Positions 1-64,000 of a stretch of DNA of 64,000 nt are shown here, in pieces. The stretch's first letter is position 1, and each line of letters opens with the position of its first letter. The DNA lies in contig JBAZUH010000001.1 of assembly GCA_041661545.1 (NCBI GenBank), forward strand, positions 275,877-339,876, read 5' to 3'. The notes beneath the pieces were generated by a model. The model had not been told where the DNA came from and did not search any database. It worked only from the letters and a program-made list of their open reading frames with translations. Source of the stretch: Candidatus Staskawiczbacteria bacterium (GTDB lineage Bacteria > Patescibacteriota > Minisyncoccia > Minisyncoccales > Staskawiczbacteraceae). Both the position numbers and the translations under genes were made by a program.

Positions 1-262
1 GGGGTTTTCTGCTATATTCAACCTCAACCCTAATTCTCTGAATCAATGCCTCCCTCTTGGCGGTTTCGTCCGCAGGAGCAGGCTCTTCTTTCAGCGGAAC
101 AAATGCCACGCAATCTTTGCCTGCAATCCTTCTAGCTGTGATGCCCACAGGAAATGCTCGGAAAGAACGTGACGTTGACGTTGACAAAACTAGCGGCAAA
201 TCTGGGCCCCCAAGCAACTGCCAAGCAATTGTATGAGTGGTCGGATAGTCTTCCAATTCCAT
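1..262 (-). CDS. partial ORF (5' part; continues past left window edge), unknown product
   Basis: ATG (plus 'cat' 260-262). The frame stays open to position 1 (MELEDYPTTHTIAWQLLGG...). GC-rich like the adjacent pyrF. Absent from the ORF track because it has no stop in the window. Confidence 0.3.
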   Translation of the reverse strand, partial: MELEDYPTTHTIAWQLLGGPDLPLVLSTSTSRSFRAFPVGITARRIAGKDCVAFVPLKEEPAPADETAKREALIQRIRVEVEYSRKP

Positions 263-297
263 GATTTGTTTTCTTCTCCCGTTCCTAGTTGGTTTGG

Positions 298-1173
298 TTA
301 TTTCGGAATTGCCGAGTTAATTTGGTCACGGAGGGTTCGAGCTGCGAAAGCAGAATCTTCGGCAAAAATAATTCCCGATGAAGAATTCATGGCCATTGAA
401 CCATAACCGGCCCAAGCAGCGCGCACTGTTTCTCCAACAAATCCGCCCTGTGTGCCAATACCCGGAATCAAAAACCACAATTTATTACCAACAAGTTCGC
501 GTGCACGAACTAAATGCTTCGCATAAATATCGCCCGTGCCCTTACGTTTCTCGTAAGCTGCAGCCATTACCAGGCCAGCGCTTGAGCCAACCTTTAGAAT
601 AGCTGCCCAATTCAAAATACAATCGGCATAATGTTCCCAGCTGGGCCGGCCATTTACCATTAAGATGTCTTGAACTTGCCGAGCCTTTGGATTGCTGGTA
701 TAGCACAAACCAACCAACCCCTTGCTGTCGGGATTATCTACATCAACCAAGGCTTCCATTGTATCCATACCCATATAAGGCGAAAAGGTAATGCCGTCGG
801 CATTTTGACCCCTAGCACTCAAATGAGCTTGACGATACATCTCTTGCGTACGAGCAATGTCGCCACGCTTAGCGTCAAGCAAAACTGGAACTCCGGGGTG
901 CTCTTCATGGATATACCGAATCGCATCTTTAAGGCTCTCTGCCCCACCCGGGAGCGCTTCCCAAAACGCCGAATTGGGCTTATACATGCACGTATATGGC
1001 TCCGTTTCTTCAACAGCACTCAACATCCAATAATAAACGCTTTCTGCATCGGTGCGGTGGCGTGCTACGAAACGCTTGGGCATTTTTTCCAAAACTGGGT
1101 CTAAGCCCACACAAACTAGGCTGTTTACAGCCTTTTGCCGTTCGGCTAGTATTTGCCTGAATCCCTTTTTCAT
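298..1173 (-). CDS. pyrF: orotidine 5'-phosphate decarboxylase, type 2
   Basis: Motifs LVCVGLDP, KPNSAFWE, LLDAKRGDIARTQ, SPYMG, TSNP and PGIGTQGG match long-form OMP decarboxylase. Visibly GC-rich compared with the backbone. Confidence 0.8.
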   Translation of the reverse strand: MKKGFRQILAERQKAVNSLVCVGLDPVLEKMPKRFVARHRTDAESVYYWMLSAVEETEPYTCMYKPNSAFWEALPGGAESLKDAIRYIHEEHPGVPVLLDAKRGDIARTQEMYRQAHLSARGQNADGITFSPYMGMDTMEALVDVDNPDSKGLVGLCYTSNPKARQVQDILMVNGRPSWEHYADCILNWAAILKVGSSAGLVMAAAYEKRKGTGDIYAKHLVRARELVGNKLWFLIPGIGTQGGFVGETVRAAWAGYGSMAMNSSSGIIFAEDSAFAARTLRDQINSAIPK

Positions 1174-1284
1174 GATTTTGGTTTCTTTGGTTTCTTTGTC
1201 AAAGTTCGTGTTGTTCCAGCGCTTTATACCTAAAAGCTTAAAACTGGTTAGTTTATACTAACAATAAAAAATAAAAAGTCAATG

Positions 1285-1494
1285 CTACCCCTTGATTAGC
1301 TTATACTCAGACCCGTGATGAACTAATTTATATATAATACCCATGTGGTCTTCAAATGTTGCAGACCCATGACTAAATGCATGGTCAAAAAAAACTTTGG
1401 CTTCTTCTGCATTAATTTCATATATTAAATATCTTATACCCTTACTAACAGTTGCGTCGTGCTCAACTATGTGCCCCTTGATTCTTGTTTTCAT
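1285..1494 (-). CDS. hypothetical small protein
   Basis: 69-aa ORF whose start overlaps the stop of the upstream DUF167 gene by 4 nt (ATGA coupling). No recognisable motif. Confidence 0.45.
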   Translation of the reverse strand: MKTRIKGHIVEHDATVSKGIRYLIYEINAEEAKVFFDHAFSHGSATFEDHMGIIYKLVHHGSEYKLIKG

Positions 1495-1766
1495 AATATT
1501 TCTATTATTTTATTTCTTGATGTATAACCACTTATAATTTTAACATTTGCTGTTCCAGTTTTAAAATATACAGCTAAGGCATTTCTAATTGCCTCGTTAG
1601 CTTTTCCTTTTACCGGAGGTTCTTTAACCCACACCTCAAAACAAGCATCTATTTTTTTCACCCCGTTAAATAATTCCGCCGAAGACGGAATTGCCCCTTC
1701 GGGGCATTTAACAGGGTAAATTTTCTCCTCTCTAGCCCCCGGCTTTGCTTTTATATTTATTTTCAT
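1491..1766 (-). CDS. DUF167 (YggU-like) family protein
   Basis: KPGAREEKI...PPVKGKANEAI...V.IISGYTSRNKII pattern, typical of the YggU/DUF167 family. Confidence 0.7.
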   Translation of the reverse strand: MKINIKAKPGAREEKIYPVKCPEGAIPSSAELFNGVKKIDACFEVWVKEPPVKGKANEAIRNALAVYFKTGTANVKIISGYTSRNKIIEIL

Positions 1767-1775
1767 AAAGTAAAT

Positions 1776-1911
1776 AGCGAGGGCATTTTGCGAAAGAAAC
1801 GATTACGCAGGTGCCCCGTTGTGGGCGCCGAGTTCCAAGCGCGTTTGAAATTGTGTAAATTTAACTACAATTTCAAACGACGCTGTGTTTCTGAAGTAAA
1901 ATGCCCGAGCG
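1776..1911. repeat. family-1 nested palindromic element (REP/RPE-like)
   Basis: Ends are AGCGAGGGCATTTTGCGAAAGAAACG...CGTTTCTGAAGTAAAATGCCCGAGCG. The inner perfect hairpin is GTTTGAAATTGT...ACAATTTCAAAC. It abuts the stop codon of the 1912..3228 gene. Confidence 0.8.
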
Positions 1912-3228
1912 TTATATAACGACAGCTTCTCCTCTACCAATTAAGTCTGTTTCTTTGCCTTGAACTAATATTGCCTGCTCATCTGTAATTATTTTTAAAT
2001 TCTTAAATCTTTTTTTAGGGTTTTTTATCTTTTGTTTTATAATTTCTGCATGTTCTGGCAAATAGTGGCAAAAAATATCAAACGGAACAAGGCCTAACCC
2101 TTTTAAATTTTTTAACTTTACTATATTTTTGTCACCATCTTCGCCCCAGCCAGCTGTTTGTATAGTTTTTCCCGCAACCATACTCCCGGCCGAAACTCCA
2201 ATATAAACCTTTCCTTCTTTCAATAATTTTTTTATTATTCTTTCAAAGTTACAAGCTCTCATTGATTTTAATAAATAAAAAGTGTTTCCGCCTGCAACAA
2301 AAATAATATCTTTCATTTCTATTAAACTCATCACTTCTGATTCTTTTTTTCCATCTATATCAATTTCTTCCACATTAAAGCCCATCTCATCTCTCATAAT
2401 AATCAAGTCATTCTTTAAATAATCTAAATTTTCTTGTGGTTTTGCGGCTGTTGTTATAAAAGCTACCGTAATATCGTAGGCTGGTTTTGTTAAAAGTTTT
2501 GTTATTTCATCCCGCATAGACACCATGCCCGTTGAAGTCAACAATAAGGTTTTGGCCATATTGTGCTTTATGATATTTTTTACTAACCCTATTAAATAAT
2601 TTATCAAGGCTATAATTATTAATAACGCTCCAACTACACCCACACCAGCTATGCCAAATGGTGTTAGAAAAAATTGTAAAACCGATGTTTTAAAAAATAC
2701 TACTTTTAATAAAGGCAATTGCCAATAAATATTTAAAATTGATTGCACGTCAAAAGACTCTGTTTTGCCTACAGTTAAAACATATTTTCCTAAATTATCT
2801 GAAGAATAAACTGTTATTTTATATTTTCCAGCTAAAACATTTTCTTCTAATTCTGGGCCCTTAAAATAATAATCTCTGCTAAATTCTTCATAAAATTGTT
2901 GCCAATCAAATTTGCTTCCGTCTAAAGAATATATTTTCTCTCCTTGTGCAGAAAAAACATCTACTGAATACCTGCCATCTATATTAGAATGTGCTGGAAC
3001 CAAAAGATTTATGTATAATACAAAGTCTTTATCAGAATCTATAAAATAATCACGACTCACGCCCCTTAATTCATCATAAAAAGCTTGAGATAATTCTGGA
3101 TTTTTTATTTGAATATCTCCTGCTTGAGTGTAAATAATTGCAGGCTGGTGTGCTAATACAAAACTTGGAACAAAAAAACAACTTAAAGAAAATAAAAAAA
3201 TAACTAAAAATAAAGTTAATTTATTCAT
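1912..3228 (-). CDS. membrane protein with C-terminal peptidase S51 (dipeptidase E-like) domain
   Basis: N-terminal signal peptide and mid-protein TM segments. The C-terminal half has LLLTSTG...FITTAA...IIFVAGGNTFYLL...YIGVSAGSMVAG, typical of the S51 family. Confidence 0.65.
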   Translation of the reverse strand: MNKLTLFLVIFLFSLSCFFVPSFVLAHQPAIIYTQAGDIQIKNPELSQAFYDELRGVSRDYFIDSDKDFVLYINLLVPAHSNIDGRYSVDVFSAQGEKIYSLDGSKFDWQQFYEEFSRDYYFKGPELEENVLAGKYKITVYSSDNLGKYVLTVGKTESFDVQSILNIYWQLPLLKVVFFKTSVLQFFLTPFGIAGVGVVGALLIIIALINYLIGLVKNIIKHNMAKTLLLTSTGMVSMRDEITKLLTKPAYDITVAFITTAAKPQENLDYLKNDLIIMRDEMGFNVEEIDIDGKKESEVMSLIEMKDIIFVAGGNTFYLLKSMRACNFERIIKKLLKEGKVYIGVSAGSMVAGKTIQTAGWGEDGDKNIVKLKNLKGLGLVPFDIFCHYLPEHAEIIKQKIKNPKKRFKNLKIITDEQAILVQGKETDLIGRGEAVVI

Positions 3229-3229
3229 A

Positions 3230-3991
3230 TTAAAATACTCTATGACTGCAACTACAAACGTAACAGTCTAATGCGCATTCGCAACACCTGTAACAAAGAA
3301 ATGGCCTGCACTGACATTTATCTTTTTGCTTCATTTCTCTGCTACATTTTTTACATTTTAATATAATGCTTGGTTGTACAAATTTTTTGGGCGCTTCTTG
3401 GTATGATTCGGGTAATATGGTGCTTTTATACATTGTTCCATGACCAGGAATTATAAAATCTGCTATTTTTAAAATCATATCTCTGCTTTCTTTTAATTTT
3501 ACTGGGTTAGACGCATATGCATCGTCATGCGGATCTTTAGGAAAGTCTTCTTTCCAAAACACATCTCCGCATATTGCCACTTTTCCCTGTTCTGTATTAA
3601 CTAAAAGAGTAATACCTGTATAATCGTGCCCAGGAGTACGTAAAATTTTTATATTATCTGTAAAATTTTCCGACCAATCTTCTGAAGTATTTTTATTCCA
3701 CAAAGCAAAATATTCTAAAGTTTTAGCATCAGGAAACATGCCTATGTTTCTATAATGGTCAATATGTGAATGTGTTATACAAACAACATTAACATCTTTT
3801 ACTGACAAATTTTCTTTATTTAGAGCGTCTATTAGCAATTGTTGACTTTCTAAAACTCCTGGGTCAACCACCATTACAATATCTCCATCACGCACCAATG
3901 TAATGGTTGGCTGGGTTTTCTCTTCGCCAGTATCACCTTCAGAACCGGCGTTTGTGTAGCCCTCTAATAATATTTTTACTTGTGCTACCAT
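3230..3991 (-). CDS. MBL-fold metallo-hydrolase with Cys-rich C-terminal tail
   Basis: THSHIDHYRN (HxHxDH) plus downstream PGHD and PGHG. The last ~42 aa contain 13 Cys (CKKCSREMKQKDKCQCRPFLCYRCCECALDCYVCSCSH). Confidence 0.8.
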   Translation of the reverse strand: MVAQVKILLEGYTNAGSEGDTGEEKTQPTITLVRDGDIVMVVDPGVLESQQLLIDALNKENLSVKDVNVVCITHSHIDHYRNIGMFPDAKTLEYFALWNKNTSEDWSENFTDNIKILRTPGHDYTGITLLVNTEQGKVAICGDVFWKEDFPKDPHDDAYASNPVKLKESRDMILKIADFIIPGHGTMYKSTILPESYQEAPKKFVQPSIILKCKKCSREMKQKDKCQCRPFLCYRCCECALDCYVCSCSHRVF

Positions 3992-3998
3992 ATTTTTT

Positions 3999-4544
3999 TT
4001 AATTTAGCATCCAAATAATAAAATTTAAAAATCCTGCAAAAGAAACCCACAAAATATATGGCGCCAATAATAAAGCTGAAATTTTAGACACTCTGTAAAA
4101 ATTTATAATTGTAAATACTATAGCAACCCAAAGCATTAACAAAATAAAAAAAGCTGCACCAGGAGAGTGCATGCCAAAAAATACTATCGACCACAAAATA
4201 TTCAAAATAAGCTGAATTGAAAAAATTAAAATAAGGTTAGCTTTTTGCCAAGAGCCTGTTAAAAACTTTTCTGACAAAGAATTCCATGGTTTTTTTCCTT
4301 TTAAATTTAATTTATTCTGGGGCTTCCAATTATTGTTCCAAACTAAATATAAAGAAATTCCCATTAATATAAATAAAGTTGTCCAAACTGGGCCAAAAAT
4401 CCAATTTGGCGGATTAAAAAAGGGCTTGTTTAGCCCGCTATACCAATTACGTATTTCTGATACTGTAAATACAGAACCAACTACACCTGCTAATTCACAA
4501 ATAATAATACTTATAACTAATTTTACAATGTTATTATATTTCAT
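3999..4544 (-). CDS. tspO: TspO/MBR family tryptophan-rich sensory protein
   Basis: WYSGLNKPFFNPPNWIFGPVWTTLFILMG and five hydrophobic helices. Confidence 0.8.
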   Translation of the reverse strand: MKYNNIVKLVISIIICELAGVVGSVFTVSEIRNWYSGLNKPFFNPPNWIFGPVWTTLFILMGISLYLVWNNNWKPQNKLNLKGKKPWNSLSEKFLTGSWQKANLILIFSIQLILNILWSIVFFGMHSPGAAFFILLMLWVAIVFTIINFYRVSKISALLLAPYILWVSFAGFLNFIIWMLN

Positions 4545-4565
4545 ATTATTTATTTTAACATATTG

Positions 4566-4637
4566 TGGGCGCGGAAGGAATCGGACCTTCGACCTCTGTC
4601 TTATCAGGACAGCGTTCTACCACTGAACTACGCGCCC
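4566..4637 (-). tRNA. tRNA-Ile (anticodon GAU)
   Basis: The reverse complement folds as a cloverleaf: GGGCGCG/TA/GTTC-AGTGGTA-GAAC/G/CTGTC-CTGATAA-GACAG/AGGTC/GAAGG-TCCGATT-CCTTC/CGCGCCC/A. No encoded CCA. The T-loop reads TCCGATT (C at position 55). Confidence 0.9.
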
Positions 4638-4685
4638 GTATTCTTAAGATTTTAACAAAAAAAACCATTTATTGCAAATATTAAT

Positions 4686-5095
4686 ATAAAAAAAGAGGGC
4701 TACACGAGTGTGTAGCCATGGCGAACGGGTTTAGGTGATGAGGAAGAGGTCTGAAAGACGGTAAGTGGATTGTAAATGATCTAAAAGATCCGGACGGCAG
4801 CAGGCAGAGCAGGGCGCGCTGAACAAATTTACGCGGTGAGTCCAGCGAACCCTTGGCGCTCAAGCCTGCCACCGTCCATTGGGAATAGTCAAAGCCATAT
4901 ACGGAGGACGATCCCCCCAGACAAGCCCCCGAGAGCCATTGACTTTTCCGAAATCGTTCAGGTCGGATGACGAATTATGAACAAAGCATACAGCCCTGAC
5001 AGAGGCGAAGCACCACCGAACGCAGTGCCACTTGTGCTCATATCTCGCTAACCGGCCTGAAAACTATTTACTATTCAAATAAACAATTTTCAGAA
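4686..5095 (-). ncRNA. rnpB: ~400-nt GC-rich structured RNA; best guess RNase P RNA (identity uncertain)
   Basis: About 50% GC in an AT-rich context. It contains a 13-bp helix (GACGGUGGCAGGC/GCCUGCUGCCGUC) enclosing nested helices, and UUCG-type hairpins. It ends in the intrinsic terminator GGCUACAC-ACUC-GUGUAGCC plus a U-run. Loose resemblance to RNase P: GAGCACAAGUGG...UAGAUCAUUUACAAUCCACUUAC with AAGUGG/CCACUU (P4-like) pairing, and AGGCUUGAGCG. Other conserved RNase P blocks were not recognised. Confidence 0.45.
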
Positions 5096-5140
5096 CAGTT
5101 AGAAGGGCCAGAACAACTTAACAATATCAAAAAAACAAAT

Positions 5141-6553
5141 TTAGGTCAACTTCTTTTCCATTTCTTGTGCAATAGCCAGTATTTTATTTTCTTCAAAATG
5201 ATTTCCTATAATTTGCAGTCCAACCGGCAAACCAGCTTCTGTTTTTCCTGCAGGCATTGATAAACCAGGCAAACCAGCTAATTTTAAAGGAATTGTATAA
5301 ATATCTGCTAAATACATTAAAAGTGGATCGTCTAACTTTTCACCCAACTTAAAAGCGGGAAATGGTGACACTGGGCAAAATAACAAATCAACTTTTTCAA
5401 ATGCTTTTGAAAAATCTTGACGAACCAACTGTCTAACCTCCTGTGCTTTTTTATAGTAAGCATCATAATATCCTGAAGATAAGCTATAGGTTCCCAACAT
5501 AATTCTTCTTTTTATTTCTGTACCAAATCCATGTCCTTTACTTTTTAGGTAAACATCCAATAAATCTCTTCCCTTCTCTGATAATCCATATTTTATTCCA
5601 TCAAGGCGCGCTAAATTTGCTGAAATTTCTGATGGACCAATAATATAATAACAGGCCAATGCATACTCTGTGCTAGGCAAGCTAATTTCTATAATTTTCG
5701 CGCCAGCACTTTCGGCTTTTTTAATTGCATTTCTAATTATCTTTTCAACTTCGGGCTCTAATCCTTTAGCAAAATATTCTTTTGGCACACCAATTTTTAA
5801 TCCTTCTAAATTTATTTTTAATTCCTCAAATTTATAATCAACTGATGTTGCATCCATTTTATCTTTTCCAGAAATAGCTTCAAAAACAATTTTACAATCT
5901 TCAACATTTTTTGCTATAGGACCTATTTGATCTAAAGATGAAGCATGTGCAACTAAACCATATCTTGATACAGCGCCATATGTTGGAGAAAATCCAACAA
6001 TACCACAAAAAGAAGCGGGCTGTCGTATCGACCCGCCAGTGTCAGAACCCAATGCATAAATTGATTCACCTGCGGTGACAGCTGCTACCGACCCGGAAGA
6101 TGTTCCACCAGGAACCCGTGTTTTATCGTGTGGATTTTTTGTAGCGCCGAATACTGATGTTTCTCCTGATGCACCCATAGCACTATCGTCTAAATTTGCT
6201 TTTCCTAGAAATACAGCTCCTTCTGCTTTTAACCTTGCTATAACTGTAGCATCATATGGTGCCACATAATTTTCTAAAATTTTTGAAGCAGCTGTGCATT
6301 TTATATCTTTAATTAAAATATTATCTTTTATAGCACATGGAATACCACAAAGCATGCCAAAATCACCTGTCTTAATTTTTTTATCTGCCTCTTCTGCCTG
6401 CTGTAACGCCAATTCTTCTGCAACAGTTATAAAAGTATTTAAATCACTCTTTTTTATTTTTTCTAAATAAGCTTTCGTTAAATCAACCGAAGTAAAATCT
6501 CCATTTTTAAGACCTTGGTGGGCTTGTTTAATTGTTAAATTAGTCAAATTCAT
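5141..6553 (-). CDS. gatA: Asp/Glu-tRNA amidotransferase subunit A
   Basis: Amidase signature GGTSSGSVAAV...GSDTGGSIRQPA. Directly downstream of gatC. Confidence 0.95.
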   Translation of the reverse strand: MNLTNLTIKQAHQGLKNGDFTSVDLTKAYLEKIKKSDLNTFITVAEELALQQAEEADKKIKTGDFGMLCGIPCAIKDNILIKDIKCTAASKILENYVAPYDATVIARLKAEGAVFLGKANLDDSAMGASGETSVFGATKNPHDKTRVPGGTSSGSVAAVTAGESIYALGSDTGGSIRQPASFCGIVGFSPTYGAVSRYGLVAHASSLDQIGPIAKNVEDCKIVFEAISGKDKMDATSVDYKFEELKINLEGLKIGVPKEYFAKGLEPEVEKIIRNAIKKAESAGAKIIEISLPSTEYALACYYIIGPSEISANLARLDGIKYGLSEKGRDLLDVYLKSKGHGFGTEIKRRIMLGTYSLSSGYYDAYYKKAQEVRQLVRQDFSKAFEKVDLLFCPVSPFPAFKLGEKLDDPLLMYLADIYTIPLKLAGLPGLSMPAGKTEAGLPVGLQIIGNHFEENKILAIAQEMEKKLT

Positions 6554-6584
6554 TGAAAATTAAAAATTTAAAATTGAAAATTAG

Positions 6585-6884
6585 TTAAAGCACGGCTTTA
6601 ACTTTTATATACCCATCTTTTTTATCTGGAAAACCTGCCATCAACCTGTCTACTGTTCCCGCATTTCTTGGCAAAACCTCATCTGTCCTGGTCGCATTTA
6701 AATTTGCTATTCCATTATTCCGTGGAATATTGGAATAGTTAGCTTTGGGTTTTGGGGCGGATTTTAATAAATCAAAATAATCTAAAATTTCTGACAGGTC
6801 TTTCTGCATTTTTTCTGTTTCCTGTTCTGTTAATTCTAACCTAGCTAATTTAGCAATTTTTTCTACCTCTTTTTTAGATATCAT
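6585..6884 (-). CDS. gatC: Asp/Glu-tRNA amidotransferase subunit C
   Basis: MISKKEVEKIAKLARLELTEQE...ILDYFDLL pattern, 99 aa, upstream of gatA. Confidence 0.9.
   Translation of the reverse strand: MISKKEVEKIAKLARLELTEQETEKMQKDLSEILDYFDLLKSAPKPKANYSNIPRNNGIANLNATRTDEVLPRNAGTVDRLMAGFPDKKDGYIKVKAVL
6707..6742. repeat. family-2 palindromic element copy inside gatC coding sequence
   Basis: CTATTCCATTATTCCGTGGAATATTGGAATAGTTAG differs at 2 positions from the intergenic 39-mers at 10450 and 10789. It is read in frame as NYSNIPRNNGI. Confidence 0.8.
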
Positions 6885-6921
6885 TAGATTATAATAGCAA
6901 AAATTTATAATGATGCAAATC

Positions 6922-6950
6922 TTGACACCGCCAGCAATTATGTTAGTATT
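6922..6950 (+). promoter_or_regulatory. putative sigma70-type promoter of the Cys-rich mini-gene islet
   Basis: TTGACA at 6922-6927 followed 16 nt later by TAGTAT (or TATTAT at 19 nt). Confidence 0.4.
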
Positions 6951-6995
6951 ATTCTACTGAAGGTCTTGAACCTTTCCAACTCAACCCCGACTAAC

Positions 6996-7286
6996 ATGAA
7001 AGCATCTTTGTTAAAATTATTCCGCGCGCTACTCCAAGCGCTGCATGGTTTCTTTTGTGGACATACTTTTGCAATATCTTCAAATACATGCAACACTTGT
7101 GGCGTAGAATTATGCGGAAAAAGGCTCATTGAAGGTTTCTCTTTCGCCTGTAATTTACCAAAGGGCCATAAAGGGCAATGCGAAAATACTTTTGGGCAAG
7201 ATGCAATTTCAAGCTATCTCAGGGTTAATGGCGGAGGCCCTAAAATCAACGACAGTCGCGTCACCCATGAAACCACAAACTCATAG
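6996..7286 (+). CDS. small Cys/His-rich protein A (zinc-ribbon-like), GC-rich islet
   Basis: The ORF is open from 6966 (TTG), with the first ATG at 6996. Motif: CGHTFAISSNTCNTCGVELCGKRLIEGFSFACNLPKGHKGQCEN. The start codon is uncertain. Confidence 0.5.
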   Translation: MKASLLKLFRALLQALHGFFCGHTFAISSNTCNTCGVELCGKRLIEGFSFACNLPKGHKGQCENTFGQDAISSYLRVNGGGPKINDSRVTHETTNS

Positions 7287-7497
7287 ACACGCGCGACTTG
7301 GAAATCTTGCACATTGTGAAAGCTGTGGCGCTCCAATGTGCCTATCCCAACATCCATATCTGCTAGTGTGCTGCACGCGAGTAAGAGGACACTCAGGACA
7401 GTGCAACAACCCAAACTTTCTCAGCTTCACGAGCTGGGATCGACCAAGCGAGCAACACCCGAACCTCCCCACGCGTCTTGAACATCCAGCCTTTTAA
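7267..7497 (+). CDS. small Cys/His-rich protein B, paralog of protein A
   Basis: Motif HCESCGAPMCLSQHPYLLVCCTRVRGHSGQCNN repeats the C-x2-C-G-x3-C...C-x5-G-H-x-G-Q-C-x-N pattern of protein A, but in the +1 frame. The ATG at 7267 overlaps the end of A. The ORF is open from 7129. Confidence 0.5.
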   Translation: MKPQTHRHARLGNLAHCESCGAPMCLSQHPYLLVCCTRVRGHSGQCNNPNFLSFTSWDRPSEQHPNLPTRLEHPAF

Positions 7498-7586
7498 CTG
7501 ATTATTCTTGATTGTTTACCGCGCATGCATCGAATTTCTATTGGAAAACGATGCTTTTTTTATACTACAATACTCTTGATATAGCC

Positions 7587-7619
7587 AAAAAAATATCTCG
7601 CGAAAACGAGATATTTTTA
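7587..7619. terminator. bidirectional intrinsic terminator
   Basis: A-run, then ATATCTCG-CGAAAA-CGAGATAT, then T-run. Lies downstream of mreB (minus) and of the plus-strand islet. Confidence 0.6.
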
Positions 7620-7654
7620 TTAAAAATTATAAATTAGAAATTGAAAATTCGTGG

Positions 7655-8716
7655 CTAGTATGGGGCGTCATTTTCGTCATCTTTAGACATTACTTCAGAC
7701 AACGTTTCAATATTTTCTAAAGCAATTCCTGCACCCCTAACAACCGAAGTTAATGGGTCGTCAATTATCTTACAAGGCATTTTTGTTTCTTTAGAAATTA
7801 AAACATCAAGGCCCCTTAGCAATGAACCTCCTCCTGCTAAATAAATTCCATTTGTCATAACATCGGCCAATAATTCTGGCGGAGTTTCTTCTATGGTTAT
7901 TTTAATAGCTGAAATAATTTGTTTTACAGATCTATCTAGAGCTCTTTGAACATCATCATTAAAAATTACAACTTCTTCAGGAAGCCCTGTAATTAAATTT
8001 CTGCCTCGCATTGGCATTTCTTTTTTTTCTTTTAAGGGAATTGCTGAACCAATATTTATTTTAATTAATTCTGCGGTTTTTTCTCCAATTAAAAGCTTAT
8101 ATTCTTTTTGCGCAAATTGAACAATATCATCATTTAATTTATCTCCAGCAATTTTTAAACTTCTAGATGCCACAATTCCGCCCAAAGATATAACAGCAAC
8201 TTCGGTTGTTCCTCCTCCAATATCAACAATAAAATTTCCTCCTGCCTCTTGAACTGGTAATTTTGCTCCTATAGCTGAGGCTAATGGCTCTTCAATTAAA
8301 AATACTGTTCTGGCTCCTGCATTTTTTGCCGCGTCTCTTACTGCCCTTCTTTCAACTTCGGTTACACCACAAGGAATACCAATAATAACTCTTGGCATGC
8401 TCACCAAGCCAAACATTTTTTTACTAGAGCTAGTTGCTTTTTCAATAAAATATTTTAACATTTGTTCTGTCACTTCAAAATCAGATATAACTCCATTAAC
8501 TAATGGCCTTGTTGCAGAAATATAAGCTGGTGTTCGGCCAACCATCTTTTTGGCCTCTTCTCCAATAGCTAAAATTTGACCTGTTTTATTATTTACAGCC
8601 ACTACAGAGGGCTCATTAATAATGATGCCCCTGTCTTTTACATAAACCAAAGAATTGGCTGTACCCAAGTCAATTGCCATATCAATCGATAAAAATGAAA
8701 ATAATCTTTTAAGCAT
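7655..8716 (-). CDS. mreB: rod shape-determining protein MreB (paralog 1)
   Basis: MAIDLGTANSLVYV, DIGGGTTEVAVISLGG and LAGGGSLLRGL actin-fold motifs. Confidence 0.9.
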   Translation of the reverse strand: MLKRLFSFLSIDMAIDLGTANSLVYVKDRGIIINEPSVVAVNNKTGQILAIGEEAKKMVGRTPAYISATRPLVNGVISDFEVTEQMLKYFIEKATSSSKKMFGLVSMPRVIIGIPCGVTEVERRAVRDAAKNAGARTVFLIEEPLASAIGAKLPVQEAGGNFIVDIGGGTTEVAVISLGGIVASRSLKIAGDKLNDDIVQFAQKEYKLLIGEKTAELIKINIGSAIPLKEKKEMPMRGRNLITGLPEEVVIFNDDVQRALDRSVKQIISAIKITIEETPPELLADVMTNGIYLAGGGSLLRGLDVLISKETKMPCKIIDDPLTSVVRGAGIALENIETLSEVMSKDDENDAPY

Positions 8717-9986
8717 TTTTAATTATTTTTATTAACTGTTTTATTTTTATTAGTTTTACTGCGCTCTTGTTTCTTTCTTTCAACTCAACTGAATTTTTAA
8801 CTATGGTTTTCTCTGAAACTACTATTCTTAAAGGAATACCAATCAAATCTGCTTCTGCAAATTTTTCTCCAGCTGATTTATCTTCCCTGTTGTCATATAA
8901 TACCTGAATGTCATTTTTATTTCCCGCTACACGGGATCCCGCTTCGCGGGACAAGTCACTGTAAATTTTCGCTGCGGTCTTTTTGACTTTATCAGAATCT
9001 CCCAAAGAAATCAAATGCACATTAAATGGGGCTACTTCTTTTGGCCAAATAATTCCTCTTTCATCATGACTTGCCTCAACAATTGCACCCATAACCCTTG
9101 ATATGCCCATTCCATAACACCCCATGATTACTGGCTTTTCTTGCCCATCTTTATCTTTGAATTTTAAATCAAATGGCAAAGAATATTTTGTTCCTAGTTT
9201 AAAAATATTTCCCACTTCAACCGCTTTCTTCTCTTCAAAGCTATCTGAGCTACAAGCAGGACACACGGGAGTTTCTGCTTTTATTTCTTTATTAATTGCT
9301 GTTTTACATTTGTTACAAATATAAATTGTGTCTTCGCCAGCATCTGTTGTCATCTGAAATTCGTGAGAATATCTAGAAAAAGTTCCTCCCGAAGCAAAAG
9401 TTAAATAAGTTTTGTTTCTAATTCCTAATTCTTTAAAAATATTAAAATAAACTTTTACAATTTTGTCATAATATTTATCTAAATCTTCTTGAGTTGCATG
9501 AAAAGAATACATATCTTTCATTAAAAATTCTCTTGTTCTTAATATTCCAGATTTTGCTCTTAGTTCATCTCTAAATTTTGTTTGAATTTGATAAACGGAA
9601 AATGGCAGGTCTCTATAAGAAAAAATAAATTTTTTAGCTAATGGGCTTATAACCTCTTCATGCGTTGGCCCCAAGGCATATTCTTTGTCTCCCGATCCAT
9701 TTATTTGGAACAAAACATCCATGCTAGTCCATCTTCCGGTTTTTACCCAATTTTCTTTGGGTTGCAAAACTGGCATTAAAACTTCTTGCCCGCCAGCTTC
9801 ATTCATATTTTTTCTAATTATATTTTCAATATTTCTTACAACAGAAAAACCTAATGGTAAAAAACTATAAACTCCGGCCATTAACTGATCTACAAATCCC
9901 CCGCGCGTTAACAAATCGTGCGAAATTGCTTCTGTGTCTTGTGATTTGTCCTTAGATATTTTACAAAATAAATTAGATTGTAACAT
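8709..9986 (-). CDS. proS: prolyl-tRNA synthetase (short form, no INS editing domain)
   Basis: YQIQTKFRDELRAKSGILRTREFLMKDMYSF class II motif and a C-terminal anticodon-binding domain. Only 425 aa. Confidence 0.85.
   Translation of the reverse strand: MLQSNLFCKISKDKSQDTEAISHDLLTRGGFVDQLMAGVYSFLPLGFSVVRNIENIIRKNMNEAGGQEVLMPVLQPKENWVKTGRWTSMDVLFQINGSGDKEYALGPTHEEVISPLAKKFIFSYRDLPFSVYQIQTKFRDELRAKSGILRTREFLMKDMYSFHATQEDLDKYYDKIVKVYFNIFKELGIRNKTYLTFASGGTFSRYSHEFQMTTDAGEDTIYICNKCKTAINKEIKAETPVCPACSSDSFEEKKAVEVGNIFKLGTKYSLPFDLKFKDKDGQEKPVIMGCYGMGISRVMGAIVEASHDERGIIWPKEVAPFNVHLISLGDSDKVKKTAAKIYSDLSREAGSRVAGNKNDIQVLYDNREDKSAGEKFAEADLIGIPLRIVVSEKTIVKNSVELKERNKSAVKLIKIKQLIKIIKNA
8922..8951. repeat. 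two tandem family-4 hairpins inside proS coding sequence
   Basis: TCCCGCTACACGGGA followed directly by TCCCGCTTCGCGGGA (30 nt, 10 codons), read as SREAGSRVAG. Same YCCCGC-N3-GCGGGR design as the intergenic hairpins at 26784, 29020 and 39351. Confidence 0.7.
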
Positions 9987-9996
9987 ATTGAATTTT

Positions 9997-10437
9997 TTAA
10001 TTTTTATAACCTGCCTCGCTATATAATATTTTATTTTTTATACATTCAATAGAATTTTTTACAAAAGGGATTACATTCTCTGGCAAATTATCTAAGTCAA
10101 ACCATGACAAATCATCACATTTTTGGGGCTCTTTGTTTATAATTTCACCCACCCATTTATCGGTAGTAAAAAAAATATCTATTCTTTCTGAATCAATATA
10201 TTTATTCACAATATGAACAACTGTTAAATTTTCTGGTTTAATCAATATTCCCGCTTCTTCTTGGGCTTCCCTAACCATGCATTGAGTAAATGACTCACCC
10301 TGGTCAACATGACCTGCAATCATACTATATTTACCATCTTCATAACCAGTATTATATCTTCTTAGCAACAAGACTTTATTATCTTTTGTTAAAAATAAAT
10401 ATGACGCTGGAGTAATTTTATGTCTTTCCTTTTCCAT
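9997..10437 (-). CDS. NUDIX hydrolase
   Basis: Nudix box GHVDQGESFTQCMVREAQEEAGI. Confidence 0.85.
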   Translation of the reverse strand: MEKERHKITPASYLFLTKDNKVLLLRRYNTGYEDGKYSMIAGHVDQGESFTQCMVREAQEEAGILIKPENLTVVHIVNKYIDSERIDIFFTTDKWVGEIINKEPQKCDDLSWFDLDNLPENVIPFVKNSIECIKNKILYSEAGYKN

Positions 10438-10449
10438 AAATTTACCACT

Positions 10450-10488
10450 CGCCTATTCCGTTATTCCGCGGAATATTGGAATAGTTAG
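10450..10488. repeat. family-2 palindromic 39-mer
   Basis: CGCCTATTCCGTTATTCCGCGGAATATTGGAATAGTTAG, identical to the copy at 10789. Its core ATTCCGCGGAAT is a perfect palindrome flanked by CTATTCC/GGAATAG. Confidence 0.9.
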
Positions 10489-10757
10489 ATTAGTGTTTTT
10501 AAAAATTTCAAAACTGCTACGCCCTTACTTGTTATTTTGTGATGGACAATCAACCCTTCGGATCTTTTTATAACAAAACCTGCTATTGCCATTTTCTTTA
10601 TGTGATCAGATGCTGTTCTAAAATTTATATTTAAAATTTTAGATATATCTACCAGCGACATTTCGGGATTTTTACTTAATAATTCCAAAATTTCAATCCG
10701 CCTGTGATTAGCAAACCCTTTTACAATTCTTTCTACTTGATAATAACTTTTACTCAT
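10485..10757 (-). CDS. ArsR-family winged-helix transcriptional regulator
   Basis: HRRIEILELLSKNPEMSLVDISKILNINFRTASDHIKKM helix-turn-helix pattern, 90 aa. Confidence 0.7.
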   Translation of the reverse strand: MSKSYYQVERIVKGFANHRRIEILELLSKNPEMSLVDISKILNINFRTASDHIKKMAIAGFVIKRSEGLIVHHKITSKGVAVLKFLKTLI

Positions 10758-10788
10758 ATTACTTATTATATCAAATTTTTCTTCTGAC

Positions 10789-10827
10789 GCCTATTCCGTT
10801 ATTCCGCGGAATATTGGAATAGTTAGG
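10789..10827. repeat. family-2 palindromic 39-mer (possible operator upstream of the ArsR-like gene)
   Basis: Exact 39-nt repeat of 10450..10488, located about 30 nt upstream of the regulator's start codon. Confidence 0.9.
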
Positions 10828-10839
10828 TTGCTGGATAAG

Positions 10840-11982
10840 TTACTGGAAGGCTGATTTTAAAAAATTATAAAGTAATGGCACGTCAAATCGTATAGTTATA
10901 AAAAGAGACAAAGCAATTAATATTATAAAAAATGTTACTGTAATTCTTTGCTCTAATTTTACTGAAACTGGTCTTCCTTTTATTTTTTCTAAAAATAAAA
11001 ATATCAATTTGCCTCCATCTAATGCTGGAATTGGAAATAAATTAAATATAGCAATAAGCACAGAAATCATTCCTATAAAATACAAGAAAAATCCTGCTCC
11101 ATAACTTGCCGCATTAGCTAAAAATACAGTAATTCCAATTGGTCCAGCTAATGAAGCGCCTGCTGGCAAGCCCTTATTTGAAAATAATCTAGCCAAAGTG
11201 TCGTATAAGCCAACTAGCGACTTTATAGTTACATCCCAAGTATAAATTACTCCTTGAACTGGAGCCATATACCAAGCAGTTTTTTTGATTAAAGTTGCCA
11301 TTCTTTCTAAACCAACTCCAACTGCCCCTTCTCCGGCTGGCGGATTAACTCTTGGTGTTATTTTTGCATCAAATATTTGAGGCTGGCCGTTAACAGTTCT
11401 TTCAATATTTAAAATTAACTCTTTTCCCTTATTTTCACCTGTTATTCTTTGAAAATCAGATATTTTATTAATATCTGTGTTAATATCGTTAACTTTTATG
11501 CTTTTTACTGTGTCGGCAATTTTTAATCCTGCCAAACCAGCTGGCGAAGTTGGCGATACAGAAACTATTTTTAATTTAGGGTTTGTTAATCCTTGCACTT
11601 CTTGATCGCCCACAGGCAAGTCAGCCCCTATGGCAAAAACAACAGAAAAAATAATTATAGCGGCAATCCAAAAAGCAGCTACTCCGCCAATTACAATTAA
11701 AACCCTTTTCCATATTTTTAAGTTTTGAAAACTTCTTAAATCATCTACTCCACCTTCTTCTCCAAAAATTCTAACAAATGCTCCAAGTGGTATCCAATTT
11801 ATAGAATAAATTGTTTCTCCAATTTTTTTGCCCCAAATTCGTGGCGGATATCCAATGCCAAATTCATCAACTCTAATCCCAAATTTTTTAGCAATAATAA
11901 AATGCCCATATTCATGAATAATCATTAAGGCTATTAAACATAGAAAGGCTATTACTAAAGTTAAAATTGTTGTAAAGACCAT
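10840..11982 (-). CDS. rseP: RIP metalloprotease RseP (site-2 protease, M50 with PDZ)
   Basis: HEYGHFIIAKKFG (HExxH), a central PDZ-like segment, and a C-terminal NLFPIPALDGG motif. Confidence 0.9.
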   Translation of the reverse strand: MVFTTILTLVIAFLCLIALMIIHEYGHFIIAKKFGIRVDEFGIGYPPRIWGKKIGETIYSINWIPLGAFVRIFGEEGGVDDLRSFQNLKIWKRVLIVIGGVAAFWIAAIIIFSVVFAIGADLPVGDQEVQGLTNPKLKIVSVSPTSPAGLAGLKIADTVKSIKVNDINTDINKISDFQRITGENKGKELILNIERTVNGQPQIFDAKITPRVNPPAGEGAVGVGLERMATLIKKTAWYMAPVQGVIYTWDVTIKSLVGLYDTLARLFSNKGLPAGASLAGPIGITVFLANAASYGAGFFLYFIGMISVLIAIFNLFPIPALDGGKLIFLFLEKIKGRPVSVKLEQRITVTFFIILIALSLFITIRFDVPLLYNFLKSAFQ

Positions 11983-12014
11983 ACGTTTATATTTTTATTT
12001 GGGTTATTTTATAC

Positions 12015-12043
12015 TTGACAATACTTATTTAATATGCTATGAT
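12015..12043 (+). promoter_or_regulatory. strong sigma70-type promoter with extended -10
   Basis: TTGACA (12015-12020), 17-nt spacer, TATGAT (12038-12043) preceded by TGc. Confidence 0.6.
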
Positions 12044-12114
12044 TAATGTATAGCGTTAATCACGCTTTTAGCACCCCCGCCGTGAGGACTCACGGCACAA
12101 CCCCAACCACCACC

Positions 12115-12300
12115 ATGAAACTGTTTATTGCCTTCCAGACATCCGCACTTCTTTGTGCGGTCAGCTCAGCCGTTCTTCTCTCCGGCTACATCCCCGATAC
12201 CACCAACAGCTTCAGGCTGTTTTACGGGATCTTAGCGGGATTTTTTGCCCTTAAGATGGAGGGCCACGCGATCGCGGAAAAAATCATCCACAAGTTGTAG
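12115..12300 (+). CDS. putative 61-aa hydrophobic peptide (alternatively part of a non-coding structured RNA)
   Basis: ATG at 12115 gives MKLFIAFQTSALLCAVSSAVLLSGYIPDTTNSFRLFYGILAGFFALKMEGH.... No RBS (C-rich leader). The region is packed with perfect hairpins, so coding status is uncertain. Confidence 0.35.
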   Translation: MKLFIAFQTSALLCAVSSAVLLSGYIPDTTNSFRLFYGILAGFFALKMEGHAIAEKIIHKL

Positions 12301-12367
12301 CACCCCGTGCTACAACCTATGCCCTGCTCTCGCAACTTCGGTTGCGATTGCGGGGCTCTTTTTTTAT
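12293..12367 (+). terminator. double-hairpin intrinsic terminator
   Basis: GTTGTAGCAC-CCC-GTGCTACAAC, then GCCC..TCGCAAC-TTCG-GTTGCGA..GGGC, followed by a T-run. Confidence 0.75.
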
Positions 12368-12382
12368 TTCAAAATTCTGATT

Positions 12383-12420
12383 CTTACCAGTTACTCGTTA
12401 CCGGTTACTAGTTACTAATC
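12383..12420. repeat. family-3 GTAAC-rich repeat
   Basis: CTTACCAGTTACTCGTTACCGGTTACTAGTTACTAATC. Its reverse complement carries GTAACCGGTAACGAGTAACTGGTAA, as at 27063 and 32906. Confidence 0.7.
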
Positions 12421-12421
12421 C

Positions 12422-12976
12422 CTATACTAATTCTTGCTTTTTCTTCTCAACTAATGTTTTCATTTTTTCTTGGTATTGGTCAACTATTTTTTGAAGCTCA
12501 TCTTTGCCCCTAAATTTGTCATCTTCCGACATTTCTTTTGCTTTTTCTGCTGATTGAATTTTATTCCAAACATCTTCTCTTTGCCTGCGTATTACTTGCT
12601 TTGCTTGTTCTGCTTTTTCATTTAAAACTTTGCCCAAAGATAATCTATATTCTTCAGTAAGCATTGGCAAATTTAATCTAATTAAATTTTTATCAACGAC
12701 ACAAGACATACCCAACCCAGATTGAGCCATAGCCTTTTCTATTGGTTCTATGTACGAAGTGTCCCAGGGCTGTATAACTATTTGATTGTTAGAAGGAGTA
12801 GAAATTGATCCTAGCTGTTTTATTGTAAACTTTTGACCAAAAGCATTAACCTCTATGTCTTCAACCAAAGCTGGCGAAGCCCTTGAGGTTCTTATTTTAG
12901 CTAATTCAGCTTCTAAAAATTTAAATGATTTCTCAAATTCTGGCTTAGCTCTGTCTATGAATTCTTTATATGTCAT
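12422..12976 (-). CDS. frr: ribosome recycling factor
   Basis: 184 aa with ...LAKIRTSRASPALVEDIEV...LNLPMLTEE.R... pattern. Confidence 0.95.
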   Translation of the reverse strand: MTYKEFIDRAKPEFEKSFKFLEAELAKIRTSRASPALVEDIEVNAFGQKFTIKQLGSISTPSNNQIVIQPWDTSYIEPIEKAMAQSGLGMSCVVDKNLIRLNLPMLTEEYRLSLGKVLNEKAEQAKQVIRRQREDVWNKIQSAEKAKEMSEDDKFRGKDELQKIVDQYQEKMKTLVEKKKQELV

Positions 12977-12982
12977 AAATTG

Positions 12983-13058
12983 AAGCGAGGCAATGAGATT
13001 TTTCGAAGCTTGTTGTGCGAAGCGAATAAGTGCGAAGAAAAATCTTGTTGCCGAGCGA
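12983..13058. repeat. family-1 palindromic element
   Basis: AAGCGAGGCAATGAGATTTTTCGAAGC...GCGAAGAAAAATCTTGTTGCCGAGCGA. Near-identical to the copy at 23106. Fills the holB-frr spacer. Confidence 0.9.
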
Positions 13059-13060
13059 AA

Positions 13061-13819
13061 TTATAATTCCATCAGCACTATTTCCAAAGCTAATTTGGGA
13101 TTAGCGTTTGTAAATATTAATTTGTTATTTATATCTTCTATTAAACTTAAAATTTTTATTACTTTCTTTTGCGAATAATCTTTTAGTAATATTTCTCTAT
13201 AGTATTTTTGCAAAACTTCTAAAATTTCTGTCGGCTCTTGTTTATCAAAATCTATTGATTTTACATATTTAAATTTTTCTGCAAGATTAGAATCAATTAT
13301 TGGCAACAATTCTTGTAAAATTTCGCTTTCTTTTTTTGCTCTTTCAGAGTTTTTTGGTAAATTTTTTGGTTTAAAAAATTTTAATGTTTGGCACCTAGAA
13401 GCTATGGTTGCCATAAGCATGTCGGGCTTTGAAGTTATCAAAATAATTAATGTTTGACCCTTTGGCTCTTCTAAAGTTTTTAAAAAACAACTTTGCGCCT
13501 CAACATTCATTTTTTCGGCATCTTCAACAATTACCACCTTATATCCCCCATTATAAGACTTATATGAAAGAAAATTTTGAACCTCTCTTATTTGTAAAAT
13601 TTTTATTTCTCCCCCATCTCCAAACTTTGGATCTTTTTTGTTAGCCTCCGACACAATTAATAAATCGGGAAACTTGCAACCAATAAATTCTGCAAATTCT
13701 TTGGCAAAAGCTCTTTTTCCTATTTCTTTTTGGCCAACAAACAAATATGCATGCGAAAGCTGATTCAACTCAAACTTCTTTTTTAAAATATCCCATTGTT
13801 TTTTATGTCCTATCATCAT
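13061..13819 (-). CDS. holB: DNA polymerase III subunit delta'
   Basis: HAYLFVGQKEIGKRAFAKEFA...VVIVEDAEKMNVEAQSCFLKTLEEP...SRCQ AAA+ clamp-loader motifs. Confidence 0.85.
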   Translation of the reverse strand: MMIGHKKQWDILKKKFELNQLSHAYLFVGQKEIGKRAFAKEFAEFIGCKFPDLLIVSEANKKDPKFGDGGEIKILQIREVQNFLSYKSYNGGYKVVIVEDAEKMNVEAQSCFLKTLEEPKGQTLIILITSKPDMLMATIASRCQTLKFFKPKNLPKNSERAKKESEILQELLPIIDSNLAEKFKYVKSIDFDKQEPTEILEVLQKYYREILLKDYSQKKVIKILSLIEDINNKLIFTNANPKLALEIVLMEL

Positions 13820-13832
13820 ACTTAAGGTCTTT

Positions 13833-13987
13833 AGCGAGGCAATGAATTCGTAGCGAACCCTGCAGGCAATTTTGCAAGGTTCCGCGAAGCGGAAAAATTG
13901 CCGAAGCCTGAGTGAGTTGCGCGCTGGCGCAATGAACGCTAGCGAAGAATCATTGCCGAGCGAAAAATTTATTGCCGAGCGAAAAAA
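13833..13987. repeat. family-1 composite or nested palindromic element
   Basis: AGCGAGGCAATGAATTCG...GGCAATTTTGC..GCGGAAAAATTGCC...GAATCATTGCCGAGCGAAAAATTTATTGCCGAGCGAAAAAA. Fills the mreB2-holB spacer. Confidence 0.85.
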
Positions 13988-14995
13988 CTATTTCTTTGAC
14001 ATTACAACTTTTTTGTATTCTTCCAAATTTTCAAGAACTACTCCTGTTCCTTTTACCACACAGAAAATTGGTTCTTCGGCTATAAAACAAGGCACTCCTG
14101 TGCTTTGAGCAATTAATTCGTTAATTTTAGGCAATAATGCTCCCCCGCCAGCCATAATAATTCCCTTATTCATTATATCGGCAGAAAGCTCTGGTGGAGT
14201 TTCGGCTAAAACATGTTTTACTGCTTGCACAATTTCGGCTAAAACATCTGATATTGCTTCGCAAACTTCATTATTTGATATTTTTATATTTCTTGGCAAT
14301 CCCAAAATTAAATCTCTGCCCTGTATTTCTAAAAATCTTAATTCTTTTTGTGGAAGTGCTGTACCAATTTTTATTTTTATTTCTTCGGCTGATTGTGTTC
14401 CAATTGCAAGATTATATTTTTTCTTAATGTACTCGCCAATAGCTGTGTCTATTTTATCTCCGGCAATTCTTATAGAATGCCAAACAACAATGCCCCCTAA
14501 AGAGATAACTGCAACTTCTGTTGTGCCCCCACCAATGTTAATTATCATATGACCAGAACAAGAATTAATAGGAATGCCCGCTCCTATAGCAGCTAAAATG
14601 GGTTCTTTGGCAACATATACTTGTTTTGCACCAGCTACCAAAGATGCTTCAATAACAGCTCTTCTTTCTGTGCTACTAATGCCTGCAGGAACCGAAACAA
14701 CTAACTCTGGTTTAAATACTTTTAATCCTGAGTTAGTTTTGTTTATAAAATAATTAATCATTGCTCTAGTTACTCTATAATCAGCAATAACTCCATCCTT
14801 CAACGGTCTATAAACTTTAATATCAGCAGGAGTTCTTCCAATCATTTCTTTTGCACCCTCACCCACTGCTAATATTTTATTATCAGCTAAAGAAATAGCC
14901 ACTACAGAAGGTTCATATAAAACCACCCCCTTGCCATGTACATATACAAGCGAGTTACATGTTCCTAAATCAATTGCAATTTTGTTACTAAACAT
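13988..14995 (-). CDS. mreB: rod shape-determining protein MreB (paralog 2)
   Basis: IAIDLGTCNSLVYV, NIGGGTTEVAVISLGG, MAGGGALL. Confidence 0.9.
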   Translation of the reverse strand: MFSNKIAIDLGTCNSLVYVHGKGVVLYEPSVVAISLADNKILAVGEGAKEMIGRTPADIKVYRPLKDGVIADYRVTRAMINYFINKTNSGLKVFKPELVVSVPAGISSTERRAVIEASLVAGAKQVYVAKEPILAAIGAGIPINSCSGHMIINIGGGTTEVAVISLGGIVVWHSIRIAGDKIDTAIGEYIKKKYNLAIGTQSAEEIKIKIGTALPQKELRFLEIQGRDLILGLPRNIKISNNEVCEAISDVLAEIVQAVKHVLAETPPELSADIMNKGIIMAGGGALLPKINELIAQSTGVPCFIAEEPIFCVVKGTGVVLENLEEYKKVVMSKK

Positions 14996-15013
14996 ATGCT
15001 ATAATTTTAAATT

Positions 15014-16276
15014 TTAAATTCGTTTTATGTCTACCCCAAGCTTAACCAAACGCTCCTCTATTCTCTCATATCCTCGGTCAATTTGAAAGATGTTTTCAAT
15101 AGTTGTTGTTCCCTTAGCCACCATTCCAGCTAAAACCATCGTAATGCCTGCTCTTAAATCTGGGCTTATCAATTTTTTTCCTATAAGTTTTGTTGGACCA
15201 TTCACAACAACTCTGTGTGGGTCGCACATTATAATATTGGCTCCCATGGTTACAAGCTGATCAACAAAAAATAATCTTCCTTCAAAAATTGACTCGTGAA
15301 CAATGCATTGCCCACTAACCTGTGTCATTAAAAGCGTATATGGTGATTGCAAATCAGTAGCAAATCCGGGATATTCATGAGTAACAATAGAAACAGCTTT
15401 TAATTTGCTGGGTTTTGTAATTATATAATCTTTTCCAATTTCAAATTTTGCTCCTGCCTTTTCTAAAACAGGCATTACTACACCCAAGTGTTCTGGAATA
15501 CAATTTTCAATTTTTATTTCGCTATTAGTTATTAGGCCCATCATAACAAAAGTTCCTGCTTCTATTCTGTCTGGTACTACATAAAAATCAGAACCTGAAA
15601 TTTTATCAACACCTTCTATTTCTATATTTGCAGTTCCAGCACCTTTTATTTGGGCTCCACATTTATTTAAATAATCCGCTAAAACTAAAATTTCTGGCTC
15701 AATAGCACAATTTTGTAAAACTGTTTTTCCTTCTGCTAAAACAGCCGTCATCATCATTGCCTCTGTGCCCGTAACAGTAATCTGTGGGAAAAAAATATTT
15801 GCAGCCTTTAATTTACTTTCCTTGGTAATTAGCTCAAAACTTTCTTCTAAATTATTCATTTTTACGCCAAATTTTTCAAAACCATCTAAAAATATATCTA
15901 TTGGCCTTTTACCAATAACGCACCCTCCGGGGTGATTCATTTCTACCTTACCAAATTTAGCCAACATTGGGCCCGCAAATAAAATTGAGCTTCTTAACCT
16001 TCTAACCAAAAGCGGGTCTAATTGTGTTTTATTTATTGACGAAGGGTCAACAACTACTATTTTCTTTTCTTTATCTATTTCAATAGTTGCCCCCAAATCT
16101 TTTAGAATTTCTATAGCATCTAATGTATCTTCAATAAAAGGAAAATTGCTTATTGTACATTTTTCCTTAGACAAAATTAGCGCTGCTAAAATTTTAAGCG
16201 CTGAATTTTTGGCACCATTAACCTTAATACTGCCTGATAATTTTTTGCCTCCTTTTATAATAAATTTATCTGCCAT
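15014..16276 (-). CDS. murA: UDP-N-acetylglucosamine 1-carboxyvinyltransferase
   Basis: FIIKGGKKLSGSIKVNGAKNSALKILAA N-terminus, 420 aa, EPSP-synthase-like fold motifs. Confidence 0.95.
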   Translation of the reverse strand: MADKFIIKGGKKLSGSIKVNGAKNSALKILAALILSKEKCTISNFPFIEDTLDAIEILKDLGATIEIDKEKKIVVVDPSSINKTQLDPLLVRRLRSSILFAGPMLAKFGKVEMNHPGGCVIGKRPIDIFLDGFEKFGVKMNNLEESFELITKESKLKAANIFFPQITVTGTEAMMMTAVLAEGKTVLQNCAIEPEILVLADYLNKCGAQIKGAGTANIEIEGVDKISGSDFYVVPDRIEAGTFVMMGLITNSEIKIENCIPEHLGVVMPVLEKAGAKFEIGKDYIITKPSKLKAVSIVTHEYPGFATDLQSPYTLLMTQVSGQCIVHESIFEGRLFFVDQLVTMGANIIMCDPHRVVVNGPTKLIGKKLISPDLRAGITMVLAGMVAKGTTTIENIFQIDRGYERIEERLVKLGVDIKRI

Positions 16277-16374
16277 GCTTTCTTATATATTATTCATCCT
16301 AATCTAAAAATATCGGATTGTAAAGTGTAAAATTTTGCCTAAAAAAAGAGCCCGATATTGCTATCAAGCCTAAA

Positions 16375-16584
16375 CTAAACCTTGGAAGGGTGACCGACAA
16401 AAGCAATCCTTCCATTCTTCTGAAGATAAACTCTGTCCCCTCTAAAATTAGAAGTCAAACTACCATCGTGCCGGCTGTGCAGTCGCCCGCAATCTTTACA
16501 TGCAAGTGTAATCGTGTGACCGCAATTACGAGGCAACACTGTTATTTTATCAGATAGATCACCGCCGCATTCTTGGCATTTCAT
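16375..16584 (-). CDS. small zinc-ribbon protein, GC-rich islet
   Basis: MKCQECGGDL...NCGHTITLACKDCGRLH has two CxxC pairs. Visibly GC-rich. A possible TTGACA -35 lies on the minus strand at 16658-16653. Confidence 0.55.
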   Translation of the reverse strand: MKCQECGGDLSDKITVLPRNCGHTITLACKDCGRLHSRHDGSLTSNFRGDRVYLQKNGRIAFVGHPSKV

Positions 16585-16699
16585 ATGAAAAGTCTTTCTA
16601 GTTGTGAAAGTTCGAAAAATTGTTAATTATTTTTACAATATTATAAACCCCGTGTCAATGGTGAAATTTAAACTAATTTGTGATAGTATTAAAAAAATC

Positions 16700-17845
16700 A
16701 TGACAAAGAAAATTAGACTAATAATATTACTTGTTTGTGCAGTTTGTTTTTTGGTTGGAGCACTAATTTTGATTCCATACTCTATGGGATATAGATACGA
16801 TTTTAAAAAAAATAAAATAACAGAAATTGGAGGCATTTATGTAAGAAGCTTCCCTGCTGCAGACAAAGTTACCGTTGATTCTAGAATATTTGGAAAGCCA
16901 AAATTGCTTTCTAGCGACGTTTTTGTACAAAATTTAATTCCAGATGAACACTCTGTTTTAGTTGAAAAAATAGGATATTATGACTACTTTAAAACTATAA
17001 TAGTAGAACAAAAAGAAGTAACAAAATTAGAAAATATACTTTTAATTAAAAAAAACATACAATTTAACATTTCTACGGGAATAGCCGACCAATCGGGAAA
17101 ACCTCAATCACCCTTTATTAGCCAAGATAAATATATAATTAAAAATAATAATTTATACTATTCTAATATTTTAGAAAATTCTAAGCTAACAGCCCTTCAA
17201 AAATCAACCCCTATTTTAAAAAAGATTTTAGCTTTCACAATACAAAATAATAATATAATTTGGCTTAATACTGATGGATTTATTTATAAATCTGACTTAA
17301 CAAAATTATCGGCAATACCAGAAAAAATAACTAAAACAGCTTTAAAAATTATAAAAACCGGAACCTATAAAATAATATCTTACAACAAAAATTTCTTTGT
17401 AAATAACAATGGCAGTTTATTATTTTTAAACCAAAAAACAAATATATTAGACAACTTCTATTCTCCAATTAAAGGTGTTATATTTTCTCCCGATGGTAAA
17501 AATATAATTTATTATAATGATAACAATATTTATATATCGCTTCTTCCAACTGACAATATAACTCCTATTGAAAAAATACTTTTATATAAATCTTCTACTA
17601 AAATTACTAGCTGTATTTGGTTAAATAGTAGCTATATTATATTTACTACTAATAATAAAATAATAATTTCTGAAATAGATTATAGGGGCCATATAAATTT
17701 GGCAACTCTGCCACAAACAATAGACATATCTGTTGAACAAAAAATTAATCTTGAAAAACCTCAAATATTTTTTAGCCAGCACGAAGGAAAACTTTATATT
17801 TTAAACAATAAAATTCTAATCTCTTCCGAAAAAATCTCCTCGTAG
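16700..17845 (+). CDS. membrane-anchored hypothetical protein
   Basis: The ORF is open from 16604, but the ATG at 16700 begins a signal-anchor (MTKKIRLIILLVCAVCFLVGALI). Asn/Ile-rich, probably a beta-rich extracytoplasmic domain. Confidence 0.65.
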   Translation: MTKKIRLIILLVCAVCFLVGALILIPYSMGYRYDFKKNKITEIGGIYVRSFPAADKVTVDSRIFGKPKLLSSDVFVQNLIPDEHSVLVEKIGYYDYFKTIIVEQKEVTKLENILLIKKNIQFNISTGIADQSGKPQSPFISQDKYIIKNNNLYYSNILENSKLTALQKSTPILKKILAFTIQNNNIIWLNTDGFIYKSDLTKLSAIPEKITKTALKIIKTGTYKIISYNKNFFVNNNGSLLFLNQKTNILDNFYSPIKGVIFSPDGKNIIYYNDNNIYISLLPTDNITPIEKILLYKSSTKITSCIWLNSSYIIFTTNNKIIISEIDYRGHINLATLPQTIDISVEQKINLEKPQIFFSQHEGKLYILNNKILISSEKISS

Positions 17846-17916
17846 CATCCCTCAAAAATGGTAGCATTTTTTGTGTCAAAAAACGCTATTTTTGGGGATA
17901 TTCATTTAAAAAAAGA

Positions 17917-17941
17917 AGCCCTGCGATATCGCGGGCTTTTT
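17917..17941. terminator. bidirectional intrinsic terminator
   Basis: A-run, then AGCCCTGCGATATCGCGGGCT, then T-run, between convergent genes. Confidence 0.7.
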
Positions 17942-17959
17942 AGTTGCATTTTCGCTTGA

Positions 17960-19102
17960 TTATCTGACTCCCAACGTTTTGCCAAGATATCCCAAGCCTT
18001 TTGGCTTAATAACAACTTGCTTCATTTCACTTCGTTCCACATGACCAGCACAATACGTGCGATAACGACGAGCTCCTTGGTTAATCGTGTCAAAAACTTT
18101 ATCGATGTCTCTTTCAGGAACGTATATTGCGAAACCAGCACCCATATTAAGGTTGCCGTACGATTCATAATCGTCAACCGGTCCATGCTCTTGAATAAAA
18201 TCGAAAATTGGAAGTTGTGTCGGTAGTTCATCAATCACATAAGCAAACGGCTGAGTTGCCCGCATAAGCTTACGCCAACCATGACCAGTAATATTCACCG
18301 CATAATGAATGTCCACGCCACTTCTAAGGCAATCTGCGACAAGATCAACATAAATGTGGGTCGGCTCGAGCAATGCTTCGCCATAAGTCTGACCGTCGGA
18401 AAGCTTTGTCATATATCCTTTGTCCAACTTGCCAGCAATCTCTCTGGCCAAAGTTAAACCATTAGCATGAATACCAGAACTCTCTGCGATAATAATTAGA
18501 TCACCATGCTGAATGTTAATCGGATCGATCAATTTATCCCTAGGAGCGAAACCGACAGTTGCTCCTGCAAGGTCTGCCGTACCAGGAACAACAATGCCCT
18601 TGAGCGTTGGCGTCTCTCCTCCACCCCATGTGCATCTCGCCAACATACACGCTCGTTTTGTTCCTTCAATCAATTCTCGACAACGCGCTTCGTTACTAAA
18701 CCAATCCGACTCTCCCACGGCAAGATATTGACCGTAAATGAAGGGAAGTGTTCCCAGGGTGATTATATCATTGAAAGCCATAGCTGCATTGCATTGAGCC
18801 ACATGCTCGTAAAAAGTTCTGCCGGTAAGTGTTTCAATTTGGACAGCCAATTGAATGAGTTCTTCACGGAATGCGTCGGCCACTAAGTTTTTCGTCCCGA
18901 GACCCTCAACAACAAAACCAATATACCCCCACGGCGTTTCAATCAAATAACAACTCTCCCCACGACTCCACTCCACTTCGCTAAATCCAAATTCATCAAG
19001 GTTTGCTGTAGTTTTTCGGCCAGCGAGCTGTGCCATGCGCTTAAATGGGTCCATCAAATCATAATCTACGCCAGTTCCGGCGTAAGTGATATTGTTTTCC
19101 AT
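17960..19102 (-). CDS. AIR synthase (PurM)-related protein, GC-rich islet
   Basis: YAGTGVDYDLMDPFKR...VEGLGTKNLVA...GGGETP...SSGIHANGLTLAR...NITGHGW follows PurM-superfamily order. AAGGAG RBS 8 nt upstream. Flanked by terminators on both sides. Confidence 0.7.
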   Translation of the reverse strand: MENNITYAGTGVDYDLMDPFKRMAQLAGRKTTANLDEFGFSEVEWSRGESCYLIETPWGYIGFVVEGLGTKNLVADAFREELIQLAVQIETLTGRTFYEHVAQCNAAMAFNDIITLGTLPFIYGQYLAVGESDWFSNEARCRELIEGTKRACMLARCTWGGGETPTLKGIVVPGTADLAGATVGFAPRDKLIDPINIQHGDLIIIAESSGIHANGLTLAREIAGKLDKGYMTKLSDGQTYGEALLEPTHIYVDLVADCLRSGVDIHYAVNITGHGWRKLMRATQPFAYVIDELPTQLPIFDFIQEHGPVDDYESYGNLNMGAGFAIYVPERDIDKVFDTINQGARRYRTYCAGHVERSEMKQVVIKPKGLGYLGKTLGVR

Positions 19103-19211
19103 GGTGCTTTCTCCTTAGGTTGGGTACTTGGATAATTCAAACTATATTAAATTTCCAAGGTGCTAGGCTTATATTAACCATTTTCTTCAAAAACGCAACC
19201 CTTCGCGCAAC

Positions 19212-19236
19212 AAAAAACCGCCTCTCGGCGGTTTTT
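19212..19236. terminator. bidirectional intrinsic terminator downstream of rpsI
   Basis: AAAAAA-CCGCC-TCTC-GGCGG-TTTTT. Confidence 0.75.
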
Positions 19237-19240
19237 ATAA

Positions 19241-19831
19241 TTAACGTTTGGCCCACTGTGGTGCTCTTCTTGCACGTCTTAATCCGAATTTCTTTCTTTC
19301 TCTCATTCTTGGATCTCTAGTTAAAAATCCTGCTTTTCTTAATCTTTTTCTAAAGTTTGCATTAAAATCTACCAATACCCTAGCTGTTCCATGTCTAATT
19401 GCTTCTGCTTGAGCTCTATGTCCTCCACCTTTTACAACAATTGTTATTCTAAACTTGTCTAAGCATTTCATTTTTTTCATTGAAGCAACTGCCGACTCTC
19501 TATCTTCTACTGTTTGAAAATATTTTGTATAATCTTGATCGTTTACAATAAATTCTTTATCACCCTTAGTAAAAAGTCTTATACGAGCTACTGCTGTTTT
19601 TCTTCTACCAATTGCTTCAAAATATCTATCTGGTTTTCCGGCTGAATCTTTTATTGATTGAGCAATTTCTTTTGAAATATCGTCGTCACCCATATCATCT
19701 AAAATTTCTTCTTCGGGTTTAATAAAAAGAGTGCTAACTGGTTTTATTTCTTCTACAATATCAACTACAGGAGCTTTTATTGGCTCTTCTTTTTTAGTTA
19801 CTACTTTTTTTGTTATTTTTTTATCTGCCAT
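19241..19831 (-). CDS. rpsI: 30S ribosomal protein S9 with long N-terminal extension
   Basis: C-terminus ...RDPRMRERKKFGLRRARRAPQWAKR. The ATG at 19831 lies just after the rplM stop. The track start at 19840 is a TTG. Confidence 0.9.
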   Translation of the reverse strand: MADKKITKKVVTKKEEPIKAPVVDIVEEIKPVSTLFIKPEEEILDDMGDDDISKEIAQSIKDSAGKPDRYFEAIGRRKTAVARIRLFTKGDKEFIVNDQDYTKYFQTVEDRESAVASMKKMKCLDKFRITIVVKGGGHRAQAEAIRHGTARVLVDFNANFRKRLRKAGFLTRDPRMRERKKFGLRRARRAPQWAKR

Positions 19832-19832
19832 T

Positions 19833-20192
19833 TTATTCAAATCTTAATCTTTTAATTTGCTGTGCTCTTAATTTATTTTTTGTAAGCATGCCCATAACAG
19901 CTTTTCTTAAAACTTCTTTTGGGCCTCTTTTTATTAAAAATTCTTTTAATGTAGCTTTTTTTAAGTTTCCTAAATATCCTGTAAAGTGAAAATAATTTTT
20001 ATTTTCTAATTTGTTTCCGGTAAATTTCATTTTATCAATATTTTTTACCAAAACTGTATCGCCCACGTCTTTATATGGTACAAAACTTGGCTTATTTTTG
20101 CCACGTAAAGCAACAGCAACCTCAACAGCTAATCTGCCTAAAGCTTTATTTTCTGCGTCTATTGATATAACTTTTCTTATTGTTGTTTCCAT
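19833..20192 (-). CDS. rplM: 50S ribosomal protein L13
   Basis: KALGRLAVEVAVALRGKNKPSFVPYKDVGD... pattern. Confidence 0.95.
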   Translation of the reverse strand: METTIRKVISIDAENKALGRLAVEVAVALRGKNKPSFVPYKDVGDTVLVKNIDKMKFTGNKLENKNYFHFTGYLGNLKKATLKEFLIKRGPKEVLRKAVMGMLTKNKLRAQQIKRLRFE

Positions 20193-20210
20193 AATTTTAT
20201 TGCCGAACGA

Positions 20211-20561
20211 CTATTTAACTAACTCTATTATTACCATTTTGGCTCCGTCTGAATGACGAGGCCCTAATTTTATAATTCTAGTATACCCACCATGTCTTTC
20301 TAAATATCTAGGAGCCAAATCATTTATTATTTTCTTTGTTAATGTTGGTGTTAAATTTTGTGCTAAAATTCTTCTATTAGCTAAATTTACGTTCTTGGCC
20401 CTTGTAATCATTTTTTCAGCAATAGATCTTAATTCTTTAGCTTTGGCCTCGGTTGTTTTCATTTTTTCGTGTAGTAAAAAATTATTAACCAACACTCTTA
20501 ATAGTGCATTTCTTGGTCCAATTTTTCTTGAAAATTTTCTGCCTTTATTCTTCTTATTCAT
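20211..20561 (-). CDS. rplQ: 50S ribosomal protein L17
   Basis: GRKFSRKIGPRNALLR...TTEAKAKELR..AEKMIT.AK pattern. Confidence 0.95.
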   Translation of the reverse strand: MNKKNKGRKFSRKIGPRNALLRVLVNNFLLHEKMKTTEAKAKELRSIAEKMITRAKNVNLANRRILAQNLTPTLTKKIINDLAPRYLERHGGYTRIIKLGPRHSDGAKMVIIELVK

Positions 20562-21504
20562 CGCCTTTTAATTCTAAGCCTAATTTTTTAATTTTTCTTT
20601 TAATTTCTGACATTGCTTTGTCTCCCATACCCTCTAATTCAGCTAAACTTTTTTCGGACTTCTTAACAATTCCCCCAACTGTTTTTATGCCATTATTTAA
20701 CAAAGCATTAAGTGTTCTGCCGGTTAATTTTAAATCTTCTACTATTAATTTTGTTACATCTTGTTCTTCTGTTTCTTCAGCCTCTTCTGATTTAGATTTT
20801 TTGCTTTCTTTCTTTTCATCGCCAGCTTTTCCTTCAAAAATAATATTAAAATGTTTTATTAAAATATCACAAGCTTCAAAAAAAGATTCTTCTGGCGTAA
20901 TTGTTCCATCTGTTTCAATATCTAAATTCAATTTATCAAAATCTGTTCTGTCGCCTACGCGCATATTTTCAACCTGAAAGCTTACATTTCTTACTGGTGT
21001 AAATATAGCATCAACCACAATATTTCCTATTTCTGATCTCTTTGTTCTTATTTGATCTTTTGGAACATATCCAATTCCTCTTTCAATAGTAACTTCAATA
21101 TCTAGCTCTGTTTTTTTATCTGTTATTGTTGCTATGTGCAATTCTGGATTTGTTAATTTAATTTGTGAAGGGCATTTAAAATCTGACCCCTTAACTTCTC
21201 CGTCTCCCTTAACTTTTAATTGAACTTTTTGAGAATCTCCTTCAAAAATTTTAAATCTTAAATTCTTTATATTCAAAATTATCATTATAGTGTCTTCAAA
21301 AACACCGGGGATTGTTGAAAATTCATGTGGAACTCCTTTTATCTTAACTTCTGTTACCGCTGCTCCCTGTAAAGATGATAATAAAACTCTTCTTAAGGCA
21401 TTACCAATAGTAACACCATATCCTGGGTATAATCCTTCTACTTCAAAAACAGCTTGATTTTTCTTTTTCTGTATTACTTTTGGTGGCAATGGAAGTGATA
21501 TCAT
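20554..21504 (-). CDS. rpoA: DNA-directed RNA polymerase subunit alpha
   Basis: GYGVTIGNALRRVLLSS N-terminal domain, C-terminal helix-hairpin-helix domain, and alpha-operon position. Confidence 0.95.
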   Translation of the reverse strand: MISLPLPPKVIQKKKNQAVFEVEGLYPGYGVTIGNALRRVLLSSLQGAAVTEVKIKGVPHEFSTIPGVFEDTIMIILNIKNLRFKIFEGDSQKVQLKVKGDGEVKGSDFKCPSQIKLTNPELHIATITDKKTELDIEVTIERGIGYVPKDQIRTKRSEIGNIVVDAIFTPVRNVSFQVENMRVGDRTDFDKLNLDIETDGTITPEESFFEACDILIKHFNIIFEGKAGDEKKESKKSKSEEAEETEEQDVTKLIVEDLKLTGRTLNALLNNGIKTVGGIVKKSEKSLAELEGMGDKAMSEIKRKIKKLGLELKGDE

Positions 21505-21584
21505 TTTACTTTTTTTAATTCCAGATATCAGTACTTTTCCTTAGTAAAAATTAGGATTAGCACTATCCCCCTGGCAAATTAAAA

Positions 21585-22214
21585 TTATCGTGAATAAAAC
21601 TCAAATATTAACGAAAGCTCTGCCGGAGGTTTAACCTCGTCTAAACTTGGTTCTCCGATAGTTTTCGCTTCTAATTTATTTTTATCAAGAGACAACCACA
21701 TAGGCATCTCTTTTCTCTTTAATTCATTGGCTAATTCTTTAAATATACCTTTTCCTTTTTTAGTTTCTTTAATAAAAATAGTATCATCTTTTTCAACCTG
21801 ATATGAAGGTATATTAACTGGCTTTCCGTTTATTAAAAAATAACTATGCGAAACAAGCTGTCTTGCTTGTGCTCTAGTTTTTGCAAAACCCAATCTAAAT
21901 ATAACATTATCTAATCTTTTTTCTAATCTTCTAATAAGCTCTGCTGAAACATCATCAACTTTATCCATTCTTTGTACAGTTTCCTTAACATATCTTTTAA
22001 ATTGTCTTTCTGAAAGACCATACCATTTTTTTAATGTTTGCTTTTCATTTAATGATTTTTTGTATTCTGATGGAGTTCCTCCCTTTCTCTTTTTTTGAGG
22101 ACCTGGAGCATATGCTCTTCTTGTAATAGCACATTTTTCTGAAAAACAACGGTCACCCTTTAAAAAGAGCTTTTGTCCTAATCTTCTACAAGTTTTACAT
22201 TGATCGTATTGCAT
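21585..22214 (-). CDS. rpsD: 30S ribosomal protein S4
   Basis: CxxC..C N-terminal knuckle, S4 domain (RLDNVIFRLGFAKTRAQARQLVSH), and operon position. Confidence 0.95.
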   Translation of the reverse strand: MQYDQCKTCRRLGQKLFLKGDRCFSEKCAITRRAYAPGPQKKRKGGTPSEYKKSLNEKQTLKKWYGLSERQFKRYVKETVQRMDKVDDVSAELIRRLEKRLDNVIFRLGFAKTRAQARQLVSHSYFLINGKPVNIPSYQVEKDDTIFIKETKKGKGIFKELANELKRKEMPMWLSLDKNKLEAKTIGEPSLDEVKPPAELSLIFEFYSR

Positions 22215-22224
22215 AATATATAAG

Positions 22225-22695
22225 TTATACTCTTCTTACTTTCTTTTGCCTGCATCCATTATGAGGAATTGGCGTTACGTCTTTTATTGAAACAACATTT
22301 AATCCTTGTGTTATAAGTGTTCTTACCGCAGATTCTCTGCCAGCTCCAATACCTTTAATTGAAACTTCTATCTTATCTACAACTCCCATTTTTTTACATA
22401 TTGCTGCTATAGTTTCGGCTACTCTAGAAGCTGCAAAAGAAGTAGATTTTTTGGCACCCTTAAATCCTACCGAACCTGCTGATTTCCAAGCTAAAACTTG
22501 CCCCTTTGAATTGGTAAGAGTTATTATTGTATTATTATATGTAGAAGTAATATAAATTTTTCCGCCCTGAGTTCCCGTGCTAGATATCTTTTCTGAAGAT
22601 ACCTTGGCCCCCTCTTTGGCAACAGCTTTATCAATCTTTTCTTGCTCTTTTATTACTTCTTCTTGATTTGTCTCAACTATATGTTTTTTTCCCAT
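22225..22695 (-). CDS. rpsK: 30S ribosomal protein S11 with N-terminal extension
   Basis: [17 protein letters not shown]...[13 protein letters not shown].... The start was moved to the ATG at 22695 (MGKKH) so it no longer overlaps rpsM. Confidence 0.9.
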
Positions 22696-22708
22696 AAGTT
22701 TACGTGTT

Positions 22709-23098
22709 TTAACCTGGCGATGCGGCTGGCTTCCTGCCCGATCCCATAGTTTTTCTAACATTACCCCTAACTGTTCTATTATTTGTTTTTGTTCTTTGTC
22801 CTCTTACTGGCAACCCTCTAGAGTGTCGCGTTCCTCTCCATGCTCCGATATCTTTTAACCTTTTAATATTTATCATGATTTGTCTTCTCAAATCTCCTTC
22901 AATCTTATAGTTCTTTTCAATCAACTCTTTTAAGTCATTAACTTCTTTAGCAGACAATTCGGAGGCTTTTTTATTAATATCAATTTTTAACTCTCCTAAT
23001 ACTTTTTTACTCAAAGCATTCCCCACTCCGTATATGTAAGTTAAAGATATTTCTATTCTTTTATTTTCGGGTATATTTACCCCAGCAATTCTTGGCAT
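22709..23098 (-). CDS. rpsM: 30S ribosomal protein S13
   Basis: [26 protein letters not shown]. The track start at 23116 lies inside a repeat element. Confidence 0.95.
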
Positions 23099-23105
23099 TT
23101 TATTT

Positions 23106-23181
23106 AAGTGAGGCAATAAGATTTTTCGAAGCTTGTTGTGCGAAGCGAATAAGTGCGTAGAAAAATTTTATTGCCGAACGA
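23106..23181. repeat. family-1 palindromic element
   Basis: AAGTGAGGCAATAAGATTTTTCGAAGCTTGTTGTGCGAAGCGAATAAGTGCGTAGAAAAATTTTATTGCCGAACGA. Near-identical to the 12983 copy. Lies between rpmJ and rpsM. Confidence 0.9.
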
Positions 23182-23184
23182 TGT

Positions 23185-23301
23185 TTATCCCTGTCTTTGT
23201 TTATGTTTAGGATTCTTTTTACAAATAACGTAAAGCCTGCCCTCTCTTCTGATGATTTTGCAGTCATTACATATTTTTTTAATTGATGGTCTTACTTTCA
23301 T
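23185..23301 (-). CDS. rpmJ: 50S ribosomal protein L36
   Basis: Hand translation gives [38 protein letters not shown] (38 aa). Too short for the ORF track. Confidence 0.95.
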
Positions 23302-23357
23302 TTTTTCTAAAAAAAACTTAAAACCAAAAGGTTTTAAAATAAATTATTAAAATTATA

Positions 23358-23588
23358 TTACTTTAACCTATAAACAATTCTGCCCTTTTCTGAGTCATAT
23401 GGGCTCATTTCTAAAGAAACTTTGTCTCCTGGTAAAATTGTGATTCTATTCATTCTCATCTTCCCCGATAAAAATCCTGTTATCTCTTTTCCGTCGTTTA
23501 ATACTACCTTAAAAAAAGCGTTTGGTAAAGCTTCTATAACTCTTCCATCTATTTTTATAACTTGATTTTTTTCCTCGTTTGTAGGCAT
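23358..23588 (-). CDS. infA: translation initiation factor IF-1
   Basis: S1-like fold ...[16 protein letters not shown].....GKMR.N.I.ILPGDKV..E.SPYD..KGRI.YR. Confidence 0.95.
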
Positions 23589-23638
23589 TTGATAATAGTC
23601 TTATATTAGCAAATTAAGGTTAAAAGGTCAAGTACCTA

Positions 23639-24955
23639 CTAGAATTTCAGGAACACATTAACTGTTTTTTGATTCTTTGGAGCTGATTTTACCCAAAACG
23701 GCCAAAACTTTATTTCTACTTTAGACACTTGGTCTCCTAAATTATTATTTATAATTTGCCTTATTTGATTATCGTTCTCACCAAGCAAAGATAAAATTAA
23801 ATTATTCCTATCTATGTCTTGATAAATACTAGATGAAATATTCAAATTAAGAGTTGCCTTACCACCCGAAATATCAACTAAATTAGAAGAATAATCAGCG
23901 TTTGAGCTTCCTTCTAATATTGTTTTCCCGGCTGGTATTTTTGAAACCACATAATCATTTATAAATTTGTCTAAATCAGACTTTTTAAAAGCCAACGCGC
24001 TTGTTTCAACCGTAGCACTGTAATTAAAATTTTCAGTAACTGTGCCAGATTTTGTTTTTGTAGAAGCATCTACAGCATTAGATAAAATTGCACTATCTAA
24101 TAATATATATTCTGATGAAATTTGTTTTTTTACATCATCTACAGAATCAAGAGTGGCTTTTTCTATTAATACATTTTTAGCTTCTTGAATATCATCATCT
24201 GTTACTTTTTTAACCTTGCCTTCATAGCCACCAGTCATATCGCTTGTTGAAGATGCATAAACACTATAGTAGTAAGCAGTTCCCTTTAATCCTGGAACAG
24301 AAAAATTAGATGGGGCTATGTTGTAGGCAGTTCCGCCATCTACAGCTCTTACTTCTACATTAACTGTTCCGGGCTTAATTTTGCTTCCAGATTTTGTTGC
24401 AGCAGGAATAACAATTTTTTGAGGAGCTATAAATAATTTACCAGAATCAGACATAAATCGAGTTCCCTCTTTAAATGTAAATGATTTTGGTGGATCATAT
24501 TTATTATATATAGTTATGGTTCCATGCGCTTGACCTTCGTTTGTAGCATTTCCTGTAGCAGGAAAATCTTGGGCCACTGTTTTGGTTGCTTGAAAATACG
24601 TAGCAGGAATAATATTTTTTAAATAATCTACTGTATTAACATTTTTGTCAGCAACTATTGTTTGTTGAAAACTTAATGTTTCTACTTTTGGCCAAATAGT
24701 AATATCTGCTTTAGGTAATTTAAAAAATAAATATATACCAACTAATAATAAAACTATTGAAACTGTAATTAAAATAGGCCCTTTAAGCGATTTTTTGTCT
24801 TTTTTATTGCGAGCTACCGTGTTTGAAACAACAGCAGGGGTAGAAACAACGGCTGGACGTTTTTTTTCTTTAATTAAAATTTTAGACTCAACAGTCTTTT
24901 TTTCTGTTTTGCGAGTTGTTCTTGGATGCTTAATGTCGTATATTTTTTTGGCCAT
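23639..24955 (-). CDS. membrane-anchored hypothetical protein
   Basis: 438 aa with a basic N-terminus, one TM segment (ILITVSIVLLLVGIYLFF) and a Thr/Ser-rich beta-type ectodomain. No motif recognised with confidence. Confidence 0.6.
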   Translation of the reverse strand: MAKKIYDIKHPRTTRKTEKKTVESKILIKEKKRPAVVSTPAVVSNTVARNKKDKKSLKGPILITVSIVLLLVGIYLFFKLPKADITIWPKVETLSFQQTIVADKNVNTVDYLKNIIPATYFQATKTVAQDFPATGNATNEGQAHGTITIYNKYDPPKSFTFKEGTRFMSDSGKLFIAPQKIVIPAATKSGSKIKPGTVNVEVRAVDGGTAYNIAPSNFSVPGLKGTAYYYSVYASSTSDMTGGYEGKVKKVTDDDIQEAKNVLIEKATLDSVDDVKKQISSEYILLDSAILSNAVDASTKTKSGTVTENFNYSATVETSALAFKKSDLDKFINDYVVSKIPAGKTILEGSSNADYSSNLVDISGGKATLNLNISSSIYQDIDRNNLILSLLGENDNQIRQIINNNLGDQVSKVEIKFWPFWVKSAPKNQKTVNVFLKF

Positions 24956-24982
24956 AAAATATAATAAATAAAAATTAATAAT

Positions 24983-26734
24983 TTACTCTAAAATTGCCTT
25001 GATTCTTCGGACTCCCGAAGAAGAGCTTTCTTCTTTAATAATTTTAAAATGTCCTAAAACTCCTGTATGTTCAACATGTGGCCCACCACAAATTTCCCTG
25101 CTAGCAATTTCTTTGTCATCACTAACTGTATAAACTTTCACGATTTGGCCATATTTAGATTCAAAAACTCCCATTGCATTTAATTCTTTAGCTTTTTCCA
25201 TTGGCATTTCTTCACAAACAACCGGCATATCTTTTTCTATTATACCATTTACAAAAATTTCTACACTATGTATTTGTTCACTGGTCATTTTTTCAGAATA
25301 TGCAAAATCAAATCTTAATCTTTCAGCTGTAATATTGCTACCTTTTTGTAATACACCATCTCCCAAAACTTTTCTTAAACCAGCCAACATTAAATGGGCT
25401 GCTGTATGCAACTTTGTGGTTTGTTCTGAATGATCAGCCAAACCGCCCTTGAACATACCGGCTGAAGCTGTTCTTGAAAGTTCTTGATGCTTTTCTAATT
25501 CTTTTTCAAACTCCTTAACATCTACTTCTATTCCTTTCTCTTTTGCCAATTCTTTTGTTATTTCAATTGGAAAACCATAAGTTTGAAAAAGATTAAAAGC
25601 ATCTTTGCCCGATAATAAAGAAAGTTTTTCGAATTCTTTTAACCCTTTTTCTAGAGTTTGTTCAAATTTTTCTTCTTCAATATTAAGTTGTCGCACAATA
25701 AAATCTGTCTGCTCTTTTATATCCTTATAAAAATCCGCATATACGTTTAAAACAGAAGGATAAATTTTTGACATAAAATTTCCTTTAATACCTAGCTGTT
25801 TTCCATATCTTATTGCCCTTCTTATTAATCTTCTTAGAATATATCCCCTTCCTAAATTTGAAGGCTCTACCTCGGCAGCCAAAAGAAAAGTTGATGCTTT
25901 AATATGATCGGCAATAATTCTAAATGCTTTTTTATTTTCTTCAGCAATTTTTTGCCCACTCACTTCTTCTATTTTTTTTATAATTGGTAAAAATAAATCA
26001 GTTTCATAGCTATTTTCTTTGCCATTTAAAACAGACAAAGTTCTTTCCATGCCCATTCCTGTATCAACATTTTTTTGTTCAGCTAAATTGTATTTTCCAT
26101 TTTCATCCTTTACATATTGCATAAAAACATCGTTCCATATTTCAACCCAGTTTTTATCTGTGGGGTCAAAAATTTCGGGCGCTGGTGTGTCGTTTAGTTT
26201 CCAATAAAACATTTCTGTATCTGGCCCACATGGCCCGGTTAAACCTGCTGGCCCCCACCAATTATCTTCTTTACCCAAAAAAGCAATACGTTCTTTTTTA
26301 ACTCCTAAACTTTCCCAAATTTTTGCTGACTCTTCATCTTTGGGCGCATTTTCATCACCAGCAAAACAAGAAACAGCCAACCTATTTAGTGGTATTTTAA
26401 GTTCTTTTGTTAAAAATTCAAAAGACATTTTTATGGCTTCGTCTTTCCAGTAGTCATTTAAAGACCAATTTCCTAGCATTTCAAAAAAAGTATTGTGTGT
26501 GTCGTCGCCAACGTCATCAATGTCACCAGTTCTTATACATTTTTGAGCACTAGTTAATCTTGTGCCTTCGGGGTGTTTTTGACCCAACAAATAAGGCACC
26601 AATGGGTGCATGCCGGCTGTTGTAAACAAAACAGTTGGGTCATTCTCGGGTATCAAAGAAGCGCTAGGAATTATTTGGTGCCCATTTTTTTTAAAAAAGT
26701 TTAAATATTTTTCTCTTAATTCAGAGGAATTCAT
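24983..26734 (-). CDS. alaS: alanyl-tRNA synthetase (short form, 583 aa)
   Basis: REKYLNFFKKNGHQIIPSASLIP.NDPTVLFTTAGM N-terminus, and editing-type HTAAHL...CGGPHV motifs near the C-terminus. No C-Ala domain. Confidence 0.9.
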   Translation of the reverse strand: MNSSELREKYLNFFKKNGHQIIPSASLIPENDPTVLFTTAGMHPLVPYLLGQKHPEGTRLTSAQKCIRTGDIDDVGDDTHNTFFEMLGNWSLNDYWKDEAIKMSFEFLTKELKIPLNRLAVSCFAGDENAPKDEESAKIWESLGVKKERIAFLGKEDNWWGPAGLTGPCGPDTEMFYWKLNDTPAPEIFDPTDKNWVEIWNDVFMQYVKDENGKYNLAEQKNVDTGMGMERTLSVLNGKENSYETDLFLPIIKKIEEVSGQKIAEENKKAFRIIADHIKASTFLLAAEVEPSNLGRGYILRRLIRRAIRYGKQLGIKGNFMSKIYPSVLNVYADFYKDIKEQTDFIVRQLNIEEEKFEQTLEKGLKEFEKLSLLSGKDAFNLFQTYGFPIEITKELAKEKGIEVDVKEFEKELEKHQELSRTASAGMFKGGLADHSEQTTKLHTAAHLMLAGLRKVLGDGVLQKGSNITAERLRFDFAYSEKMTSEQIHSVEIFVNGIIEKDMPVVCEEMPMEKAKELNAMGVFESKYGQIVKVYTVSDDKEIASREICGGPHVEHTGVLGHFKIIKEESSSSGVRRIKAILE

Positions 26735-26777
26735 CGTATTTATTATTATACTACAAAAATTAATTTGTTCAAATAAC

Positions 26778-26798
26778 TAAAAACCCCGCTCAGCGGGG
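26778..26798 (-). terminator. intrinsic terminator after tpiA (family-4 type hairpin)
   Basis: The minus strand reads CCCCGC-TGA-GCGGGG followed by TTTTT. Confidence 0.65.
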
Positions 26799-26811
26799 TT
26801 GATAATTTGCT

Positions 26812-27549
26812 TTATTCGGCGGATTTTACTATTTTTATAAATTCTTCGGCATTTAACGAGGCTCCGCCAACTAACAACCCATTTGCTCCGGCTTCTTTTA
26901 TATAAGAACCAGAATTATCACTTTTTACACTACCGCCATAAAGTATTCTTGTGCCAGCTGGGACAAGCGTTCTAATAAATTCTAGAGAAGTTTTAGTTTC
27001 CTCAACACCGCAATTGTTCCCGGTTCCAATTGCCCATACAGGCTCATAAGCGATAATAATTTGTAACGGGTAACCAGTAACGGGTAAATTGTTTAGACCA
27101 ATCTTAATTTGTTTTTCTAAAACTTCATTCTTTTTTCCGGCGTCGTGCTCTTCTTGTGTTTCGCCAATGCAAAAAATAACTTTTAATCCACTATCTAAAG
27201 ATTTTTTAATTTTCTTATTTATAATTTCGTTTGTTTCGCCACCACCTCCAGCCGGACAATGTCTTCGCTCTGAATGCCCAATTATTACATACTCAACTTT
27301 TAAATCTTTTAACATGCCAACCGAAATTTCTCCGGTAAATGCTCCTTTATCTTCAAAAAACACGTCTTGCGCACCCATTGCTACAACGCCTTGTCCAAAA
27401 ATTGAGGCATATAAATAAACAAACGGCGGGCAAACAACAACTTCCGAATTTAACCCCTTAACTCCATCTCTTATAGCCTCAAAGATTTCTTTACCCTCTG
27501 CTTGGGTATTAGGATTCATTTTCCAATTAGCTACAATTAAATTTTTCAT
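26812..27549 (-). CDS. tpiA: triosephosphate isomerase
   Basis: ANWKMN, IIGHSERR and AYEPVWAIGTG motifs. Confidence 0.95.
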   Translation of the reverse strand: MKNLIVANWKMNPNTQAEGKEIFEAIRDGVKGLNSEVVVCPPFVYLYASIFGQGVVAMGAQDVFFEDKGAFTGEISVGMLKDLKVEYVIIGHSERRHCPAGGGGETNEIINKKIKKSLDSGLKVIFCIGETQEEHDAGKKNEVLEKQIKIGLNNLPVTGYPLQIIIAYEPVWAIGTGNNCGVEETKTSLEFIRTLVPAGTRILYGGSVKSDNSGSYIKEAGANGLLVGGASLNAEEFIKIVKSAE

Positions 27550-27570
27550 AATTTTATTATACTATAAAAT

Positions 27571-28317
27571 TTAATCTGTTAAAATTTTAGGACCAGATCT
27601 TGTTATGGCAATTGTATGTTCAAAGTGAGCAGACAAAGAGTTGTCTCTGCTAGCATATCCATAGCCATCATCTGATTTTCTTATATTGTAATCTCCGGCA
27701 GTTACCATTGGTTCAATACAAATTACCATTCCTTCAACTAATGGAGCTCCACTTTGCCTTTTGCCGTAATTTGGAATTTTAGGGTCTTCATGAACTGTTT
27801 TACCAATGCCATGGCCACATAAGTCTCTAACTACTCCAAATCCCTGGTCTTCTACAAATCGCTGTATTGTATTTCCTATATCTCCTATTGTATTTCCAAT
27901 TTTTGCTTTTTTAATTCCCAATCTTAAAGACTTTTTTGTAACATTTATTAATCTTTTTGCCTCATAAGAAACATTTCCAACAGCAACTGTTATAGCAGAA
28001 TCTGTATTAAAGCCTTTATACAAAACTCCTAAGTCTAATTTTACCAAGTCTCCGTCTTTTACAATATAATTAGACGGATATCCATGCACAATATTTTCAT
28101 TTACCGAAACGCAAAGAGCATAGGGGAAACCTTCATAACCCTTAAAAGCAGGCTTGGCGCCTGCATGAGACAAAATAAGAGCCTCGGCGGCTCTGTCTAG
28201 TTCTATGGTGGTAATTCCAGGTTTAACCATTTTTTCTAGGCTTTTAAGCGTAGTGGCTAAAATTTTTCCACCTTCTTTTATAATTTGAATTTCTTCTGGG
28301 GTTTTTAAATCAATCAT
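27571..28317 (-). CDS. map: type I methionine aminopeptidase
   Basis: Pita-bread fold motifs (VHGYP, DLGV..KGF..D, GHGIG, EPM) and spc-operon position. Confidence 0.95.
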   Translation of the reverse strand: MIDLKTPEEIQIIKEGGKILATTLKSLEKMVKPGITTIELDRAAEALILSHAGAKPAFKGYEGFPYALCVSVNENIVHGYPSNYIVKDGDLVKLDLGVLYKGFNTDSAITVAVGNVSYEAKRLINVTKKSLRLGIKKAKIGNTIGDIGNTIQRFVEDQGFGVVRDLCGHGIGKTVHEDPKIPNYGKRQSGAPLVEGMVICIEPMVTAGDYNIRKSDDGYGYASRDNSLSAHFEHTIAITRSGPKILTD

Positions 28318-29009
28318 TTATTAAGGACATTCATAATATCTTTATGAACATCAGAAACTGTTTGCTCACCATTTACTTTATTTAAAATTAAGCCGTGTTT
28401 TTCAATAATCTCTATTACTGGATAGGTTTCGCTTTTAAAAACTTCTAATCTTTTTTTAATTGTTTCTACGTCATCTAAACCTTTTCTTTTTATTAAATCA
28501 GAACCATCTAATGGGCATACTGTTAAACTCTCTGTTTCTGAACTAAATAAAATTGAATGTCTAGCTAGTTCACAAATTTTTCTGTGAGAATTTCTTTGTA
28601 TAGTTACTTCTGGAGAAATTTCAAGCATTACAAACTTTATATTTTCTAATCCATAAAGCTCTTTTAAAAGAGGTGCTTCTTTTTCAGCTTCATAAACAGT
28701 TCTTGGTGAACCAGAAAAAATAATAGATTTGCCTTCTTTTGCTAGCTCTTTTATTTTTTCTACCATTAAATTAACAACAAATGGTGGGCTGTTTAAAAGG
28801 CCCGTGCTCCATCTTATTTTTTCATCGGCAACTTTAAATTTTTCTCCGTCAATTTCAAAAACTTTTTCTGGACTTTCTTTTTCAAAACATGCCTCTATTA
28901 TTTTACTTGATTCAAAATGATAATAACCTGTTTTTCCTGACAAAATTTCTGCTTGAGTTCCTTTGCCAGATCCAGGTTGTCCAAATAATATAACTACTTG
29001 TTTTGACAT
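28314..29009 (-). CDS. adk: adenylate kinase
   Basis: P-loop FGQPGSGKGTQA. Canonical position between secY and map. Confidence 0.85.
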   Translation of the reverse strand: MSKQVVILFGQPGSGKGTQAEILSGKTGYYHFESSKIIEACFEKESPEKVFEIDGEKFKVADEKIRWSTGLLNSPPFVVNLMVEKIKELAKEGKSIIFSGSPRTVYEAEKEAPLLKELYGLENIKFVMLEISPEVTIQRNSHRKICELARHSILFSSETESLTVCPLDGSDLIKRKGLDDVETIKKRLEVFKSETYPVIEIIEKHGLILNKVNGEQTVSDVHKDIMNVLNK

Positions 29010-29053
29010 AATGATTTTGTCCCGCTGAGCGGGATTAGTGTACGCTTCGCTCC

Positions 29054-30331
29054 CTAAAAGGTTTCGTATTCGCGCATTTGAAGTTGCGCATTAATTTGTC
29101 TTACTGTATCTAAAACAACACTAACAACGATTAAAAGAGATGTTCCTCCCACTAAAAATGCAAATCCTGTTACCCCAGTCACACCGGCAATAATTGATGG
29201 CAAAACAGCTATTAATCCTAAAAACATTGCACCAGTAAATAAAACTCTATTTAGAATATGTTTTATAAAATCAGCTGTTGATTTGCCTGGTCTTACACCT
29301 GGCACAAAACCACCCATTTTTTGAAGATTTTCAGAAATTGCTTTTGGATCAAAAGTTACTGCTGTATAAAAATATGTGAATACAACAACTAATATAAAAT
29401 ATAAAGCTCCATGAATCCAAACATTGTTAAAAAATAAGCCAATGTTTGTAGCCACGCTTCCAACCATTCCTGCATATGTACCAAAATAACTAGCAATCAT
29501 TCCCGGAAACAAAAGTATAGACATAGCAAAAATAATTGGAATAACTCCGGCTGGGTTAACGCTTAATGGCAAATAAGTTGAAGTTCCCCCATACATTTTC
29601 ATACCCCTAACTCTTTTTGCATAAGAAACTGGAATATTTCTACGAGCTTCTGTAATTAATACAACTCCGGCAATTATAACTATTGCAAGTATAAAAAATG
29701 CTATATAAGAAGGTATTTGTGCTGGACTGTAAGAAGAAAACATTTGGAAAATACTTATTGGAATTCCAGCAACTATACCAGCAAAAATTAATAAAGAAAT
29801 ACCATTTCCCATGCCCTGCTCAGATATTATTTCACCAATCCACATTAAAAACATGGCTCCAGCAGTAATTGTTAAAATAGCTGAAATCATTATTGGGAAA
29901 GAAAGACCTGTTATAATTCCTTGTTTTGCAAAAACCACAAGCATACCATATCCTTCTAGCGCAGCTAGAGGAATAGTAAATAATCTTGAATATTGATTAA
30001 ATTTTTGTCTTCCTGATTCTCCTTCTTCTTTATATAATCTTTCAAGTGCAGGAAAAATCATTGTTAAAAGCTGAAATATAATAGTTGCTGTAATATAGGG
30101 CCCAAGTCCTAATAAAACAATTGAAAAATTACTTAGAGCTCCTCCTGTAAACAAATTTAAAAGACCAAAAACCTGATTTTGGTCAAAGAATTTTCTTAAA
30201 TTTTCAGATCCTATTCCTGGTATTGGTATGTTTGCTGCTAATCTAAACACAACAAAAAGAAAAATTACAAATAGAAATTTTTTTCTTAATTCTTTATTTT
30301 TAAAAAGAAATAATATTTTTTCGTACCACAT
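29054..30331 (-). CDS. secY: preprotein translocase subunit SecY
   Basis: 10-TM profile, GGALSNFSI.LLGLGPYITA motif, and operon position. Confidence 0.95.
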   Translation of the reverse strand: MWYEKILFLFKNKELRKKFLFVIFLFVVFRLAANIPIPGIGSENLRKFFDQNQVFGLLNLFTGGALSNFSIVLLGLGPYITATIIFQLLTMIFPALERLYKEEGESGRQKFNQYSRLFTIPLAALEGYGMLVVFAKQGIITGLSFPIMISAILTITAGAMFLMWIGEIISEQGMGNGISLLIFAGIVAGIPISIFQMFSSYSPAQIPSYIAFFILAIVIIAGVVLITEARRNIPVSYAKRVRGMKMYGGTSTYLPLSVNPAGVIPIIFAMSILLFPGMIASYFGTYAGMVGSVATNIGLFFNNVWIHGALYFILVVVFTYFYTAVTFDPKAISENLQKMGGFVPGVRPGKSTADFIKHILNRVLFTGAMFLGLIAVLPSIIAGVTGVTGFAFLVGGTSLLIVVSVVLDTVRQINAQLQMREYETF

Positions 30332-30336
30332 AGTTT

Positions 30337-30471
30337 AGTGAGGCAAAAGTAATTTTAATAAGCGAGACAATAAACTTTTTGTAGTTTCTGGTCCACTTGC
30401 CCGAAGAGGCAAAGGGGGCTACCAGCTACGGAAAAAAGTTTATTGTCGAGCGAAAAAATTTATTACCAAGC
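30337..30471. repeat. family-1 nested palindromic element
   Basis: AGTGAGGCAAAAGTAATTTTAATAAGCGAGACAATAAACTTTTTGTAG...CTACGGAAAAAAGTTTATTGTCGAGCGAAAAAATTTATTACCAAGC. Fills the rplO-secY spacer. Confidence 0.85.
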
Positions 30472-30474
30472 TGT

Positions 30475-30906
30475 TTATTTGATACTACCTCCGGCTTTTT
30501 CAATTGCCTCTTTAGCAGACTTTGATAGTTGACAGTTCTCTACAACTAATTTTTTAGTAATTTTTCCAGTTCCTAAAATCTTCACTTTTGGAGATCTTCC
30601 TTTTATTTTACTAATAAGACCCTTTTTAATCAAATTTTCTGGGTTTATGGTTTCTCCATCTTTAGAATTTTTTTCTAAAACATCTAAATTTACTACTGCA
30701 GAATAGTCATCTACTCTAAAACTTCTATATCCCTTTAATTTAGGATATCTTTTGATTAGTTCTCTAATAATAGGCACCATTTTTCTTCCTGCTCTAGATT
30801 TTTGACCCTTTGCTCCTTTTCCAGAAGTAGTTCCCTTTTTTCCACCCCTACCAATTCTTTTTTTGGTTCTATTTTTATGTTTTGGTTGTAATTCGTGAAG
30901 TTGCAT
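30475..30906 (-). CDS. rplO: 50S ribosomal protein L15
   Basis: LHELQP....KKRIGRGGKKGTTSGKG.KGQK.R pattern. Confidence 0.95.
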   Translation of the reverse strand: MQLHELQPKHKNRTKKRIGRGGKKGTTSGKGAKGQKSRAGRKMVPIIRELIKRYPKLKGYRSFRVDDYSAVVNLDVLEKNSKDGETINPENLIKKGLISKIKGRSPKVKILGTGKITKKLVVENCQLSKSAKEAIEKAGGSIK

Positions 30907-30934
30907 ATAATTTATTCTCTTCTTAATAATTCTT

Positions 30935-31543
30935 TTACCTTGGCTTGTGAGCTTTTAATTTTTTTAAAGCTTCTATGGTAGCTCTAGCATTATTTAATTT
31001 ATTTTTTGAACCTGAAAGAATTTTAGAAGAAATATTTTTAATTCCAGCTAATTCGCAAATGCTTCTAACAGCTCCTCCTGCAACCAATCCCATACCTTTT
31101 TTTTGTGGTTTTAATAAAATTACTGCTGGTCCAGATTTTGCCATAACTTCATGGGGAATTGTGCCGTCTACAATAACAACGCTTACTAGGTCTTTTTTAG
31201 CACGTCTAGTAGCCTTTTCTACAGCCTGAGATACATCTTTACCTTTATCTATACCAATGCCTATTTTGCCCTTTTTATCTCCAGCTACAACAACGGCTCT
31301 AAAGCTCATTCTTTTACCTCCACCAGTAACCCTAGTAACCCTAGCTAAATCTAAAAGCTTTGTTTGGAAGTCATCTTTTGGTGCATCTCTGCCAACTCCA
31401 GCTCTATTAAAGCCGGGCTTTCTGGCTCCAAAACCACCACCTCTTTGACCTCTAAAACCAGCGCCTGCTTTTGGAGCTGGTGTTTCTCCTGTAGGAATTG
31501 GCGTAAATCCGTCGTTTGTTTTATTTTTTATTTCTTCTGTCAT
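30935..31543 (-). CDS. rpsE: 30S ribosomal protein S5
   Basis: RVTRVTGGGKRMSFRAVVVAGD..G.IGIG.GK pattern. Only 28 nt separate it from rplO, so there is no rpmD. Confidence 0.95.
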   Translation of the reverse strand: MTEEIKNKTNDGFTPIPTGETPAPKAGAGFRGQRGGGFGARKPGFNRAGVGRDAPKDDFQTKLLDLARVTRVTGGGKRMSFRAVVVAGDKKGKIGIGIDKGKDVSQAVEKATRRAKKDLVSVVIVDGTIPHEVMAKSGPAVILLKPQKKGMGLVAGGAVRSICELAGIKNISSKILSGSKNKLNNARATIEALKKLKAHKPR

Positions 31544-31567
31544 TTTTTTTAAATTATAAATTCTTTT

Positions 31568-31933
31568 TTAAAATTTAAGTCCTGCTTCTCTTGCTCCATC
31601 GGCTAGTGCTTTTACTCTACCATGAAAAAGGTTTCCACCCCTATCAAAAATAACTTCTTCAATTTTGCTTTCTTTAGCCTTTTCTGCTATTAATTGTCCA
31701 ACTTGTTTTGATATGTCAGATTTTTTTAAAGTTTCTTTTTTTAATTTTAAATCTTTATCAGAAATAGTTATCAAAATTTTATTTTTATCGTCATCAACTA
31801 ATTGAGCATAAATGTGTTGATTTGATTTAAACACAAAAAGTCTTGGCCTATCTTTTGTGCCATGCATATTCATTCTTATTTTCTTGTGTCTTCTAATTCT
31901 TTTTTCTGTTTTTATTGACATAATAATTTTCAA
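31568..31933 (-). CDS. rplR: 50S ribosomal protein L18
   Basis: RRHKKIR....GT..RPRL.VFKSN.HIYAQL.DD pattern. The start may be the internal ATG at 31921. Confidence 0.95.
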   Translation of the reverse strand: MKIIMSIKTEKRIRRHKKIRMNMHGTKDRPRLFVFKSNQHIYAQLVDDDKNKILITISDKDLKLKKETLKKSDISKQVGQLIAEKAKESKIEEVIFDRGGNLFHGRVKALADGAREAGLKF

Positions 31934-31936
31934 TTA

Positions 31937-32485
31937 TTACTTACTTGATGCTACAACCTTTTTACCTTCTTTTCTTCTAATTTTTTCTCCTTGATATTTT
32001 ATTCCTTTTCCTTTATATGGCTCTGCTTTCTTTTGTTTTCTAATTAAAGCAGCTATATGTCCAACTCTCTCTTTGTCTATGCCAGAAACTGTTATTACAT
32101 TCTTTTCTACCAAAAAATTAACTCCATCTACTTTTTTTATTCTAATAGGATTTGTAAATCCAACATTCAAAACTATAAAATCTCCATCAACATTAGCCTT
32201 AAAACCAACCCCTTCAATTTCTAGTTTTTTTTCAAAACCCTTGCTTACGCCTTCAACCATATTAGATATTAAAGCTCTATATAAACCCCACAATCCTCTA
32301 CCCTTTTTAGAAAGTTCTGTTTTGGGAGCAACTAAAATTTGGTTGTCTTTTACTTCAACCTTAATTTCGTGGTGTATAGCTTGCCTCAACGCTCCCCTTG
32401 GTCCCGAGACTTTTATCTCTGTATTAGTTATCTCTGTTTTTACACCTTCTGGAATTTCAATTGGTTTTTTACCTATGCGTGACAT
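31937..32485 (-). CDS. rplF: 50S ribosomal protein L6
   Basis: MSRIGKKPIEIPEGV.....V.V.GP.G pattern. Confidence 0.95.
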   Translation of the reverse strand: MSRIGKKPIEIPEGVKTEITNTEIKVSGPRGALRQAIHHEIKVEVKDNQILVAPKTELSKKGRGLWGLYRALISNMVEGVSKGFEKKLEIEGVGFKANVDGDFIVLNVGFTNPIRIKKVDGVNFLVEKNVITVSGIDKERVGHIAALIRKQKKAEPYKGKGIKYQGEKIRRKEGKKVVASSK

Positions 32486-32507
32486 AACCTTTAATTTTTA
32501 ATTTTAA

Positions 32508-32897
32508 TTACCAAATATTACAAATAACCTCCCCTCCTAATTTTTTATATCTTGCATCTTTATTTGTCATAAGACCTTTTGATGTTGATACTATAGATAT
32601 TCCGTATCCTCCTCTAACCTTTTTTATATCGGCAAACCCTTGATAAATTCTTTGTCCTGGTTTTGAAACTCTTTTGAAACCCTCTATTGCTGGCAATTCA
32701 TCATTATATTTTAAAGTAATTTTTAATATCTTTAATTTTCCTTTTGTAGTTTTTTTTATTTCTCCAACAAAACCTTCTTTAAATAGAATAGTGGCAATTT
32801 CATTCTTAATTTTAGACAAAGGAATCAAAACCTCTGTTTTTGCAACAGCTTGGGCATTCCTTATTTGATTTAACATGTCTGTAATTGGGTCTGTCAT
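32508..32897 (-). CDS. rpsH: 30S ribosomal protein S8
   Basis: DPITDMLNQIRNA pattern, C-terminal GGEVICNIW. Confidence 0.95.
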   Translation of the reverse strand: MTDPITDMLNQIRNAQAVAKTEVLIPLSKIKNEIATILFKEGFVGEIKKTTKGKLKILKITLKYNDELPAIEGFKRVSKPGQRIYQGFADIKKVRGGYGISIVSTSKGLMTNKDARYKKLGGEVICNIW

Positions 32898-32905
32898 TTT
32901 ATATT

Positions 32906-32996
32906 GTAACGGGAAACCTGTAACCGGTAACCCGTAATAATTGAATTATTTTTATATATTTTTACTGGTTACTCGTTACTTATTACTGGTTACCAG
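32906..32996. repeat. family-3 GTAAC-rich inverted repeat pair
   Basis: Left arm GTAACGGGAAACCTGTAACCGGTAACCCGTAA, AT-rich spacer, right arm TTACTGGTTACTCGTTACTTATTACTGGTTACCAG. The right arm overlaps the rpsN stop codon. Confidence 0.75.
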
Positions 32997-33175
32997 CTGC
33001 TTTTTTTAATTCCTGGAATTTCACCTTTATTTGCCAATTCTCTAAAACAAATTCTGCAAAGACCAAAAGCTCTCATAAAACCGTGCCTTCTTCCACATTT
33101 AAAACAGCGCCTAATCTTTCTGCTGGGATACTTGGGTTTCATTTTTGCTTTTGCTTCTTGTGATGTTTTTGCCAT
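32990..33175 (-). CDS. rpsN: 30S ribosomal protein S14 type Z (zinc-binding)
   Basis: 61 aa with CFKCGR..G....[10 protein letters not shown]. Confidence 0.95.
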
Positions 33176-33176
33176 G

Positions 33177-33740
33177 CTATTTTGTTTCCTTTATCGGAAA
33201 GCCTAATAATTTATATAATTCTAAACCTTCTTCTTTGCTTTTTGCATTTGTAACAACTGTTACTTCAAATCCAAAAATTGTTTTTTCTTTTTCTGTAAAA
33301 ATTTCTGGAAAAAATATATGTTCTTTAAATCCAATAGATAAATTCCCGTTTCTGTCAATTGATTTAGGATCAAGGCCTCTAAAATCTCTAGATCTTGGCA
33401 AAGAAAGATAAATTAATCTTTCTAAAAAATCCCACATTCTTGTTTTTCTTAGCGTAACTACAGCTCCAATTTCTAATCCTTCTCTTAATTTAAATCCGGC
33501 AATTGATTTTTTAGCTTTAACTAGGTTTGTTTTTTGTCCGGCAATTAAGCTTAAATCTTGCATTATAAAATTACAAATCTTTTCTCTTTCTGAACCAGAT
33601 TTTCCAACAACAGCCTTACCAAAAGAGCTGTTTAAAACCACCTTCCTTATTGAAGGAACAGCCATTTTATTCTTGTATCCCAATTTTTTCATCATCTCTG
33701 GAACTACTTCTTTATTGTATTTTTCTTTTAAGCTTTGCAT
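33177..33740 (-). CDS. rplE: 50S ribosomal protein L5
   Basis: L5 pattern and spc-operon position between rplX and rpsN. Confidence 0.95.
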
Positions 33741-33749
33741 AATAAATTT

Positions 33750-34055
33750 TTATATTTCTTGTTTGCACTTTTTACAAACTCTTTTTTTGCTGTCTTGCTC
33801 AACTGAATAACCTACACGCGTTGCTTTTCCACATTTTGAACAAATTATCTTTACATTAGATATATCTAAAGGGGCGGGAATTTCAACAACTTGGCCTTTT
33901 TCACCTTGTTTTTTAGGTCTTACGTGTTTCTTTTTAAGATTAATTCCTTCAACTAAAACTTTAAGATCTCTTGGTAAAGATTTTATCACTTTTCCTGTTC
34001 TACCCTTGTCTTTTCCTGCTGTTATTAAAACTGAATCTCCTTTTTTTATTTTCAT
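33750..34055 (-). CDS. rplX: 50S ribosomal protein L24 with C-terminal zinc ribbon
   Basis: KIKKGDSVLITAGKDKGRTGKV KOW motif. C-terminal CSKCGK...CKKCKQ. Confidence 0.95.
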   Translation of the reverse strand: MKIKKGDSVLITAGKDKGRTGKVIKSLPRDLKVLVEGINLKKKHVRPKKQGEKGQVVEIPAPLDISNVKIICSKCGKATRVGYSVEQDSKKRVCKKCKQEI

Positions 34056-34083
34056 AACTTTATAAACTTTATAACTTGAAACT

Positions 34084-34452
34084 TTATAACAACTCGCTAG
34101 CCATCATGGCTATTGTTCCAAAACCTTTTTCTTTTAATTCTTTTGCTATAGGGCCTAAAATTCTGCTACCCTTAGGCTCTTTTGCGTCTCCTAAAATTAC
34201 TGCTGCGTTATCATCAAATCTTATGTAAGAACCATCTGCTCTTTTAAATTCTTTTCTTTGTCTTACTATTACAGCCTTAACTTTTTCGTGTTTTTTTACA
34301 GTTTTTCTTGGTTCTGCTTTTTTCACTGCAGCAACAACAATTTCTCCTAACTGAGCGTATCTTTTTCTTGTTCCACCAGGCACATTAATAACTTGGATAA
34401 TTTTTGCTCCAGAATTATCTGCCACTTTTAACATTGATCTTGGCTGTATCAT
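34084..34452 (-). CDS. rplN: 50S ribosomal protein L14
   Basis: MIQPRSMLKVADNSGAK pattern. Confidence 0.95.
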   Translation of the reverse strand: MIQPRSMLKVADNSGAKIIQVINVPGGTRKRYAQLGEIVVAAVKKAEPRKTVKKHEKVKAVIVRQRKEFKRADGSYIRFDDNAAVILGDAKEPKGSRILGPIAKELKEKGFGTIAMMASELL

Positions 34453-34458
34453 AATTTT

Positions 34459-34692
34459 TTAAACTTTCTTAATTACTACCCAATTTTTATCTTTTGAAAT
34501 TGGCTTTGATTCTTCTATTACAACTTTATCTCCCACATGATATTCTTGATTTTGGTCGTGGGCTTTATATTTTTTGTGACTTTTATACTTTCTTTTATAT
34601 TTAGGATGTTCTTTAATGCTCTCAACCTTAACAACAACAGTTTTCTGCATTTTATCTGATACCACAATTCCTTGTAATAATTTCTTAGGCAT
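34459..34692 (-). CDS. rpsQ: 30S ribosomal protein S17
   Basis: L.G.VVSDKM.KTVVV.V......PKY.K...... pattern. Confidence 0.95.
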   Translation of the reverse strand: MPKKLLQGIVVSDKMQKTVVVKVESIKEHPKYKRKYKSHKKYKAHDQNQEYHVGDKVVIEESKPISKDKNWVVIKKV

Positions 34693-34876
34693 TGTCTTTT
34701 TCTTTAATTAAGGTTAATATTCTTGCTTTTTCTTTCTTTAAATTATTAATTTCTTTAACGTTTTTTAATTTACCAGATGAAAATTTAAATCTAAGATCGC
34801 TTAGCTTTTTTGCAAGATCATGAACGTTTCTTTCTAATTCTTTTTTATCTTTTTTTCTTAGTTCTAATACTTTCAT
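34685..34876 (-). CDS. rpmC: 50S ribosomal protein L29
   Basis: 63 aa with ELRKK....L......L...L..LRF pattern, between rplP and rpsQ. Confidence 0.9.
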   Translation of the reverse strand: MKVLELRKKDKKELERNVHDLAKKLSDLRFKFSSGKLKNVKEINNLKKEKARILTLIKEKDNA

Positions 34877-34881
34877 AATAA

Positions 34882-35301
34882 TTAAATATTATCTTTCTTA
34901 ACAAATTTTGTCTTAATTGGCAATTTTCTACCAGCGCCCTCTAATGCTTGCCTAGAAACATCTTCTTTTAATCCATCTAATTCAAAAATAATTCTTCCTG
35001 GCCTTATAGCAAAAACATAATGATCAACTCCTCCTTTTCCTCCTCCCATGCCCACTTCAGCTCCCTTAAAAGTAACTGGTTTATCTGGAAAAATTCTTAC
35101 CCAAAGCTTTCCTCCTTTTTTTAAATATCTTATTATATACCTTCTGGCAGATTCTATTTGTCTTGCTGTTAACCATCTTGTGTCTAAAGATTTTAATCCA
35201 AATTTACCAAAATTAATTTCAGTTGCTCTGTTCTCAACACCTTTAGAGACACCTTTGTGCCACTTTCTGTGTTTAACTTTTTTCGGCATTAATAATGACA
35301 T
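34882..35301 (-). CDS. rplP: 50S ribosomal protein L16
   Basis: MPKKVKHRK.HKG pattern. Confidence 0.95.
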   Translation of the reverse strand: MSLLMPKKVKHRKWHKGVSKGVENRATEINFGKFGLKSLDTRWLTARQIESARRYIIRYLKKGGKLWVRIFPDKPVTFKGAEVGMGGGKGGVDHYVFAIRPGRIIFELDGLKEDVSRQALEGAGRKLPIKTKFVKKDNI

Positions 35302-35303
35302 AA

Positions 35304-35969
35304 TTATTCTTCAAATTTATCTCCTTTATATATCCAGACCTTTACACCAATTTTTCCATAAGTACATATAGCTTCGTCGTGTGCATAATCAATATCTGCT
35401 CTAATAGTGTTTCTTGGCAATCTGCCTTGGCTTAACCATTCTCTTCGGGCAATTTCAATACCATTTAAGCGTCCAGAAACTTCTATTCTAATTCCCTTAA
35501 CTTCCCTATTTGTCATAACCCTTTCAATAGATTTTTTTAAAACCCTTCTAAATGGCATACGCTTTTCTATTTGCTGTGCCGACATTTGAGCTACCAATGC
35601 AGATGAAGTCCAAGGATTCTTCACTTCTCTAATTTCTATTTTTAATGGTCTAGCTTTTTCAGTTGTCTTATTTTTTATTTTTCTTCTTATTTCAGTTTCT
35701 ATTTCTTTCTTTAAAATATCAATGCCATTTCCACCTCTTCCAATAATCATACCGGGTCTAGCTGTTTCAATAATTACATTCAACTTGTTAGCAGAATGCT
35801 CTATTTGTATATTTGCTACAGATGCTTCTATCAATTTCTTTCTTAAAAAATCTTTTATTAAAAAGTCCTCCTCTAAATATTGGGGCATTTTTCTACCATA
35901 AAAACCTCTGATATTCCAATCTTCTGTTTCTTTTATCCTAAATGATTTTGGGTGGACTTTATGTGACAT
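35304..35969 (-). CDS. rpsC: 30S ribosomal protein S3
   Basis: KH domain (GMIIGRGGNGI) and S3 C-terminal domain. Confidence 0.95.
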   Translation of the reverse strand: MSHKVHPKSFRIKETEDWNIRGFYGRKMPQYLEEDFLIKDFLRKKLIEASVANIQIEHSANKLNVIIETARPGMIIGRGGNGIDILKKEIETEIRRKIKNKTTEKARPLKIEIREVKNPWTSSALVAQMSAQQIEKRMPFRRVLKKSIERVMTNREVKGIRIEVSGRLNGIEIARREWLSQGRLPRNTIRADIDYAHDEAICTYGKIGVKVWIYKGDKFEE

Positions 35970-35970
35970 A

Positions 35971-36414
35971 TTACTTCTTTATTGTTTTACTTTTTGTCAA
36001 TTTTTTAACCTTTTTAACTACTGCCTTCTTTATTGTTTTAACTTCTGTTGTTTCTTTAATTTTTGTTTCTTTAATAGTTGGGCTTTTCTCTGATAAAACC
36101 AACGCAATGTGAGAAGATCTTTTTATAATAGGATATGCCCTGCCTCTAGACATTGGGTGCCATCTTTTTAATTTTGGACCCTCGTCAACAGTAATTTTGG
36201 AAATAAATAAGTTTGATTCATCTAAATGAAGATCATTTTTTGCAGTAGCTATAGCAGAATTCAAAAGCTTTAATACTTGTCTGGCTGATTTATTTACGGT
36301 AAACAAAAGTATAGATTGCGCTTCTTGCACTCTTTTTCCCCTAACCAAGTCTATTACTTGCCTAACTTTTCTTGGTGCTGTTCTTAAATTTGATAACTTT
36401 ACTTTTATGTCCAT
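35971..36414 (-). CDS. rplV: 50S ribosomal protein L22
   Basis: L..LR.APRKVRQVIDLVRGK.V.EA..IL pattern. Confidence 0.95.
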   Translation of the reverse strand: MDIKVKLSNLRTAPRKVRQVIDLVRGKRVQEAQSILLFTVNKSARQVLKLLNSAIATAKNDLHLDESNLFISKITVDEGPKLKRWHPMSRGRAYPIIKRSSHIALVLSEKSPTIKETKIKETTEVKTIKKAVVKKVKKLTKSKTIKK

Positions 36415-36423
36415 AATACTTTA

Positions 36424-36750
36424 TTATTTAGCTTTAGGAGCTGTAGTTTTAACTGCTACTTTTTGCTCTTCTCCAGACTCAATGGCTTTTTGCATTTTTC
36501 CTCCATGTCTTGAAAATTTTGTTGTTGGAGAAAATTCTCCTAATTTGTGTCCTATCATATCTTCCGAAACATAAACTGCTACAAAATCTTTTCCATTGTG
36601 CACACCAAACGTATGACCCATCATTTCTGGTGATATTGTAGAATGTCTTGCCCAGGTTTTAATAATCTTTTTTTCGTCTTTTCTTAAGCTTAAAACCTTT
36701 TGAAGCAATTTTTCGTCGACATATGGACCCTTTTTTAAACTTCTTGCCAT
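36424..36750 (-). CDS. rpsS: 30S ribosomal protein S19
   Basis: [13 protein letters not shown] pattern ...GHKLGEF.PT. Confidence 0.95.
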
Positions 36751-36751
36751 A

Positions 36752-37579
36752 TTATTTCTTTCTTCTGCTAATAATTAATTTATTTGACCATTTTTTCTTA
36801 TTTCTTGTTCTAACTCCTAATGCATGCTTTCCCCATGGAGTTTTTGGATATTTCAAACCAATTGGTTGTCTTCCTTCTCCTCCTCCGTGTGGGTGATCTA
36901 CCGGATTCATAGCTGAACCTCTAACATGTGGCCTTCTTCCTTTTAATCTTGATTTTCCTGCTTTTCCTACTCTATAAAATCTATTTTCTGGATTTGATAC
37001 CATTCCAATTGTTGCAAAACATTCTCCTTTGAATTTTCTTACTTCTGAAGATGGCATTTTTAGGTTTACATATCCTTCGTCATGAGCCAAAACTTGAGCT
37101 GAAGATCCTGCTGATCTTACAAGTTTTCCTCCTTTTCCGGAATCTAATTCAACATTATAAACCGAGCTTCCTACTGGAATATTTTTTAATTTAATCCTAT
37201 TTCCTACGTTCAATGGTGCTGTTTCTGAAAAAATAACGCTATCTCCTACTTTCAAATTTTGTGGAGCTATAATATATTGTATTTTTTCATCAGTATATTT
37301 TATCAATGCAATAAAAGCTGTTCTGTTTGGATCATACTCTAAAGCAATTACATTTGCGGGCATATCCATTCTTGTTTGAGAAAATTCAATTACTCTATAT
37401 AATCTTTTAACTCCTCCTCCTTTATGCCTTACTGTAATTCTTCCTGTGCTGTTAGATCTGCCAACATTTCTTTTTACGTATTTTATAAGACTCTTCTCTG
37501 GGCCTTTTTTTGTAAGCTGTGAGAAGTCTATTCCTGTCATGCCTCTTCGGGCTGGTGATGTTGGTTTATAATGTTTCAT
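36752..37579 (-). CDS. rplB: 50S ribosomal protein L2
   Basis: ...[18 protein letters not shown]... signature. Confidence 0.97.
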
Positions 37580-37581
37580 GA

Positions 37582-38064
37582 TTACAATATTTCAATTTTT
37601 TGTCCTTCTTTTATTTTTACAATTGCTTTTTTAAATGATTTTCTAAATCCTTCTGTTCTTCCTAATCTTCTTTTTTTAGCTGGAATTTTTATTATATTAA
37701 CCGATAAAACATCTACTCCATAAATACCCTCTACCGCATCTTTTATTTCGTGTTTATTATAATTTGGTGCAACCTCAAATGTATATTGATCTTTTTCTGA
37801 TAAACCAGTTGCTTTTTCAGATATATGAGGCTGTTTTACAGCATCATATGAAAATTTCTTCGCCTCGCTAGAGCTTTTAGCGGAGGCGGGTTTCTTTGTT
37901 ATTTCTTCTCTTTTTTTGTCGCCTTCGCTCTCTGAGCTTTGGCGAACCGAGGTAGCCGAAACTTTCTTAGCCGGCTTGCCCTGAGCTTTATCGAAGGGTT
38001 TTTTTGCCGATTTTCTTGATTTCTCGGCCTCTTTTTTACTTTTTAAAAAATCTAATATAGCCAT
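37582..38064 (-). CDS. rplW: 50S ribosomal protein L23 with ~70-aa low-complexity N-terminal extension
   Basis: The C-terminal ~90 aa show the L23 pattern (YTFEV....NK.EIK.AVE..YGV.V..VN). The N-terminal extension is Lys/Ser/Ala-rich and encoded by GC-richer repetitive DNA. Confidence 0.9.
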   Translation of the reverse strand: MAILDFLKSKKEAEKSRKSAKKPFDKAQGKPAKKVSATSVRQSSESEGDKKREEITKKPASAKSSSEAKKFSYDAVKQPHISEKATGLSEKDQYTFEVAPNYNKHEIKDAVEGIYGVDVLSVNIIKIPAKKRRLGRTEGFRKSFKKAIVKIKEGQKIEIL

Positions 38065-38068
38065 TGTT

Positions 38069-38698
38069 CTATTTAGTAAATGTATTTTCTATTGTTTTAA
38101 TACTTTCTTTTGTTAACAATAAGTATTTTGAACTTAATAGTTGCAAAACATTTATGTTTCTTGCATCTTCAATATATGTTTTCTTTATGTTCCTTGTAGC
38201 CATAACAATTTTTTTATCGTAATTTGGCAACGCAACCAATGTAGCTTGATTATTGCATGGCAATTTACTTAATGAATTTGCCATTTCTTTTGTTTTTCCT
38301 TTTTCTAATTCAATCTTATCTAAAACAACTAAAAATTTATTTCTTGCTTTTTCAGATAAAACCATAAACAAAGCCTTTCTTCTCATTTTTTTAGGAATAT
38401 CTCTTTCAAAAATTCTTTCTGTTCTTGGACCATGAGTAACTCCTCCACCTTTCCATATTGGTGAACGACTTGAACCATGTCTTGCACGTCCTGTACTTTT
38501 TTGTCTCCATGGTTTTTTACCTCCACCACTAACTTCTCCTCTGGTTTTAGCATGAGCTGAAACTTGACGTTTATTACCAGACAAAGAAACAGAAATTTGA
38601 TGAACTAAATCAGCGTTAAACTTTACATCAAAAATTTCTTTTGGCAAAGTAACGCTTCCTGTAACTTCTCCGTTTTGATTATATACGTCTGTTTTCAT
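38069..38698 (-). CDS. rplD: 50S ribosomal protein L4
   Basis: ...GGGKKPWRQKSTGRARHGS.RSPIW.GGG..HGP pattern. Confidence 0.95.
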   Translation of the reverse strand: MKTDVYNQNGEVTGSVTLPKEIFDVKFNADLVHQISVSLSGNKRQVSAHAKTRGEVSGGGKKPWRQKSTGRARHGSSRSPIWKGGGVTHGPRTERIFERDIPKKMRRKALFMVLSEKARNKFLVVLDKIELEKGKTKEMANSLSKLPCNNQATLVALPNYDKKIVMATRNIKKTYIEDARNINVLQLLSSKYLLLTKESIKTIENTFTK

Positions 38699-38700
38699 AA

Positions 38701-39297
38701 TTAACTTCTAATTTCTAATAATGTACTTTTTGTTCCTGGAACTGCACCCTTAATAACTAATAAGTTATTATCTTTATCAACTTTCATTATTTTTAAACCC
38801 TTAACTGAAATTCTCTCAGATCCCATTCTACCAGGCATTTTTCTTCCTTTTATAACGTGCTGAGGAAATCTTGATCCAGTAGAACCTATTGTTCTTTCTT
38901 CGTGTTTTACACCATGAGTAGCATTTCTTCCATGCATACCATGCCTTTTAACTCCACCCTGAAAACCCTTTCCTTTAGAAATTCCAGATACTTTTACAAT
39001 CTCTCCTTCTTCAAAAATAGTAGCATTAATTTCGTCTCCAATATTAGAAGCATCTTCTCCGGCAATTCTATATTCCTTAATGTGTCTGTATTCTTTGCCT
39101 TTCATAGACTTTCCTATTTTGCTCTTTTTCTCTATTTTTTTAAATCCTATTTGTGTAGCTGTATATCCATCTTTTTCTTTATTCTTTTTTTGTAAAACAT
39201 AACATGGTCCAACTGCAACCAAAGTCACTGGCGTCATTTTACCATTTTTATCAAACATTTGTGACATTCCTAATTTGTGACCTAATATAAATTTCAT
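38701..39297 (-). CDS. rplC: 50S ribosomal protein L3
   Basis: G.KLGMSQ.F.....PVT......V...K... and GISKGKGFQG..KRHG pattern. Confidence 0.95.
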   Translation of the reverse strand: MKFILGHKLGMSQMFDKNGKMTPVTLVAVGPCYVLQKKNKEKDGYTATQIGFKKIEKKSKIGKSMKGKEYRHIKEYRIAGEDASNIGDEINATIFEEGEIVKVSGISKGKGFQGGVKRHGMHGRNATHGVKHEERTIGSTGSRFPQHVIKGRKMPGRMGSERISVKGLKIMKVDKDNNLLVIKGAVPGTKSTLLEIRS

Positions 39298-39312
39298 AAT
39301 TTTTAACTAAAA

Positions 39313-39367
39313 GCTGGGCAATTCGCCCAGCGCATATAGCAATGTTGTTACCCCCGCTAAGCGGGGG
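39313..39367. repeat. two GC-rich hairpins in the rpsJ-rplC spacer
   Basis: GCTGGGC-AATTC-GCCCAGC (39313-39331) and CCCCCGC-TAA-GCGGGGG (39351-39367, family-4 type). No following U-run on the minus strand. Confidence 0.7.
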
Positions 39368-39416
39368 AATTTAACTATCGCGCTTTTTAGACTTTTATAT
39401 CTAATTGAGTATGTTA

Positions 39417-39800
39417 CTAAATTTTTATCGTAATGTCAACACCAGATGGAAGGTTCAAATCCCTGAGTGATTCTATAATCTCTGCATTTGGATTTAAGAT
39501 ATCAATAATTCTTTTATGAACCCTCATCTCAAATTGCTCTCTGGCATTTTTGTGTACAAAAGATGACCTGTTTACTGTGTACTTAAGAATTTCTGTTGGT
39601 AGTGGCACAGGACCAGAAACTTCAGCTCCATATCTGTTTGCAATATCAATAATTTGCTTAGCTGAATTATCAATTATTTTATGGTCATATGCTTTAAGCT
39701 TTATTCTAAGTTTAAGCCCCGACATTTCTGGGGCTTTAACTTCGTCTTTATCTTTCTTAATAACCTTCTTCTTGATAGTGGTTTTTTTAGTAACAGGCAT
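39417..39800 (-). CDS. rpsJ: 30S ribosomal protein S10 with N-terminal extension
   Basis: LRIKLKAYDHKIIDNSAKQIIDIA...GPVPLPT pattern. ATG at 39800, 1 nt after the tuf stop. The track start at 39812 is a TTG. Confidence 0.93.
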   Translation of the reverse strand: MPVTKKTTIKKKVIKKDKDEVKAPEMSGLKLRIKLKAYDHKIIDNSAKQIIDIANRYGAEVSGPVPLPTEILKYTVNRSSFVHKNAREQFEMRVHKRIIDILNPNAEIIESLRDLNLPSGVDITIKI

Positions 39801-39801
39801 T

Positions 39802-40998
39802 TTATTTGACAATTTTGGTTACAACTCCGGCTCCGACTGTTTTTCCTCCTTCTCTAATAGCAAATTTACTCTTTTCTTCCAAAGCAACTGGCACAATTAA
39901 TTTAACTTTTAATTGAGCTGTGTCGCCAGGCATTACCATTTCTGTTCCTTCTGGCAATGTTACGTCTCCAGTAATATCAGATGTTCTAATATAAAGTTGT
40001 GGTTTGTATCCTGAGAAAAATGGAGTATGTCTTCCTCCTTCATCTTTAGATAAAACATAAACTTCTGCATCAAATTCTGTGTGAGGAGTAATAGAGCCTG
40101 GTTTGCAAAGAACTTGACCTCTTTCAATGTCTTCTTTTTTCAAACCTCTTAACAAAATTCCAACGTTATCTCCTGCCCTTCCTTCGTCTAAGCTCTTTTG
40201 GAACATTTCAACTGAAACAACAACTGCTTTTTGAGTTGGTCTTAATCCAACAATTTCAATTTCTTCGTTTGGATGAATAACTCCTCTTTCAATTCTTCCG
40301 GTTGCAACTGTTCCTCTTCCTTCAATAGAGAATACATCTTCAATAGCCATTGAAAATGGTTTGTCTAATTCTCTTGCTGGTTCGGGAATATAATTATCGC
40401 AAGCATCTAATAATTCTATAACTGGTTTAGCTGCTGGGTCATCGGCTGAAGTTGCTTCTAATGCTTTTGTAGCAGAACCTCTTATAATAGGAGTTTCATC
40501 TCCTGGGTAACCGTTTTTCTTTAATAATTCTCTAATTTCTGATTCAACTAAATCCAAAATTTCTGGATCATCAACCATATCGCATTTGTTCATAAATACC
40601 AATAATGATGGCAATCCAACTTGTCTAGCTAAAAGAATGTGCTCTTTTGTTTGTGGCATTGGGCCGTCTGGCGCAGATACTAAAAGAATACCTCCGTCCA
40701 TTTGAGCGGCTCCTGTAATCATGTTTTTAATATAGTCGGCGTGACCTGGGCAGTCAATTAAAGCATAGTGCCTTTTTGGTGTTTCACACTCTAAGTGAGT
40801 AATAGAAATGGTAACTCCTCTAGATTTTTCTTCTGGTGAAGCATCAATTTGATCAACGTTTCTGTCGGATGATTTCATTCCTCGCAATTTTGAAACTTTC
40901 ATAATTGCTGCAGACAATGTAGTTTTTCCGTGGTCAACGTGACCAATTGTACCTATGTTTACGTGAGGTTTAGACCTCTCAAATTTTTCTGTTGCCAT
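39802..40998 (-). CDS. tuf: elongation factor Tu
   Basis: [22 protein letters not shown] and SA(T)KAL GTPase motifs. 398 aa. Confidence 0.98.
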
Positions 40999-41219
40999 TT
41001 TTACTTTTTGTCTGACGCCATAGACCTGGCGACAGATATTATTAATTTATTATTTTTTTATTTATTAATTTTTTTTAACGTATTATTATATTATTATATT
41101 ATTTTATATAAGTCAATAGTTTCTATGACAAATTACAAAACATTGACTTTATTAACATTTCAATTATACTTTATTATCAGCTATTTGACAATATACACCC
41201 ACAAAAAAGAGATAATGTC

Positions 41220-41540
41220 GTGAACAAACAAAACTTGCCCGTTACAAATCTTCGCTGCTTAAGAGACCCACATTTCTTGAAACATCCATGGCATGCGGGC
41301 CATTGTTCGTATGTTGGTTCGATAGATCCAAGAAGGGCTCACGAGCTACGCATGCGGAATAAACGCGCTGGCGGAATGGCCTTCGCAATGGTCGAAAGGC
41401 TTGAAAAATCAACCTGGGGTCCAGGGATCAAAATTAACGCCTCGCAAAGAAATTTTATAATTCGGGAAATCAAAGCGCTCGTGATGAGCACTTTTCCGCC
41501 AATGCCACCAACTAATCTCGAAGAAAGGAACACAAAATGA
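41220..41540 (+). CDS. islet ORF1, basic small protein (GTG start)
   Basis: 106-aa ORF in the ~50% GC cassette. Its stop overlaps the ORF2 start (ATGA). The tail is ...STFPPMPPTNLEE. ACACCCACAAA lies 25 nt upstream. Confidence 0.45.
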   Translation: MNKQNLPVTNLRCLRDPHFLKHPWHAGHCSYVGSIDPRRAHELRMRNKRAGGMAFAMVERLEKSTWGPGIKINASQRNFIIREIKALVMSTFPPMPPTNLEERNTK

Positions 41541-41869
41541 GAGACCGACTTATTGCTATCGCACGGAAGGCAGTTGGAAATACACGATTTATAGTAATTT
41601 CGCAAAAGGGTGATTACCTACGCGTCACACTAGATGGGTTTGATGTTGGAACTTTTATAAAACGTGGAGGCGGCGGCTATAGCTCAGATAACATGTTACT
41701 AGCCGAATCCATTCTCGGCTTAGAGCACCCACCCGAACCCGCACCCGCACCAGCACCAGCCGAATCAATCGAATTCGACGACGTTAGCGTCGAAGTGGGA
41801 GAAGGACTATTTGATGGAATCCCAGAGTGGGGTGAAGGCGAAGACGAGGACGCCGACGAAATTCCGTGA
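41537..41869 (+). CDS. islet ORF2, small protein with Pro-rich linker and acidic tail
   Basis: Preceded by GAAAGGAACACAAAATG. ...LGLEHPPEPAPAPAPAESIEFDDVSVEVGEG...EGEDEDADEIP. Confidence 0.55.
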   Translation: MRDRLIAIARKAVGNTRFIVISQKGDYLRVTLDGFDVGTFIKRGGGGYSSDNMLLAESILGLEHPPEPAPAPAPAESIEFDDVSVEVGEGLFDGIPEWGEGEDEDADEIP

Positions 41870-41908
41870 AATTTCAAACACCCACAAATTAGCGAAAAGA
41901 AAATCAAA

Positions 41909-42109
41909 ATGGCGGAAGAAAAAGTAACTGTTAAAATTAGACGAAGGAACAGAATCGCCGGAATTTCTGTTGCCAACGACATGATTAAATCCGGGTGGAC
42001 AGTTTCAGGGTTCGAACTTGTCGTTCCTCAAGGAACCAACATATACTTTGAACGGGAAATTCCCGACCCCCCAACAAGCTTCCCAGACTGCAATCAGAGG
42101 GGCCGGTAG
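41909..42109 (+). CDS. islet ORF3, small DUF4177-like module protein
   Basis: ...MIKSGWTVSGFELVVPQGTNIYFEREIPDPPTSFP. Module shared with ORF4 and ORF5. ACACCCACAAA lies 31 nt upstream. Confidence 0.55.
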   Translation: MAEEKVTVKIRRRNRIAGISVANDMIKSGWTVSGFELVVPQGTNIYFEREIPDPPTSFPDCNQRGR

Positions 42110-42147
42110 TATAATTACCAAACCAACGATCTGAAAGGAATACGGAA

Positions 42148-42360
42148 ATGAAATACGATCCAATATTGCTTAGCAGCGATGATATGAATAGATTCAGAAC
42201 AGATCTAATAAATATGGGAGAGGAAGGTTATCACACGATAGGCTTCCACGCAATCTCTAACTCTAGCGGAGTCACGTTGTATGCCCTAATGGAAAAGGAA
42301 CTTCCCAGCGACCCTCCTAACAACCTTCCCAAGCCACACCCCGAAGAACCCGTGGTATAA
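42148..42360 (+). CDS. islet ORF4, small DUF4177-like module protein
   Basis: Preceded by GAAAGGAATACGGAAATG. ...INMGEEGYHTIGFHAISNSSGVTLYALMEKELPSDPPNNLP. Confidence 0.55.
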   Translation: MKYDPILLSSDDMNRFRTDLINMGEEGYHTIGFHAISNSSGVTLYALMEKELPSDPPNNLPKPHPEEPVV

Positions 42361-42403
42361 CAATTAACTACTAATCCAGTAGAAAGCCGAAAGGAACACG
42401 AAA

Positions 42404-42868
42404 ATGAAAAAGTGGGAATATACAATTTTCTTTTTCCCTAAAGAAAAGATAGAATCAATACAAGGCCTCAGCAAATTTGGAAAAGAAGGCTGGCGAGTGA
42501 TACACGTAAGTGAAAACATGTTCGCCGCTTTACTCGAGCGGGAAATTCCCGAAACGGAAGAACCCGCGCCAAAAGCTCGCAAGAAGCTAACCGAACTTCC
42601 TGCCGAACAACTAGCGCCGGCGCCAGATTCTCCGGGCCAATGCAAATTGAATATGGATGAACAACCCCATCTAGATTGGTCCGCATCCAAACCAGCGCCG
42701 GCCGAATCAGTCGGCTTAGACGTCGCTGGCCACGACGAACATGGTTGCACATACGGACCAGTGGCCAAAACCACACCGCAAGCGCCGGCTTCTCCGGATA
42801 AAACCGGCGCGTATCCAGCATTTCCAAGCTGGGAAGAAGACGACGACAATCTTCGAGAAAATCAGTGA
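42404..42868 (+). CDS. islet ORF5, DUF4177-like N-terminal module plus long disordered Pro/Ala/acidic tail
   Basis: Preceded by GAAAGGAACACGAAAATG. MKKWEYTIFFFPKEKIESIQGLSKFGKEGWRVIHVSENMFAALLEREIPETEEP. The tail contains KPAPAESVGLDV, as in ORF2. Confidence 0.6.
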   Translation: MKKWEYTIFFFPKEKIESIQGLSKFGKEGWRVIHVSENMFAALLEREIPETEEPAPKARKKLTELPAEQLAPAPDSPGQCKLNMDEQPHLDWSASKPAPAESVGLDVAGHDEHGCTYGPVAKTTPQAPASPDKTGAYPAFPSWEEDDDNLRENQ

Positions 42869-42875
42869 ACCCTAT

Positions 42876-42901
42876 GCTCCAAAATTTGGAGCTCTTTTTT
42901 T
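42876..42901 (+). terminator. intrinsic terminator of the plus-strand cassette
   Basis: GCTCCAAA-A-TTTGGAGC followed by TCTTTTTTT, 8 nt after the ORF5 stop. Confidence 0.75.
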
Positions 42902-42919
42902 GCAAAAAAATTATGCCTT

Positions 42920-42948
42920 AAAAAAAATCCGCCGTAAAGCGGATTTTT
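42920..42948. terminator. bidirectional intrinsic terminator immediately downstream of fusA
   Basis: A-run, then ATCCGC-CGTAAA-GCGGAT, then T-run. On the minus strand it follows the fusA stop by about 25 nt. Confidence 0.75.
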
Positions 42949-42970
42949 AGTTTCAAAAATATTATTTTAA

Positions 42971-45046
42971 TTACTTTCTTTTTCCGTCGATAATTTCTTG
43001 AGCTATATTAGCAGGAACTTGTTCATAACTATTAAATTCCATATTAAAACTTGCTCGGCCCTCTGTTAAAGATCTTATAGATGTAGCGTATCCAAATGTT
43101 TCTGACAAAGGCACCTCAGCATCTACAACTTTCATGCCAGCTCTTTCTGAAGTTTCTTTAATTTGTCCTCTTCGTGAGCTTATATCAGAAATAACTTGTC
43201 CAAAAAAGTCTTCTGGGGTTACAACTTCCATTTTCATAACTGGCTCTAATATAACAGGCTTGGCAGCTTTGGCAGCTTTTTGAAATGCCATTGAACCTGC
43301 AATTTTAAAAGCAAATTCAGATGAGTCAACTTCGTGGAAAGATCCATCATATAAAGTAACCTCAACATCAACCATTGGATATCCAGCAACAACCCCCTTA
43401 TCCATAGCTTCTACAACTCCTTTTTCAACTGGTTTAATAAATTCTTTTGGAATTGAACCTCCTCTAATTTCATCTACAAATTCAAATCCAGCTCCCCTTT
43501 CTTTTGGCTTAACAGTTAACATAACGTGACCGTATTGTCCTTTACCACCCGATTGTCTGGCATATTTTTCTTCTCCGTTAGCTTCCATAGTAATTGTTTC
43601 TCTATAAGCTACTTGAGGTTTTCCATAATTAGCTTCAACGTGAAACTCTCTTCTCAATCTATCTGCAATAATATCTAAGTGCAATTCTCCCATACCAGAA
43701 ATAATTGTTTCGCCGGTTTCCAAATCTTCTTTAATTCTAAAGGTTGGATCTTCTTCTGTAAGTTTTCTAATAGACATAATAAGTTTTTCTTGGTCAACTT
43801 TTGTTTTTGGTTCAACCCTAATTCCAATAACTGGTTCTGGAAATACAATTTTTTCTAAAATAACTGGAGCTGATTTGTCGCACAATGTATGCCCAGTGCT
43901 GGTTGCTTTTAACCCAACTGTAGCTCCAATTTCTCCTGCATAAATAATATCAAGTTCTTGCCTTTCATCGGCGTGCATTCTTAAAATTCTAGCAATTCTT
44001 TCTTGCTCTCCGGTATTTGCATTCAAAACATAACTACCTTTTTGTAAAAATCCAGAATAAACTCTAAAAAAGGTTAATGTTCCAACATATGGATCGGTTG
44101 CAATTTTAAACACCAAAGCTGAAAATGGTTCTGTGTCTGAAGAGTTTCTTTCTATTACAGCCCCTGTTTTTGGGTCTGTTCCTTGCTGAGCTGGAACTTC
44201 TAATGGTGAAGGCAATAATTCTACAACTGCATCTAAAATTGTCTGCACTCCCTTGTTTTTTAAAGCACTTCCACAAAAAACAGGAATTAATTTATAATTT
44301 AAAACTGATTTTCTTAAAACATTTTTAATTTCTTCTGTTGTTATTTCTTTTCCTTCTAAAAATTTCTCTGTTAATGCATCATCTTCTCCGGCAATTTTTT
44401 CAATCATTTTTTTGTGCCATACATCGGCTTCGGCTTTCCATTCTTCGGGAATTTCTTTTTCAACTATATTAATTCCTTTTTCTCCTTCAAAATAAAGAGC
44501 TTTCATTTTCATTAAATCAACAACTCCGGCTAAATTTTCTTCTGTTCCCATTGGAAAAGAAACTGCAACTGCATTTGGAGTTAATTTTGTTAAAATTGAT
44601 TGAAAACTTTTATCAAAAGAAGCTCCCATTCTATCTAGCTTGTTTACAAAGCAAATTCTAGGAACATTATATTTATCAGCTTGTCTCCAAACTGTTTCAG
44701 ACTGTGGTTCTACTCCGGCAACACCATCAAACACAACCACTGCTCCGTCTAAAACTCTTAATGAGCGTTGAACTTCGGCGGTAAAATCAATGTGACCAGG
44801 TGTGTCAATTAAGTTTATTTGATGATCTCTCCAATACATAGTTGTAGCAGCAGAGGTAATTGTTATACCCCTTTCTCTTTCTTGAACCATCCAATCCATA
44901 ACTGCCTCTCCTTCGTGAACTTCTCCAATTTTGTGAGAAACTCCCGTATAAAAAAGCAAACGCTCGGAAAAAGTAGTTTTTCCTGCGTCTATATGAGCAA
45001 TAATACCTATGTTTCTTAATTTATCTAAAGGATGTTGTCTTGACAT
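42971..45046 (-). CDS. fusA: elongation factor G
   Basis: [22 protein letters not shown] and NKLD GTPase motifs. 691 aa. Confidence 0.98.
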
Positions 45047-45049
45047 AAA

Positions 45050-45376
45050 TTATTTTTTAAAAATTCTTTTAAATATTCCGTATAATATACCTATAACCAC
45101 TAAACCTAGACCAAACCAAGAAAAATAAAGGCCATTTTTCATTGGAAAAGTTACTAAAAATAATACCGCACCAAATAGAGCGATAATAAAAGAAACAAAA
45201 TCAAGTAAAGTGGCAATCCCTAAAATTAAAAATCCTGGCGTAAGAAAGAAAATCAAAAATGCTCCTCCAAATACACCGCCGGGCCCACCCACATTAGCAA
45301 AACCTAAAACTAATCCCAAAATCAAAGATAATACAGATAATACAAAAAAAATAATAGAAAATATTTTTTTGGTCAT
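45050..45376 (-). CDS. small polytopic membrane protein inserted between rpsG and fusA
   Basis: 108 aa with 3-4 Gly/Phe/Leu-rich hydrophobic helices. Tightly packed: 3 nt before fusA and 5 nt after rpsG. Confidence 0.6.
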   Translation of the reverse strand: MTKKIFSIIFFVLSVLSLILGLVLGFANVGGPGGVFGGAFLIFFLTPGFLILGIATLLDFVSFIIALFGAVLFLVTFPMKNGLYFSWFGLGLVVIGILYGIFKRIFKK

Positions 45377-45381
45377 ATATA

Positions 45382-45846
45382 TTAGCGGGCGAAGCGAGCA
45401 AAGGCCTTGTTAGCTTCGGCCATTCTGTGAGTATCTGCTTTCTTTTTGATAGCACTTCCTTGATTATTTACACAATCCATTAATTCTGCGGCTAATTTTT
45501 CTGCCATTGGCTTTCCTTTTTTACCGCGAGCTGCATCTAAAATCCATTTTGTTGCTAAAGCTAATCTTCTTTCTCCTCTAACTTCCATAGGAACCTGATA
45601 AGTTGCGCCACCAATTCTTTTTGGTTTAACTTCTAAAAGAGGTGAAGCATTCTCAATGGCCAATTTAAAAATTTCTAAAGGTTCTTTTTTGGTTTTTTCT
45701 TTTATTATATCAAAAGCATCATAAACAATTTTTTGAGCAATTGTTTTCTTACCGCTTTTCATGACTTTGTTTATAAACTGAGATATAACTATTTCGTTAT
45801 AAACTCCGTCTGGTGATATTTTGTGTTTTTTATATGCGCGCCTCAT
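45382..45846 (-). CDS. rpsG: 30S ribosomal protein S7
   Basis: ...GKK..A..IVY.AF..I........PLE.F..A.EN..P..EV...[11 protein letters not shown] pattern. Confidence 0.95.
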
Positions 45847-45856
45847 CGAACGTTTT

Positions 45857-45930
45857 TAAAGTTTGTAAAGTTTGTAAAGTTTATAAAGTTTTGCGAACTT
45901 GATGAACTTGAAACTTGATGAACTTGATAA
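45857..45930. repeat. short tandem repeats in the rpsL-rpsG spacer
   Basis: (AAAGTTTGT)x2, then AAAGTTTAT AAAGTTTTG, followed by (GAACTTGAT)-type units of roughly opposite polarity. Confidence 0.7.
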
Positions 45931-46341
45931 CTATTTTGTTTTCTTTGTACCGTATCTACTTCTTGTTTGTTTTCTATTTTCAACTCCTGCTGTATCTAAC
46001 ACTCCTCTAACAATATGATATCTTACACCTGGTAAATCTTTAACCCTTCCTCCTCTAATTAAAACAATAGAGTGCTCTTGCAAATTGTGTCCTTCTCCTG
46101 GAATATAGGCTGTAACTTCCATTCCGTTTGATAATTTAACCCTAGCCACTTTTCTTAAAGCTGAGTTAGGTTTTTTTGGTGTTTGAGTAAACACTTTAAT
46201 GCATACTCCTCTTTTAAATGGCGAAGAATAATATGATGTTTTGTTTCTTAAAACATTAAAACCACGATGCAGTGCAACGTTCTTTTTTCCGCTTTTTTTA
46301 TTTTTTCTATTCTTTTTAACTAATTGATGAATTGTAGGCAT
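45931..46341 (-). CDS. rpsL: 30S ribosomal protein S12
   Basis: [10 protein letters not shown]...[53 protein letters not shown]. The start was moved to the ATG at 46341. Confidence 0.97.
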
Positions 46342-46435
46342 TTGTTTTTTATAATAAAATAAACGCAAATTGCGTATGTGATTAGTAGTTTAGCAAAAAT
46401 TTTTTATAATGTCAATAACTTTGTGTATGTTTATA

Positions 46436-47344
46436 TTATTTTGGGCTTAATTTATAAACTTTTCGATTGGCTAAGATGCTTTTTATTTTATCGGCATCAG
46501 CTCCGGTTTTTTCGATAGAAGCCAAATCGTCTGCAACAAGCGACTGGCTGACAACTTCGGCCTCAAAGCCCGTTTCTTCCAAAAAATTATCTACATCCTG
46601 TTGGTCGACAAATCTGCAACTTGCAAAATCCCGTCCGGTTGCATTAAACATATTGTCTAGGAACTTTTTAACTGCTGGGCTTCCAGTTAACGCTCCAATA
46701 TTGCCGGAGCCCGAACCAAAATCCGCTGAAATCCAAACCCCGCCCTTTTCCTCTAAAATACGCCTTATATTTTTAGCAAAAATTACTTTTTCTTGGCGAT
46801 TAAAATACGACATCAACCCTTCGTTGCAAATAGCAACCGGTCCGTCAAAACTTTTTGCAACAAACGACATTTGTTCAGAATCTAGGGCGTTTACTGTAGC
46901 AAAATGTAAATTGGCTCTTGCCTGGCTCTCTTTAGAAAGAATTCCTTCTATTATTCTTTGTTTTTCAGCAAGTATTCCTGGCAAATCGCTTTCCACATAA
47001 TTAACCAAAGGATCTTCTGTCATCACCAAACCACGGGGAGACACCCCCGAAGCAATTTCCAAAACATTTTTACATCCGGATTTTTCAATCATTGCATTGA
47101 TCATTTTGTATCTTGCTTCGCTTGGTGGAGCAAGAAATGAAATCACTGCTTTTCTATCTGCGTCACTTAACTCATTAAACATTTCCCCAGAATTTGTGGC
47201 ATCTGAAATCTCCTGCGAATACGGAATGTCGCTAAAAGAGCGAAAATACGCCACAGCTTTTGCTGTTGGGCTAATCAATTCCGGGTTGGGTTCATTTTCA
47301 GGAACTGAACGATCTTCTGGCTTTGGTTCAAATATATCAGACAT
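46436..47344 (-). CDS. class I SAM-dependent methyltransferase
   Basis: VLEIASGVSPRG motif I and downstream acidic motif II (ESDLP). GC is intermediate, above the backbone. Confidence 0.6.
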   Translation of the reverse strand: MSDIFEPKPEDRSVPENEPNPELISPTAKAVAYFRSFSDIPYSQEISDATNSGEMFNELSDADRKAVISFLAPPSEARYKMINAMIEKSGCKNVLEIASGVSPRGLVMTEDPLVNYVESDLPGILAEKQRIIEGILSKESQARANLHFATVNALDSEQMSFVAKSFDGPVAICNEGLMSYFNRQEKVIFAKNIRRILEEKGGVWISADFGSGSGNIGALTGSPAVKKFLDNMFNATGRDFASCRFVDQQDVDNFLEETGFEAEVVSQSLVADDLASIEKTGADADKIKSILANRKVYKLSPK

Positions 47345-47354
47345 AAAATTTATT

Positions 47355-47993
47355 TTATAATGTCAACATGCGTCCGGTGATTAACTGAAAAATAATACTT
47401 GTTACGCTAGACCACACGCCTCCACCAAAAACAATTAACAAAATTAATATAATCACTCCATACTGTCTTAAAAAGTTTTTAATATAATCTAATTTTGCTG
47501 GCAATAAACTGAATAAAATCCAAGAACCATCTAATGGTGGCACAGGAATAAGATTAAAAATTGCTAACCATATATTAATAGCAACAACATAGATTAAAGC
47601 AATCATTATTCCTGGATTTCCTGAAATTATTGCATCGGGTATAAATCTTAATATTAATCCAAAAAATACTGCAATGGCTAAATTTGATAATGGCCCTGCA
47701 ATAGAAACCTTAATCTCTCCATATTTTTTATCTCTAAAATTATAAGGATTTACTGGAACAGGTTTTGCCCAGCCAAATAAAAATGGGCTTCCTGCTACAA
47801 ATAATAACAACGGCAAAATAATTGATCCAAACGGGTCTAAATGCTTTAAAGGATTTAGGGTTAACCTTCCTTCATATTTTGCAGTTGGATCACCCAAAGA
47901 ATAAGCCACACTTCCGTGAGCTAGTTCATGAATAATTACAGAAAAAAGCAATATAACCAAAGAAAAAATTGTAATAATTATTGTTGGATCCAT
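47355..47993 (-). CDS. site-2 protease family (M50) membrane metalloprotease
   Basis: HELAHG in the first TM, RLTLNPLKHLDPFGS, and NL.PVPPLDG. Confidence 0.85.
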   Translation of the reverse strand: MDPTIIITIFSLVILLFSVIIHELAHGSVAYSLGDPTAKYEGRLTLNPLKHLDPFGSIILPLLLFVAGSPFLFGWAKPVPVNPYNFRDKKYGEIKVSIAGPLSNLAIAVFFGLILRFIPDAIISGNPGIMIALIYVVAINIWLAIFNLIPVPPLDGSWILFSLLPAKLDYIKNFLRQYGVIILILLIVFGGGVWSSVTSIIFQLITGRMLTL

Positions 47994-48176
47994 AAGTTTA
48001 CGTAGCGTAGCGATATTTCATTTATATTACACTATATTTTTGATACTTGCAAAATACTATATATAATGGTAGAGTAAATTATTAAATTTATGAATTCAGA
48101 ATCGTGTATCTGGAATCTAGAATAGAATGTAAGTCTATTCAAGATACAAAATACCAAATTCAATATTCAATCAAAT

Positions 48177-48365
48177 ATGGCAGAAAAAATTTGTACAATT
48201 TGTGGTAAAAAATCCTCAATGAAAACCGTTCTCGTTAAATTAAGAGGAAAATATAATCCAACTACTAAAGTTAGAACAAAGCCAAATCTTCAATGGCTTA
48301 GATTGTCGTCTGGCAAAAGAATTCTCTCGTGTACTAAGTGTATAAAAAGAGCATCTAAAATCTAA
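48177..48365 (+). CDS. rpmB: 50S ribosomal protein L28
   Basis: CTICGKK......V......N.T....KPNLQ......G.R...CTKC.K pattern, 62 aa. Confidence 0.85.
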   Translation: MAEKICTICGKKSSMKTVLVKLRGKYNPTTKVRTKPNLQWLRLSSGKRILSCTKCIKRASKI

Positions 48366-48372
48366 ACTCTTT

Positions 48373-48446
48373 CGGGCTATAGTGTAACGGTAGCACGAGT
48401 CCATGGGGTGGATTTAGTCTGAGTTCAAATCTCAGTAGCCCGACCA
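48373..48446 (+). tRNA. tRNA-Pro (anticodon GGG), CCA encoded
   Basis: CGGGCTA/TA/GTGT-AACGGTA-GCAC/G/AGTCC-ATGGGGT-GGATT/TAGT/CTGAG-TTCAAAT-CTCAG/TAGCCCG/A/CCA. C1:G72 and G37 are typical of tRNA-Pro. Confidence 0.9.
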
Positions 48447-48450
48447 TAAC

Positions 48451-48480
48451 AAAAAAGCATCCTAATTAAGATGCTTTTTT
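48451..48480. terminator. intrinsic terminator after tRNA-Pro
   Basis: AAAAAA-GCATC-CTAATTAA-GATGC-TTTTTT. Confidence 0.75.
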
Positions 48481-48644
48481 GTTGCCCTGATTTCCTTAAA
48501 AAATTCTAGTATATTTTAGGTGGGTGCTCTCATGCCACAACCACGGTTGTAACAAATTTGAACTCCCTATAAAAAGTTTGTATAGAATTTATTGTGAAAT
48601 ATCAGAGCTATCTTTATTATAGTCGGCTAAACTGTTGTGTCAAA

Positions 48645-49703
48645 TTAAAGTCCAAGGGTTTTAACTAGCTGTTTTATCAGCGAAACTACAACAGGAGGTG
48701 GCATTAAACTATTTGATAAATTGCCTTCGTCATCTTTAATTTCCCATGGTTTTTCGTGAGTTAAAACTTGTCCATCTTTAAATTCATAACTAAATTCAGG
48801 AGTAATTTCGTAGTCATCGGCTGTTTCTTTTGTTTTTTCTAATGGAATAGAATTTCTTAACATTATTTTTGGTATGCCTTGCAAATTATAAGCTTCTTTT
48901 ATCAACATTTCATCTTTTTCTAATCTTTCTCTAATTGGTTCAATGCCATGCTCGTCACCTTCTTTAGCAACCATTCTAGCTCCAGGACAACCAGAATTAT
49001 CACAAATTAAATGGAAAATTCCATTATCGTGTTCAATTTTTTGAGTTGGCAAAAGTTTTAAACTTCTAGAATTATTACAAAGCGGACAAATAACTCTTGT
49101 TTTTACCCTTTCATCAATTATTGTTGTAGGCACATCAATTAAAACAAAAACATCTTGGTCATCTCTATAGTTAATTAAATCTCTAAAATATAAAGCATAA
49201 GAAATTTGATCTAAATCTCTTGGAAAGCCATCAATAAAAATTGTTTTCTTGCCAAGTTTGGCAATTTCTCTTTTAGCTAAAGCTAAAATCAATTCTGTTG
49301 GCAATAAAACTTTTGTAGATCTACTTTCAAATGCTTCCATTATTTTTTCTAATGGCAGATAACCTCTATAACTTTGTTTTAAAAATTCAACCAATTCGCC
49401 CTTTTTAGCTTCATCTTTCATTGTTTCATCAAAAGACCTTATCATATCTCCCACTGAAAAATGAGCAATTTTGTCTTTATCTATAACTTCTGCCAACATT
49501 TTAGCATATGTTCCCTTTCCAGAAGATTTTTTTCCCATTAAATATGCAATAAAAGTATTTTTTTGCATATATTCTCTAAGTTTTGCAATTTCTGGGCCGG
49601 CTTTATACTCAAAATACTCTTGACGAGATTTAACGTCGGTTAAATCAAACTTTTTATATTGATCACTCTTCGTTACAAAAAGTGGAAAATCTAAATCTTT
49701 CAT
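48645..49703 (-). CDS. adenylate kinase family protein (long form, zinc LID)
   Basis: P-loop GKKSSGKGTYA, GFPRDLDQ, and a Cys4 LID (CPLCNN...CDNSGCPG). 352 aa with N- and C-terminal extensions. This is a second AK-family gene in the window. Confidence 0.65.
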   Translation of the reverse strand: MKDLDFPLFVTKSDQYKKFDLTDVKSRQEYFEYKAGPEIAKLREYMQKNTFIAYLMGKKSSGKGTYAKMLAEVIDKDKIAHFSVGDMIRSFDETMKDEAKKGELVEFLKQSYRGYLPLEKIMEAFESRSTKVLLPTELILALAKREIAKLGKKTIFIDGFPRDLDQISYALYFRDLINYRDDQDVFVLIDVPTTIIDERVKTRVICPLCNNSRSLKLLPTQKIEHDNGIFHLICDNSGCPGARMVAKEGDEHGIEPIRERLEKDEMLIKEAYNLQGIPKIMLRNSIPLEKTKETADDYEITPEFSYEFKDGQVLTHEKPWEIKDDEGNLSNSLMPPPVVVSLIKQLVKTLGL

Positions 49704-49716
49704 ATTATTATTTTTT

Positions 49717-49839
49717 AAGCGAGGGAATAAATTTAAAGCGAGCCAAATAAATTTTTAGAGGAGGGGCAATCGCCTTCAGGACATTCCCCCGACGAGCAAA
49801 AATTTGATTTGGCGAGCGGATAAATTTATTTCTCGAGCG
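49717..49839. repeat. family-1 nested palindromic element
   Basis: AAGCGAGGGAATAAATTTAAAGCGAGCCAAATAAATTTTT...AAAAATTTGATTTGGCGAGCGGATAAATTTATTTCTCGAGCG. The right arm supplies the last codons and stop of the 49826..50689 gene. Confidence 0.85.
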
Positions 49840-50689
49840 TTATGTTTTTACCGTTGGAAACAAATTTAATGTCTCCATCTTTATATGTTGTAAATATCTT
49901 TATACCAAAATTTTCCAATCTTTGCAAAGTTTCTGGCGTAGGATGGCCATAAGAATTTTTGCCAACTTCTATAACTGCAATTTTAGGATTAACATTTTCT
50001 AAAAATATATTAGAAGTAGAATATTTACTTCCATGATGAGCAACTTTTAAAACATCTGATAAAATATCTTCTTTAGATTTTACCAGTGCATATTCTCCTT
50101 TGCTTGAAATATCTCCTGTAAAAAGAAACGCGTTAGCTCCAAAAATTACTTTTGAAACAACTCCGGCATCATTTGAAGTTTTTTTTGGTTCTTGGCCCTC
50201 AATGCTGTTAAACGGATACAATGTTTTTATCAAAACATTGCCGGCTCTTATTTCTTGGCCCGATTGCGCAATTATAATTTTAGCTCCCATTTCTTTTTGT
50301 TTTTCTAGTTCATTTAACCAAATATTATATTCTGCGTTTTGCCTTACAACGCCTGTCCATAATATATAATCTATTTTGTATATTTTCAAAACAGATAAAA
50401 GCCCTCTCATATGATCTGATTCTGGGTGAGACAAAATTACCAAATCTATTGTTTTATCCCAAACAGGCATATTATTTGCTAATTTTTCTAAAACTGCTTG
50501 GCCCGGGCCACCGTCAATTAAAATTTGATGATTTTGTGGAGTTTCAATAAAAGCTGAGTCTCCTTGCCCCACATCTAAAAAACTTATTTTTAAATTAGCG
50601 TCTCTAGCTAATACAAAAATCTCTCGCCAACACACAAAATTCAAAATTAACAAAATCCCCGCAATAAATAAAATTATTTTCTTGTCCAT
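49826..50689 (-). CDS. ComEC/Rec2-related MBL-fold protein (lactamase-like domain only)
   Basis: N-terminal TM, FLDVGQGDSAFIE......LIDGG, SHPESDH, KVAHHGSKYS. Confidence 0.8.
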   Translation of the reverse strand: MDKKIILFIAGILLILNFVCWREIFVLARDANLKISFLDVGQGDSAFIETPQNHQILIDGGPGQAVLEKLANNMPVWDKTIDLVILSHPESDHMRGLLSVLKIYKIDYILWTGVVRQNAEYNIWLNELEKQKEMGAKIIIAQSGQEIRAGNVLIKTLYPFNSIEGQEPKKTSNDAGVVSKVIFGANAFLFTGDISSKGEYALVKSKEDILSDVLKVAHHGSKYSTSNIFLENVNPKIAVIEVGKNSYGHPTPETLQRLENFGIKIFTTYKDGDIKFVSNGKNITLEK

Positions 50690-50706
50690 TTTAATTATTA
50701 TATACC

Positions 50707-50732
50707 AAAAAACGCCCAGAAGGGCGTTTTTT
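50707..50732. terminator. bidirectional intrinsic terminator
   Basis: AAAAAA-CGCCC-AGAA-GGGCG-TTTTTT. Confidence 0.8.
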
Positions 50733-50739
50733 GTAAAAA

Positions 50740-50904
50740 CTATTTCTTCATTCCCAAAATTTTAAACATTCCTGTTCCGCAAATTGGGCAAGTTCCCTTC
50801 ATTGCAGCTCTTTTTTTACCACCCTTTCCATTCATCTCAACTTCTTTAGGGTCTTTCATATCTCTTTTTGCTTTGCACTTTACGCAATATGCTTCTGTAG
50901 CCAT
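50740..50904 (-). CDS. DUF5679-like zinc-ribbon mini-protein (54 aa)
   Basis: Hand translation gives MATEAYCVKCKAKRDMKDPKEVEMNGKGGKKRAAMKGTCPICGTGMFKILGMKK. Too short for the ORF track. Confidence 0.7.
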   Translation of the reverse strand: MATEAYCVKCKAKRDMKDPKEVEMNGKGGKKRAAMKGTCPICGTGMFKILGMKK

Positions 50905-51059
50905 AAATTTCATGAAACTCGAAATTCGAATATCGAAATTCGAAACATATTTTGAATTTATTTATTTTAAAAATTCTAATTTGTTTCTGATTTCGTGCTT
51001 CGTGCTTCGGATTTTAGTATTATTAGCCTATTTTATATCAGCCAAAACCATTGTCAACC

Positions 51060-51860
51060 CTATTGAGCGGTCCAACCACCATCTACAACCATTGTAGAGC
51101 CTGTCATATAAGAAGATTCGTCCGATGCCAAAAATACAACTGCACTGGCAATTTCTTCTGCTTGACCATCTCTTTTCATTGGTATCATTGCCAGCATAGC
51201 CTCTTTTACTTTAGGATCCATAGCTACTTTATGAGTTCCTGGAGTATCAATGGATCCTGGGTCAATAACATTAACTCTTATGCCCACAGGAGCTAATTCT
51301 AGAGCCATTGCTTTTGTCATTGCCGTCATACCACCTTTTGAAGCACAGTAATGTGTTAAACCTGCAAAACCCATTAAAGCAGCAATTGAAGCAATATTTA
51401 TAATAGAACCCCTTTGTCCTTTTTCATTGGGTGCGTTATCCTTCATTTTTAAAGCGCAAGCTTGTGCCATTAAAAAACTTCCTTTTAAATTTACATTAAT
51501 TACTTTTTCAAAATTAGCTTCTGGCATTTGCAAAAATGGCTCAAACGGAAATATTCCTGCATTATTTACTAAAATATCTATTTTTTTAAATTTTTTAATA
51601 GTTTCTGCCACTACATTATCAATATCTGCTTTTTTACTTATATCACATTTTATAGCAAGGGCCTCGCCTCTTATTTTTTTAATTTTTTCTACAACCTGGT
51701 TACATCCATCAATATCTATATCGCAAATAATCACTTTGGCGCCCGCCTGCACTAATTTTATAGCATCAGCCTCGCCCATTCCCTTAGCTCCTCCTGTTAC
51801 TATTGCAACTTTACCTTTTAAATCACCAAATTTTATTGTTGTTCTATTTAATCCAAACAT
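51060..51860 (-). CDS. SDR family oxidoreductase
   Basis: VAIVTGGAKGMG (TGxxxGxG), NNAG, and Y-x3-K (YCASKGG). Confidence 0.9.
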   Translation of the reverse strand: MFGLNRTTIKFGDLKGKVAIVTGGAKGMGEADAIKLVQAGAKVIICDIDIDGCNQVVEKIKKIRGEALAIKCDISKKADIDNVVAETIKKFKKIDILVNNAGIFPFEPFLQMPEANFEKVINVNLKGSFLMAQACALKMKDNAPNEKGQRGSIINIASIAALMGFAGLTHYCASKGGMTAMTKAMALELAPVGIRVNVIDPGSIDTPGTHKVAMDPKVKEAMLAMIPMKRDGQAEEIASAVVFLASDESSYMTGSTMVVDGGWTAQ

Positions 51861-51900
51861 ATATAAATAAATTTAATTATATTGAATAATTATACCACAA

Positions 51901-52434
51901 CTATTCTCTGCAACAATCTATAACAGCCTGAACAACTTTTCCTAATTTTGCCATAATTCCTTTTTTATCTGTATCTTTTTTATCTATTTGATTATCTTCT
52001 ATTTTCTTTACCTCGCCCATATCTATTAATTTTAAATTTAAACCCCAAAATAATGAATATAATTGATAAGATTTTTTAAATAAATCTTCTGCATCTTTTC
52101 TATTACCTCTAGTTAAAGCCTTTGTTCCAACTTCCATTAACCTCATTGAGGTAGCTAATAAATGCTTAGAAATGCACCAAACTTCTCCTTCTGGATCTTT
52201 TACAATTCTTTTCAATAACTCTTTTCTCATTTCTCTGGCAGTATCTAACAAATCAAAATATTCTGATTTTCCGGTTTTATTTGCAGTAAAGAAAAAATGC
52301 TCTTCTATAGAAATTAAATTCATTATAGCAATTGATAAATCTTCATCTGAAGATAAATCTAACTGATTATCTTTGTCTTCTTGAACCTTTTTAATAAATT
52401 CTTCTACTTTTTTATCTGTTAAATTATTTTCCAT
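51901..52434 (-). CDS. hypothetical protein
   Basis: 177-aa helical-looking ORF with no recognised motif. Last gene of the copper/redox gene string. Confidence 0.55.
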   Translation of the reverse strand: MENNLTDKKVEEFIKKVQEDKDNQLDLSSDEDLSIAIMNLISIEEHFFFTANKTGKSEYFDLLDTAREMRKELLKRIVKDPEGEVWCISKHLLATSMRLMEVGTKALTRGNRKDAEDLFKKSYQLYSLFWGLNLKLIDMGEVKKIEDNQIDKKDTDKKGIMAKLGKVVQAVIDCCRE

Positions 52435-52439
52435 GCTAT

Positions 52440-52979
52440 TTATATAATTTTATTTTGTATTAATATATGAAATATTAAACTTGCTATTAGCACCGCACCA
52501 AAAGGAATAACAACTTTTTGATATGGAAAAAATGCTTTTCCGTTATTTTTTGTTTTCAAATAAAGATTTGTCCAATGCCCTATAAAAAATACTACTGCTC
52601 CAATAATTGATCCAACCAATATTTTATCCATCCCCCAAATCATATTTAATGGATGTCCAACAACTCCTGCATAATATAAAGGTACATAGGTTAATATAAT
52701 ATAAGACAAAGTAATTACAACACCATCATCAGAAAAACTCCATTTTTTATTTTTCATAAAAAGTAGAGTCCAAATAATTATAACTGTTAACAAAGCTCCT
52801 ATCCAAATAGAAGCGACCACGTCATCAATTCCAAGCCACCTTGAAAATCCAAGACCTGCTCCAATGGCTACAACGCAAACTGGGCATGGTTGTGCGCTAA
52901 CTATTCCAGCTTTTAATAAACCCAACATTGATAACCCTAAAATAATTACTTTATTCTTGCTGTGCAATATTTGTTTCAT
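52440..52979 (-). CDS. polytopic membrane protein with CPVC motif
   Basis: Five hydrophobic helices, with SAQPCPVCVVAIGAG at the start of helix 2. Its start overlaps the end of the upstream thioredoxin-like gene. Confidence 0.6.
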   Translation of the reverse strand: MKQILHSKNKVIILGLSMLGLLKAGIVSAQPCPVCVVAIGAGLGFSRWLGIDDVVASIWIGALLTVIIIWTLLFMKNKKWSFSDDGVVITLSYIILTYVPLYYAGVVGHPLNMIWGMDKILVGSIIGAVVFFIGHWTNLYLKTKNNGKAFFPYQKVVIPFGAVLIASLIFHILIQNKII

Positions 52980-53394
52980 TTTTTAAAAAATTAATAACAT
53001 CTACGTCTCCTATTAAACAGCTACCTGCTTGCCCCGAATTTATTGAAGGGTTGTACAAAAATGGTATTGAAATGCCGCTACTTGCATCTATTTTGCATTC
53101 TGTTGCCACTTGACTCAATAATCCTGCATTTGCTATAAGCTCGGCGCTGCTTTTGCCATTAAAAGGAATTTCTAATCTTGTTAATTTTATTTTTTGGTCA
53201 ATATTATTTTCTTGTATAAAAGCTTCTACATTTTTACAGTGAGGACAATCTTCCCCAAAGAACAAAAGTATTCCTTCTGGTCTTTGCACGGGTTCAACTG
53301 AAGGAATTTTAACAAAAAAACCAGATTGAAACCCCCAAAACAAAAATCCGGCAAAAATTATTATTAAAACTGTGTATATTATTGCTTTATCCAT
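52951..53394 (-). CDS. membrane-anchored thioredoxin-fold protein
   Basis: N-terminal TM followed by LLFFGEDCPHCKNVEAFI (CxxC). Confidence 0.7.
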   Translation of the reverse strand: MDKAIIYTVLIIIFAGFLFWGFQSGFFVKIPSVEPVQRPEGILLFFGEDCPHCKNVEAFIQENNIDQKIKLTRLEIPFNGKSSAELIANAGLLSQVATECKIDASSGISIPFLYNPSINSGQAGSCLIGDVDVINFLKNETNIAQQE

Positions 53395-53468
53395 AAGTTT
53401 ACGTAGCGTAGCGATATATTATTTATGTTTTAATTTTACTACTTTACTAAAAATTTGCAATCCCAAAA

Positions 53469-55667
53469 TTAACTATATCTCTTCATGCTCAGTGCATTTA
53501 GCACAACACTAACCGATGAAAACGCCATGGCTCCAGCAGCAATAGATGGGCTTAAAAGCCAACCAGTTAAAGGATATAAAACTCCTGCTGCTACCGGAAT
53601 TCCTACTATATTATAAAAAAATGCCCAAAAAAGACCTAATTTAATTTTATTTAAGGTATATTTACTTAAATCTATTGCTTTTACAACGTCTCTTAAATCA
53701 TCTTTAATCAAAACAATTTCGCCAGTTTCCATTGCTACATCGGTTCCAGAACCTAAAGCAATTCCCAAATCTGATTGAGCTAGGGCGGGTGCATCGTTAA
53801 TTCCATCGCCCACCATTGCCACAACCATGCCTTCTAATTGTAATTTTTTTATTTCATCAGATTTTCCTTGTGGTAAAACTTCCGCTAAAACTCTATCAAT
53901 TCCAAGTTGTTTAGCAATAGCTTGTCCTACTCTTTTATTATCTCCGGTAATAATAGCAACAGATTTTCCCATTTTATGCAAAATATCTACCGCTTCTTTA
54001 GAATTTTCTTTCAAAACATCTGCTACCGCAATAATTCCTATAATCTTTTTTCCAAAAGACAAAATCATGGCTGTTTTCCCCTGATTTTCAAAAGCTATCA
54101 TTTTTTCCTCAACTTCATTGGTAGATATTTTATTATCTTTCATTAAAAGTCTTGTTCCCAATAAAATTTTACTTTTGTTATAAGTAGCCTCAATTCCTTT
54201 TCCAGGAACCGCTTGAAAATTTTTAACTTCAAATAGTTTAATATTGTTTTCTTTGGCTTTATTTACAACTGCTTGGGCCAAAGGATGTTCTGAATTTTTT
54301 TCTACGCTAGCTGAAATTTCTAAAATTTCTTTTTCAGTTCTTTTTTTATCAATTAAAAGAATTTCCGTGACTACTGGCTCTCCTTTAGTTAAAGTTCCTG
54401 TTTTATCAAAAACAACCATATTTACATCTTTGGCTATTTGCAAAGCTTTAGAAGACTTAATTAAAATACCATTTTTTGCAGCCAATCCGGTTCCCATCAT
54501 AACTGCTGTGGGAGTTGCTAATCCTAACGCACATGGACAAGCAATTATCAAAACTGCCACAAACACCCCTAAAGCCATAGAAATTTGAGACGAAATAAAA
54601 AACCAAATTAATCCAGCGATTAATGCAATAATAATTACAACTGGCACAAAATAAAAAGAAACTTTATCTGCTAATAATTGTATAGGGGCCTTTGACCCCA
54701 TGGCATCTTCCACAATTTTTATAATCTGAGATAGCATTGTATCTCTACCAACTCGCATAGCCTTAAATTGCAAAACACCCGTTTTATTTATAGTGGCTCC
54801 TATAACCTCATCTCCTTTTTTCTTTTCAACTGGAATTGATTCTCCGGTAATTGCCTTTTCGTCAACACCAGAGTATCCATAAACAACAATTCCATCAACA
54901 GGAATTTTTTGACCAGGTTTTACCAAAACAATATCGCCTACTTTTACTTCTGAAATTGGTATATCAAACTCTCTGCCGTCTTTTATAATAATAGCTGTTT
55001 TAGGCTGAAGGCCCATTAAATTTTTTATAGCCGAAGATGTTTTTCCTTTAGTAACTGCTTCTAAATATTTTCCTAATGAAATAAAAACTAAAATAAATAC
55101 TGCCGACTCAAAATAAAAACTATCCATTGATATATTTTTGCCAATAGATAATAAAATTAAATTTACCAAACTATAAAAATAAGCTGCAGATGTTCCAATT
55201 AAAATTAGGGTATCCATATTTGGCCCCAATCTTAATATTTTATTAAATCCCGATGCCCATATATTAAAACAAATAAAAATAACAACGGTTGCTAAAATTG
55301 CTTGAATATATAAATTATATTTTTCTAAAAATCCAAAAACCGGCAAACCAATCATCCCGCCCATTACTATATAAATTACCGGTAAACCAAAAATAAAAGA
55401 AAACAAAAATCTATTTCTTAATTTTTTAACTTCTGCGCCCTTTTCCATCTGGTCACTGTCATCAAGGGCCTTATAGCCTAAATCTTTAATATCTTTTTTA
55501 ATATCTTCAATTTTTACTTTTGTTGAATCAAATTCTAAATATGCTTTTTCATTAGCAAGATTAACGGATGCCGAAATAACTCCGCTTTTTTTCTTTAAGC
55601 CGTGTTCTATTACAGAAGCACACGAAGCACAGGTCATTCCTTGAATTTTGAGCGTTGTTTTTTGCAT
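53469..55667 (-). CDS. copA: copper-translocating P-type ATPase
   Basis: HMA domain [41 protein letters not shown]. Confidence 0.95.
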
Positions 55668-55668
55668 G

Positions 55669-55887
55669 CTACTTTTTTACCTGCCTGGTGGCAGGCAGAT
55701 TTAATTCTTTTAATATTTTAGACAGCTTTAGACCATATGTTTCGCAAACTTCTCCAATTTGAAGGTCATCAACTTCAAATTGAGCCATCGGACAAGACAA
55801 ACAAGGCACACCATTTTTTGCCAAAATTTTATCTGCGCCTTTTTGATTCATTATTTTTGCTAATGTTGTTTTTGATGTAATTTTCAT
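55669..55887 (-). CDS. DUF1858-like redox-disulfide small protein
   Basis: 72 aa with ...[13 protein letters not shown]...L.E.C..YG pattern. Confidence 0.6.
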
Positions 55888-55896
55888 AAAATTATT

Positions 55897-56041
55897 AAGC
55901 GAGGCAACAAACTTGTAACGAGGCAGTTAATTTTCAGCGTATTTCAGGACACGAAGTGCCTGACGAAGCCATTTAGACGCGAAGCGTATCAATGGCGGTA
56001 GCAGAAAATTGACTGCCAAGAGAAAAAAACTATTGCTGAGC
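55897..56041. repeat. family-1 nested palindromic element
   Basis: AAGCGAGGCAACAAACTTGTAACGAGGCAGTTAATTTTCAGCG...GCAGAAAATTGACTGCCAAGAGAAAAAAACTATTGCTGAGC. Confidence 0.8.
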
Positions 56042-56044
56042 TTC

Positions 56045-57466
56045 TTAATTAACTACCTCTATAATTCCCGTAATCATTCCCATTTGGCAACTAAACCTAT
56101 TCTTACCAACTTTTTCTGGCGTAAATTCTTTAATTGAAACTTGACCAGGAATTAAATCAATAGATCCTGAAAATAAACCAGCAGAAATAATTGAACCATT
56201 ACAGCCCCCTGCTGTTTTATCTGCAGTTATTTCCCATCTAACAGGAACGCCCACTTTTACCTTAAAATAATTTGGCACATCTTTACCTCCATAAGCCACC
56301 ATTTTTATAACTTGTTTACCATCAACTATTGGAGGCAAATCTTTTTGATCAACAACTTGTGCTGGGGGGTTAATGTCAATTCCAGTAAAACCTAAAACAT
56401 TAGTTTGGTTTGAAATATTATACAAAGCAAAAAATAAAACTAAAAAACCTGCAACTTTTGAAAATTTTTCTGCTAAATTAGGTTTTGCTAAAAATTTGAC
56501 ACTAGACAAACCAATAAACAACAAAGCTGGTGCAGTGCCCAAAGCAAAAGCCCCCATCATAAGTGCCCCACTAAATGCATTTCCCGAAATTAATGCTAAA
56601 CTTTGAGCGGTAATTGTAAAACCACAAGGCAAGAAAAAAGTTAACCCTCCCATAATAAACGGCATATATTTGCCTTTAAAATTATTTTCGTTGGCAATAT
56701 ATCTGGTTGCTGATTTTGGAAGACCCAAAGGGTACCCCATTTGAAATTTTCTAAAAACTCGCGCTCCCAGCATTTGAAATCCCAAAACAATCATTAAAAT
56801 AGAAACTGCAATAATTAAGAAAGCCGTAAACTGAATAGATATTTGAAGTCTGCTTCCTATTAAACCTAATATTCCTCCCAAAATGGCATACGTTATAATT
56901 CTTCCCGCATTAAACATTAAATGCGGTTGAAATTTTTTAAAAATACTTGCATTTTCTGCATAAAGGCTATTCCATTGTTTTGACATTGATAAGACAATGC
57001 CCCCAACAAGCGCAGCACAAGAAGATATACCAGCTAAAAAACCAAATCCTAAAAATGCAATCAAAGAAGAAGCAGAACTTAAGCTTAAAAAATCGGCTAT
57101 GCCAACTTTTTGTAAAATTAAAAAAGCAATAATTATAAAAATTGCTATATTAAAAGCCACTAATGTTGGGCTAGTGCCCTTAACGTTGCTGTTTGTTTTC
57201 GTATTGGCTAATTCCTGCCTACCGGCAGGCAGGCGTGCGGAATTAGCCGGTAAGGTCACATCTGAAAATGTGTAATTTTCTTCTTTAAACAATTTGTTTA
57301 ATCTTTCCGGGCTAGGTCTATTATTTTCATACTGCACAAAAACCTCTCCTTTTGATGTAGAAGCATCAACAGATTTTACTTCGGGCAAATCTAAAAGCTT
57401 TTTCTCAATCAAAATTTCACACGAAGCGCAATGCATTCCTTTAACTTTATATATATGCTCATTCAT
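56045..57466 (-). CDS. HMA domain - polytopic permease - C-terminal cupredoxin-like domain fusion protein
   Basis: N-terminal GMHCASCEILIE, about 6 TM helices (TauE/CcdA-like appearance), and a C-terminal ~100-aa beta domain ending ...FSCQMGMITGIIEVV. Confidence 0.7.
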   Translation of the reverse strand: MNEHIYKVKGMHCASCEILIEKKLLDLPEVKSVDASTSKGEVFVQYENNRPSPERLNKLFKEENYTFSDVTLPANSARLPAGRQELANTKTNSNVKGTSPTLVAFNIAIFIIIAFLILQKVGIADFLSLSSASSLIAFLGFGFLAGISSCAALVGGIVLSMSKQWNSLYAENASIFKKFQPHLMFNAGRIITYAILGGILGLIGSRLQISIQFTAFLIIAVSILMIVLGFQMLGARVFRKFQMGYPLGLPKSATRYIANENNFKGKYMPFIMGGLTFFLPCGFTITAQSLALISGNAFSGALMMGAFALGTAPALLFIGLSSVKFLAKPNLAEKFSKVAGFLVLFFALYNISNQTNVLGFTGIDINPPAQVVDQKDLPPIVDGKQVIKMVAYGGKDVPNYFKVKVGVPVRWEITADKTAGGCNGSIISAGLFSGSIDLIPGQVSIKEFTPEKVGKNRFSCQMGMITGIIEVVN

Positions 57467-57475
57467 AAAAAATAT

Positions 57476-57558
57476 AAGCGAGCCAATAAATTTTTTCGAG
57501 GCGAATGGGCACCGTCCGCAGACGGGTTGAGACGAGAAAAAATTTGATTGGCAAGCGA
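57476..57558. repeat. family-1 palindromic element
   Basis: AAGCGAGCCAATAAATTTTTTCGAGGCG...GACGAGAAAAAATTTGATTGGCAAGCGA. Lies between csoR and the HMA-permease gene. Confidence 0.85.
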
Positions 57559-57560
57559 TG

Positions 57561-57836
57561 TTATTTGTTAAAAAGCTTAGTTACTTTTAATATTTCGTCT
57601 GTCATTTCTTTTTTTCTTTTCTCATTTTTTGATGTCATTGCGTTTTTAAAACAAGAGTTTAAATGACTCTCCATCAACATCTCGTGAGCAGAACGCAAAA
57701 GACCAATAACAGCCAAATTTTGCTGCATAATATCTACACAATATTCTCCGCCCTCAGTCATTTCTATAATTTTAGATATAGAACCCTGAGCTTTTTTAAA
57801 GCTGATTAAAGCTTTTTGCCTATTTTCACTTATCAT
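57561..57836 (-). CDS. csoR: CsoR/RcnR family metal-sensing repressor
   Basis: 91 aa with ...GGEYCVDIMQQNLAVIGLLRSAHEMLMESHLNSC (C-H-C ligand pattern). Confidence 0.85.
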   Translation of the reverse strand: MISENRQKALISFKKAQGSISKIIEMTEGGEYCVDIMQQNLAVIGLLRSAHEMLMESHLNSCFKNAMTSKNEKRKKEMTDEILKVTKLFNK

Positions 57837-57860
57837 AATAATATATATTTTAATTGTTAT

Positions 57861-57881
57861 TATACCCCTACCTAGGGTATA
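57861..57881. promoter_or_regulatory. putative CsoR operator
   Basis: TATACCC-CTACCTA-GGGTATA inverted repeat about 25 nt upstream of csoR. It resembles the GC-tract-centred TACCC/GGGTA operators known for CsoR. Confidence 0.6.
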
Positions 57882-57921
57882 GGTCTATAATATCAAAATA
57901 AAAAGCCCCCGTCAAGCCCTT

Positions 57922-59022
57922 CTACTTGATAATACCCCCGCCTAAAACTTGGCTACCCTTGTAAAATACTGCGGATTGGCCTTGTGCCAAGGCTTTGCCT
58001 AATTTTTTAAAAACTAATTTTCCATCCTTATACAGAATGGCTTTTTGTAAAGGGGCTCTATATCTAGTTCTAACATCCATTAATACCGGAAAAATCTCCG
58101 GTTTATTTATCCAACTAATATTTATTATTTTAGCTTCTTTTACAGCCAAATCTTTCTCTGTGCCCACATATATAATATTTTTCTTTATATCTTTTTTAAC
58201 AACAAAATACGGCCCGTGCCCATTTTTTATATCTAATCCATGTCTTTGCCCAATTGTATAATAATAGACACCGTCATGCTTCCCTATTTTTTTACCATCA
58301 ATAGAAATTATTTCTCCTATTTTTGGTTTTATATACATTTTTAAGAAATTTTTCATATCAAACTGCCCAACAAAGCAAACGCCTTGACTATCTTTTTTTT
58401 CAGCATTTTCTAATTTAAATTTTTTAGCTAATTTTCTAACTTCTGGTTTTTCTAAATTACCTACTGGAAATAAAATTTTATTAAGTTGCTTTTGTTTTAA
58501 TGTATATAAAAAATATGTTTGATCTTTATTAGCATCAACCGCTTTTAACAAGCGAGGCAATGAACTTTTTCGAGAAGAGGGTGCCCCGTAGAGAGGCTCT
58601 CCTCGCAGAAAAAGTTTATTGCCGAGCGAAGTTTGCGCATAATGACCAGTTGCAACAAAATCAAAACCTTGTTTCATTGCTTTATCAAAAAAATAACCAA
58701 ATTTAATAATTTTATTACACATTACATCGGGGTTTGGAGTAATCCCCTTTTTATAAGAATCAATCATATACTTACCAACTTCTGTTTCATATTCTTTAGA
58801 AAAATCCCAAGTTAAAAAGGGAATTCCTAGCTTAGCGCAAGCTCTCATGGCATCTTGTCTATCTGCTTTCCAAATACATTCTTTTTCCAGAATTTCTGGA
58901 GACCATTGACGCATATAAATTCCAACTACATTAAAACCAGCTTTTTTTAACAAAGCTGCTGAAACGCTAGAATCTACTCCGCCAGACATAGCACATGCAA
59001 CTCTAACCATAATATTTTTCAA
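57922..59022 (-). CDS. mnmA: tRNA 2-thiouridine(34) synthase MnmA, carrying an in-frame repeat insertion
   Basis: CAMSGGVDSSV PP-loop, ATGHYAQ, NKDQTYFLY. The segment SLGNKLFLRGEPLYGAPSSRKSSLPRL is encoded by a family-1 element. Confidence 0.9.
   Translation of the reverse strand: MKNIMVRVACAMSGGVDSSVSAALLKKAGFNVVGIYMRQWSPEILEKECIWKADRQDAMRACAKLGIPFLTWDFSKEYETEVGKYMIDSYKKGITPNPDVMCNKIIKFGYFFDKAMKQGFDFVATGHYAQTSLGNKLFLRGEPLYGAPSSRKSSLPRLLKAVDANKDQTYFLYTLKQKQLNKILFPVGNLEKPEVRKLAKKFKLENAEKKDSQGVCFVGQFDMKNFLKMYIKPKIGEIISIDGKKIGKHDGVYYYTIGQRHGLDIKNGHGPYFVVKKDIKKNIIYVGTEKDLAVKEAKIINISWINKPEIFPVLMDVRTRYRAPLQKAILYKDGKLVFKKLGKALAQGQSAVFYKGSQVLGGGIIK
58550..58630. repeat. family-1 palindromic element inserted in frame in mnmA
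   Basis: AAGCGAGGCAATGAACTTTTTCGAGAAGAGGGTGCCCCGTAGAGAGGCTCTCCTCGCAGAAAAAGTTTATTGCCGAGCGAA. 81 nt, 27 codons, no stop in the mnmA frame. Confidence 0.85.
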
Positions 59023-59665
59023 AATAAAATTTAATAAGTTGCTCTATTTCTGGAACAGCTTCGGGGTCTCCAACTCCTACTTTTAATTTCTTTTGAACAT
59101 CTAGTAATGTTCTAGCACCCTCTAAAACTGCTTCTTCTATATCGTGATCAGTAATATTTAATCTTTTATCTATAACTTTGTGCCCTAAAACAATAATTTT
59201 ACCGTGTTGCCCCTTGTTTCTAAAGTAATTATTTGCTGCCTGCATAAATGCTTTATCACATAATACCGAACAATGAACCTTTCTAACGGGCAACCCACCA
59301 AGTCTAAACATTATATCTTGTGGCTTAATTTTAAGCGCTTGATCAACTGTCATTCCCCCCTTTTCTGTTGCTATAACCGAAAACATAGAAGTTGCCGCAA
59401 TAGCTGAAGCACAACCAAAAGTTCTCCATTTTAATTTTTTAATTTTTTCTGTTTTTTGGTCAACTTTTATCCATATTTTCATTACATCTCCACACTGAGG
59501 AGAGCCAACTTGCCCTTCGGCGTCAAACTCTCCTTTTTTGGGCAATTTTGCTAAAAAATTTCTTGGATGAAAAAAATGATCTTTTACAATTTCAGAATAA
59601 ACCCAGCCTTCACCGGCATTTTTGCTAGTAACATCTAATTTTTTATTTTTCACTCTTGTTTTCAT
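59003..59665 (-). CDS. nifU: NifU/IscU-type Fe-S cluster scaffold protein
   Basis: GSPQCGDVMKIWIKV...FGCASAIATS...VHCSVL (three scaffold Cys) plus a C-terminal extension. Confidence 0.85.
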   Translation of the reverse strand: MKTRVKNKKLDVTSKNAGEGWVYSEIVKDHFFHPRNFLAKLPKKGEFDAEGQVGSPQCGDVMKIWIKVDQKTEKIKKLKWRTFGCASAIAATSMFSVIATEKGGMTVDQALKIKPQDIMFRLGGLPVRKVHCSVLCDKAFMQAANNYFRNKGQHGKIIVLGHKVIDKRLNITDHDIEEAVLEGARTLLDVQKKLKVGVGDPEAVPEIEQLIKFYFEKYYG

Positions 59666-59672
59666 ATATTTT

Positions 59673-60887
59673 TTATACTTTTACATTTACCGGAGAAATT
59701 TTTCTTAAATCTTCAACAATTTTAGGCAACACCTTTAAAACATAATCTAAATCTTTTTTTGTTGTATCTTTTCCTAAAGTAAACCGCAAGTTACCATTGG
59801 CATATTCATATGGCCTATTTAAGGCCAAAATGACGTGTGAGGGCTCTAAACTTTGCGAATCGCAGGCAGAACCCGTGGAGCAAAATACTCCATATTTATC
59901 TAACCATAAAAGCATAGCTTCTCCTTCTATATCTAAAATAGATATATTTATATTATTAGGCAACCTTTTTTCCGCATCTCCATTTACAACAATCTTAGAA
60001 ACTTTTTTAGATATTTCTTTTATAAAATAATCGCGAAGTTTTTTTTCTCTATTTGATTCTTTTTCTTTTCTGTTCTGCGACAATTGCAAAGCTTCTGCTA
60101 ACCCAATAATTCCTGCAATATTTTCGGTGCCACTACGTAAACCTTTTTCTTGGCCACCCCCCAAAATTAAAGGCTCAACTTTAGTGCCGGTTCTAACATA
60201 TAAAACACCTGTTCCTTTTGGGCCATAAATTTTACTTCCATTAAGAGTTAATAAGTCTACACCTAGTTTTTGAACATCTAAATCTAAATAACCAGCCGCC
60301 TGACAAGCATCTGTATGAAAAAATATTGGTGTATTTATTGCTCTTTTTAATCTATCTGCTCTAATTTCTTTTATAATTTTTCCAATTTCTTCTATTGGTT
60401 GAATAGTTCCTATTTCATTGTTAGCATACATAATAGAAACTAAAATTGTTTCATCTTTTATGCTATTTTTAAAATCATTTAAAATTAAAATTCCATCTCT
60501 ATCAACTTTAGAGTAAACAATCTGAAATCCTTCTTTTGCTAACTGCTCACAAGGATGCAAAACTGCATGATGCTCTATATTAGAAGTAATAATATGAGCA
60601 GATAAGCCCGAGCCAAAATTTGATTTGGCGAGAGCGTGAGCGGTTCCTAAAATAGCCAAATTATCACTCTCTGTTCCAGATCCGGTAAAAATAATTTCTT
60701 CTGGCTTACAATTTAAAATTTGGGCTATTGTTTTTCTAGCTTTTAATATAACGCTACTAGACTCTCGGCCAGCACCATGCAAAGATCCCGCATTGCCATA
60801 AACTTTATTAAAATAAGGCTCCATGGCTTTTATTACACGAGAATCTGTTGCTGTTGTGGCTGCATTATCTAAGTAAATTTTTTGCAT
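59673..60887 (-). CDS. nifS: cysteine desulfurase (NifS/IscS type)
   Basis: YLDNAATT, SNIEHHAV, NGSKIYGPKG (PLP Lys), and STGSACDS active-site Cys. Confidence 0.93.
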   Translation of the reverse strand: MQKIYLDNAATTATDSRVIKAMEPYFNKVYGNAGSLHGAGRESSSVILKARKTIAQILNCKPEEIIFTGSGTESDNLAILGTAHALAKSNFGSGLSAHIITSNIEHHAVLHPCEQLAKEGFQIVYSKVDRDGILILNDFKNSIKDETILVSIMYANNEIGTIQPIEEIGKIIKEIRADRLKRAINTPIFFHTDACQAAGYLDLDVQKLGVDLLTLNGSKIYGPKGTGVLYVRTGTKVEPLILGGGQEKGLRSGTENIAGIIGLAEALQLSQNRKEKESNREKKLRDYFIKEISKKVSKIVVNGDAEKRLPNNINISILDIEGEAMLLWLDKYGVFCSTGSACDSQSLEPSHVILALNRPYEYANGNLRFTLGKDTTKKDLDYVLKVLPKIVEDLRKISPVNVKV

Positions 60888-60893
60888 TATTTT

Positions 60894-61301
60894 TTATTTA
60901 ACTAAGTCCGATAATTTTATTGAATATAAAGTTTTAGACAAAGACCTTCTTACCTTGTCCCAAACACTTTTGGATGCACAATTTTTAGCCTTAACGCACA
61001 AAAAACAGTTTACCGGATTTATTTTCCCTTCTATGGTTTCTACTATATTTCCTGCCGTAATCAAGTTGGCTGGTTTTGCCAAATAATACCCACCGCTAGC
61101 ACCGTGTTTTGAAGAAACCAAACCTGCTTTTTCCAAACCACTAAAAATCTTACTTAAAAACTCAAAGGGCACGCCCTCAATGTTAGAAATTTCTCTTATA
61201 GAAATTGCCCGCTTATTTTTACTTTGTTTGCCAGTGGGCAGGTTTTTAGCCAAATGAACCATTGCACAAAGCCCATACTCTGCTCTTTTTGATATTTTCA
61301 T
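60894..61301 (-). CDS. Rrf2 family transcriptional regulator (IscR-like)
   Basis: MKISKRAEYGLCAMVHLAK....ISIREIS...GVP..FL.KIF..L.KAGLV.S..G..GGY.LA. Three C-terminal Cys. Confidence 0.85.
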   Translation of the reverse strand: MKISKRAEYGLCAMVHLAKNLPTGKQSKNKRAISIREISNIEGVPFEFLSKIFSGLEKAGLVSSKHGASGGYYLAKPANLITAGNIVETIEGKINPVNCFLCVKAKNCASKSVWDKVRRSLSKTLYSIKLSDLVK

Positions 61302-61334
61302 CTTAAAGTTTTGAATTTAAATATTATTACCTTC

Positions 61335-61359
61335 ATAACAGACTAAATTAGTCGGTTAT
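61335..61359. promoter_or_regulatory. 25-bp palindrome, putative Rrf2 operator
   Basis: ATAACAGACTAA-A-TTAGTCGGTTAT (11 of 12 symmetric positions), about 35 nt upstream of the Rrf2 start codon. Confidence 0.6.
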
Positions 61360-61401
61360 AGCTGATAGTAGCAAAACAAAACCCTCTTGTCAACAAATAA
61401 T

Positions 61402-61427
61402 AAAAAACAGCCTATAGGCTGTTTTTT
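61402..61427. terminator. bidirectional intrinsic terminator
   Basis: AAAAAA-CAGCC-TATA-GGCTG-TTTTTT. Confidence 0.8.
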
Positions 61428-61454
61428 GATCATGTTTTAGGATATAACCTTTTA

Positions 61455-61577
61455 TTAAATGCTATTAGCTAATATTTGAGCTGACCAAGTAATCCCTAAA
61501 AAGATAATAACTGCTATTGCTAGTACAACATAGCCTGTGCGAGAAGATACTTTCTTATTTAAATTTATAATTATCAT
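61455..61577 (-). CDS. possible 40-aa single-TM mini-protein
   Basis: Hand translation gives MIIINLNKKVSSRTGYVVLAIAVIIFLGITWSAQILANSI. It sits between the 61589 gene and the terminator. Confidence 0.35.
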   Translation of the reverse strand: MIIINLNKKVSSRTGYVVLAIAVIIFLGITWSAQILANSI

Positions 61578-61588
61578 AATTTTCTTTA

Positions 61589-61990
61589 TTAATTTTTTTG
61601 TTTTCTTTTCTTTTTTCTTTTGAAAAATTTCCAAACTACAACAAGTACAATAATTATTCCCAATCCAACACTAACAGTTGTTATGAAACCAGTGCTACGC
61701 CACCACGGATGCAGTTGAGCTTCAACGCTTTTTACATAAACAGGATTTACCATCAATCTAGTGGCGCCATCTTTAGTAACATAATAAGGAACCGTAACTT
61801 TTGCAAAATCTACAGAAGCTGTAATTTCATATTTTTTAGCAGTTCCCAACTTAAACTGAACTTCGCCAGCACTATTGGTTTTGAGCGTTGCATCAGATGG
61901 AGTTATAGAAACAGTTGCGCCTTCTTTTGGTTGACTTTTAGAATCAACAACAATAACTGTTAATATTATTGGTTCATTTAAATTATCCAT
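61589..61990 (-). CDS. small Ig-like/carboxypeptidase-regulatory-like domain protein with C-terminal TM anchor
   Basis: Beta-rich ~95-aa domain (ILTVIVVDSKSQPKEGATVSITPSD...), then TM (GFITTVSVGLGIIIVLVVVW) and a KRKKKRKQKN tail. Confidence 0.6.
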   Translation of the reverse strand: MDNLNEPIILTVIVVDSKSQPKEGATVSITPSDATLKTNSAGEVQFKLGTAKKYEITASVDFAKVTVPYYVTKDGATRLMVNPVYVKSVEAQLHPWWRSTGFITTVSVGLGIIIVLVVVWKFFKRKKKRKQKN

Positions 61991-62020
61991 ATTTATTATT
62001 TTATTATATCATTAATTTTA

Positions 62021-64000
62021 TTAACCAACTATACGTCTACGTCTTAAAATAAATACCGTAAATCCAGAAGAAAGCGCAACAACCGATGTAACAATAATCC
62101 ACGTTATTGCTGTTTTCTTATTTTTTTCAGAGCTATCTGCTGAATTTTGCTCTTGTTTTTCAGGTACAATTATGTTAGATGCTTCTGTTGGAGTGGCTGA
62201 TACTTCATTTGATGCTGATGTTGATGCAGTTGGTAAATTTGCCTGTGGCACAGTTGTTTCTGGTGTTGTATCTAAAATTACTACTGGTTCAATTTCTGTA
62301 TCTATTGGCGTTGTTGGAACAACAGGGGGCACTCGCACGTAACCACCACCAAGAGGAGCTGGCGTATCATCAGCCGAAGTGGCCGAGGTAGAGCTAATTG
62401 GTCCTTGCCCAACAGAATTTACTGCTTTTACTCTAAAATCATAGCTTAAATTATTAGTAAGGCCAGTAACTATTGCACTAGTTACAGTAGAAATTGGGTC
62501 AGCAAATATGCTCCAGCTAGAATCTGAACTTAATTTATATTCAATAACATAGTCTGTAATTGCACTACCTCCGTCTGAAGTAGGGGCGCTCCAAAATAAA
62601 CCCACCTGCATATTTCCAGCTGATGCTGAAAGTGAATTTATAATACCTGGCACAGTCATTGGTATTACAGCATCTGATGGTGGCGATGAAGACAACCCTG
62701 TGCCAATAATATTTGTGGCCGTCATTGTAAATGTATAAGATGTGCCATTTGTTAAACCAGTTATAATAATTGGCGTAGTAAGACCTGTTTCTGTTAAACC
62801 TCCGGGGTTTGAAGTAACAGTATAATTTGTAATTTCGCTTCCACCGTTTGAAGCAGGGGCAGTAAAAGAAACCGTTGCTTGCTCATTTCCAGCTACAGCA
62901 GAAACCCCTGTTGGCGGATCTGGAAAAGTTGCAACAGCTGTGAAAGATGAAAAAGCAGAAGATGAAGTTGAGCCATACAAAACTCTTATATGAAAATAAT
63001 AATCTCCGGGAGTTGATACAGTTGAAATAGCTGTAAAATCATAATCATCACCCGAATCAATAAGTTTTGCATTTGAAGCACTAAAAACATCATCGCCTCC
63101 GCCACATAAATTGTCTACTGCATCAGTAACGCACAAGGTGTATTGATATTCATATTCAATTACACCTTCGTTTGTAATTCTTATATCTGTGCTAATGCTT
63201 GTATTAGTTAAATCTGAAAAACCCATAATTAACACCTGAGCTGGCTCACCAGGAGTAGCACTAACCACGCTACTTGCTCCACTTGTACCAATAATATTTT
63301 TAGCACTTACTCTAAAATCATAAGACGTGCCGTTAGATAATCCAGTTACTGTAGCAAATTTATCAATGCTTACTCCATCGTCAAAAGTAGCCCAAGTTCC
63401 GCCAGTTGTTAGTTGATATTCAATTACATAATCTGTAATTGCGCTACCTCCGGTTGAAGCAGGATCTGACCATGTTAATTTAATACTGCTACTTTTTACT
63501 TCTGTGGCAACATTAAGTGGCTCGGTTGGTTCGGTTGGTAAAGTTATTTCCGCAGAAGCATCTGAAGCCAAGCCATCTCCAACATCGTTTGTTGCTACCA
63601 CAGTAAAAGTATAAGTTGCGCCATTTGTTAAACCTGTAACAGTGTGAGAAAGGTCTGTTGAGCTAGCATTTATATCTGTACCACCATTATTTGAAGAAAC
63701 TGTATATCCGGTAATTGCACTACCACCATTAGACAATGGCGCAGTAAAAGTTATTACTGCTTGCCCATTACCTGCCTCTGCGGTTACCCCTGTTGCTTTT
63801 CCTGGAACTCCCGCCGGTGTTACAGAAGAAGAGGCATCTGAATCTGGCCCATCACCAGCAACATTAGTAGCTTTTACAGTAAATGTATATTCTGTTCCAT
63901 TTGTAAGCCCACTAATAATAATTGGCGACGTGCTACCAGCTTGCGTAATTGCTTGCGGATTGGAAGTAACAGTATAATTTGTAATTTCGCTTCCGCCATT
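62021..64000 (-). CDS. large surface protein with tandem fibronectin type III-like repeats and C-terminal TM anchor (5' end beyond window)
   Basis: Repeated ...APxSNGGSxITxYxV....GG...........TGLTNGTSYTFxVxAxNxxG... units. The frame stays open upstream of the track start (a TTG at 63736) to the window edge. C-terminal TM plus RRRRIVG. Confidence 0.8.
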   Translation of the reverse strand, partial: NGGSEITNYTVTSNPQAITQAGSTSPIIISGLTNGTEYTFTVKATNVAGDGPDSDASSSVTPAGVPGKATGVTAEAGNGQAVITFTAPLSNGGSAITGYTVSSNNGGTDINASSTDLSHTVTGLTNGATYTFTVVATNDVGDGLASDASAEITLPTEPTEPLNVATEVKSSSIKLTWSDPASTGGSAITDYVIEYQLTTGGTWATFDDGVSIDKFATVTGLSNGTSYDFRVSAKNIIGTSGASSVVSATPGEPAQVLIMGFSDLTNTSISTDIRITNEGVIEYEYQYTLCVTDAVDNLCGGGDDVFSASNAKLIDSGDDYDFTAISTVSTPGDYYFHIRVLYGSTSSSAFSSFTAVATFPDPPTGVSAVAGNEQATVSFTAPASNGGSEITNYTVTSNPGGLTETGLTTPIIITGLTNGTSYTFTMTATNIIGTGLSSSPPSDAVIPMTVPGIINSLSASAGNMQVGLFWSAPTSDGGSAITDYVIEYKLSSDSSWSIFADPISTVTSAIVTGLTNNLSYDFRVKAVNSVGQGPISSTSATSADDTPAPLGGGYVRVPPVVPTTPIDTEIEPVVILDTTPETTVPQANLPTASTSASNEVSATPTEASNIIVPEKQEQNSADSSEKNKKTAITWIIVTSVVALSSGFTVFILRRRRIVG

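Follow-up and report, generated by a model that had tools for sequence, protein, structure and literature searches.

On balance, we think it probable that the GC-rich islet described here is a laterally acquired, moron-like cassette that would encode two paralogous metal-binding mini-proteins. The islet is a self-contained plus-strand unit of about 0.65 kb, which occupies positions 6922-7561 of the window (the whole stretch of 64,000 nucleotides of a Candidatus Staskawiczbacteria contig that was analysed) and sits between the minus-strand genes gatC and mreB. It contains two ORFs, A and B, which lie in different frames and resemble each other at the protein level, and for which our searches returned no homologue beyond a repeat found in phage proteins.

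Anatomy and genomic setting of the islet

The GC content of the islet is 0.455-0.52 at 7100-7499, compared with 0.29-0.36 in the flanks (200-nt windows) and with a background of about 0.30-0.35 across most of the window, where about 0.32 is typical. GC3 amounts to 0.37 in ORF A and 0.44 in ORF B, against 0.18-0.27 in the flanking genes. This composition is foreign, and the islet is absent from close relatives. A preliminary description, made from the sequence alone, had reported a GC-rich plus-strand islet between gatC and mreB, a TTGACA promoter-like box at 6922 and a hairpin with a T-run from 7527 onwards. The first is confirmed by the 200-nt GC windows, and the other two have held up in the following form.

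The TTGACA box (6922-6927) is followed, after a 16-nt spacer, by an extended -10 element, TG-n-TAGTAT (6944-6949). By consensus scoring, this plus-strand promoter (6922-6949) has 10 of 12 consensus matches and is the top-scoring site within 6500-7800, with a predicted transcription start at about 6956. At the other end, fold prediction gives a plus-strand intrinsic terminator (7527-7561), which is made of an interrupted 10-bp stem (GCATCG/CGATGC with an inner UUUC/GGAA stem, 7527-7554) and of a T7 stretch (7555-7561). It folds at -10.7 kcal/mol (z = -2.76), a stability that was equalled in 2 of 200 shuffles. The predicted sigma-70 promoter would thus drive transcription over about 600 nt, up to this terminator.

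Both edges of the insert are bordered by signals of the neighbouring genes. On the right edge, the islet terminator is convergent with that of mreB, a minus-strand element (7587-7618) found by inverted-repeat search, which consists of a perfect 12-bp hairpin (7589-7600 / 7607-7618) and then a minus-strand T-run. On the left, consensus scoring points to a minus-strand promoter-like site (TTTGCA-17-TATTAT with a TG, 6891-6919) that may serve gatC and that is placed back to back with the islet promoter. As its -10 box ends 7 nt ahead of the gatC ATG (6884), the gatC mRNA would be leaderless.

The gene order proS-mreB-gatC-gatA is kept in 80 Parcubacteria loci. The spacing between mreB and gatC is 12-60 nt in most relatives and just 12-32 nt in the closest ones (L001-L003), and, given this spacing in the insert-free relatives, gatC needs its own promoter here. 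The insertion would have split an ancestral mreB-gatCA unit, after which gatC would be read from a promoter of its own at the left edge, apparently without a leader. No match to the islet, DNA or translated, was found in the 80 syntenic loci or elsewhere in the window, and neither phage genes nor an integrase nor att-like repeats flank it. In relatives, the mreB-gatC junction carries inserts that are unrelated and unclassifiable, which suggests a fast turnover; a conserved element derived from the inserts of four relatives is absent from the window. We also observed that at least two further plus-strand islets of the window share the promoter-cargo-terminator layout of the present one.

GC-rich islets in AT-rich genomes are often structured RNA genes, and the islet could accordingly carry a gene for a structured non-coding RNA on one strand or the other, the ORFs being incidental. 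The minus-strand fold of the whole region (z = -3.45, 20 shuffles) goes in this direction, and two other GC-rich islets of the window fold exceptionally well (z = -6.3 and z = -5.9). However, the plus-strand fold of the whole region only reaches z = -0.98, and 150-nt windows (60 shuffles) keep within the background of the window on both strands, with a range from +1.2 to -2.8 over the core and a background 5th percentile of -2.67; in the local fold scan, only terminators stand out. Rfam yields nothing at gathering thresholds in the window, and the best match in 6800-7700, in a search up to E = 10, has E = 0.8. Moreover, the promoter and the terminator are on the plus strand, and the repeat that we describe below is seen at the protein level only. 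A structured RNA was thus rejected on the Rfam, whole-region and sliding-window results, and we find it scarcely credible. We keep to a protein-coding cassette in what follows.

A Cys/His core in two reading frames

ORF A (6996-7286, plus strand) encodes 96 aa from its first ATG, and it is annotated by both NCBI and JGI, as hypothetical protein MFA6190173.1 under the locus tag WC711_01515; a TTG at 6966 provides an alternative start (6966-7286). The first 20 residues of A are predicted to be helical, with low confidence. ORF B (7267-7497, plus strand) encodes 76 aa from its ATG and lies +1 relative to A; it is present in the ORF list and was called by no gene caller or annotation pipeline. Its frame is open, stop to stop, from 7108, with a TTG at 7129, the ATG at 7267 and a TAA stop at 7495-7497. 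As stated in the preliminary description, both frames are open over 7129-7286, and the ORF list bears this out. The end of A overlaps the start of B by 20 nt (ATGAAACCACAAACTCATAG, 7267-7286, plus strand), a presumed translational coupling site, so that the transcript would encode A and B in tandem, with the translation of B probably coupled to that of A. The start contexts of the two ORFs are alike (CATGAAAGCA for A and CATGAAACCA for B, repeat D7 of the repeat search), and the DNA upstream of both ATGs is GC-rich, in contrast with the A/T-rich initiation regions of host genes. The missing Shine-Dalgarno sequence at A and B is uninformative, because 46 of the 47 long ORFs in the window lack one.

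A and B have in common a core of 33 residues, C-x2-C-G-x3-C-x10/11-C-x4-G-H-x-G-Q-C-x-N, which the motif alignment places at 7089-7187 in A (CNTCGVELCGKRLIEGFSFACNLPKGHKGQCEN) and at 7315-7410 in B (CESCGAPMCLSQHPYLLVCCTRVRGHSGQCNN), both on the plus strand. If the second Cys of a CC pair is taken, A has x11 and B has x10 between the third and the fourth Cys. The generalised motif put forward earlier is indeed a pattern of both ORFs, and it is only in its spacings (x10/x11, and a fourth Cys followed by x4-G-H) that it had to be corrected.

The comparisons support A and B as protein-level paralogues that would carry one Cys/His module each. The two proteins match in BLASTP at E = 2e-4, and their local alignment score of 58 compares with 24.9 +/- 4.8 for shuffles of B, of which 2 in 5000 reach it; none of 5000 do when both sequences are shuffled. 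When the core alone is considered, the score of 58 stands against 22.0 +/- 4.4 in shuffles (0/5000), or 26.7 +/- 6.8 (4/5000) when all Cys are kept fixed. The pair ranks third among the 283 neighbouring same-strand ORF pairs of the window, and its significance after these approximately 283 implicit comparisons is about 0.02-0.1. Taken alone and corrected for multiple testing, the apparent paralogy is thus only moderately significant, and it is reinforced by a test of frame specificity: out of 18 frame combinations, the A frame with the B frame is the only similar one (58, z = 7.2, 0/1000 shuffles), all others scoring at most 32. Furthermore, different synonymous codons encode 11 of the 21 residues that are identical between A and B. 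A DNA repeat as the source of the likeness was rejected, since neither the MAFFT alignment nor the repeat finder sees any DNA-level repeat between the two. The recurrence of one Cys/His motif in two ORFs of different frames, as first noticed from the sequence alone, is therefore upheld by the score, shuffle and frame tests. An upstream [C/H]-x-H-x8-C ligand pair in A and B was also seen by eye, without statistical support, and it is put forward as a hypothesis.

We then have to consider that A and B might be parts of a single two-repeat Cys/His gene, with a +1 frameshift between the modules that would be due either to mutation (a pseudogene or a recent split) or to an assembly indel. The frames that are both open over 7129-7286 are in line with this, and so is the gap between the two cores, which amounts to 127 nt and is no multiple of 3. 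The same can be said of B being uncalled by annotation pipelines and of its start not lying in an A/T-rich region. Neither the tails nor the N-terminal parts of the two ORFs show significant homology, so that two complete genes are not proved by the unit boundaries; the argument against a frameshift that had been built on tail and N-terminal homology was withdrawn for this reason. However, the ATG of B is 16 codons ahead of its Cys/His module, in a context like that of the start of A, and the stretch around 7270-7286, where A stops, has neither a slippery site of the type X XXY YYZ nor a shift site like that of prfB. As for an assembly error, the fact that none of the long neighbouring genes gatA, mreB, proS and fusA is disrupted speaks against an assembly prone to indels. 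We estimate at roughly 0.1 the chance that the B frame would be open for its 46 extra codons at this composition. Two separate genes are thus favoured over one frameshifted gene, owing to the own ATG of B, the similar start contexts, the lack of a shift site and the intact neighbours, and we regard a frameshifted gene as unlikely.

It can also be argued that the islet is a non-functional foreign remnant, in which the likeness of A and B would be a relic of past coding or partly a matter of chance. Open frames are numerous in this GC-richer stretch, where the minus strand too has ORFs, of 63-91 aa, the paralogy is just moderately significant once corrected, and the unrelated inserts at the same junction in relatives suggest that such DNA is rapidly replaced. 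On the other hand, the likeness is confined to one combination of frames, in which synonymous codons vary at conserved residues, and ORFs A and B are exactly what the near-consensus promoter and the terminator enclose. The homologue searches bear on this question as well.

Homologue searches and the Gordonia phage repeat

A is a singleton cluster. Among 1.84 billion cluster representatives, phmmer with A as the query returned A itself and two low-complexity repeat proteins, which are devoid of the Cys pattern and were discarded as spurious. B and an A+B profile found no match in word-indexed searches of 5.8 billion clusters, and the islet proteins found none by tblastn against plasmids. Contigs from genomes, viruses and metagenomes, scanned by pattern and by tblastn, yielded no homologue, the pattern matches being out-of-frame chance occurrences only. 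The full A/B motif is thus conserved in no homologue across the protein, contig, phage and plasmid searches. In Pfam, NCBIfam, PADLOC and the PDB, nothing was found at or near threshold for A or B, which supports the earlier impression that the GHxGQCxN signature comes from none of the named families, and the PADLOC-DB defence models gave no match to either protein at E up to 1. Among the sequence matches that were inspected, those in the PDB to FYVE, RACK1 and galectin are noise, and an E. coli phage match (H9, E = 0.06) crosses a stop codon and two genes in the wrong frame. The preliminary description had named, as a ground for abandoning its finding, that no homologue would conserve the Cys/His pattern. 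This is nearly what we see, the full pattern occurring nowhere and its C-terminal half in one group of Gordonia phages only.

The sole detectable relative is the C-terminal C...C-x5-H-x3-H repeat of Gordonia phage proteins (phrog_21374; Fitzgerald gp58, QXN73719.1), which have no Pfam domain. A and Fitzgerald gp58 are matched by BLASTP at E = 4e-7, with 17 of 31 residues identical (VELCG.R...ACNLP.GH.GQ). In the 15 phage repeat units, the C, the C-x5-H-x3-H and a W are invariant and the G is nearly so, and hhalign aligns the A/B core to these units with a probability of 88-90% and an E-value of about 2e-6. The core scores 28.3 against the phage profile, compared with 8.0 +/- 1.8 (maximum 14.2) for column shuffles and 9.0 +/- 2.7 (maximum 21.0) when the Cys/His columns are fixed, 0 of 200 shuffles reaching it in either case, and with 7.7-10.7 for three other Cys-rich ORFs of the window. 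B alone matches the profile weakly (13.4, E = 0.025). At the scale of whole databases, hmmscan of A against PHROGs places phrog_21374 at E = 0.34, below significance, B has no match there, and tblastn against all phages finds the phage repeat at E = 0.8. The link to the phages that these sequence comparisons suggest is thus strong in targeted pairwise tests and only borderline database-wide. The search of the 5.8-billion-cluster collection with the gp58 repeat region gave no match, not even to the phage proteins themselves, which this collection evidently does not contain. Only Gordonia phages, 83 of them, have members of this family, and it is unlikely that a CPR bacterium from groundwater or a lake received the islet directly from such phages.

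The ligand columns of A (C40...C52-x5-H58-x3-C62, with G60) and of B (C25...C36-x5-H42-x3-C46, with G44) are aligned column for column with the phage units. The invariant Trp of the phages comes about 9 residues past the last ligand (...G-x-x-W); in B, W57 is found eleven residues after C46 (SWD, compared with AWD in phages), and in A, Y74 comes twelve residues after C62, these positions being outside the hhalign alignment. Each protein would then carry a module of the form C-x2-C-G-x3-C-x10/11-C-x5-H-x3-C, in which the last four ligands (C, C, H, C) would match the invariant C, C, H, H of the phages. The C-terminal half may bind one Zn ion as a CCHC site, and the CxxC knuckle, together with the upstream [C/H]-x-H, may form a second metal site. 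AlphaFold gives no confident model for A or B (pLDDT 40.6 and 40.8), and the putative metal sites are assigned from the sequence pattern. As both proteins are too small for a catalytic domain, a small metal-stabilised binding module is most likely, with a nucleic acid or a protein as candidate partner. A and B could form a heterodimer, and they might represent accessory cargo of phage or mobile-element origin.

Real mini-proteins need not be zinc fingers. Five or six Cys and His in 33 residues, C-x2-C-x4-C included, would also suit an Fe-S or a thiol-disulfide redox protein, Zn and Fe-S being indistinguishable from sequence, and the N-terminal extension of A (20-30 residues) could in principle be the leader of a Cys-rich precursor peptide of a modified natural product. 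Nevertheless, no maturase, radical-SAM enzyme, transporter or peptidase gene is found in or beside the islet, the flanks of which are gatC and mreB, and PADLOC and NCBIfam give no matches. Besides, the C, C, H, H set of the phage counterpart is typical of structural Zn and a poor set of Fe-S ligands. We consider these functions very unlikely, and structural Zn binding remains our preferred assignment.

The phage repeat also bears on the two rivals that were raised above. A frameshifted single gene gains from the fact that the only distant relatives have two repeats in one polypeptide. However, the extra CxxCG knuckle is present in both A and B and not in the phages, which places the duplication into A and B after their divergence from the phage type, and the proposition that A resembles repeat 1 and B resembles repeat 2 is true for some phages only. 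As to the non-functional remnant, the singleton status of the locus and a motif conserved in no homologue go in its favour, but A matches the phage repeat independently and at the same ligand columns. A remnant thus appears decidedly improbable to us, and a cassette of two mini-genes remains the reading that we retain.

Significance and comparison with known systems

If real, A and B would add an uncharacterised metal-binding mini-domain, the only relatives of which are phage proteins without assigned function. It would also mean that a reduced CPR genome tolerates an autonomous foreign cassette within a conserved housekeeping operon, with gatC forced onto a new promoter. B is invisible to current annotation, which implies that protein databases under-sample such ORFs. 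As a singleton locus, the islet is a real curiosity rather than a new system, and taken alone it opens up no long-standing question; it is of value mainly as an example of a class, as there are several such islets in the window and the junction is variable in relatives. A bolder view, to which we give appreciable but minority credence, would be that a hitherto undescribed Cys/His metal-binding module, C-x(n)-C-x5-H-x3-[H/C], is common to actinophage proteins and a CPR bacterium, with A and B (which add a CxxC knuckle) as its first stand-alone members, and that integrase-less, moron-like GC-rich cassettes occur at recurrent housekeeping-operon junctions, such as that of mreB and gatC, in this genome and its relatives. 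If true, ultra-small CPR genomes would sample foreign mini-genes through these cassettes, a route that has so far escaped recognition.

Among known systems, the generic zinc-ribbon or rubredoxin-knuckle mini-proteins, such as the ORF at 16375-16584 of the window and ORF14 of the Lactococcus phage BK5-T, are similar to A and B in their small size and CxxCG knuckle, and they differ in having no C-x5-H-x3-C half. BK5-T ORF14 was rejected as a relative, this generic knuckle being all that is in common. The link between A and the 16375-16584 protein that the preliminary description drew from a CGHT motif does not stand either: it covers 16 residues with a 3-residue gap (E = 0.015 in a single comparison), and the spacing is CGHT-x7-C-x2-CG in A and CGHT-x4-C-x2-CG in the other protein, whereas the x6 given earlier fits neither. 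Against the phage-repeat profile, the 16375-16584 protein has a background score.

The Pfam family PF13408 (Zn_ribbon_recom) of large serine recombinases has the same type of CxxCG ... C ... C spacing. B matches it at 16.6 bits (E = 0.01), under the 25.3-bit gathering threshold, and A does not match; B also has a weak match (E = 0.053) to positions 367-421 of the profile of phrog_95, an integrase family, and A reaches 12.6 bits (E = 0.099) against PF13248 (Zn_ribbon_3), under the gathering threshold of 27 bits. In contrast with PF13408 proteins, the islet proteins have neither a recombinase catalytic domain nor a coiled-coil, and the GHxGQC half of A and B has no counterpart in that family.

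The Gordonia repeat is closer. It has in common with A and B the skeleton C-(G)-x8-20-[aromatic]-x-C-x4-G-H-x-G-x-[H/C], with near identity to A at VELCG.R and ACNLP.GH.GQ, and a tandem module, of which there are 1-2 copies in phage proteins and two in the islet; a high-GC phage source is also consistent with a GC-rich insert. The differences are a conservative swap of the fourth ligand, between the His of the phages and the Cys of both islet proteins, the upstream CxxCG knuckle that the phages lack, and protein size, since the phage proteins have about 190-430 aa, whereas A (96 aa) and B (76 aa) are stand-alone. The GYHEHVHTRLA segment of the phage proteins and their long N-terminal region are absent from A; in B, only HRHARL (4/7 matching) recalls this segment, and hhalign leaves it unaligned (37.9%, same 26 core columns).

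Finally, phage morons, as known from the lambdoid phages, are autonomous promoter-gene-terminator units of deviant composition, located between genes that are adjacent in related genomes. The islet resembles them in its own sigma-70 promoter and intrinsic terminator, as predicted by consensus and folding, in its deviant GC content and small ORFs, and in its location precisely between two genes that abut in relatives. It differs from them in being lodged in a CPR chromosomal housekeeping operon (gatC/gatA, mreB/proS) and not in a prophage.

Anatomy and coding capacity of the islet

The islet lies on the plus strand within the 770 nt that separate gatC (6585-6884, minus strand) from mreB (7655-8716, minus strand; its product shares 91% identity with MreB of a Ca. 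Staskawiczbacteria MAG), in a window that is AT-rich over most of its length (GC about 0.30-0.35) and whose minus strand carries most of the housekeeping genes. The GC-rich unit with a TTGACA promoter-like box and a weak hairpin plus T-run that the preliminary description had delineated was recovered in full. Indeed, GC reaches 0.455-0.52 across 7100-7499, TTGACA-16-TAGTAT with a TG ahead of it (6922-6949, plus) is the top promoter-like site of the region, and the unit closes with a 10-bp hairpin of interrupted stem and then T7 (7527-7561, -10.7 kcal/mol, z = -2.76), which faces the 12-bp terminator hairpin of mreB (7589-7618). The left edge of the insert is marked by a gatC promoter-like site (TTTGCA-17-TATTAT with TG, 6919-6891, minus), whose -10 element ends 7 nt upstream of the gatC ATG and which would be placed for a leaderless mRNA. 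This position suggests leaderless mRNAs. Of the 47 long ORFs of the window, 46 are without any Shine-Dalgarno-like motif, and their upstream regions are A/T-rich. As the genes of this genome almost never carry such a motif, its absence before A and B is uninformative.

ORF A starts at 6966 (TTG) or 6996 (ATG) and ends at 7286. The frame of ORF B, +1 relative to that of A, is free of stops from 7108; it contains an ATG at 7267 and terminates at 7497. Both ORFs are on the plus strand. Protein A (96 aa from the ATG) is NCBI MFA6190173.1, annotated as hypothetical and encoded on a 737,971-bp contig of a Ca. Staskawiczbacteria MAG; protein B has 76 aa. The Cys/His motif first noticed in the two ORFs is present once in each and in no other place of the six-frame translation of the window, but its spacings needed minor corrections, so that the common 33-residue core reads C-x2-C-G-x3-C-x10/11-C-x4-G-H-x-G-Q-C-x-N.

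Since no homologues were available, the coding tests were confined to the sequence itself. A and B match each other by BLASTP (E = 2e-4), and their local alignment score of 58 compares with 24.9 +/- 4.8 when B is shuffled (2 of 5000 shuffles reach 58) and is never reached in 5000 trials with shuffling of both. Of the 283 neighbouring same-strand ORF pairs of the window, this one comes third, and two of the other high-scoring pairs fall in another GC-rich islet. The signal is wholly contained in the core (58 against 22.0 +/- 4.4, 0/5000; 26.7 +/- 6.8 and 4/5000 with every Cys fixed), the N-terminal parts and C-terminal tails showing no significant similarity. The decisive coding test is frame specificity: in the 18 frame combinations of the two motif regions, the A frame and the B frame alone are similar (z = 7.2, 0/1000), and the others score at most 32 (z up to 3.0). 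Differing synonymous codons are used at 11 of the 21 identical residues, and neither DNA alignment nor repeat finding detects a DNA-level repeat between the two regions. Thus, the paralogy has been kept at the protein level in exactly these two frames, and A and B are two protein-level paralogues.

An RNA would be the alternative product of the islet. Its Rfam search gave no match, and the fold of its plus-strand transcript does not stand out from shuffles (z = -0.98). A minus-strand structure, indicated by the whole-region value (z = -3.45, 20 shuffles), was not upheld in 150-nt windows (60 shuffles each), where both strands stay within the window background (5th percentile -2.67) except at the terminators. 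The fold test is able to detect structure here, as two other GC-rich islets of the window stand at z = -6.3 and -5.9.

Relatives and predicted function of A and B

A is the sole member of its cluster; B, whichever start codon is taken, does not occur in a collection of 15 billion proteins. A phmmer search of A over 1.84 billion representatives yielded, besides A itself, just two low-complexity repeat proteins that lack the Cys pattern, and word-indexed searches with B and with an A+B profile returned nothing else. The proposal that homologues could be found through the motif pattern did not bear fruit: back-translated pattern scans of genome, viral and metagenome contigs, including with the generalised CG-x3-C-x9..13-C-x4-GH-x-GQC, gave only out-of-frame chance matches. 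The view that no named family applies stood, without any threshold match for A or B in Pfam, NCBIfam, PADLOC or PDB; the best sub-threshold matches were those of B to Zn_ribbon_recom (16.6 bits, cut-off 25.3) and to integrase phrog_95 (E = 0.053). The AlphaFold models were unusable (pLDDT 40.6 for A and 40.8 for B).

Other Cys-rich products are encoded on the minus strand of the window. One, at 16375-16584, is a zinc-ribbon-like mini-protein of 69 aa (CQEC...CGH...CKDCG), encoded with host-like GC, that adjoins murA and has only sub-threshold Pfam matches (zf-RING_5, CPxCG_zf). The preliminary description was largely right in its main interpretation, and its observation is real, but the link that it drew from A to this mini-protein does not go past a generic knuckle, and B is no closer to it. 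Another, at 3230-3991, has a very Cys-rich tail, CKKCSREMKQKDKCQCRPFLCYRCCECALDCYVCSCSH, and is, as we presume from its sequence, a putative metallo-beta-lactamase-fold protein.

In a tblastn search of A against annotated phages, the weak top matches (E = 0.8) came from 17 Gordonia phages. The matched protein is Fitzgerald gp58 (410 aa, phrog_21374, without Pfam domain), whose C-terminus consists of two tandem repeats, VELCGNRPHALTGIGFVGQYACNLPAGHDGQH...YGVAW and GCTSTHALGIAVYTCTRPAGHDAFH...YGVAW. Members of the family were found in 83 Gordonia phages and, among the collections searched, in no other source. By BLASTP, A aligns to gp58 with E = 4e-7 (17/31 identical), and the alignment of B is weak (E = 0.04-0.05). 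Across 15 repeat units, drawn from 11 phages, C, C-x5-H-x3-H and W are invariant and a G nearly so, and the Cys/His columns are also the ones that A (C40/C52/H58/C62) and B (C25/C36/H42/C46) share. With hhalign, the A/B core matches the phage units at 88-90% probability (E of about 2e-6, 26 columns). The core-phage score of 28.3 compares with 8.0 +/- 1.8 for column shuffles (maximum 14.2, 0/200), with 9.0 +/- 2.7 for shuffles with the Cys/His columns fixed (maximum 21.0, 0/200) and with 7.7-10.7 for three other Cys-rich ORFs of the window. Taken singly, A scores 30.9 and B 13.4. This lead is to be read with the facts that phrog_21374 was picked after a weak database match (database-wide E of 0.3-0.8), that the alignment is short and that the link of B to the phage repeat hinges on A. 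We lean towards true homology of the core and the phage repeat; otherwise, their likeness would reflect convergence on a similar metal site.

Judging from these columns, A and B would each bind Zn through C, C, H and C, corresponding to C, C, H and H in the phage repeat. A second metal site could be formed by the CxxC knuckle with an upstream [C/H]-x-H element, which was seen by eye and is not significant. As the core has 33 residues and no other domain accompanies it, A and B are most plausibly small binding modules, which might pair with each other.

The phage proteins also bear on the number of genes. Their two repeats per chain would fit a single gene with two modules split by a frameshift, as would the GC-rich initiation region of B, its lack of annotation and the non-homologous tails of A and B. 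However, B has its own ATG 16 codons ahead of its module, in a start context similar to that of A (CATGAAAGCA and CATGAAACCA), no recognisable frameshift site is present, and the long neighbouring genes are intact. Furthermore, A and B share a knuckle that is missing from the phage repeats, so that they duplicated after diverging from the phage type. Two genes are thus the probable arrangement.

A variable junction among other GC-rich units

The order proS-mreB-gatC-gatA is kept in 80 Parcubacteria loci, where the mreB-gatC spacing is usually 10-60 nt (12-32 nt in the three closest relatives), and neither these loci nor the rest of the window contain islet-like DNA or protein. GC3 reaches 0.37 in A and 0.44 in B, roughly double the 0.18-0.27 of the genes on either side. 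It follows that the islet, foreign in composition, is an insertion that splits mreB-gatCA. No flanking direct or inverted repeats suggestive of a transposon or att site, and no recombinase gene, were found around it. With close relatives taken as those whose MreB is at least 79% identical and whose locus has both mreB and gatC, 12 of 23 carry unrelated inserts of 350-1300 nt at this junction (L004, L005, L007, L008, L011, L013, L015, L017, L018, L020, L021 and L024), as does a single more distant one (L051); the more distant Parcubacteria otherwise keep 10-60 nt. These inserts are mutually unrelated and often GC-enriched, and their unclassifiable ORF, of about 70-170 aa, lies opposite in strand to mreB. 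The junction is a variable slot specific to this clade.

Just downstream of mreB, the inserts of four relatives share a conserved element of about 90-150 nt (L011, ~1290-1365; L013, ~5885-5975; L015, ~1900-1972; L021, ~7205-7280), a candidate small RNA with no Rfam match and no copy in the window. It forms an apparent three-way junction, with P1 CCAGnnGCAG/CTGCnnCTGG (compensatory nn: TT/AA, GC/GC, CC/GG), P2 AATTTTAT/ATAAAATT (with variants) and P3 GCC/GGC, then GGATTGCGnATTTAT and a terminator.

The promoter-cargo-terminator layout recurs in at least two further plus-strand GC-rich units of the window. That at 12015-12366, between an rseP-like gene and frr, has a promoter TTGACA-17-TATGAT with TG (11/12 matches), a terminator (~12321-12366), a well-folded transcript (z = -5.86, 0/100 shuffles) and a hydrophobic 61-aa ORF (ATG 12115; a JGI singleton 'hypothetical protein' without Pfam match); the unit may represent a gene for a small membrane protein or toxin-like product, or else an RNA. 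The autonomous unit at 41143-42892 (GC 0.44-0.50) adjoins fusA, with a promoter-like site (41143-41170), a terminator (42876-42892) and five small ORFs (106, 110, 66, 70 and 154 aa) without Pfam match. The last three look paralogous (neighbour-pair scores of 54-63), and by eye they have in common G.(E/S)G(W/Y)...(R/K)E(I/L)P.

On the minus strand, the ORF-less unit of about 370 nt at 4688-5075 (GC 0.48-0.55), between the gatA stop and tRNA-Ile(GAT), ends in a hairpin, GGCUACAC/GUGUAGCC, then a U-run (4717-4698). Its fold (-149.8 kcal/mol against -116.7 +/- 5.3 for shuffles, z = -6.28, 0/100) makes it a candidate large structured RNA, with no Rfam match at E up to 10 and none in the relatives' loci; its GGAAAAGUCAAUGGCUC may vaguely resemble the RNase P P4 strand. 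Two GC-rich (0.43-0.49) enzyme genes of the same strand, likely acquired laterally, encode an OMP decarboxylase (298-1173; PF00215, E = 5.7e-22; among the 80 related loci, homologues in two only, L042 and, more weakly matched, L060) and an AIR-synthase-related protein (17960-19102; PF00586 and PF02769). Near the right end, the top neighbour ORF pair of the window (63432-63611 and 63648-63974, plus; local alignment score 89) points to tandem paralogues or a split gene.

Significance and origin

The islet is a singleton, foreign, moron-like cassette of two paralogous Cys/His mini-genes, which make up a previously undescribed sequence family, and its only relative would be, faintly, the Gordonia phage repeat, of unassigned function. 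A and B belong among the small zinc-finger-like proteins, which are well known, and are modest by themselves, the greater interest of the islet being as an example of the recurrent GC-rich cassettes of this CPR genome. Its architecture, its composition and its sole detectable relative suggest a phage or mobile-element origin. Although its host locus is not a prophage, the architecture of the islet matches that of a phage moron.

Follow-up and report, generated by a model that had tools for sequence, protein, structure and literature searches.

The plus-strand unit at positions 12015–12367 of the window (the whole 64,000-nucleotide stretch of Candidatus Staskawiczbacteria DNA that was analysed) is best explained as a horizontally acquired, moron-like accessory mini-gene that encodes an ORFan membrane peptide of two helices, with a promoter and leader that are specific to its genomic slot. 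We put the probability of this reading at roughly 0.7. The unit consists of a gene enclosed by its own promoter and its own intrinsic terminator, it deviates in GC content and it forms extra DNA at a junction where relatives have the two genes side by side. Its interpretation as a structured RNA or as a type I toxin is not supported. The features of the locus are collected in Table 1.

Table 1. Features of the unit, its flanks and two other GC-rich islands (window coordinates)
Feature	Position	Strand	Remarks
Promoter, sigma-70-type	12015–12043	+	−35 TTGACA at 12015–12020, 17-nt spacer, extended −10 TGcTATGAT at 12035–12043
5' leader	12050–12114	+	hp1, conserved UUUAGCACCCCC linker, hp2, CA-rich stretch
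hp1, AGCGU/ACGCU	12052–12056 / 12062–12066	+	5 bp; 5'-terminal in the predicted transcript
hp2, GCCGUGA-GGAC-UCACGGC	12079–12085 / 12090–12096	+	6–7 bp stem, 4-nt loop GGAC
G-free, CA-rich unpaired stretch	12097–12114	+	18 nt up to the AUG; from the leader fold
ORF, 61-aa ORFan peptide MKLFIAFQTSALLCAVSSAVLLSGYIPDTTNSFRLFYGILAGFFALKMEGHAIAEKIIHKL	12115–12300	+	ATG at 12115, TAG at 12298–12300; example peptide of the product, LFYGILAGFFALK
Interior hairpin CCGCAC-N6-GTGCGG	12143–12160	+	Direct reading
Interior hairpin CAGC-N5-GCTG	12207–12219	+	Direct reading
Interior hairpin CGCGATCGCG	12267–12276	+	Direct reading
3' hairpin A, GTTGTAGCAC-CCC-GTGCTACAAC	12294–12316	+	Perfect, 10 bp; overlaps the ORF stop codon
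Intrinsic terminator	12321–12365	+	Composite UUCG-capped hairpin 12321–12356, U7 tract 12359–12365
Tandem heptamer repeat, TTACTAG-like	12384–12417		4.9 copies; between the cassette terminator and the frr stop codon
rseP, RseP-type M50 peptidase (Peptidase_M50)	10840–11982	−	Flanking core gene; directly after frr in most relatives
frr, ribosome recycling factor (RRF)	12422–12976	−	Flanking core gene; convergent with the cassette
Island with two tandem Cys-rich ORFs	6922–7560	+	Promoter at 6922
Island with five ORFs	41140–42900	+	Between tuf and fusA

The near-consensus extended −10 promoter of the original prediction is indeed present. It matches the consensus at 11 of 12 positions, carries the additional TG and is the top promoter-like site within 11500–13000. 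Its pattern is found a single time in the window even when three mismatches are allowed, and a blastn search reveals no second copy of the unit in the window. At the downstream end the predicted double-hairpin terminator is likewise found, with the perfect stem of hairpin A followed by the UUCG-capped stem and a run of seven T. The terminator hairpin pairs as GCCCUGC..UCGCAAC-UUCG-GUUGCGA..GCGGGGC. Read on the minus strand, hairpin A has 15 pairs and is followed by GAUGAUUUUUU, which generates a terminator-like site at 12321..12289. Judged from its sequence, this site may act as a marginal terminator for frr. First 3' hairpins analogous to hairpin A are also present in three cassettes of relatives (L085, L087 and L089).

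The flanking minus-strand genes, originally read as rseP and frr, were confirmed as encoding a Peptidase_M50 protein and an RRF, respectively, and the core genes around the unit are proS, rseP, frr, holB, mreB and murA. The unit was also correctly described as GC-rich, with a GC content of 0.50–0.57 compared with 0.34 for the window as a whole. Calculated over 100 nt the values lie between 0.49 and 0.53 and over 120 nt they peak at 0.57, compared with 0.2–0.4 in the flanks and 0.33 in the flanking genes. The sequence is skewed towards C (111 C versus 74 G).

The original prediction left the choice between a hydrophobic peptide and a structured RNA. The peptide is favoured by the true protein genes that occupy the corresponding slot in relatives, by a coding-type composition, by the frame being the best of the six and by a non-random hydrophobicity. 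The coding statistics are those of a single sequence, without homologues. The GC contents at the three codon positions of the ORF are 0.45, 0.37 and 0.68, compared with a host GC3 of about 0.2; T makes up 0.41 of the second positions and C makes up 0.43 of the third. A codon model trained on 17 other island and cassette ORFs, which finds the correct frame for 14 of these 17 upon leave-one-out, assigns +10.3 bits to the ORF frame and between −19.7 and +2.7 bits to the other five. The score of the ORF falls within the leave-one-out range of true ORFs, and the log-likelihood ratio of its codon usage for island versus host is +63 bits. An open frame of this length arises in 8.4% of shuffled sequences, and a mean KD hydropathy of 0.84, as seen for the peptide, is reached by 0.09% of shuffles (p = 0.0009).

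At a threshold of KD of at least 1.5 over 17 residues there is one clear TM segment, and the second helix is moderately hydrophobic. AlphaFold2, run on the single sequence, predicts a helix for residues 3–25, a turn at IPD and a second helix for residues 29–60, with a pLDDT of 79. The product is probably a two-helix hairpin membrane peptide, as far as this model indicates. A word-indexed search of 5.8 billion clustered proteins recovered nothing but the query. An exhaustive phmmer run over 1.84 billion representative proteins gave the peptide itself together with spurious matches to repeat proteins and no homologue, IMG/VR contains no relative and there is no match in Pfam, PHROGs, PADLOC or NCBIfam.

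It had also been remarked that the ORF lacks an RBS. This is true of the ORF at 12115, but it is uninformative because the genes of the host are generally without an SD: among 51 long ORFs of the host in the window, a single one has a strong SD no further than 20 nt from its start. Among Parcubacteria, an anti-SD motif was found in only 48% of the 16S rRNAs and is missing from a subgroup (PMC9297842). The 18 nt preceding the AUG, G-free and predicted to be unpaired, would suit SD-independent initiation. Since the hosts initiate translation without an SD, in CPR genomes the combination of being GC-rich, hairpin-rich and RBS-less does not amount to evidence for an ncRNA.

Further clues to the nature of the unit come from the frr–rseP junction in relatives. 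An RRF protein search provided 75 genome loci and 80 metagenome loci, 129 of which carry both frr and rseP, and the best RRF matches are from Candidatus Staskawiczbacteria (CPR/Parcubacteria). The two genes are less than 60 nt apart in 90 of the 129 loci, often by 0–20 nt, and the other 39 contain inserts of several kinds. The frr–rseP junction is an operon junction that is normally contiguous, and it is empty in about 70% of the relatives. At 11 loci (L002, L007, L012, L016/L137, L053, L085, L087, L089, L103 and L131) it contains a cassette on the opposite strand, in which a small ORF lies between a TTGACA-type promoter and a hairpin with a T-run.

The ORFs in these slots are unrelated to each other and to the ORF in the window. 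That of L007 is a DUF4177 protein (33.3 bits compared with a gathering score of 25) and that of L002 is a partial DUF4177. L087 and L089 encode Cys-rich proteins, L012, L053 and L131 encode hydrophobic peptides, and the remaining ORFs have no family. The peptide from the window does not match the DUF4177 Pfam profile (PF13783), and BLASTP finds no significant similarity to the two-TM peptides of the L131 and L053 slots. At the DNA level the window is homologous to L131 in the terminator only (78% over 51 nt) and to L002 in the promoter and leader only (77% over 107 nt); L007 likewise matches there only. The match to both L002 and L007 stops about 7 nt upstream of the ATG, and the ORFs that follow are unrelated. 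A search with the L007 ORF for DUF4177 homologues in further leader-bearing cassettes returned only the L007 ORF itself. In viral contigs the promoter pattern gave nine matches, all of them generic AT-rich promoters without the leader, and no viral or phage relative of the unit was found.

In a tree of frr plus rseP the occupied slots are interspersed with empty ones, with for example L002 being the sister of the empty L001. This interleaving points to repeated gain, loss or exchange. The patchy distribution of a lineage-specific locus, the ORFan status of its ORF and the fact that the slot also gathers non-coding palindromic repeats would also fit the neutral or decaying remains of a horizontal insertion, in which promoter and terminator survive around an ORF without a selected function. 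We consider such a remnant unlikely. A near-consensus promoter precedes leader hairpins that are both intact and conserved, and the terminator has also stayed intact. The frame is open exactly from leader to terminator, with a coding-like composition and hydrophobic periodicity, and the GC-rich composition is unameliorated, which suggests a sequence that is recent or maintained.

The promoter and the two-hairpin leader are common to the window, L002, L007 and L087, and the promoter spacer is homologous in L002, L007, L085 and L087. The leader folds with a z-score of −3.8, and both hp1 and hp2 are present in its MFE and centroid structures. The distance from hp2 to the ATG is 18–26 nt in the four loci. 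Read from the loop outwards, the hp2 stem is CCGUGA/UCACGG in the window and in L002, CCGCUA/UAGCGG in L007 and UUGCGA/UCGCGA in L087. Both sides have changed in three pairs with pairing retained, a covariation drawn from four sequences of three types. A U.G pair in hp2 of L087 can form on the plus strand only. A covariance model of the leader matched none but its four training members when run against the window plus 99 loci (589 kb). Because the model matches only these four slot instances and the promoter is unique in the window, we regard the leader as a slot-specific orthologous element, and this rules out a dispersed repeat. As the same promoter and leader stand before unrelated protein genes, the unit is a slot for mRNA expression whose ORF can be swapped.

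The hairpins inside the unit were all found where the original prediction had placed them, except that the one given as CCGTGAG-GA-CTCACGG, with a loop of 2 nt, has in fact a stem of 6–7 bp and a 4-nt loop. Their density had been a reason to consider a novel structured RNA, either non-coding or of dual function, in which the ORF would be incidental to a GC-rich transcript of about 315 nt. A GC-rich island within an AT-rich genome, an ORF without a protein homologue and a whole-unit fold with z = −6.4 and −5.8 for the two strands versus shuffles are in line with this idea, as is the ORF interior, which contains several perfect small hairpins and on its own still reaches z = −2.3 to −2.5. However, the strong value for the whole unit stems from the leader and the terminators, and bona fide coding cassettes have interiors that fold comparably or more strongly (−2.1 for the true DUF4177 gene of L007, −2.4 for L087 and −3.4 for L103, with host gene segments around 0). 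The interior hairpins thus single out no RNA function. No conservation of the interior is seen in the slots of relatives, where only leader and terminator are kept and where true protein genes stand behind the same leader. The excess of C over G, the asymmetry between codon positions and the clear frame preference also argue against an RNA.

In agreement with this, Rfam 15 at gathering thresholds identifies only two tRNAs in the whole window, both outside the unit. A permissive scan of 11900–12500 (E ≤ 10) gives chance-level matches only, the best of which scores 19.7 bits compared with a gathering score of 39, and ARAGORN detects no tmRNA. The earlier failure to recognize tmRNA, SRP RNA or 6S RNA by eye is borne out, and the structured-RNA alternative itself is not supported. 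We judge it to be very unlikely.

A related proposal is a type I toxin–antitoxin-like module, in which a membrane-toxin peptide is made from an mRNA that is curbed by its structure and by an antisense RNA, for example read-through from frr. The unit shares with Hok/Sok, TisB/IstR and Fst a small hydrophobic peptide, a stand-alone transcript from a strong promoter and a structured 5' leader. Read-through from the minus strand antisense to the cassette is possible, and convergent transcription of frr and rseP would supply such an RNA if the minus-strand terminator at 12321..12289 leaks. In contrast to these systems, there is no cognate antisense sRNA gene or promoter, with no minus-strand promoter-like site of at least 9/12 inside the unit, and the leader fold leaves the start codon free, within an unpaired stretch. 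The peptide has no match to a toxin family in Pfam, NCBIfam or PADLOC, and its 61 residues and two helices place it at the limit of the usual size, about 60 residues or less, or beyond it. In relatives the same slot and leader serve non-hydrophobic proteins as well, namely soluble DUF4177 and Cys-rich proteins, which means that the regulatory frame is not specific for toxins. A toxin module appears to us quite improbable.

The promoter and leader block might also act mainly on rseP, uncoupling it from frr or regulating it, with the ORF being secondary. The block is close to the rseP start codon (32 nt in the window and 2–20 nt in L002, L007, L087 and L089) and is conserved while the ORFs change. 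A minus-strand promoter-like site of at least 9/12 from which rseP could be transcribed is absent from the frr–rseP intergenic region (11983–12421). On the other hand, a direct frr–rseP junction suffices in most relatives, the ORF and terminator are intact in every occupied slot and the strand preference of the U.G pair in the L087 hp2 is for the plus strand. As the principal function of the block this has little likelihood, although an effect on rseP is compatible with the mini-gene and does not exclude it.

For the favoured mini-gene the following mode of action can be envisaged. Transcription from the promoter would be strong and probably constitutive, starting near 12050 and yielding a transcript of about 315 nt that ends near 12365. 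Hairpin hp1, at the extreme 5' end, would together with hp2 protect the mRNA from 5'-end-dependent decay. Stem-loops at the 5' end are established stabilizers of mRNA, as in ompA and aprE. Ribosomes would start at the first AUG, in the G-free unpaired CA-rich stretch and independently of an SD, and the product would enter the membrane in the form of a helical hairpin. At the 3' end the two hairpins would halt transcription before it enters the essential frr gene in the antisense direction. Cassettes would evolve by swapping of the ORF within a fixed expression slot. For the peptide we favour, by analogy with phage morons and further small accessory proteins of the membrane, an accessory function at the level of the envelope, which may be exclusion or defence or the modulation of a membrane protein.

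Phage morons, exemplified by HK97 gene 15, were reportedly described by Juhala et al. in 2000. Like these, the unit is an addition between genes that adjoin each other in relatives, equipped with a sigma-70 promoter and a factor-independent terminator of its own, a GC content that differs from that of its neighbours and a small ORF of obscure origin. Morons have been described as DNA added between neighbouring genes, with their own promoter and terminator and a deviant GC content, and the archetype HK97 gp15 is a small inner-membrane protein (PMC3594210). Unlike a phage moron, the unit lies between the core cellular genes frr and rseP of a CPR bacterium and not in a phage or prophage, and it possesses a conserved structured leader that is common to several genomes in which the ORF differs.

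[quoted passage not shown] The cassettes of the frr–rseP slot show a similar mosaic pattern, with unrelated ORFs exchanged between homologous regulatory ends. The PeSL motif is nevertheless repeated many times per phage genome, whereas the promoter/leader motif of the unit is present once in the window and in this slot only in 589 kb of related DNA, the genome is cellular, and a mini-circle or other recombination mechanism is not evident. For lack of repeated motif copies in the window, membership of the PeSL class was rejected. Integron cassettes have in common with the unit a fixed promoter followed by a variable and often ORFan cassette with a hairpin-forming end. They differ in that direct reading of 12290–12420 finds no attC R''/R' cores (RYYYAAC / GTTRRRY), no integrase is present among the adjacent genes frr and rseP, and there is a single cassette and no array. 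With attC cores and an adjacent integrase both absent, an integron cassette is not supported. Horizontal gene transfer and genomic islands are documented for Patescibacteria in general (PMC12455944), and we found no description in the literature of such micro-slots between core genes.

The window contains two further GC-rich islands on the plus strand, each flanked by core genes of the minus strand, and these encode small-protein families like those in the slots of relatives. A Cys-rich ORF of the 6922–7560 island is matched by the slot ORF of L089 (BLASTP E = 2e-8), and the N-terminus of the last ORF in the 41140–42900 island resembles the DUF4177 ORF of L007 (E = 1e-4). Opposite-strand GC-rich islets of small genes are therefore recurrent in this genome, and the unit is one of them.

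By itself, the locus is an ordinary hypothetical gene for a small membrane protein. Its most interesting aspect is the slot with a conserved leader and a variable ORF. It is tempting, and for now tentative, to view the frr–rseP junction as a dedicated cassette-exchange slot in a cellular CPR genome, in which a conserved promoter, a covarying leader and a terminator are kept and unrelated GC-rich small ORFs (DUF4177, Cys-rich, two-helix membrane peptides and ORFans) are repeatedly swapped. Such a system would be a cellular counterpart of phage PeSLs, morons or integrons, though with no recognizable recombinase present. Equally speculative is the extension that the same ORF families also fill other opposite-strand islets, such as those at 6922–7560 and 41140–42900. 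Streamlined CPR genomes appear to hold micro-slots between essential genes in which small ORFs of foreign composition are gained, lost and swapped, with promoter and leader conserved. If this is general, such micro-slots would offer ultra-small symbionts a route to diversify small envelope or accessory proteins. For organisms still out of reach of manipulation, the conserved leader would make a candidate portable element for expression or stability.

One side observation concerns the contents of the slot. Heptamer arrays related to the one located between the cassette terminator and frr occupy the same slot in four further loci (L043, L094, L126 and L142).

Two of the small ORFs that occupy the frr/rseP slot (the space between these two genes), the 61-residue one of the window (P0001) and that of one relative, L007 (P0008), were compared with an index of 5.8 billion proteins, and each matched itself only. 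As this holds even for P0008, a member of the DUF4177 family, the pool of small ORFs is either extremely diverse or poorly sampled. Relatedness to slot ORFs is found elsewhere in the window, in two GC-rich islands that are both read from the plus strand. The Cys-rich island encodes two small proteins sharing the motif C-x2-CG...C.C..P.GH.G.CE/N, neither of which is matched in Pfam, and the slot ORF of another relative (L089) is homologous to the first of them (E = 2e-8). In the island lying within the str operon, the fifth and last ORF, with the N-terminus MKKWEYTI...GKEGWRVIHV, is DUF4177-like: it matches the L007 slot ORF with E = 1e-4, with a Pfam score below significance. The frr/rseP junction also takes larger cargo, as seen in L112, where the insertion encodes one protein of 425 amino acids and one of 165 amino acids, NYN/LabA-like by eye.

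Coordinates of the islands, the tRNA-Ile-side unit, the repeats and the large junction insertion (window positions unless a locus is named)
Feature	Position	Strand
GC-rich unit adjoining tRNA-Ile, ~420 nt	4690-5150	minus
its promoter-like site, TG-extended	5149..5121	minus
its terminator	4717..4698, then T-run	minus
Cys-rich island, GC-rich, strand opposite to neighbours	6922-7560	plus
its promoter, TTGACA-16-TAGTAT with TG	6922	plus
tandem pair of small Cys-rich ORFs, overlapping	ATG 6996..7286 and ATG 7267..7497	plus
hairpin and T7 3' of these ORFs	~7525-7560	plus
GC-rich insertion in str-operon tuf/fusA junction, 1.7 kb, opposite strand	41140-42900	plus
its flanking genes	tuf 39802..40998, fusA 42971..45046	
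five consecutive small ORFs in it	41220..42868	plus
its terminator	42876-42892	plus
tandem heptamer array, TTACTAG-like, 4.9 copies	12384-12417	
palindromic repeat copies, several intergenic regions	12985-13057, 13807-14001, ~55899, 58552-58628	
insertion in frr/rseP junction of one relative, 1.9 kb	L112 3052-4959	frr strand

Among the long ORFs of the whole window, a strong Shine-Dalgarno motif precedes only one of 51 genes, and the gene leaders are AT-rich and G-poor. Both features are consistent with an SD-independent Parcubacteria lineage, in which neither gene finders nor readers should expect a ribosome-binding site.

The unit beside tRNA-Ile contains no convincing ORF, the longest being one of 63 amino acids that starts at GTG and reads through the terminator. 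It folds with a z-score of -6.7 against shuffled sequence, with long-range helices, and an Rfam search gave no match even at E <= 1. As a possible undescribed structured RNA, it is a stronger candidate than the 12015-12367 cassette.

Two kinds of repeat are shared between the window and the frr/rseP slot of relatives. The first is an intergenic family of GC-rich nested palindromes with the termini GCGAGGCAAT...ATTGCCGAGCG, REP- or MITE-like in appearance. Such palindromes also form inserts of 90-175 nt in the junctions of L014, L077, L081, L086, L098, L099, L125 and L143, with a 78% match between window positions 13895-13962 and the L125 insert. The second kind, the tandem heptamer arrays, may serve as binding sites for a protein or may be MITE-like elements. 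Heptamer arrays are likewise seen in the slots of L043, L085, L094, L126 and L142, and in relatives AT-rich (A/T)TTCTAAT arrays give rise to long inverted repeats that fill the junction.

Follow-up and report, generated by a model that had tools for sequence, protein, structure and literature searches.

How does an essential gene come to carry, in frame, a piece of palindromic DNA whose relatives mostly lie between genes? The question is raised by the tRNA-thiolation gene mnmA in a stretch of 64,000 nucleotides from the genome of a Candidatus Staskawiczbacteria bacterium, an uncultured member of the CPR/Patescibacteria; the stretch was analysed as a whole and is called the window below. Inside this gene the initial annotation had placed an 81-nt palindromic element at 58550-58630 and had read it as 27 codons translated without a stop. 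The gene, the element and its parts are:

57922..59022, minus strand: mnmA, encoding tRNA 2-thiouridine(34) synthase, 366 aa, assigned from its MnmA equivalog match, motifs and fold
58550..58630, minus strand: family-1 hairpin element with core type A, inside mnmA; its mRNA strand reads TTCGCTCGGCAATAAACTTTTTC...GAAAAAGTTCATTGCCTCGCTT
58608..58630, minus strand: 5' arm, mRNA sense TTCGCTCGGCAATAAACTTTTTC, which codes for SLGNKLF
58572..58607, minus strand: core module A, a GC-rich stretch of about 36 nt that can form a hairpin by itself
58550..58571, minus strand: 3' arm, mRNA sense GAAAAAGTTCATTGCCTCGCTT, which codes for KSSLPR(L)

The boundaries of the element were correctly placed, but the codon register is one base off: on the plus strand 58550-58630 reads AAGCGAGGCAATGAACTTTTTCGAG...CGCAGAAAAAGTTTATTGCCGAGCGAA, whereas the 27 codons occupy 58549-58629 of the minus strand and encode SLGNKLFLRGEPLYGAPSSRKSSLPRL, in frame and with no stop codon. 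The GC content of the element is 0.46-0.50 against 0.20-0.30 in its flanks. Its sense-strand RNA is predicted to form a hairpin of -39.6 kcal/mol (z -5.3, 0/200 shuffles), and its DNA a hairpin of -23.7 kcal/mol (z -5.15). The mRNA stem is very stable and about 30 bp long. The reading frame and the hairpin statistics thus agree with the description of an in-frame, stop-free palindrome within mnmA. Rfam covariance models run around the element gave no match, either at gathering thresholds or at E values up to 10. An intrinsic terminator was rejected on the grounds that the flanks have no T-run, that copies lie inside operons and that a promoter/terminator scan found nothing terminator-like at the element, and an intein or intron because the element is too short, matches no such family and is in frame in every case. 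An assembly artefact was likewise dismissed, as the identical protein is found in three sources (NCBI, JGI and Logan) and related alleles that contain an element (filled alleles, as opposed to empty ones) occur in many independent assemblies.

The proposal that the mnmA element belongs to a dispersed family is borne out by at least nine members in the 64-kb window, a density of about one copy per 7-8 kb. The arm motif GGCAAYRANNTTTTTC has 17 matches there against 6.4 expected, a count reached by 0 of 100 shuffles. Members are about 70-100 nt long and consist of two inverted arms, each about 22 nt long (in mRNA sense TTCGCTCGGCAAYAAAYTTTTT ... AAAAARTTYATTGCCTCGCTT) around interchangeable GC-rich cores. 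Outside mnmA, the window contains the following:

12983..13058, minus strand: intergenic copy that fills exactly the spacer from the stop of a holB-like gene to the frr ATG
13832..13982, minus strand: composite or nested copy in which the left arm occurs twice and core material is added
23106..23181, minus strand: intergenic copy right upstream of rpsM in a ribosomal protein operon
30360..30453, minus strand: intergenic copy of 94 nt in the rplO-secY spacer, with core type B
49736..49819, minus strand: intergenic copy of a CAAAT-arm subtype
55897..56023, minus strand: degenerate or composite copy downstream of an HMA/DsbD-like gene
57476..57558, minus strand: intergenic copy some 1 kb away from the one in mnmA, flanked by a csoR-like gene and the HMA/DsbD-like gene
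20200-20210 and 49717-49727: solo arms

The spacers orthologous to the 57476..57558 site are empty in L198 and L201. As a separate observation, the neighbouring HMA/DsbD-like gene carries a different palindrome in frame, which inserts 13 aa that the L198 ortholog lacks.

A genome scan gave 117 loci, and complete two-armed elements occurred in Staskawiczbacteria MAGs and otherwise solely in a few bins labelled Patescibacteria or 'Saccharibacteria'. Matches outside these genomes were single arms in each case and were set aside as chance, as were 17 single-arm matches on viral contigs, among which there were no complete elements. Compensatory changes maintain the stem across the family: at the outermost arm pair, 47 copies have G-C, 5 have C-G and 3 have A-T, while in another 3 the pair is broken or a wobble. 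A TCGCT direct repeat found at both ends is invariant in all copies and is therefore part of the element rather than a target-site duplication; no variable target-site duplication was found at the copies, and the flanks are just AT-rich. Cores are nearly identical across species, and core A of the mnmA copy also occurs in intergenic copies of other genomes (L016, L035, L037, L088 and L091). On average the strand opposite the mRNA folds into the more stable hairpin (-37.1 kcal/mol vs -32.6 on the mRNA strand; opposite strand more stable in 53/58), and this AAGCGAG strand has loops of the GCGAAGC type. Averaged over copies, 1.97 of three frames are open in sense orientation versus 0.97 in antisense. 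A crude scan for a RAYT/IS200-like HUH...Y..NP motif in the ORFs of the window and of the loci, a small part of each genome, found none. Judged from these sequence features, the family resembles a small non-coding hairpin repeat of the MITE or REPIN kind that is restricted to Candidatus Staskawiczbacteria and their close relatives.

Where copies settle is far from haphazard. Among the 58 complete copies taken for the count of genomic contexts, 52 are intergenic, usually filling the spacer from a stop codon to the ATG of the next gene, and many end 5-20 nt ahead of that ATG. The six intragenic copies all lie at the single mnmA site. Orientation relative to genes is alike in 24 of 25 copies between tandem genes and in all six intragenic ones, and in L076 two copies change orientation along with two convergent operons. 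A peptide search for in-frame copies in other proteins, made with the three open frames joined into 80 aa, is uninformative: it found nothing and missed even the query's own protein, which is in the database. Because a permissive loop alone would predict copies in the loops of other proteins, and none was found among the 58, some targeting mechanism seems to be needed.

The gene that harbours the element looks functional. Its reading frame, the true start of which is probably the ATG at MVRV..., matches the NCBIfam equivalog NF001138 over its full length (E 5.8e-124, 413.5 bits vs a cut-off of 284) and TIGR00420 with 388 bits against a cut-off of 237. The catalytic motifs are present, namely the PP-loop SGGVDS, the DxxC motif (DVMC, in PDVMCNK) and the second Cys (QGVCFVG), the DxxC + C motif of MnmA being defined in PMC8053098. 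Between the query and L199, third codon positions are 59.6% identical versus 79.8% for mnmA outside the element, which points to purifying selection on the gene, and the order iscS-iscU-mnmA is conserved. The AF2 model of the filled MnmA is confident overall (mean pLDDT 90.8, pTM 0.89) and has the three-domain MnmA fold (Foldseek TM 0.88 vs the solved structures 2hma, 2det and 2deu); the insert alone is poorly predicted, with 10-residue block means of pLDDT 74 and 60 between flanks at 95 or above. On the question whether the insert is a surface loop away from the catalytic residues, modelling gives a low-confidence loop on a well-predicted fold with its catalytic motifs intact. Two outcomes had been raised for the gene, tolerance of an extra loop and loss of function, and tolerance is the better reading because motifs, equivalog score, selection and predicted fold are all preserved.

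Comparison with related alleles supports most of what was first said about the insert and changes one part of it. The interval from GHYA to NKDQTYF is 35 residues in the query, and that from GHYA to KDQTYF is about 19-20 in the MnmA proteins of B. subtilis and S. pneumoniae, in line with the initial estimate of about 19. Uninterrupted alleles of the query lineage are shorter still (GHYA-QIKNGKLLKAVDT-NKDQ). The 27 residues, which an alignment of orthologs had been proposed to find missing in close relatives, are indeed absent from the closest empty orthologs (86-88% aa identity over 322 shared columns), where a short turn takes their place: GHYAQIKNGKLL in P0004, GHYAQTKNGKLM in P0005 and GHYAQVKGGRLL in P0012. 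What does not hold is a clean 81-nt insertion. Fourteen nucleotides of the empty allele (TAAAAAATGGTAAA) are absent from the filled one, so the event was not a simple insertion, and the protein has become longer by a net 22 residues (66 nt) rather than by 27. Most bacteria sampled have 24 or 28 residues in the GHY..KDQxYF interval; the metagenome scan that served for these intervals consisted mostly of distant homologs (40-50% identity), with about eight close ones. The query segment does not align to this 24- or 28-residue interval, as a normal MnmA insertion of unrelated bacteria should, and where orthologs carry a homologous segment it is a palindromic family member at the DNA level. Several CPR-like lineages have unrelated, strongly hairpin-forming inserts in the same interval (z down to -8.4). 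The element is identical at 79 of 81 nt between the query and L199, and by this comparison it is either younger than the gene around it or under stronger constraint.

The site proves to be occupied again and again. In 77 Staskawiczbacteria MnmA clusters it contains a family element in 30, with varied cores and nested copies, a half-element remnant in 6, the ancestral short turn (e.g. QIKNGK) in 28 and other inserts in 13; P0009 carries a different insert, REIRNSKFEIRN... Core A is found at the site in the query and P0002 and core B in P0003, L047 and L067, nested copies lie within older arms in L199, L200, L047 and L067, and remnants include a left arm alone (P0033) and a right arm alone (P0024). 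In a bootstrapped NJ tree the clade of the query with P0002-5, P0009 and P0012 has 100% support, and P0002, P0003, P0004 and P0005, two filled and two empty, group together at 93%. The filled P0010 and the empty P0020 are sisters at 93.5%. Filled alleles were monophyletic in 0/200 replicates, and the query and P0002 were sisters in 0/200. With filled and empty alleles so interspersed, the site appears to have been gained repeatedly, and from the branching of these sequences we infer that the gains were independent across lineages.

The same pattern might instead descend from one ancient insertion in the ancestor of the Staskawiczbacteria that was inherited vertically, its cores reshuffled, and its sequence kept near the consensus, by gene conversion from other genomic copies via the arms and by nesting, and its empty alleles produced by recombination that replaced the allele. 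Every filled allele sequenced has near-identical outer junctions, CA(A/G)A(C/T)T meeting TCGCTC at one end and CCTCGCTT meeting (A/G)TT(A/G)AA at the other, together with one orientation and one right-arm reading frame; newer copies do sit in older arms, and 36 of the 77 clade members have an element or a remnant. We nevertheless consider a single origin unlikely. The empty alleles share their xKNGK-type turn with distant Parcubacteria, and deletion cannot regenerate them because their 14 nt are missing from the filled alleles. Filled and empty sisters are joined at 93% bootstrap, and filled alleles are monophyletic within clade A in none of the 200 replicates. Between the query and L199, the coding DNA adjoining the element has diverged to the same degree as the remainder of mnmA, with no transferred tract to be seen, and the right junctions differ from clade to clade, reading ...LPR-LLK in some alleles and ...LPRSVK-LLK in others.

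Near-identical cores in species whose synonymous sites are saturated could also mean host function rather than recent mobility, and the disparity between 79/81 nt in the element and 59.6% identity at third positions of mnmA fits that idea as well. If so, the mRNA hairpin may work in stability, processing or pausing, or the loop may aid binding of tRNA or a partner, and selection would have kept it. Such exaptation would also suit the strict orientation to transcription, which follows operon direction in L076, the habit of stopping shortly before the next ATG, and the preservation of stem pairs by compensatory changes. Yet the 28 close orthologs that do well without an insert, and the six that keep one arm, argue against it, and a protein-level role is made unlikely by encoded peptides that differ completely among core types and even by frame (SLGNKLF vs RSAINFF). 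The insert is also low in model confidence, and the hairpin is the weaker one on the mRNA strand, matches nothing in Rfam and is not terminator-like in the mnmA copy. All told, we judge exaptation quite improbable. Inactivation of mnmA, with the gene now decaying as a pseudogene, is a far weaker proposition: the insertion does fall in the catalytic domain, and the genome is small and reduced, but the full-length frame with its catalytic motifs and 413 bits, the strong purifying selection outside the insert, the conserved gene order, the confidently predicted fold and the persistence of the filled arrangement in dozens of species, in frame every time, make it very hard to believe. Finally, the hairpin might be excised from the transcript in the manner of an intron or an rRNA intervening sequence, leaving a mature protein that lacks the insert. 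The stem is stable enough to invite the thought, and the rRNA genes of CPR bacteria are known for intervening sequences. We know of no bacterial mechanism, however, that joins the parts of an mRNA again once a hairpin is cut, exact removal of the element would not give back the ancestral loop, and no intron family was detected by Rfam. Moreover, inserts stay in frame and stop-free across many lineages and lengths, including 94-nt copies that are offset by neighbouring remnants, a pattern that nothing but translation of the insert would lead one to expect. Excision therefore strikes us as highly implausible.

The reading that we favour, with a probability of roughly 70%, is that a copy of the hairpin repeat is translated as a surface loop of MnmA at a recurrently occupied site. 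According to this explanation, one family copy lies in the DNA for a surface beta-hairpin tip between GHYA and KDQTYF, and would be tolerated because about two-thirds of frames are open in the sense orientation, the reading frame is kept and the loop is structurally permissive. The ribosome would read through the element, yielding an MnmA with a loop 22 residues longer that should still be functional; the insert thus appears to be translated, and what sits in mnmA is selfish-looking palindromic DNA that has probably become part of a protein. Lineages may gain family members at the site independently, or resident copies may be refreshed, with newer copies landing within older ones, and old copies would decay via internal deletion until half an element is left and the loop is again about as long as it was originally. 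Movement of the family would likely depend on a putative trans-acting enzyme that recognises the hairpin. A bolder possibility, which we put forward tentatively and regard as doubtful, is that the beta-hairpin tip of MnmA is a true targeted integration site, at which elements recognise coding DNA and replace the loop codons repeatedly and independently. One candidate cue would be the empty allele itself (...AAATAAAAAATGG...), which is akin to the A-rich stop/ATG junctions beside intergenic copies; another would be a resident older family copy.

Among known systems, the initial annotation had likened the element to the Rickettsia palindromic elements (RPEs). The likeness stands insofar as palindromic DNA lies in frame in a protein gene, but general invasion of genes does not: with 6 of 58 copies intragenic, and those at the mnmA site only, the family differs from RPEs, about half of whose copies, in three families, are in many unrelated genes (PMC10969869, summarising Ogata et al. 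2000). Both are short non-coding palindromic repeats of small reduced genomes, and both have in-frame, apparently translated copies in conserved housekeeping genes at fold-compatible positions. Compared by description, the Staskawiczbacteria family hits one site in one gene and is otherwise intercistronic, is shorter (about 70-100 nt vs about 100-150 nt), has modular cores and a strict orientation to transcription, and belongs to another host phylum. With REPINs and the REP-RAYT system it shares inverted arms of about 20-25 nt, a variable spacer and a long hairpin, tolerance of G-T mismatches in the stems, tens of copies per genome that are nearly all extragenic, and long persistence and conservation in a lineage (PMC3116915, PMC3337134). 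REP super-families are defined by GTAG and CGTC tags (PMC3733652). Neither tag is present at the arm ends of the family, TTCGCTCGG and CCTCGCTT (TTCGCTC and CTCGCTT). To our knowledge, REPs and REPINs have not been described with a single orientation to transcription or with recurrent occupation of a coding site. MITEs such as ERIC, BOX and Nezha are similarly small and non-autonomous, with terminal inverted repeats and no coding capacity, and occasionally fuse in frame with host ORFs (PMC10969869). Unlike them, the family shows no variable target-site duplication, and its filled mnmA site is without 14 nt of the empty one. No autonomous insertion sequence sharing its ends was seen in the 8-kb genome fragments covered. 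A further parallel is offered by the GC clusters of yeast mitochondria, for example in var1, which are GC-rich hairpins in an AT-rich genome, polymorphic among strains and translated in a tolerant region; they belong to an organellar system, and their sequences are unrelated to those described here.

Full-text literature searches for CPR/Patescibacteria returned no report of such a phenomenon, as the initial annotation had supposed. The mnmA site may therefore provide a second system, beyond Rickettsia, where palindromic repeats apparently translated in essential genes have otherwise mainly been documented. CPR bacteria have very small genomes and proteins that often contain unexplained lineage-specific insertions, and at least some of these can now be tied to a repeat family at the DNA level. 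A practical caution follows for studies that use marker proteins, because inserts of this kind alter protein lengths and may be mistaken for assembly errors or functional loops. The same codon site, which among close species may be empty, occupied by one core or another, nested or left with a remnant, amounts to a natural replicated experiment through which the entry, persistence and exit of mobile hairpin DNA in coding sequence can be studied. If the tip of the MnmA beta-hairpin is indeed a targeted site, it would represent a landing pad, within a coding sequence, for mobile DNA of a non-autonomous kind across a candidate order of CPR bacteria, possibly served by a hairpin-recognising enzyme of an undescribed kind.

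The open reading frame that carries the repeat encodes MnmA, as judged by its match to the NCBIfam profile NF001138 (E 5.8e-124, 413 bits against a cut-off of 284), and it lies in an iscS-iscU-mnmA-csoR neighbourhood; an identical protein is on record from a Candidatus Staskawiczbacteria MAG (737,971-bp contig). The initial annotation placed a palindromic family element inside this gene, and the profile match, the GC content of the segment (0.46-0.50 against 0.20-0.30 in the flanks), its fold z-scores and the other copies of the family confirm it. The segment folds at -39.6 kcal/mol as sense-strand RNA (z -5.3, with 0 of 200 shuffles equally stable) and at -23.7 kcal/mol as DNA (z -5.15). The coordinates originally proposed are correct as the ends of the element, but the encoded peptide, SLGNKLFLRGEPLYGAPSSRKSSLPRL, occupies 58549-58629, and they are therefore one base off the codon register. 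Arm-motif matches in the window number 17 against 6.4 expected, and solo arms occur besides the complete copies.

mnmA and the complete two-armed family copies of the window
57922-59022, minus strand: mnmA, 366-aa ORF, NF001138
58550-58630, plus strand reading AAGCGAGGCAATGAACTTTTTCGAG...CGCAGAAAAAGTTTATTGCCGAGCGAA: family element with core type A, inside the 366-aa minus-strand ORF
12983-13058: complete two-armed copy
13832-13982: complete two-armed copy, composite
23106-23181: complete two-armed copy
30360-30453: complete two-armed copy
49736-49819: complete two-armed copy
55897-56023: complete two-armed copy, degenerate
57476-57558: complete two-armed copy

Scanning species-representative genomes for the pattern gave 117 loci, among which complete elements were confined to Staskawiczbacteria MAGs and a few Patescibacteria or 'Saccharibacteria'-labelled bins. 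Other phyla gave single-arm matches only, as chance predicts; a search of viral contigs found no complete copy, and an Rfam search with the element found no family match. Inverted arms of ~22 nt are common to the 58 copies examined, and the cores fall into discrete types. Core type A of the mnmA copy is almost unchanged in intergenic copies of other genomes, the one at the related locus L035 differing at 3 of 80 positions. Arm pairing is maintained through compensatory changes, the outermost pair being G-C in 47 copies, C-G in 5, A-T in 3 and broken or wobble in 3.

Other repeats and GC-rich stretches are present in the window. A second family, built on the palindrome CTATTCCGTTATTCCGCGGAATATTGGAATAG, has three apparently intergenic copies (6707-6753, 10453-10499 and 10791-10837). 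At 57200-57250 an HMA/DsbD-like gene (minus-strand ORF 56045-57466) contains another GC-rich palindrome, GGCTAATTCC...GGAATTAGCC, in frame and corresponding to a 13-residue linker insertion, LPANSARLPAGRQ, relative to the ortholog at locus L198; this palindrome belongs to another family and is a second in-frame palindrome at most 1.5 kb from the one in mnmA. Against a window average of 34% GC, islands of at least 50% GC in 60-nt windows occur at 4689-5073, adjoining a tRNA at 4566-4637, and at 12036-12369. Both have many predicted stems and no Rfam match even at permissive thresholds; they may be foreign in origin or encode structured RNAs not described before. Further long stretches at the same GC threshold span 16-1166, 7203-7509 and 41955-42866.

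Intergenic copies make up 52 of the 58 and typically begin directly after the upstream stop and finish 5-20 nt before the next ATG, with ribosomal-protein operons among the sites. Of 25 copies that lie between tandem genes, 24 have the TTCGCTCGGCAA...TTGCCTCGCTT strand as the mRNA strand, and so do all six intragenic copies. At L076, the single informative locus, two copies change orientation along with two convergent operons, which suggests that the orientation rule follows transcription rather than replication. In 53 of 58 copies the more stable fold is that of the opposite, AAGCGAG strand; the means are -37.1 kcal/mol for this strand and -32.6 kcal/mol for the mRNA strand. On the AAGCGAG strand many cores show GCGAAGC or CGAAG loops (e.g. 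window 12983-13058 and 55897-56023; loci L073 and L089); the GCGAAGC motif forms very stable DNA mini-hairpins. The csoR-HMA spacers of L198 (11985-12009) and L203 (~1444-1470) lack a family element and have a small AT-rich hairpin instead (AAATTGC-TAAA-GCAATTT in L203), at the position of a full element in the window.

All six intragenic copies (window, L047, L067, L121, L199 and L200) occupy one position in mnmA. What the site carries varies between close species and includes nested copies and decay products. Of the 77 closest representatives of MnmA clusters (64-100% identity), 30 hold one or more family elements at the site, 6 a short one-arm remnant and 13 other inserts, such as REIRNPKSEIRN types. 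The comparison with orthologs proposed in the initial annotation finds the insert absent from the other 28, which have an ancestral-type turn, e.g. QIKNGK, in its place. Empty alleles read CAA ATA AAA AAT GGT AAA TTA TTA AAA GC and filled ones CAA AC[T TCG CTC GGC ... CCT CGC TT]G TTA AAA GC; by these junctions the filled allele lacks 14 nt present in the empty one, and its net gain is 66 nt. Among cluster representatives, P0033 retains the left arm alone (TSLGNKLF) and P0024 retains QIKN plus the right arm (KSSLPS). In L199, L200, L047 and L067, remains of older arms enclose a newer copy that is complete, and core types vary among close relatives (A in the window's gene and P0002, B in P0003).

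Taken together, junctions, nesting, cores, phylogeny and element-versus-gene divergence fit a hot spot in mnmA that has repeatedly gained elements or had them refreshed better than they fit one insertion followed by inheritance. A single origin, the less likely course, would also fit the orientation, frame and outer junctions that filled alleles share. Filled and empty alleles are intermixed in a bootstrapped NJ tree (322 MnmA columns outside the insert, 200 replicates), in which no replicate (0/200) unites the filled alleles in one clade. The clade of the window's MnmA with P0002-5, P0009 and P0012 has 100% support, and P0002, P0003, P0004 and P0005, two filled and two empty, group with 93% support. 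In 93.5% of replicates P0010, which is filled, pairs with the empty P0020 as its sister; the window's gene and P0002 carry almost identical elements yet are sisters in 0 of 200. The mnmA elements of the window and L199 are identical at 79 of 81 positions against 79.8% for the rest of mnmA (59.6% at third positions), and the codons directly flanking them show the same level of divergence as the remainder of the gene.

A lead comes from the sequence of the empty site, ...AAATAAAAAATGG..., which is similar to the A-rich stop/ATG junctions beside intergenic copies and is absent from filled alleles. The mnmA site may be a landing pad in coding DNA that is truly targeted, a reading that we consider less likely than not. 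Mobilisation would depend on a trans-acting enzyme recognising the hairpin, with a REP/RAYT-like or IS200/IS605-like single-strand mechanism as the nearest candidate precedent, suggested by architecture, the one point of support. Resident copies may attract further copies, and internal deletion may trim long loops.

The protein retains the PP-loop SGGVDS and the DxxC + C catalytic motif (PMC8053098), here DVMC and GVCFVG. Its AlphaFold2 model (59 orthologs; mean pLDDT 90.8, pTM 0.89) aligns to the MnmA structures of S. pneumoniae and E. coli at a TM of 0.88. The modelling called for initially places the insert (model residues ~130-157) as a predicted short helix followed by coil, with 10-residue block means of 74 and 60, between segments scoring at least 95. 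Most of 88 MnmA genes examined have a GHY..KDQxYF interval of 24 or 28 residues, and longer intervals, in CPR-like lineages, hold unrelated sequences whose DNA is often strongly hairpin-forming (z down to -8.4). Judging from this variation, the beta-hairpin tip tolerates length change. Unrelated inserts at the position (REIRNPKSEIRN-type, GRTQIENPVWSNFYDRRNL-type and others) occur in L118/L119 (3391-3543), L137 (3364-3489), P0009, P0040, P0059, P0065 and P0068; at the DNA level those of L118, L119 and L137 are all strongly hairpin-forming (z -6.6 to -8.4). L047 MnmA (3354-4532) has, in addition to its family element at the tip, another short insert, rich in GC and close to the N-terminus (…QAGLARGRSTAEGFDAVG…), with no counterpart in the window's protein. 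Across the family, about two of the three frames are open in sense orientation and one of the three in antisense. Where copy length is not a multiple of three, adjacent remnants restore the frame, the pattern expected if the insert is translated, as we infer that it is by the ribosome.

The element, one copy of a dispersed hairpin repeat, keeps the reading frame of a gene whose remaining sequence is under purifying selection, and it occupies a permissive loop. The initial comparison with Rickettsia palindromic elements (RPEs) holds for an in-frame, probably translated palindrome in a housekeeping gene (PMC10969869), but RPEs characteristically insert often and into many genes, whereas all 6 intragenic copies among the 58 are in mnmA. 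REPINs are closest in architecture, being likewise a pair of conserved arms in inverted orientation that flank a variable spacer (PMC3116915, PMC3337134), but the family lacks their GTAG/CGTC tag (PMC3733652); a weak motif scan of ORFs in the window and loci found no RAYT gene. Unlike classical MITEs, the family has no target-site duplication. The element is not terminator-like. Full-text literature searches returned no account of such elements in CPR/Patescibacteria. In-frame insertion of palindromic repeats is already known and is here found in CPR bacteria; what is distinct is a single, recurrently occupied coding site in a family that is otherwise intercistronic and oriented with transcription.
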